The notes under the pieces are model-generated. The model made no database searches. It was given only the letters and a program-made list of their open reading frames with translations, and was not told where the DNA came from. Shown in pieces: positions 1-15,415 of a stretch of 15,415 nucleotides of DNA (positions within the stretch are counted from its first letter, which is position 1; every line of letters starts with the position of its first letter). Source of the DNA: Leidyana gryllorum EB-2025a (Eukaryota > Protista > Apicomplexa); contig JBLWGC010000187.1 in NCBI GenBank assembly GCA_048772705.1, forward strand, positions 1 through 15,415, given 5' to 3'. Made by a program: the position numbers and the translations under genes.

Positions 1-19
1 CTGCAACTGTTGTGAGTCG

Positions 20-92
20 TCCACTGTAGTCTAAGTGGCTAGGATATGCGGCTTTCACCCGCATGATCCGGGTTCAAGTCCCGGCAGTGGAA
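20..92 (+). tRNA. trnE: tRNA-Glu(TTC)
   Basis: Acceptor TCCACTG/CAGTGGA, loop ctTTCac, T-arm CCGGG TTCAAGT CCCGG. Confidence 0.93.
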
Positions 93-152
93 ATCCAGCT
101 GAGTGTGCTTGTAGGCAACAGTTCCATTCTTACTTCCAGGGAAATAGATCCA

Positions 153-225
153 CACCGCCCGCGGGGCTCGAACCCGCGACTGCGAGATTAAGAGTCTTGC
201 GCTCTACCGACTGAGCTAGGGCGGC
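153..225 (-). tRNA. trnK: tRNA-Lys(CTT), one anticodon-stem mismatch
   Basis: rc GCCGCCC..caaga ctCTTaa tctcg..GGTTCGAGCCC..GGGCGGTG. Confidence 0.88.
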
Positions 226-291
226 AGGAAACCACGGACACAAAACTCGATAGCTTGACATCTAAAGTGGCTTTGGTACCCACCAGCCCCA

Positions 292-363
292 CTCCGGGTC
301 GTCTAGTGCTTACAAGAGCAAGTTGTGGCGGTGCATACCCAGGCCCAAATCCTGGCTTCGATA
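292..363 (+). pseudogene. tRNA-His(GTG) pseudogene
   Basis: TCGTCTAGTG D region, ttGTGgc loop, T stem CCAGG/CCTGG with mutated loop CCCAAAT. Confidence 0.6.
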
Positions 364-479
364 GTATGTCCCCGATGTCTCGTGGGAGATGTAGGTGAAG
401 TTTGTCCGAACCCACGACCGGGCGTAGCTGCCCTCCTCTCTTGATCGCTACACACTTTCATTTGACGGCTCCGTTAGTC

Positions 480-541
480 GGCGCTATGGCCTAATGGATA
501 TGGCATCGGTCTACGGAACTGGGGATTCTGGGTTCGAGTCC
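480..541 (+). pseudogene. tRNA-Arg(ACG), 3'-truncated at a rearrangement junction
   Basis: GGCGCTATGGCCTAATGG..ctACGga..GGTTCGAGTCC, then switches to sequence matching ~15209 onward. Confidence 0.85.
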
Positions 542-699
542 ATTAGGCCACCGCACCATAGACAAGCTTCGGTCATCTCGATACTAGTTGGGTGTAAGAG
601 GAGACAGCTTGGGGCAGCTCGGTGGATGGGTTGCGAATGCGGTTGTGCCGCAATGCATAGCGCGTTGCCCTCCTAAGGCGAAGGTTGAGGATTCGGGTC
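540..699. repeat. Near-identical direct copy of ~15209-15368
   Basis: CATTAGGCCACCGCACCATAGACAAGCTTCGG...GAGGATTCGGGTC. Confidence 0.92.
639..699 (+). pseudogene. tRNA-Arg(CCT) pseudogene, 3'-truncated
   Basis: ttgcc ctCCTaa ggcga; copy of 15308-15380 lacking the 3' acceptor strand. Confidence 0.75.
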
Positions 700-837
700 A
701 GGAATGGAGATTCAGCACCTTCGAGCGTTTCAGGTCATCTTCAGAGCACCCGCTGCCATCGAAATAACCCGTCTGCGATTCCCGACAGATGCAAAATGAT
801 AGCATGATGAGTTTGTCGGCGCTTCCGATTCCTACCG

Positions 838-910
838 TGGGAGTAGCGAGGGTTGAACTCTCGACTTCAGGATTATGAGACCTGCGCGCTACCGACTGCG
901 CTGCACTCGC
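838..910 (-). tRNA. trnM: tRNA-Met(CAT), elongator type, degenerate (possibly pseudogene)
   Basis: rc caggt ctCATaa tcctg, GAGTTCAACC T-loop; U8->C and stem mismatches. Confidence 0.7.
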
Positions 911-1247
911 TAGTGAAACTTTTCTCGATGCATCTCCTCCCGCCAAAAGGGTGCAGGGGGATGCTCCATCAACAACACACCCGCCTAGTTGGGCCGGCGC
1001 TCGACCGCGAACTTGGAACTTATTAGGCTCACCCTTTTAAGTGGCCGAAAATACGCAGAGTTGAGGTAAACACTCACTGGACCAAGTAGCCGACTGATGT
1101 GCTCAGCAAAACCACTATGATTGGCCTTTCTCCACCCCGCCAAGCAATCATTCCAGAGCCAAATACTGACATTTAGAAGGAGCTATACCTACATCACTAA
1201 CAGTTCGCACGTGGTCCCCGAGGGAAGGTGAAGTCAGTTACACTCTC

Positions 1248-1329
1248 GGCAAGGTGGCCGAGTGGTTAAGACGGCGGCCTGCTAAGCCGTTGGGTTTCAC
1301 CCACGTGAGTTCTAGTCTCAGCGTTGTCC
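1248..1329 (+). pseudogene. tRNA-Ser(GCT), degenerate
   Basis: gcggc ctGCTaa gccgt, long variable arm; T-loop TTCTAGT and stem mismatches. Confidence 0.8.
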
Positions 1330-1523
1330 GTGGCACGCGGGGAGAGCGCAACTGCTTCAGAGGATCAACCTCAGATGTTCATTAGTGGCAATTCAAGCTC
1401 TTCAGCTCAGAAGTGCGACTCAGATCCCGGGGTGGTCCAAGGTGACACCCTGGATATCGATCCAATACCGCCGCAAGCAAAGGCACGAGGTTCCCGAACC
1501 GGTTCCTTGTGTCTCGCAGAAGT

Positions 1524-1597
1524 GGTCGCGGAGCTCAGTCGGTTAGAGCGTGAGCCTAATAAGCTCAAGGTCCCCGGTTCGAGCCCGGGCGTGACCA
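1524..1597 (+). tRNA. trnI: tRNA-Ile(AAT), U8->G variant
   Basis: GGTCGCG/CGTGACC, tgagc ctAATaa gctca, GGTTCGAGCC. Confidence 0.85.
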
Positions 1598-1774
1598 ACC
1601 GAGTGGATCTGTGATACACAGTTGCCTCCGACCCGAAGAAGCCCCAACATTCTACGACGAATACGGATGGAATCAGTTACTAAGTTCGACAGTTGCCAAC
1701 TTGCCGAGTGGGGAAGGGGAGACACCAACTCAAGCGTGAATCCCTGGAATGGTGGGAAAACAAACGGTGTCCTG

Positions 1775-1845
1775 TGCATCTGCCGGGAATCGAACCCGGA
1801 TCGTCTCGATCGCAACGAGACATTCTACCACTAGACCACAGATGC
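1775..1845 (-). tRNA. Gly-body tRNA with GCG (Arg-type) anticodon
   Basis: rc matches the Gly(GCC) copies but the loop is ttGCGat (plus strand CGC at 1811-1813); all stems intact. Confidence 0.85.
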
Positions 1846-1965
1846 ATAATATCTTATTGAGCTAGTCGCCCGCTGTGCAGACCTCATAGCATTCCGCGGT
1901 TTTCGCCCTTCATCAGATACCTCTTTCCAGAGACACACGCCCCTTTCACAGTCCGAAAGCTCGGT

Positions 1966-2038
1966 GCAGCCATGGTCTAGTGACTACGACGTCTGCTTCA
2001 CACGCAGAAGGTCCCGAGTTCGATCCTCGGCGGCTGTA
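1966..2038 (+). tRNA. trnV: tRNA-Val(CAC), D-loop GG mutated
   Basis: tctgc ttCACac gcaga; GAGTTCGATCC; A7:C66 mismatch. Confidence 0.78.
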
Positions 2039-2086
2039 GCTCGAATACGTGAAGTGAGCTCCACCAAAAGCGAAGAAACGTGCTGT

Positions 2087-2122
2087 CTCCGAGACAGGGC
2101 ATCGAACCCGAGTCGTCCGCGT
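2087..2122 (-). pseudogene. tRNA-Asp 3' fragment
   Basis: CTCCGAGAC..ATCGAACCCG..CCGCGT matches Asp copies; 5' half deleted. Confidence 0.65.
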
Positions 2123-2198
2123 CTTCAACCCGCCAGTCTTTCCATTCTCGAGATCCCACGGACGGAAAAAGTGTAGAGCGGCGAGCCAAAAACACTCC

Positions 2199-2278
2199 GG
2201 CAAGATGGCCGAGTGGTCTAAGGCGCTGTGCTGATGCCGCAGTCCGAAAGGGCATGGGTTCGAATCCCACTCTTGTCA
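2199..2278 (+). tRNA. Leu-body tRNA with GAT (Ile-type) anticodon
   Basis: Differs from intact Leu(AAG) 13426-13505 at only 4 sites, 3 of them in the anticodon loop (ctGATgc). Confidence 0.82.
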
Positions 2279-2314
2279 GGTTGCGCCCCATACGGGAAGA
2301 ACATGAGGTCTGAT

Positions 2315-2382
2315 TGAGTGATTGCAAAACTCAATTTTTAAGCTGCTGGAGTCAGACGCGTTTTCCGTTGCGCAATGGGCCC
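2315..2382 (-). pseudogene. tRNA-Trp(CCA) pseudogene
   Basis: CTGGAGTCAGACGCG..CCGTTGCGC..GGCCC homologous to 7693-7764; 3' half decayed. Confidence 0.7.
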
Positions 2383-2443
2383 ACAACCATCCCTCGTTCC
2401 AGATTCATTGCCTTGTGGTCTTCGACCGTTTCAGCCCATCTTC

Positions 2444-2515
2444 AGGGCACGCGCGGAGTTGAACCACGGACTTGCTGATCTGCAGTCAGCTGCTGTACCA
2501 CTGAGCTACGTACCC
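2444..2515 (-). tRNA. trnC: tRNA-Cys(GCA)
   Basis: rc GGGTACG/CGTGCCC, gctga ctGCAga tcagc, U73; one D-stem mismatch. Confidence 0.85.
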
Positions 2516-2769
2516 ACGGATTGCCCCTCATACTCGCTCAACTCGATTCTGTCTTCTTATTTGAAGCAAAACGGCCGTTATTGTGCACGTGCTTGAACAA
2601 TAACGTGTCACGCATCTGTGGCCTAGACCAGCCCGTCTGATAGTTGTTGACTCAATGCCACGTCTCTCCAAGGTCGCCTAAGATACTCGGCTCCCACCCG
2701 TACAATCCCGGATGACGTCCAGACCAGCTGAAACAAAATCTGAGTTGCAGCAGTTGTGAGGGCTGGATG

Positions 2770-2841
2770 CTCCAAGACCGGGAATCTAACCCGGGTCTTC
2801 CGCGTGACAGGGGGAAATACTGACCACTACTTCATCTCGGA
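2770..2841 (-). pseudogene. tRNA-Asp(GTC) pseudogene
   Basis: Asp body with T-loop TTAGATT and a disrupted D arm. Confidence 0.8.
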
Positions 2842-2937
2842 CGCTCGTCAACACGCCGGCCTTCAGCCTCAGACGTCTTACCAGTTTCGAGATTCCACGG
2901 ACAGGAAACGCGTGGAGCGGCGAGCCAACAACACTCC

Positions 2938-3017
2938 GGCAACATGGCCGAGTGGTCTGAAGCGGTGTGTTCAGGCCGCAGTTCCAAATCGCCTGGGCTC
3001 GAATCCCACGCTTGTCA
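2938..3017 (+). pseudogene. tRNA-Leu(CAG) pseudogene
   Basis: ttCAGgc loop; variable arm and T-loop (CTCGAAT) mutated. Confidence 0.8.
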
Positions 3018-3131
3018 TGTCACTGTGTTGGTGCGCGCCGCAGTCGAGAGATTGGTCATACTATGTCAAAAACCACGGAATGCTATGAGGTCTGCGCAGC
3101 GGGCGCGGGGACTAGCTCAACAAGGTATTAC

Positions 3132-3202
3132 GCATCTGTGGTCTAGTGGTAGAATGTTTCGTTGCCATCGAGACGACCCGGGTTCGATTCCCGGCAGATG
3201 CA
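3132..3202 (+). tRNA. trnG: tRNA-Gly(GCC)
   Basis: GCATCTG/CAGATGC, ttGCCat, GGTTCGATTCC; TTTT shortly downstream. Confidence 0.93.
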
Positions 3203-3405
3203 GAAGACACATGTTTGTTTTAGTGAATCCATTCCAGGGATTCACCGCTTGAGTTGGTGTCTGACCCTTCCAATCACATCGCACGACAACTGCTGGATTT
3301 GAATCCGCACGCCGACCTGCGTTGCCCGCCTTCAACCTGAGAGTCTTTCCATTCTCGAGATTCCGGGGACGGGAAACGCGTGGAGCGGCCAGCCAACAAC
3401 ACTCC

Positions 3406-3485
3406 GGCAAGAAGGCCGAGTTGTCTGAAGCGCTGTGTTCAGGCCGCAGCCCGAAAGGGCGTGAGCTCGAATCTCGTTCTCGGCA
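3406..3485 (+). pseudogene. tRNA-Leu(CAG) pseudogene
   Basis: ctgtg ttCAGgc cgcag; A and B boxes mutated. Confidence 0.78.
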
Positions 3486-3543
3486 GCCGTTGTATGGGCG
3501 CTTGGTCAGCCACTGAATGCGATAGCCCCTCATCTGTGCGTCT

Positions 3544-3616
3544 GGGCGGCTAGCTCAGATGGTAGAGCGCTCGCTTTGCATGCGAGAGGTACTGAGATCG
3601 ATACCCAGGTCGTCCA
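3544..3616 (+). tRNA. trnA: tRNA-Ala(TGC)
   Basis: G3:U70, ctcgc ttTGCat gcgag, eukaryotic Ala T-loop ATCGATA; one T-stem mismatch. Confidence 0.85.
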
Positions 3617-3693
3617 AACTCCATGCAACTTTGGCTGCAGAGAAACAGCTGGAGTGTTTCGTCCAGTGGCTGACCGAGTGCCGATACCATGGC

Positions 3694-3776
3694 TGACAAG
3701 CCTGGGATCCGAACCCACGGGGCCCGTTCGGACTGCGACCTGCACACAGGGCCTTCGAGCACCCGGCCATCTTGCC
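3694..3776 (-). pseudogene. tRNA-Leu(CAG) pseudogene
   Basis: rc GGCAAGATGGCC..tgCAGgt..GGTTCGGATCC..CTTGTCA; many substitutions. Confidence 0.78.
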
Positions 3777-3870
3777 GGGATGTTGTTGGCTCGCCGCTCC
3801 ACGCGTTTTCTATCCCTGGAATCTCAAGATGGAAGGACTTTTGGGGTTTCAGGCCGGTGTGTTCGGAGCG

Positions 3871-3941
3871 TCCGAGATAGTATATGGTTAGTATTTCCGC
3901 CTGTCACGCGGAAGACCCGAGTTCGATTCCCGGTCTCGGAG
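3871..3941 (+). tRNA. trnD: tRNA-Asp(GTC), 1-nt D-loop deletion
   Basis: TCCGAGA/TCTCGGA, tccgc ctGTCac gcgga; T-stem mismatch. Confidence 0.78.
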
Positions 3942-3996
3942 CACAGTTGATCTCGCTTAAGATTGTCTTTTTTGGTGGCCGCTGAAAGTTGCGAGC

Positions 3997-4068
3997 TACA
4001 GCCACCGAGGATCGAATTCGGGACCTTCGCGTGTTAAGCAGACGTCGTAACCACTAGATGATGGCTGC
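3997..4068 (-). pseudogene. tRNA-Val(AAC) pseudogene
   Basis: rc ttAACac loop; 1-nt anticodon-stem deletion; A-box and B-box substitutions. Confidence 0.78.
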
Positions 4069-4132
4069 ATGGATGGTCCCCGCAGCCCAAGAGAAGTGGC
4101 GAAGCTTCAGGGAGTAGTGAGGACCAGTTCAA

Positions 4133-4202
4133 GGGTCGCGCCGGGATCGAACCCAGGTCGGAAAATGCAAAGTGTCGAGTGCTAACCACCAAGGACGCAA
4201 CC
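4133..4202 (-). pseudogene. tRNA-Gln(TTG) pseudogene (uninterrupted paralog of the split Gln at 9323-10038)
   Basis: rc GGTTGCG..GGTTAGCACT..ctTTGca..GGGTTCGATCC..CGCGACC. Confidence 0.75.
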
Positions 4203-4359
4203 GGTTCAGCCCATCCCAGAAGAGTCGGACTAGCGCTTCCTCAACTAGACACATGCAACACGGGTCTTGTATACAGACCCCAGCGTAAAGAGTTGGATTC
4301 GAGTCGGGCAAAAACCTCAGTTCAATCATTCAACCAGTTGCGCTCTACCCGAATGCTAC

Positions 4360-4439
4360 CGACAAGGGTGAGATTCGAACTCACGGGTGCAACCCAACGG
4401 CTTAGCAGGCCGCCGCCTTAACCACTCGGCCACCTTGCC
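4360..4439 (-). tRNA. trnS: tRNA-Ser(GCT), variable arm 2 nt shorter
   Basis: rc GGCAAGG/CCTTGTC, ctGCTaa, GAGTTCGAATCTC. Confidence 0.82.
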
Positions 4440-4548
4440 GACGACATCTCTTACTCGCTGGCACTTTTTCACAACGGTTTGGGGTCCTAGTCAAGCTTGC
4501 TGAACCGTATGTGACATCACTGGCCGCAAAATGCCGAGTTCGACAGGT

Positions 4549-4630
4549 GGCAACTTGCCCGAGTGGTTAAGGGGGTAGACTCGAAATCTACTGGGCCTGG
4601 CCCGCGCTGGTTCAAATCCAGCAGTTGTCG
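4549..4630 (+). tRNA. trnS: tRNA-Ser(CGA)
   Basis: GGCAACT/AGTTGTC, gtaga ctCGAaa tctac, long variable arm, G73. Confidence 0.93.
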
Positions 4631-4706
4631 TGTGATGTGATTGGAGGGTCAGACACCAACTGAAGCATGAATTTCTGGAATGATGGAAAAACAACAATGT
4701 GTCCTC

Positions 4707-4777
4707 TGCATCTGCCGGGAATCGAACCCGGGTCGTCTCGATGGCAACGAGACATCCTACCAGTAGACCACAGATGC
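4707..4777 (-). tRNA. trnG: tRNA-Gly(GCC), D-loop variant
   Basis: rc tctcg ttGCCat cgaga; G15->C. Confidence 0.85.
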
Positions 4778-4832
4778 GTGAGACCTCCATTCCTGACCAC
4801 CAAGTAATGAGTCTGGAGCGGGGGATGGTTTT

Positions 4833-4902
4833 GGGCCTATGGCCAACGTACCGCGTCTGACTCCAGATCAGAAGGTTGGGTTTTCGAATCACTATGGGCT
4901 CA
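4833..4902 (+). pseudogene. tRNA-Trp(CCA) pseudogene
   Basis: tctga ctCCAga tcaga; D-arm deletions, G53->T. Confidence 0.8.
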
Positions 4903-4939
4903 ATCAGACTCTTTTGTTTTTCCCGTGTGAGGCTCAACC

Positions 4940-5018
4940 TGAAAAGAGTGGGATTTGGACCCACGCCCTTTCGAACTGCGACTTGAATACAGCGCCTAGA
5001 CCCCTCAGCCATCTTATC
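4940..5018 (-). pseudogene. tRNA-Leu(CAA) pseudogene
   Basis: rc ctgta ttCAAgt cgcag; T-loop TCCAAAT. Confidence 0.78.
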
Positions 5019-5106
5019 AGCTCGGTTCCTGTCCCGCTACTCCAAGCGTTCCCCGTCTGTTGAAGCTAGAAAATGGAAAAGCTGGGCTCTGAGGTTAGGC
5101 CGTGCC

Positions 5107-5146
5107 TCCGACATGGTATCAAAGTTATATTTCCGCCTGCCACGCC
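5107..5146 (+). pseudogene. tRNA-Asp 5' remnant
   Basis: TCCGACA..TATTTCCGCCTGCCACGC at the syntenic Asp position upstream of Leu. Confidence 0.55.
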
Positions 5147-5220
5147 AACTATCGGGTGGGTACCAGCTCTGAACGCATTCATTTCCAATCCCAATGGCTT
5201 CATACACTCTTTTATTTCTT

Positions 5221-5287
5221 GGTCGTGAATGGGTTAGCACTGGAGGCTTTGAATCTCCCGAGCTGGGTTCGATTCCCGGCGCGACTT
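5221..5287 (+). pseudogene. tRNA-Gln(TTG) pseudogene
   Basis: GGTTAGCACT ggagg ctTTGaa tctcc..GGGTTCGATTCCCGGCGCGAC; 5' end eroded. Confidence 0.78.
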
Positions 5288-5347
5288 CGCAACTAGTTCT
5301 ACTTCTTGAAACTTCGCAACTTCTCTTGGTTTCCGCAAAGCTTTCGT

Positions 5348-5415
5348 GCAGTCATGGTCTAGTGGTTATCTGCTTAACACGCAGAAGGTCCCGAGTTCGA
5401 TCCCAGGTGGCTGTA
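5348..5415 (+). pseudogene. tRNA-Val(AAC), 5-nt D-arm deletion
   Basis: tctgc ttAACac gcaga; lacks the CGACG present in other Val copies. Confidence 0.8.
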
Positions 5416-5470
5416 GCTCGCAACTTTCAGCGAGAACCAAAGGAGAGAATCTCAAGGGAAACCAACTGTG

Positions 5471-5542
5471 CTCCGAGACCGGGAAGCGAACCCGGGTCTT
5501 CCGCGTGACAGGCAGAAATACTAACCACTAGACTATCTCGGA
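5471..5542 (-). tRNA. trnD: tRNA-Asp(GTC), A58->C variant
   Basis: Full Asp body; T-loop TTCGCTT. Confidence 0.75.
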
Positions 5543-5676
5543 CGCCCTGAACACGCCGGCCTCCAACCCCAAGAGTCCTTCCATTTTGTTGTGCAGACCC
5601 CCTCGCATTTTGTTGATTCTCAACATAGTATGACCACTCTCGCGACTGTGCTCACCGCGTTGCACGACCGACAGGC

Positions 5677-5748
5677 GGCTGTTTGGTCTAGTGGTATGAT
5701 TCTTCCTTCGGGTGGAAGAAGTCCTGGGTTCGATTCCTAGAACGGCCC
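5677..5748 (+). tRNA. trnP: tRNA-Pro(CGG)
   Basis: GGCTGTT/AACGGCC, cttcc ttCGGgt ggaag, GGTTCGATTCC. Confidence 0.92.
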
Positions 5749-5829
5749 CGTTGGTTGTCGGGTGACCCGACGCTCCACCTCAGATCAAGAGGGTACGGCT
5801 CTCGGCTAAAGCTGCAGCTGAGGGAGTTG

Positions 5830-5902
5830 TCCACTGTAGTCTAAGTGGCTAGGATATGCGGCTTTCACCCGCACGATCCGGGTTCAAGTCCCGGCAGTGG
5901 AA
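5830..5902 (+). tRNA. trnE: tRNA-Glu(TTC)
   Basis: Near-identical to 20-92; intact cloverleaf. Confidence 0.93.
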
Positions 5903-5978
5903 GTCGTTGGACCATTCGAGCAAAGTGCTCCAGTAACCTCCGTCAATAGTGACTGATTCGTGATCTTTGGCTTGCATT

Positions 5979-6050
5979 GCCTTCTTATCTTAGGGGCAGA
6001 GCATTCGCTTAGTAAGCGAAAGGTCGCCGGTTCGATTCCGGCAGAAGGCT
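5979..6050 (+). tRNA. trnT: tRNA-Thr(AGT)
   Basis: GCCTTCT/AGAAGGC, ttcgc ttAGTaa gcgaa; G10->T in D stem. Confidence 0.85.
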
Positions 6051-6104
6051 CGACTGCATCGAATGGGCACCTGCAAGCTTATCGCAACTCCAATCATCGT
6101 AGCT

Positions 6105-6178
6105 GAGCCTCGTAGCTCAGCCATCAGAGTGTAAGTCTCTTAGCCACGAAGCCGCAGGTTTGGAACCTGCCAGTATCT
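6105..6178 (+). pseudogene. Highly decayed tRNA-Asn-derived pseudogene
   Basis: GTAGCTCAG..CGCAGGTTTGGAACCTGCCAG and upstream flank match Asn 14959-15032. Confidence 0.6.
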
Positions 6179-6193
6179 GACGCACCCACAGCG

Positions 6194-6264
6194 CTCTGTT
6201 TGGTCCAGTTATATATTCTTCCTTTGGGTGGAAGAAGTCCTGGGTTCGATTCCCAGAACAGCCC
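6194..6264 (+). pseudogene. tRNA-Pro(TGG) pseudogene
   Basis: cttcc ttTGGgt ggaag, intact 3' half; D loop decayed. Confidence 0.78.
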
Positions 6265-6402
6265 GTCTGATAGTTGTTGACTCAATGCCACGTCTCTCCA
6301 AGGTCGGTTTCTATACGCGGCTCCCACTCGTACAATCCCGGATGAAGTCCAGACCAGCTGAGACAAAATCTGAGTTGCAGCAGTTGTGAGGGGCTGGAAC
6401 TG

Positions 6403-6474
6403 CTCCGAGACCGGGAATCGAACCCGGGTCTTCCGCGTGACAGGCGAGAATACTAACCACTATACTATCTCGGA
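6403..6474 (-). tRNA. trnD: tRNA-Asp(GTC)
   Basis: Full Asp body; top of anticodon stem mismatched. Confidence 0.83.
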
Positions 6475-6565
6475 CGCTCTGAACACGCCGGCCTCCAATC
6501 CCAGAAGTCTTTCTATTTTGGCTCACGGACAAAGACCGCGTGGAGCGACGAACCAACAACACTGC

Positions 6566-6645
6566 GGCAAGATGGCCGAGTGGTCTAGGGCGCTGTGTTT
6601 AGCCCGCAGTCCTAAAGGGCGTGAGTTCGAATCCCACTCTTGTCA
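6566..6645 (+). tRNA. trnL: tRNA-Leu(TAG), degenerate
   Basis: ctgtg ttTAGcc cgcag on the shared Leu body; C37, T-stem mismatch. Confidence 0.75.
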
Positions 6646-6700
6646 GCCATTGTATCGGAATTCGGTCAGCCACTGGATGCAATTCCCATGTTGAACGCAT

Positions 6701-6773
6701 GGGCGGCTAGCTCAGATGGTGGAGCGATCGCTTTGCATGCGAGAGGTACGGGGATCGATACCCAGGTCGTCCA
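6701..6773 (+). tRNA. trnA: tRNA-Ala(TGC), stem mismatches
   Basis: Paralog of 3544-3616; G3:U70, ttTGCat. Confidence 0.78.
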
Positions 6774-6850
6774 AACTCCGTACGGCGGGATCTGCTGGTA
6801 TTTGAATACAGAGTTCCGATCTCTAAGAGAGAGGCGAATGCCGCAGATAC

Positions 6851-6924
6851 CAAAACTGCCAGGCTTCGAACCTGCGATTTTGTGGTGAACAGCCACACGC
6901 TTTGCCGACTGAGCTACAAGACTC
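6851..6924 (-). pseudogene. tRNA-Asn(GTT) pseudogene
   Basis: rc tgtgg ctGTTca ccaca; acceptor stem broken. Confidence 0.78.
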
Positions 6925-7101
6925 AGTTGCGATGTTCTTCTGAGCAAGGAAGAGTCATACCTTCAGACTAAACAGCTGCTACGGCACTCATGTGTGTCAA
7001 ATCACTCCGAATATCAAGAAACACATTTCCGCTTCCTTCATGATATCCGACGCTCAAGCGCGGTAAGTGCTTATTTTCACCGCCTTCCATGACTACCTAC
7101 C

Positions 7102-7174
7102 GCCTCGGTAGCTCAGTTGGGAGAGCGCCAGACTGAAGATCTGGAAGTCCCGTGTTCGATCCACGGCCGAGGCA
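7102..7174 (+). tRNA. trnF: tRNA-Phe(GAA)
   Basis: GCCTCGG/CCGAGGC, ccaga ctGAAga tctgg, GTGTTCGATCCAC. Confidence 0.95.
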
Positions 7175-7284
7175 AAGAGGTTGTGACATTCGGTGTCATT
7201 CCTCGCACCCGTGCGAGCCTTCTGCCCTCCATCAGATACCTGTTTCCAGAGACACACGCCGCTTTCACAGTCCGGAAGCTCCGT

Positions 7285-7357
7285 GCAGCCATGGTCTAGT
7301 GCTTACGACGTCTGCTTGACACGCAGAAGTTCCCGAGTTCGATCCTTGGTGGCTGGA
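7285..7357 (+). pseudogene. tRNA-Val with GAC anticodon, degenerate
   Basis: tctgc ttGACac gcaga; D-loop GG->GC, G1:G72 mismatch. Confidence 0.72.
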
Positions 7358-7411
7358 GCTCGCAACTTTCAGCGAGAACGAAAGGAGAGAATCTAAGCGA
7401 AACCAACTGTG

Positions 7412-7483
7412 CTCCGAGACCGGGAATCGAACCCGGATCTTCCGCGTGACAGGCGGAAATACTAACCACTATACTATCTCGGA
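7412..7483 (-). tRNA. trnD: tRNA-Asp(GTC)
   Basis: Fully paired cloverleaf, ctGTCac, G73. Confidence 0.94.
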
Positions 7484-7575
7484 CGCTCCGAACACGCCGG
7501 CCTCCACCCCAAAAGTCCTTCCATTTTGAGATTCCAAGGATAGAAAACGCGTGGAGCGGCGAGCCAAAAACGTCC

Positions 7576-7656
7576 GGTGAAGATGGCCGAGTGGTCTAAG
7601 GCGCTGTGCTCAGACCGGAGTCCGAAAGGGCGTGGGTTCGAATCCCACTTTTGCCA
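7576..7656 (+). pseudogene. tRNA-Leu(CAG), degenerate
   Basis: ctgtg ctCAGac cggag; acceptor and anticodon stem mismatches; boxes intact. Confidence 0.72.
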
Positions 7657-7692
7657 GGTTGCGCCCTAAACCGGAAAAACATAGAGTCTGTT

Positions 7693-7764
7693 TGAGCCCA
7701 GAGTGATTCGAACACCCAACCTTCTGATCTGGAGTCAGACGCGCTACCGTTGCGCCATAGGCCC
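7693..7764 (-). tRNA. trnW: tRNA-Trp(CCA)
   Basis: rc GGGCCTA/TGGGCTC, tctga ctCCAga tcaga, GTGTTCGAATCAC. Confidence 0.92.
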
Positions 7765-7850
7765 AAAACCATCCCCCGCTCCAGACTCATTGCCTTGTGG
7801 TCACCCCCGCTCCAGACTCATTACTTTGTGGTCAGGAATGGAGGTGTCAC

Positions 7851-7921
7851 GCATCTATGGTCTAGTGGTAGAATGTCTCGTTGCCATCGAGACGACCCGG
7901 GTTCGATTCCCGGAAGATGCA
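7851..7921 (+). tRNA. trnG: tRNA-Gly(GCC), 7:66 mismatch
   Basis: ttGCCat, intact A/B boxes; T5 shortly downstream. Confidence 0.85.
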
Positions 7922-7997
7922 GAAGACACATGGTTGTTTTTCCACCATTCCAGAAATTCATGCGTGAGTTGGTGTTTAACCCCCCAACCACATCGCA

Positions 7998-8080
7998 CGA
8001 CAACTGCTGGATTTGAACCAAAGCGGGCCAGGCCCAGTAGATTTCTAGTCTATCCCCCTTAACCACTCGGGCAAGTTGCC
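7998..8080 (-). tRNA. trnS: tRNA-Ser(AGA), 1-nt insertion variant
   Basis: rc ctAGAaa on the same body as Ser(CGA) 4549-4630; T-stem substitutions. Confidence 0.75.
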
Positions 8081-8177
8081 ACCTGTCGGACTTAGTAACA
8101 GATTCCATCCGTATTCCTCGTAGAATGTTGGGGCTTCCTCGGGTCGAGGGCAACTCTGTATCATAGATCCATTCCCT

Positions 8178-8251
8178 TGGTCACGCCCGGGCTCGAACCG
8201 GGGACCTTGAGCTTATTAGGCTCACGCTCTAACCGACTGAGCTACGCGACC
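8178..8251 (-). tRNA. trnI: tRNA-Ile(AAT)
   Basis: Fully paired cloverleaf, ctAATaa. Confidence 0.94.
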
Positions 8252-8457
8252 ACTTCTGCGACGACACTCGGCACCGGTTCGAGAACCTTTTGCCTCTGCT
8301 TGCCGCCCTATTGGATCGATATCCAGAATGTCACCTCGGACCACCCCGGATTCTGAGTCTCACTTCTGAGCTTAAGAGCTTGAAGTGCCACTATTGAAGA
8401 TCTGAGGTTGAGCCTCAGTTCAATCATTCAAGCAGTTGCGCTCTCCCCGAGTGCCAC

Positions 8458-8555
8458 GGACAATGGTGAGATTTGAACTCACGTGGGTGAAACCCAACGG
8501 CTTAGCAAGCCGCCGCCTTAACCGGCCGCCGCCTTAACCACTCGGCCACCTTGTC
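8458..8555 (-). pseudogene. tRNA-Ser(GCT) with ~16-nt internal tandem duplication
   Basis: GCCGCCGCCTTAACC occurs twice within the gene. Confidence 0.82.
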
Positions 8556-8663
8556 GACGACATCTCTTACTCGCTGGCACTTTTTCACAACGGTTTGGGG
8601 TCCTAGTCAAGCTCCCTGAACCGTATGTGAAGCCACTGGTCGCAAAATGCCAAGTTCGACAGC

Positions 8664-8745
8664 GGCAACTTGCCCGAGTGGTTAAGGGGGTAGACTAGAA
8701 ATCTACTGGGCGTGGCCCGCGCTGGTTCAAATCCAGCAGTTGTCG
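8664..8745 (+). tRNA. trnS: tRNA-Ser(AGA)
   Basis: gtaga ctAGAaa tctac; intact. Confidence 0.93.
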
Positions 8746-8809
8746 TGCGATGTGGTGGAAATGATGCAATTCCCAGCATCAAAAACTCATATGGGTCGAG
8801 ACAGGGAAT

Positions 8810-8881
8810 GCCTCCTTAGCTTAGGGGCAGAGCATTTGCTTTGTAAGCGAAAGGTCGCTGGTTCGATTCCGGCAGGAGGCT
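8810..8881 (+). tRNA. trnT: tRNA-Thr(TGT)
   Basis: GCCTCCT/AGGAGGC, tttgc ttTGTaa gcgaa, GGTTCGATTCC. Confidence 0.92.
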
Positions 8882-8922
8882 TCAGTCATTAGCCTAAACA
8901 TGGTTGCGATCCTCTGCCCGCA

Positions 8923-8963
8923 TTTCGGACGGCGGCTTGCACACAGCACTCGGCCATCTTGCC
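8923..8963 (-). pseudogene. tRNA-Leu 5' remnant (CAA-like loop)
   Basis: rc GGCAAGATGGCCGAGTG|CTGTGTGCAAGCCGCCGTCCG; internal deletion and truncation. Confidence 0.7.
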
Positions 8964-9057
8964 GGAGTGTTCTTGGCTCGCCGTTTCACCCATTTCCCGT
9001 CGGTGAAATCTCAAAATGCGAGGACTTCTGGGGTTGGAGGCCGGCGAGTTTACTAGC

Positions 9058-9129
9058 TCCGAGGTAGTATAGTGGTCAGTATTTCCGCCTGTCACGCGGC
9101 ATACCCTGGTTCGATTCCCGGTCTCGGAG
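9058..9129 (+). tRNA. trnD: tRNA-Asp(GTC), several substitutions
   Basis: ctGTCac, GGTTCGATTCC; anticodon and T-stem mismatches. Confidence 0.72.
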
Positions 9130-9184
9130 CACAGATGGCTTCGCTGAAGATTCTCTCCTTTGGTTCTCGCTGAACGTCGCGAGC

Positions 9185-9258
9185 TACAGCCACCGAGGAC
9201 CGAACTCGGGACCTTTTGGGTGTTGAGCAGACGTCGTAACCACTAAACCGTTGACTGC
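9185..9258 (-). pseudogene. tRNA-Val(AAC) pseudogene
   Basis: Val body; U33->C, anticodon stem broken. Confidence 0.75.
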
Positions 9259-9581
9259 ATGAATGGGCCCCGCAGCCCAAGAGGAGTGGCGAAGTTTTAC
9301 GGAGGAGTGAGGACCAGTTCCAAGGTCGCGCCGGAAATCGAACCCAGGTCGGGAGATTCAGAGTTGTTGTGCTCCAGGGTGAGTGCCGACTGTCGAGTTC
9401 GTTCCCCCTTTTTTCCTTTTCTAAAAAGCATCTAAGTTGGACCTAACGCTACCTATGTGCTACGGCTAAGGTCTTGCCTCAAATGTCTTGGCGCGCGCGT
9501 GTACAGCCTTCACCTGCACACGTATGGACAAGACTTACCTTAAGCAGCCAGTCCCGTTGACAATGCCGTGAGAGTCAGGCT

Positions 9582-9654
9582 TGTCCGCGGGGAGACTCGA
9601 ACCACCGACCTTCAGAACATAAGTCCCTAGTCATTACCATTGTGCTATTGGCGC
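9582..9654 (-). promoter_or_regulatory. tRNA-like Pol III type-2 promoter unit A inside the insertion
   Basis: rc A box TAGCACAATGG, B box GGTTCGAGTC at tRNA spacing; stems unpaired. Confidence 0.65.
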
Positions 9655-9797
9655 AGTCGCCGAACATGACGTGGCACTGCAGACCAGTGTGCAGCTTAGA
9701 CGTGCGTGTACGAAGCTGTGGGGCCTTCTGGGGGCTCCCCCACCCGTCCTCCATCCTCGACCTGCCCTCACCCGTCACCTGGGGGTCTTGGCACAGT

Positions 9798-9869
9798 TGT
9801 CCGAGGTGGGATTCGATCCGCCGACCTGCGGGTCCCAAGTCCGAGTAGTTACCACTGCACTACTGGATC
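9798..9869 (-). promoter_or_regulatory. tRNA-like Pol III type-2 promoter unit B inside the insertion
   Basis: rc TAGTGCAGTGG..AGGTCGGCGGATCGAATCC; ends CGGACAA like unit A. Confidence 0.65.
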
Positions 9870-9921
9870 ACAATACTAAGGGCAGCCATGTGCCGGTCGA
9901 GGTGGCTAGCCAAGGGCGGAG

Positions 9922-9994
9922 TGCAGGGCCGTGGATTCGATCCTGCGACCTCCAGGTTGCGAGCACAAGACACTTCCCATTGCACTAACTGATA
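9922..9994 (-). promoter_or_regulatory. tRNA-like Pol III type-2 promoter unit C inside the insertion
   Basis: rc TAGTGCAATGG..AGGTCGCAGGATCGAATCC; begins ~10 bp inside the element end. Confidence 0.62.
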
Positions 9995-10222
9995 CACCAC
10001 AACAAGAGTCTCCAGTGCTAACCACTCACCACGCAACCGCTTCAGCCCATCCCGGAAGAGTCGTAGAACTATCCGGACTAGCCCTTTCTCAAATGAACAC
10101 ACGCAACACGAGTCCCTCTACTGACCGCTGAAATAATTAACTGGCTCCTGTATATAGCGCCCAGCGTAGAGCGTTCTATTTGAGTCGGACAATCATTGAA
10201 GCACGCTCTCCGCGAATGCTAC

Positions 10223-10304
10223 CGACAAGGGTGAGATTTGAACTCACCCGGGTGAAACCCAACGGCTTAGCAGGCCGCCGCCTTAACCACTCGGCCACCT
10301 TGCG
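10223..10304 (-). tRNA. trnS: tRNA-Ser(GCT), G1->C variant
   Basis: rc ctGCTaa, long variable arm, GAGTTCAAATCTC. Confidence 0.8.
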
Positions 10305-10507
10305 GAGAGTGGAAGCGGCTACACATTCCATCGGGAATCCCGTGCGAATTGGTAGTGCCCCTTTTCGATGTCCGTATTTGCCTTTGGAATGACTGCTTGG
10401 CGGGGTGGACGAAGGTCGGAGTGGCCGGTTCAGTACCAATCATAAGGCGTTGCTGAACACATCAGTCGGCTCCTTCGGCTAGTGACTGTTCACCTCAACT
10501 CTGAAGC

Positions 10508-10581
10508 GGTCGCCTATTTCAAGCGGCCATAGGGTGAGCCTAATAAGTTCTGAGTCCCCGGTTGGAGTCCGGGCGTGACCA
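10508..10581 (+). pseudogene. tRNA-Ile(AAT) pseudogene
   Basis: GGTCGCC..TGAGCCTAATAAG..CCGGGCGTGACCA; D arm and T-loop decayed. Confidence 0.75.
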
Positions 10582-10681
10582 AGTGAGTGCATCTCTGATA
10601 CAGCTTCGCCCTGTACCCGAGGAAGGCCCAAGACTCAACGATCAATACGAATGGAATTTGTTACTAAGTCCGAGCTTCGTC

Positions 10682-10747
10682 GCCGCCCCAAGTCCGTCGG
10701 TAGAGCGCAAGACTTTTGATGGGAGACCGCAGGTTCGGGCAGCGCGA
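10682..10747 (+). pseudogene. tRNA-Lys(TTT) pseudogene
   Basis: GCCGCCC..GTCGGTAGAGCGCAAGACTTTT; 3' half decayed. Confidence 0.7.
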
Positions 10748-10814
10748 GAAGTCCGAGTCAAGCTTGTTGAACCGTATGTGAAGCCACTGGCTGCAAAATG
10801 CCAAGCTCGACAGC

Positions 10815-10895
10815 GGCAACTTGCCCGAGTGGTTAAGGGGTAGACTAGAAAGCTACTGGGCCTGGCCCGCGCTGCTTCAAATCCAGCAGTTGTCG
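10815..10895 (+). pseudogene. tRNA-Ser(AGA), degenerate
   Basis: 1-nt deletion, anticodon stem mismatch, G53->C. Confidence 0.78.
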
Positions 10896-10971
10896 TGCGA
10901 TGTGGTTGGAGGGGTAAACACCAACTCACGCATGAATTTCTGGAATGATGGAAAAACAACCATGTGTCCTC

Positions 10972-11042
10972 TGCATCTGCCGGGAATCGAACCCGGGTCG
11001 TCTCGATGGTAACGAGACATTCTACCACTAGACCACAGATGC
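10972..11042 (-). tRNA. trnG: tRNA-Gly(ACC)
   Basis: Otherwise perfect Gly body with loop ttACCat (plus strand GGT at 11008-11010). Confidence 0.88.
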
Positions 11043-11097
11043 GTGACACCTCCATTCCTGACCACAAAGTAATGAGTCTGGAGCGGGGGATGGTTTT

Positions 11098-11168
11098 GGG
11101 CCTATGGCGCAACGTAGCGCGTCTGACTCCAGATCAGAAGGTTGGGTTTTCGAATCACTCTGGGCTCA
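11098..11168 (+). pseudogene. tRNA-Trp(CCA), degenerate
   Basis: D-loop G deleted and G53->T; both lesions shared with 4833-4902. Confidence 0.78.
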
Positions 11169-11204
11169 ATCAGACTATTTGTTTTTCCCGTGTGAGGCGC
11201 AACC

Positions 11205-11284
11205 TGAAAAGAGTGGGATTTGGACCCACGTCCTCTCGGAGTGCGACTTGCATACAGCGCCTTAGACCCCTCAGCCATCTTACC
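11205..11284 (-). pseudogene. tRNA-Leu(CAA) pseudogene
   Basis: Paralog of 4940-5018; T-loop TCCAAAT, U33->G. Confidence 0.78.
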
Positions 11285-11378
11285 AGCTCGGTTTCTGTCC
11301 CGCCACTTCAAGCGTTTCCTGTCTGTTTGAAGCTAGAGAATGGAAAGGCTGGGCTCTAAGGTTGTGGGGTCACGCGCC

Positions 11379-11425
11379 TCCGACATGGTATCAAAGAGTA
11401 GTCCCGCCTGCCACGGGAACGACCT
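11379..11425 (+). pseudogene. tRNA-Asp remnant
   Basis: Paralog of 5107-5146. Confidence 0.5.
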
Positions 11426-11495
11426 GTGGGCACCAGCTGTGGGAGCGGAGCCACTTCAAATGTCAGGCTATCGGGTTTTGTGTCCTTGCATTCCT

Positions 11496-11568
11496 GCCGC
11501 CCTAGCTCAGTCGGTAGAGCGCAAGACTTTTAATCTTGCAGTTGCGGGTTCGAGCCCCGCGGGCGGTG
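11496..11568 (+). tRNA. trnK: tRNA-Lys(TTT)
   Basis: caaga ctTTTaa tcttg; same body and upstream flank as Lys(CTT) 14662-14734. Confidence 0.92.
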
Positions 11569-11628
11569 CAAATCAAAGTCTCTGGGAGTAGGAATGGAAC
11601 CGTTGCCTACAAGCACACTCTGCTGGAT

Positions 11629-11701
11629 TTCCACTGCCGGGACTTGAACCCGGATCGCGCGGGTGAAAACCGCATATCCTAGCCACTTAGACTACAGTGG
11701 A
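11629..11701 (-). tRNA. trnE: tRNA-Glu(TTC)
   Basis: rc ttTTCac loop; intact body. Confidence 0.9.
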
Positions 11702-11782
11702 CAACTTCCTCAGCTGCAGCTTTGGACGAAAGCTGTACCATCTTGAGATGAGATGGAGCGTCGGGTCAACCGACAAGCAACG

Positions 11783-11854
11783 GGGCTGTTATCGGAATCG
11801 AACCCAGGACTTCTTCCACCCGAAGGAAAAATCATACCACTACACCAAACAGCC
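11783..11854 (-). pseudogene. tRNA-Pro(CGG), T-stem disrupted
   Basis: rc ttCGGgt; T stem CTGGG/CCGAT. Confidence 0.75.
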
Positions 11855-11954
11855 GCCTGTCGGTCGTGCAACCCGCTGAGGACAGTTGAGATAGTGGTCA
11901 CCACATACGGCCGCGGTAAGTGCTTATTTTCACCGCATGTCCTGACTACCTACC

Positions 11955-12027
11955 GCCTCGGTAGCTCAGTTGGGAGAGCGCCAGACTGAAGATCTGGAAG
12001 TCCCGTGTTCGATCCACGGCCGAGGCA
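11955..12027 (+). tRNA. trnF: tRNA-Phe(GAA)
   Basis: Identical to 7102-7174. Confidence 0.95.
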
Positions 12028-12109
12028 GAGAGGCTGTGACATTTGGTGTCATCCCTCGCACCCGTGCGAGCGTTTTGCCCCTCAGCTAACCAGGCAAGCC
12101 CTGTCTCGA

Positions 12110-12189
12110 TCACATGAGGGTCTGGCTGAGGCCGGCTGGGATATGCGGCTCTCACTCGCACGGTCCGGGTTCAAGTCCCGGCAGTGGAA
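12110..12189 (+). pseudogene. tRNA-Glu(CTC) pseudogene, 5' end corrupted
   Basis: GGATATGCGG ctCTCac..GGTTCAAGTCCCGGCAGTGGAA. Confidence 0.78.
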
Positions 12190-12265
12190 GTCCTCGGACT
12201 ATCCGATCACAGTCCTTCAGTAAGCTCCCTCAATGAGAACAGATGCGTAATTTCTTGCTTGGACT

Positions 12266-12317
12266 GCCGTCTTAAGTTAGGGGCAGAGCGTCGCCGGCTC
12301 GATTCCGACAGAAGGCT
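12266..12317 (+). pseudogene. tRNA-Thr lacking the anticodon arm
   Basis: TTAGGGGCAGAGC joined directly to GTCGCCGG..AGAAGGCT; downstream flank matches Thr at 8881. Confidence 0.75.
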
Positions 12318-12461
12318 TCAGTCATAGCCTAAACATGGTTGCGATCCTCCGCCCGCATTGTGGATGGTCGTGGCATCGGATCTTTTGCGGTTCATTTCTA
12401 TCCCACCGCAAGCTTGGGCGTTATTTCCCCCACGTACCTCAGCTTACTCCCCCCGCCGACC

Positions 12462-12534
12462 GGCACCATAGCCTGATGGATATGGTATCCTTTTAGCGAA
12501 GTGGGGGTGCTGTGCTCGAGTTCCAGTGACGCCT
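12462..12534 (+). pseudogene. Decayed tRNA-Arg(ACG)-derived sequence
   Basis: GCCTGATGGATATGGTATC..TCGAGTTCCAGTGACGCC aligns to the Arg(ACG) body. Confidence 0.55.
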
Positions 12535-12577
12535 GCTCCAGTCCGGCGGTCCGGGGCAGAAGGCGATGCTGGAGTAA

Positions 12578-12658
12578 TCCACTACGATCGCCTTGACCTA
12601 CTCGAACTTGGAGCGTGTGGGTGAGAGCCGCATACCTGGCCACTTAGACTGTAGTGGA
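12578..12658 (-). pseudogene. tRNA-Glu(CTC) pseudogene
   Basis: GGGTGAGAGCCGCATA..CCACTTAGACTGTAGTGGA; 3' half corrupted. Confidence 0.72.
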
Positions 12659-12779
12659 CAAGATCCGGGAAGTGGAGCCTCGGTGGAGAGCTGTACCGTC
12701 TTAAAAAAGGTGGAGTGTCGGGTCGATCGAGAGCAAAACGGGCTGGTTCTGGGAATCGAACTCAGCGCAGCCTGTCCAT

Positions 12780-12851
12780 GGTGCGGTGGCCTAATGGATG
12801 GGGCATCTGGCCGCGGAACGGGAGTTGTGGGTTCGAGTCCCATCCGCATCA
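12780..12851 (+). pseudogene. tRNA-Arg (TCG family) pseudogene, anticodon arm mutated
   Basis: GGTGCGG..GGTTCGAGTCCCATCCGCATCA; arm reads tctggccGCGgaacgg. Confidence 0.75.
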
Positions 12852-12994
12852 TAGATTCTGACATCTCACTCGCGGACATGATGAAGGAAGCGGAAACGCT
12901 GGCTGTTGAACTTTTTCACAACGGTTTGGGGGAGGTTCTGAGATCGAAGACTTCTTTCACCCCACGAGTACCGAGATGACCGAAGCCTCTCCAT

Positions 12995-13067
12995 GGTGCG
13001 GTGGCCTACTGGATAGGGCATCGGTCTTCGGAACCGGGAGTTGTGGGTCCGAGGCCCATCCGGATCA
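12995..13067 (+). pseudogene. tRNA-Arg(TCG), B box mutated
   Basis: tcggt ctTCGga accgg; T-loop TCCGAGG. Confidence 0.78.
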
Positions 13068-13156
13068 TAGCCTCTCACTCGGAAGACGTTCCGTTTCGAC
13101 CGAGGCAAGCTTGCTAGCTGTATGAGAGCCGCTGCCCCGCATGTCGAGTTGAAGTG

Positions 13157-13214
13157 CTAGTGGTATCAGTTTCCTTCGTCTGTGGAAGTGCTCGATTCGA
13201 TCCCCGAACAGTCC
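13157..13214 (+). pseudogene. tRNA-Pro remnant
   Basis: CTAGTGGTAT..TTCCTTCG..GTGGAAG..TTCGATCCCCGAACAGTCC. Confidence 0.55.
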
Positions 13215-13287
13215 GTTTTTGAGTAGGTTGCAGACCGGAAGCAGAAATTGCCCGAGTCTCTCGGGGTGCTGCAGATCTTTCGCAATT

Positions 13288-13358
13288 GCACTTGTGGTCT
13301 AAGGGTAAGATGCGACCCTTCCAAGGTCGTAACCTGGGTTCGAGTCCCGGCAGGTGCA
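13288..13358 (+). tRNA. trnG: tRNA-Gly(TCC)
   Basis: GCACTTG/CAGGTGC, cgacc ctTCCaa ggtcg, GGTTCGAGTCC; body distinct from Gly(GCC). Confidence 0.92.
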
Positions 13359-13425
13359 GCCGTATGTAGCTCGACCGACCTGTCTATCGGTGAAGAGAGG
13401 GGACGACTCAATACAATACAACGGT

Positions 13426-13505
13426 TGACAAGAGTGGGATTCGAACCCACGCCCTTTCGGACTGCGGCCTTAACACAGCGCCTTAGACCACTCGGCCATC
13501 TTGCC
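13426..13505 (-). tRNA. trnL: tRNA-Leu(AAG)
   Basis: rc GGCAAGA/TCTTGTC, ctgtg ttAAGgc cgcag, variable arm, GGTTCGAATCC. Confidence 0.94.
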
Positions 13506-13890
13506 GGAGCGCCCTTGGCTCGCCACTTTACACGCTTTCTGTCTGTGAAGTTTCGAGAAGGGAGGACTTTTGGGGTTGAAGGCCGGAGTATGGAATGGAA
13601 CAGGAGCCTCAGACGAATTACGTTGTAAGAAGTCCACTCCTCAACTCCCGGTGGGACGGCATTTACCCGTCGAATATCTGATGCCACCACTACAATCAGA
13701 TGCGTTGCCATCTAAGCAACTCAGGCCGTGAGAGTACTTCGGGGCGGTACACCGCAGGTCGTGCAATCTTACCGGAACTCGAGTCTGGCACCTTCGACCA
13801 CCCCGAAATCCGTGCCGTTCTTCTGAGCTTGAGAGCGCCACTGTTGAGGGTCTGAGGTTGAGCCTTTCGAACCCCGCACCAGTTGGACGG

Positions 13891-13970
13891 CCGGGGGTAG
13901 CTCAGTTGGTGGAGCATCTGACTGTAGTGCTGGCATCAGATAGTCGGCGGTCCGATTCCGTCGCACCGGA
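13891..13970 (+). tRNA. trnY: tRNA-Tyr(GTA) with 7-nt intron (13928-13934), degenerate copy
   Basis: tctga ctGTAg [tgctggc] a tcaga; T-loop TCCGATT and two acceptor mismatches. Confidence 0.75.
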
Positions 13971-14064
13971 AGTAGAGGGGTGATCGGCAAACTACTACTC
14001 AACCTGATGGACAGCGTTGATAGGCCAACTAGACTACTCCGGCGAGGGTTCCATCTATCTAGTT

Positions 14065-14136
14065 CGGATGAGCTGAGAATCGATCCCAGAACCTTTCGTA
14101 CACTAAGCACCGTTTCATCATCTGGGCTAGCCTCCC
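14065..14136 (-). pseudogene. Decayed tRNA-Ala-derived sequence
   Basis: rc GGGAGGCTAGCCCAGATG..CTGGGATCGATT..CATCC. Confidence 0.55.
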
Positions 14137-14225
14137 TCTGTGCCTACCTCATGGCATTGAGTGATACTTCACATAGTGAGACGAGTCTCTCGACTGTACC
14201 CAGCGGGTTGAACCACCAGCTAGGC

Positions 14226-14297
14226 GGCGGTTTGGTCTAGAGGTATGATTCTTCCTTCGGGTGGAAGAAGTCCTGGGTTCGATTCCCAGAACAGCCC
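14226..14297 (+). tRNA. trnP: tRNA-Pro(CGG), one acceptor mismatch
   Basis: cttcc ttCGGgt ggaag, GGTTCGATTCC. Confidence 0.85.
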
Positions 14298-14355
14298 GTC
14301 TGATAGTTGTTGACGCAACACGGCACTCAACAGGCTGCAACCCGGCCATTCGCCC

Positions 14356-14428
14356 AGACGCCACTGGGCCTCGAACCCAGAATCCCCGGTTCCGTAGACC
14401 GATGCCATATCCATTAGGCCCTAGCGCC
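14356..14428 (-). tRNA. trnR: tRNA-Arg(ACG), U8->G variant
   Basis: rc tcggt ctACGga accgg; T-loop TTCGAGG. Confidence 0.78.
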
Positions 14429-14549
14429 GACTAGCGGAGCCGTCAAATGGAAGTGTGTAGCGATCAAGACAGGACATGGGCAGCGACGCCCGATGGTGGG
14501 TCTGGACAGACTTCACCCACATCTCCCATTCAAAACATCGGGGACATAC

Positions 14550-14596
14550 TATCCAAGCCAGGATTCGGGCCTGGGTATGCACGGCCACAACTTGCT
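14550..14596 (-). pseudogene. tRNA-His(GTG) 3' remnant
   Basis: Paralog of 292-363 with the 5' half deleted. Confidence 0.55.
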
Positions 14597-14661
14597 GAGG
14601 CTGGTGGGTACCAAAGCCACTTTAGTTGTCAGGCTATCGGGTTTTGTGTCGTTGCTTTCTT

Positions 14662-14734
14662 GCCGCCCTAGCTCAGTCGGTAGAGCGCAAGACTCTTAAT
14701 CTTGCAGTCGCGGGTTCGAGCCCCGCGGGCGGTG
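14662..14734 (+). tRNA. trnK: tRNA-Lys(CTT)
   Basis: caaga ctCTTaa tcttg; intact. Confidence 0.94.
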
Positions 14735-14768
14735 TGGATCTGTTGCCTGCAAGCACACTCAGCTGGGT

Positions 14769-14841
14769 TTCCACTGCCGGGACTTGAACCCGGATCGTGC
14801 GGGTGAGAGCCGCATATCCTAGCCACTTAGACTACAGCGGA
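14769..14841 (-). tRNA. trnE: tRNA-Glu(CTC)
   Basis: rc tgcgg ctCTCac ccgca; intact. Confidence 0.92.
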
Positions 14842-14958
14842 CAACTCCTTCAGCTGCAGCTTTTGCCGAGAGCCGTACCCTCTGGACAAGACGTGATTGC
14901 AGAATCCTGCGGTAGGATAAGGGAGGATCTCTATACTAAGCTCTGAAACATTGTAGCT

Positions 14959-15032
14959 GGGTCTTGTAGCTCAGTCGGCAGAGCGTGTGGCTGTTCACCA
15001 CAAAGTCGCAGGTTCGAAACCTGCCAGACCCG
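14959..15032 (+). tRNA. trnN: tRNA-Asn(GTT), atypical (bulged acceptor, C37)
   Basis: tgtgg ctGTTca ccaca, GCAGG TTCGAAA CCTGC. Confidence 0.78.
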
Positions 15033-15153
15033 GTTTCAGAGGCACTCTCCAAGGGAAGGAAAATCATATCACGAGCACTCCAACTCGACATGCGCGGCAG
15101 TGGCTCCCCATACAGCTAGCAAGCTTGCGGAACGTCTTTCGCGCGAAAGGCTA

Positions 15154-15226
15154 TGATGCGCATGGGACTCGAACCCACAACTCCCGGTTCCGAAGACCGA
15201 TGCCCTATCCATTAGGCCACCGCACC
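15154..15226 (-). tRNA. trnR: tRNA-Arg(TCG)
   Basis: rc ctTCGga, GGTTCGAGTCC; 7:66 mismatch. Confidence 0.85.
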
Positions 15227-15307
15227 ATAGACAAGCTTCGGTCATCTCGATACTAGTTGGGTGTAAGAGGAGACAGCTTGGGGCAGCTCGGTGGATGGGT
15301 TGCGAAT

Positions 15308-15380
15308 GCGGTTGTGTCGCAATGCATAGCGCGTTGCCCTCCTAAGGCGAAGGTTGAGGATTCGGGTCCCTCCAGCCGTT
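15308..15380 (+). pseudogene. tRNA-Arg(CCT) pseudogene
   Basis: GCGGTTG/CAGCCGT, ctCCTaa; D-loop GG->GC, T-arm GGATTCGGGT. Confidence 0.75.
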
Positions 15381-15415
15381 TCCTGCGTGGCTTCGTTTGT
15401 GCAAAGTGGAGAGAC

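What the first reader, a model, noticed from the sequence alone, without database searches (positions are those of the whole stretch)
9365..10004. Solo-LTR-like element carrying three tRNA-derived Pol III promoter units
Seen: a 640-bp insertion bounded by TGTTGTG/CACAACA with a 5-bp AGAGT duplication. It holds three co-oriented, ~73-nt tRNA-shaped units on the minus strand (9582-9654, 9798-9869, 9922-9994). Each keeps an A box (TAGYRCARTGG), AGGTC and a B box (GGWTCGARTC) at tRNA spacing but has lost stem pairing. They resemble each other and match none of the tRNA bodies in the surrounding cluster, so they arrived with the element. Known: TG...CA ends with a 5-bp TSD typify LTR retrotransposons, and Cassandra TRIMs carry 5S-derived Pol III promoters in their LTRs. 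Inference: this is a retroelement family whose LTR uses multiplied tRNA-type promoters or TFIIIC-binding sites for expression, insulation or tRNA-cluster mimicry.
Basis: partly seen in the sequence, partly recalled or inferred. Interest (0 to 1): 0.9.

Follow-up and report, generated by a model that had tools for sequence, protein, structure and literature searches.

The report
Retrotransposon LTR carrying three tRNA-gene-like modules
The 640-bp insert is a leftover terminal repeat (solo LTR) of a complete gypsy-type retrotransposon. Its repeat carries three decayed tRNA-gene copies that keep their internal promoter boxes and vary unusually little between copies, which is new for a self-sufficient element but related to the known 'Helenus' mini-elements.

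Summary
Window 9365-10004 is a precise 640-bp insertion (TGTTGTG...CACAACA, 5-bp duplication AGAGT) that splits a tRNA-Gln(CTG) gene. An uninterrupted paralogous site lies at window 4031-4266.

The genome holds 14 full copies at 97-100% identity, at about 9 distinct sites. Eight of these sites have their own 5-bp duplication.

Two copies flank a 6.24-kb element on contig C43. It has a primer-binding site matching tRNA-Ala(TGC), a short purine-rich tract (PPT-like), gag, and pol in the order PR-RT-RH-INT-chromodomain. The insert is therefore a solo LTR of an autonomous chromovirus, not a miniature non-autonomous element (TRIM).

The three tRNA-like units are real. They lie on the element's sense strand and match a sequence profile of the host's tRNAs from A box to B box (E 3e-6 to 7e-5). 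They fail structure-based tRNA tests and do not fold.

Among copies, the units vary about five times less than the rest of the LTR (p = 2e-4). This suggests selection acting on the DNA sequence.

Any role in Pol III or TFIIIC binding is inferred, not shown. Pol III cannot make the genomic RNA.

The closest known elements are Helenus TRIMs (Kojima 2024), which have one tRNA-like unit and are non-autonomous. First readers of this scan flagged the same LTR on four other pieces of this genome.

Three family insertions duplicate tRNA positions 31-35.

The parts
9365..10004 (-). Solo LTR, 640 bp, termini TGTTGTG...CACAACA. The element's sense strand is the window's minus strand.
   Evidence: Orientation comes from the full-length copy G000:C43:173686-179925.
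9360..9364 (.). Target-site duplication AGAGT, left copy
10005..10009 (.). Target-site duplication AGAGT, right copy
9922..9994 (-). tRNA-like unit tL1 (LTR sense 11-83). A box at 9977-9987 (TAGTGCAATGG), B box at 9933-9943 (GGATCGAATCC).
   Evidence: nhmmer E 2.1e-5; pattern matches; 12 of 21 stem pairs
9798..9869 (-). tRNA-like unit tL2 (LTR sense 136-207). A box at 9852-9862 (TAGTGCAGTGG), B box at 9809-9819 (GGATCGAATCC). No variable site among the 14 copies.
   Evidence: nhmmer E 7.5e-5
9582..9654 (-). tRNA-like unit tL3 (LTR sense 351-423). A box at 9637-9647 (TAGCACAATGG), B box at 9593-9603 (GGTTCGAGTCT).
   Evidence: nhmmer E 3.3e-6
9423..9427 (-). The only run of four or more T on the LTR sense strand (T5, LTR sense 578-582). 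It would be the first canonical Pol III stop downstream of all three units.
9323..9364 (-). 3' part of the interrupted tRNA-Gln(CTG) gene
   Evidence: ARAGORN on the reconstructed empty site
10005..10038 (-). 5' part of the interrupted tRNA-Gln(CTG) gene. The duplication covers tRNA positions 31-35.
4031..4266 (+). Uninterrupted paralog of the insertion site (81% identical, continuous across the insertion point)

Best explanation
SHOWN: window 9365-10004 is a solo LTR of an autonomous Ty3/gypsy chromovirus. The one full-length copy is 6.24 kb. It has a primer-binding site complementary to the 3' end of tRNA-Ala(TGC), a short purine-rich tract (PPT-like) before the 3' LTR, and open gag and pol frames. 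Pol runs PR-RT-RH-INT and ends in a chromodomain that keeps its three aromatic cage residues. This copy landed in the anticodon loop of a tRNA-Gln gene inside a giant tRNA array. The first two thirds of the LTR, on the element's sense strand, hold three degenerate tRNA-gene-derived modules. Each keeps an A box, the AGGTC variable loop and a B box at tRNA spacing, but none can form a cloverleaf. INFERRED: the modules are kept by selection on their DNA sequence, not on an RNA fold. They most likely work as type-2 Pol III promoter-like sites that bind TFIIIC, with or without Pol III. The element's chromodomain integrase probably sends it into H3K9-methylated repeat DNA, which here would be tRNA arrays and transposon nests. 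In that setting, TFIIIC-bound modules at both LTRs would act as heterochromatin barriers or open-chromatin seeds, keeping the Pol II-driven element expressible. Any Pol III transcripts would be short LTR RNAs ending at the single T5 run. The genomic RNA must be made by Pol II.
For: Solo LTR and family: 14 copies, distinct flanks, eight different 5-bp duplications; an empty-site paralog. Full-length element: LTR pair 97.0% identical flanking gag and pol; Pfam RVT_1, RT_RNaseH, rve, Integrase_H2C2, Chromo and aspartic protease; the primer-binding site matches 16 nt plus CCA of tRNA-Ala(TGC); the chromodomain cage Y/W/Y is present. Modules. Not tRNAs and not folded RNA. Selection: 4 variant events in 218 nt of units against 39 in 422 nt elsewhere (Fisher p = 1.8e-4); singletons 3 of 29 (p = 0.0036); CpG density is similar in both. 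Against the 82% relic, identity is 84% in boxes, 78% in the rest of the units and 73% elsewhere. Pol II is needed because the internal region has T6 at 1054 and T4 runs. Habitat: 5 of 9 sites lie in tRNA arrays and 4 in transposon nests. tDNA and TFIIIC sites acting as heterochromatin barriers, and cage-bearing chromodomains reading H3K9me, are established knowledge recalled from yeast and fungal work, not tested here.
Against: There is no binding or expression data; no sequencing run was listed. The modules are absent from the sister family (56% RT identity) and from roughly 50%-identical metagenomic relatives that share the tRNA-Ala primer-binding site. They are therefore recent and dispensable for this clade. 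The 82% relic has mutated boxes in tL1 and tL2. The low-variation zone covers whole units and the tL1-tL2 spacer, not only the boxes, so some other U3 function could explain it. The copies are few and partly duplicated by segmental duplication. Most array tRNA genes lack T-run terminators, so Pol III signals in this host are uncertain.
Confidence: 0.45

Rival explanations
1. Neutral passenger. A piece of tRNA array, or old tRNA-derived SINE heads, was captured into U3 of this lineage and is decaying. The boxes look good only because they are the most stereotyped part of any tRNA, and the low variation is chance or reflects another U3 function.
For: The units have three different 'anticodons' (CGC, TGG, TAT) and spacers of 52 and 143 nt, like a stretch of array. 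Relatives lack them. The relic copy has decayed boxes. Stems retain 10-12 of 21 pairs.
Against: Variation in the units is depleted about 5.4-fold, singletons included, with equal CpG density. All six boxes are near consensus, with one box change among 14 copies. No matching array segment or SINE exists elsewhere in the genome.
Confidence: 0.3
2. Homing device. TFIIIC bound to the modules on the cDNA or LTR tethers the pre-integration complex to TFIIIC-rich tRNA arrays. This would explain the array bias and the fixed insertion point inside tRNA genes.
For: Five of 9 sites lie in tRNA arrays. Three independent insertions (Gln, Pro, degenerate Tyr) all duplicate tRNA positions 31-35, midway between the A and B boxes, in both orientations. 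My rough estimate of the chance of this is about 1e-4.
Against: The sister family lacks the modules yet also sits beside tRNA arrays. Four of 8 duplications begin with AC, so a plain sequence or DNA-shape preference of the integrase for the conserved C32-T33 loop could give the same result. Arrays may simply tolerate insertions.
Confidence: 0.12
3. Pol III-driven mobile unit like Helenus or Cassandra (TRIMp3). The LTR family would be transcribed by Pol III from the modules and retrotransposed as a short non-autonomous element.
For: A tRNA-like sequence in an LTR defines Helenus (PMC10886601). The sense strand of the LTR has no T4 run until T5 at 578-582.
Against: No short LTR-PBS-PPT-LTR copy exists. 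Every unpaired copy is a solo LTR with its own duplication, and the only pair encloses 4.96 kb of gag-pol. The T5 precedes the primer-binding site, so a Pol III RNA would lack it. The internal T6 blocks Pol III.
Confidence: 0.05
4. Not an LTR: a DNA transposon with terminal inverted repeats, or three later SINE insertions into an older repeat.
For: The 7-bp termini are inverted repeats of each other.
Against: The termini are only 7 bp, of TG...CA type. Copies flank gag-pol with a primer-binding site and a purine-rich tract. The units are present in all copies, have no duplications or tails of their own, and are found nowhere else.
Confidence: 0.01

Closest known systems
Helenus TRIMs (TRIMp3; Kojima 2024, PMC10886601)
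   Same: LTR retrotransposon LTRs contain a tRNA-derived sequence that keeps the A and B boxes but is usually not a functional tRNA. They make 5-bp duplications (fungal and plant families), solo LTRs are common, and a Pol III promoter role is inferred from conservation only.
   Different: Helenus is non-autonomous, 311-1263 bp long, with an internal part holding only a PBS and PPT. It is described as carrying a tRNA-like sequence in each LTR, not an array of three. Here the LTR belongs to a 6.2-kb autonomous chromovirus and carries three units. That paper argues that autonomous partners must use Pol II promoters and should not share such LTRs.
Cassandra TRIMs (5S rRNA-derived Pol III promoter in LTRs)
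   Same: A small-RNA-gene promoter is embedded in an LTR.
   Different: Cassandra is 5S-derived, plant-specific and non-autonomous. No 5S match was found here.
Chromoviruses (Ty3/gypsy with a chromodomain integrase, e.g. MAGGY, Tf1)
   Same: PR-RT-RH-INT-chromodomain pol, tRNA-complementary primer-binding site, TG...CA LTRs, 5-bp duplication, and accumulation in repeat-rich DNA.
   Different: To my knowledge, and in the literature searches made here, no chromovirus with an array of tDNA-like modules in its LTR has been described.
tRNA-gene-targeting retrotransposons (Ty1, Ty3, Dictyostelium TRE and DGLT-A) and Dada DNA transposons
   Same: They associate with Pol III genes. Dada families insert around the anticodon loop of specific tRNAs (PMC8869645).
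   Different: Ty and TRE elements insert upstream or downstream of tRNA genes, not inside them. Dada is a sequence-specific DNA transposon. Here an LTR element sits at positions 31-35 of three different tRNA isotypes.
tRNA-derived SINEs (SINE2)
   Same: A degenerate tRNA head that retains the A and B boxes.
   Different: These units have no LINE-type tail, no duplications of their own and no free copies. They exist only inside this LTR.

Membership tests
LTR retrotransposon, solo LTR | TG...CA termini with short inverted ends | tested here: met
   TGTTGTG...CACAACA in all 14 copies
LTR retrotransposon, solo LTR | Independent copies, each with its own 4-6 bp target-site duplication | tested here: met
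   Eight different 5-bp duplications at distinct flanks; an empty-site paralog
LTR retrotransposon, solo LTR | The same repeat occurs as a direct pair around an interior with PBS, PPT, gag and pol | tested here: met
   G000:C43:173686-179925. The LTRs are 97.0% identical, a PBS lies 2 nt after the 5' LTR, and a purine-rich tract precedes the 3' LTR. This pair lacks a matching duplication.
Ty3/gypsy chromovirus | Pol order PR-RT-RH-INT with a C-terminal chromodomain | tested here: met
   Pfam: protease 39-121, RVT_1 252-411, RT_RNaseH 500-602, Integrase_H2C2 690-748, rve 763-859, Chromo 1136-1189
Helenus / TRIMp3 | tRNA-derived sequence with A and B boxes inside the LTR | tested here: met
Helenus / TRIMp3 | Non-autonomous miniature element (short interior with only PBS and PPT, total about 0.3-1.3 kb) | tested here: not met
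   The only paired copy encloses 4.96 kb of gag-pol, and no miniature pair is among the 15 copies
Helenus / TRIMp3 | Transcription by RNA polymerase III | not testable with these tools
   No run was listed. The sequence rules out Pol III for the full element.
Cassandra | 5S rRNA-derived segment in the LTR | tested here: not met
   No 5S match in Rfam at E<=10
Functional tRNA gene | Cloverleaf with about 21 paired stem positions | tested here: not met
   ARAGORN and the Rfam tRNA model are negative; 10-12 of 21 pairs; folding z-scores >= 0.08
tRNA-derived SINE insertions | Free copies elsewhere with their own duplications and tails, and absence from some LTR copies | tested here: not met
   All 43 genome matches lie in copies of this LTR, and every full copy has the units
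DNA transposon with terminal inverted repeats | Long terminal inverted repeats, a transposase or MITE-like copies | tested here: not met
   Only 7-bp inverted termini, and only one unrelated 13-nt internal inverted repeat

The most novel reading that the evidence does not exclude
An autonomous chromovirus has domesticated an array of three tDNA mimics in each LTR as TFIIIC landing pads. The same TFIIIC link directs its integrase to a fixed point (positions 31-35, between the A and B boxes) inside tRNA genes of giant tRNA arrays. This would be a new mode of Pol III-coupled targeting combined with self-insulation.
Probability: 0.12. Interest if true: 0.85.

Novelty: new variant of a known kind. 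Interest (0 to 1): 0.6.

Why it matters
Small-RNA-gene promoters inside LTRs were known only from miniature, non-autonomous elements (Cassandra, Helenus, Ajax). The Helenus paper argues that their autonomous partners should not carry such LTRs.

Here a protein-coding chromovirus carries three tDNA-like modules per LTR, and they vary less than the rest of the LTR. If they bind TFIIIC, this would be a natural case of a retrotransposon carrying its own tDNA-type boundary elements.

It could also be a plausible ancestor state for Helenus-like elements. It gives a tractable system for asking how A/B-box modules act outside tRNA genes.

The repeated insertion at one position of the anticodon loop adds a possible new integration specificity.

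Tried and rejected
- **Structure-based tRNA tests on the units.** The Rfam tRNA covariance model gave no hit even at E<=10. ARAGORN found none. Single-strand folding gave no excess stability. The units are therefore not tRNAs or RNA mimics.
- **Pol III transcription of the whole element.** Rejected because of internal T6 and T4 runs; the T-run count is about as expected.
- **T-run terminators as a test of Pol III units.** Uninformative, because only 9 of 57 host array tRNA genes have T>=4 within 30 nt.
- **Expression data.** No sequencing run was listed.
- **Relatives elsewhere.** A module pattern scan of metagenome contigs gave 0 matches. A pol-based scan found only 26-36% relatives. Three contigs encoding 47-53% relatives have LTRs without tRNA-like units. 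The in-genome sister family also lacks them.
- **Origin from a particular tRNA.** Best identities are 64-68% and do not agree with the units' 'anticodons'.
- **Larger tandem duplication within the LTR.** Only the units themselves repeat.
- **First pattern scan.** It used a wrong gap range and found nothing; it was corrected.
- **Handling of the element's sequence.** A per-column majority was used inside one script only to count variants.

Full report
**1. The insertion is real**

Window 9365-10004 begins TGTTGTG, ends CACAACA and is flanked by AGAGT on both sides. Removing the 640 bp and one AGAGT restores a tRNA-Gln(CTG) gene on the minus strand (ARAGORN). A paralogous stretch at window 4031-4266 is 81% identical and runs uninterrupted across the insertion point. 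The window is one piece of a dense tRNA array, with 57 tRNA genes in 15.4 kb.

**2. It is a family of solo LTRs**

The window's own genome is 15.5 Mb in 237 contigs. It holds 14 full-length copies at 97-100% identity, one half copy and one 82% relic. Orienting the copies and reading their flanks gives about nine distinct sites. Eight of them have their own 5-bp duplication: AGAGT, ACTGT, TGGGC, ACCTT, CTCTG, GATTC, CAAAC and ACTGA. Four sites are each represented by two copies with identical flanks, which are duplicated or allelic contigs.

**3. The parent element**

Two copies on contig C43 (173686-174325 and 179287-179925) lack matching duplications and enclose 4.96 kb.
- The interior carries a 361-aa gag-like frame with no Pfam match.
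- It also carries an overlapping 1200-aa pol with aspartic protease, RVT_1, RT_RNaseH, Integrase_H2C2, rve and a C-terminal Chromo domain.
- Two nucleotides after the 5' LTR lies a primer-binding site complementary to the last 16 nt plus CCA of the array's tRNA-Ala(TGC).
- A short purine-rich tract precedes the 3' LTR.
- The chromodomain keeps its three aromatic cage residues.
- The two LTRs are 97.0% identical.

This is the only copy of this pol in the genome. The next family is 56% identical in RT-RH, and more than 100 other gypsy-type RT matches exist. The element is therefore an autonomous chromovirus, and the window copy is one of its solo LTRs.

Its coding strand shows that the LTR's sense strand is the window's minus strand. 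The three tRNA-like units are therefore in sense orientation, at LTR positions 11-83, 136-207 and 351-423.

**4. The units**

Evidence that they derive from tRNA genes:
- A sequence-only HMM of the window's class-I tRNAs hits exactly these three segments. Each alignment runs from the A box through AGGTC to the B box (E 3.3e-6, 2.1e-5 and 7.5e-5). The HMM hits nothing in the sister family's LTRs.
- The A boxes (TAGTGCAATGG, TAGTGCAGTGG, TAGCACAATGG) and B boxes (GGATCGAATCC twice, GGTTCGAGTCT) are near consensus.
- The motif AGGTCNNNGGWTCGARTC occurs only in these units in the window, with 0 expected by chance.
- The full A-to-B pattern has 43 matches in the genome, all in copies of this LTR, and 0 for the reversed control.

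Evidence that they are not tRNAs:
- ARAGORN and the Rfam tRNA model find nothing.
- Only 10-12 of 21 stem pairs survive.
- They fold no better than shuffled sequence.
- Their anticodon-like triplets (CGC, TGG, TAT) do not agree with their best-matching tRNA bodies, and identities are 64-68%.

**5. Are they maintained?**

Among the 14 copies I counted 43 variant events. Four fall in the 218 nt of the units and 39 in the other 422 nt (Fisher p = 1.8e-4). Singletons show the same bias, 3 of 29 (p = 0.0036). CpG density and GC content are alike inside and outside the units. tL2 has no variable site at all.

Against the 82% relic on C194, identity is 84% in the boxes, 78% in the rest of the units and 73% elsewhere. 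This is a weak trend, and that relic has mutated boxes in tL1 and tL2.

Because the RNA does not fold, the constraint most likely acts on the DNA. It covers whole units, not only the boxes, and the sample is small. I read this as moderate evidence of function.

**6. What Pol III could and could not do**

The LTR's sense strand has one T-run, T5 at 578-582. The interior has a T6 and three T4 runs. Pol III could make only LTR-length RNAs that end before the primer-binding site, so the genomic RNA needs Pol II.

Host array tRNA genes mostly lack T-run terminators, so terminator logic is unreliable in this host. No public run was listed, and expression is untested.

**7. Context**

Five of the nine sites lie in tRNA arrays and four in transposon nests.

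Three independent insertions sit inside tRNA or tRNA-like genes:
- Gln-CTG, in the window.
- Pro-TGG, on C71.
- A degenerate intron-bearing Tyr-GTA, on C66.

All three duplicate tRNA positions 31-35, in either orientation. This may reflect TFIIIC-linked targeting. It may instead reflect an integrase preference for the conserved loop sequence, since four of the eight duplications begin with AC.

The sister family shares the terminal motif TGTTGT...ACAACA and also sits beside tRNA arrays, yet has no tRNA-like units. Metagenomic relatives at about 50% identity share the tRNA-Ala primer-binding site, and their LTRs also lack the units. The modules are therefore a recent acquisition of this lineage.

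HSP70 from the genome is 75-77% identical to its best named matches, which are apicomplexans, chromerids and Perkinsus. The host is probably an alveolate protist.

**8. Comparison with what is known**

[quoted passage not shown] That paper proposes the class TRIMp3, together with Cassandra and Ajax. It argues that autonomous partners must use Pol II promoters and would not share such LTRs.

The present element meets the tRNA-like-LTR criterion but fails the miniature, non-autonomous criterion, and it has three units. I therefore call it a new variant of that kind, not a member.

Dada DNA transposons insert near anticodon loops in a sequence-specific way (PMC8869645). Known tRNA-targeting retrotransposons insert outside the gene (my own knowledge; titles).

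**9. Verdict**

The Cassandra-like framing is replaced by an autonomous chromovirus, with Helenus as the nearest precedent.

The functional reading rests on conservation and analogy only. That reading covers TFIIIC or Pol III sites serving insulation, expression or array homing. First readers of this scan flagged the same LTR on four other pieces of this genome, and separately flagged the anticodon-loop insertion.

Noticed in passing
window 9360-9364 and 10005-10009; L009 (G000:C71, site next to 32761); L005 and L008 (G000:C66, sites next to 24828 and 13159): Three independent insertions of this LTR family lie inside tRNA or tRNA-like genes (Gln-CTG, Pro-TGG, degenerate Tyr-GTA). Each duplicates tRNA positions 31-35, in either orientation. 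Possible anticodon-loop hotspot. Four of eight duplications start with AC, so a sequence preference is an alternative.
   Followed up: partly
window, all 57 tRNA genes: Only 9 of 57 array tRNA genes have a run of four or more T within 30 nt downstream, and 33 have none within 200 nt. Either Pol III termination signals are unusual in this host or many array genes are not independent transcription units.
   Followed up: no
L029:1988-2589 and 8685-9286; L030:1932-2532 and 8628-9229: A sister chromovirus family (56% RT-RH identity) has 602-bp LTRs with the same terminal motif TGTTGT...ACAACA. It also lies next to tRNA arrays but has no tRNA-like units.
   Followed up: partly
L027:1829-1847; window 3543-3617 and 6700-6774; L033, L034: The primer-binding site matches 16 nt plus CCA of tRNA-Ala(TGC). 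The same type of primer-binding site is found in metagenomic relatives at about 50% identity.
   Followed up: partly
L025:4396-4464 and 4562-4599, repeated at 7888-7956 and 8054-8091 (G000:C43 about 119.4 and 122.9 kb): Rearranged fragments of the LTR's first unit and spacer (94-97% identical, the two halves inverted relative to each other) sit in a 3.5-kb duplicated block next to tRNA-Gly(TCC).
   Followed up: no
window 9450-9462 (LTR sense about 543-555): A fourth A-box-like stretch (TAGCACATAGGTA on the sense strand) lies just upstream of the T5 run. It may be a remnant of a further unit and was not detected by the tRNA HMM.
   Followed up: no
window 9185-9258 (minus) and about 4100-4230: Degenerate tRNA-like sequences not called by ARAGORN. 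One scores 20 bits on the Rfam tRNA model. The other is a Gln-TTG-like paralog of the interrupted gene.
   Followed up: partly
G000:C104:1252909-1268878; G000:C2:201839-211179; G000:C230:1579055-1594793: Tandem arrays of HSP70-family genes, apparently intronless. The best named relatives of the cytosolic copy are alveolates, at 75-77% identity.
   Followed up: no
G000:C43:168000-188000 (L023, L026): The full-length element sits in a nest of other gypsy-type elements. One solo LTR of the family (182094-182731) interrupts the RT region of another element. The flanks of the full-length copy (GTTCC and GCTGT) do not match, which suggests recombination between copies.
   Followed up: partly
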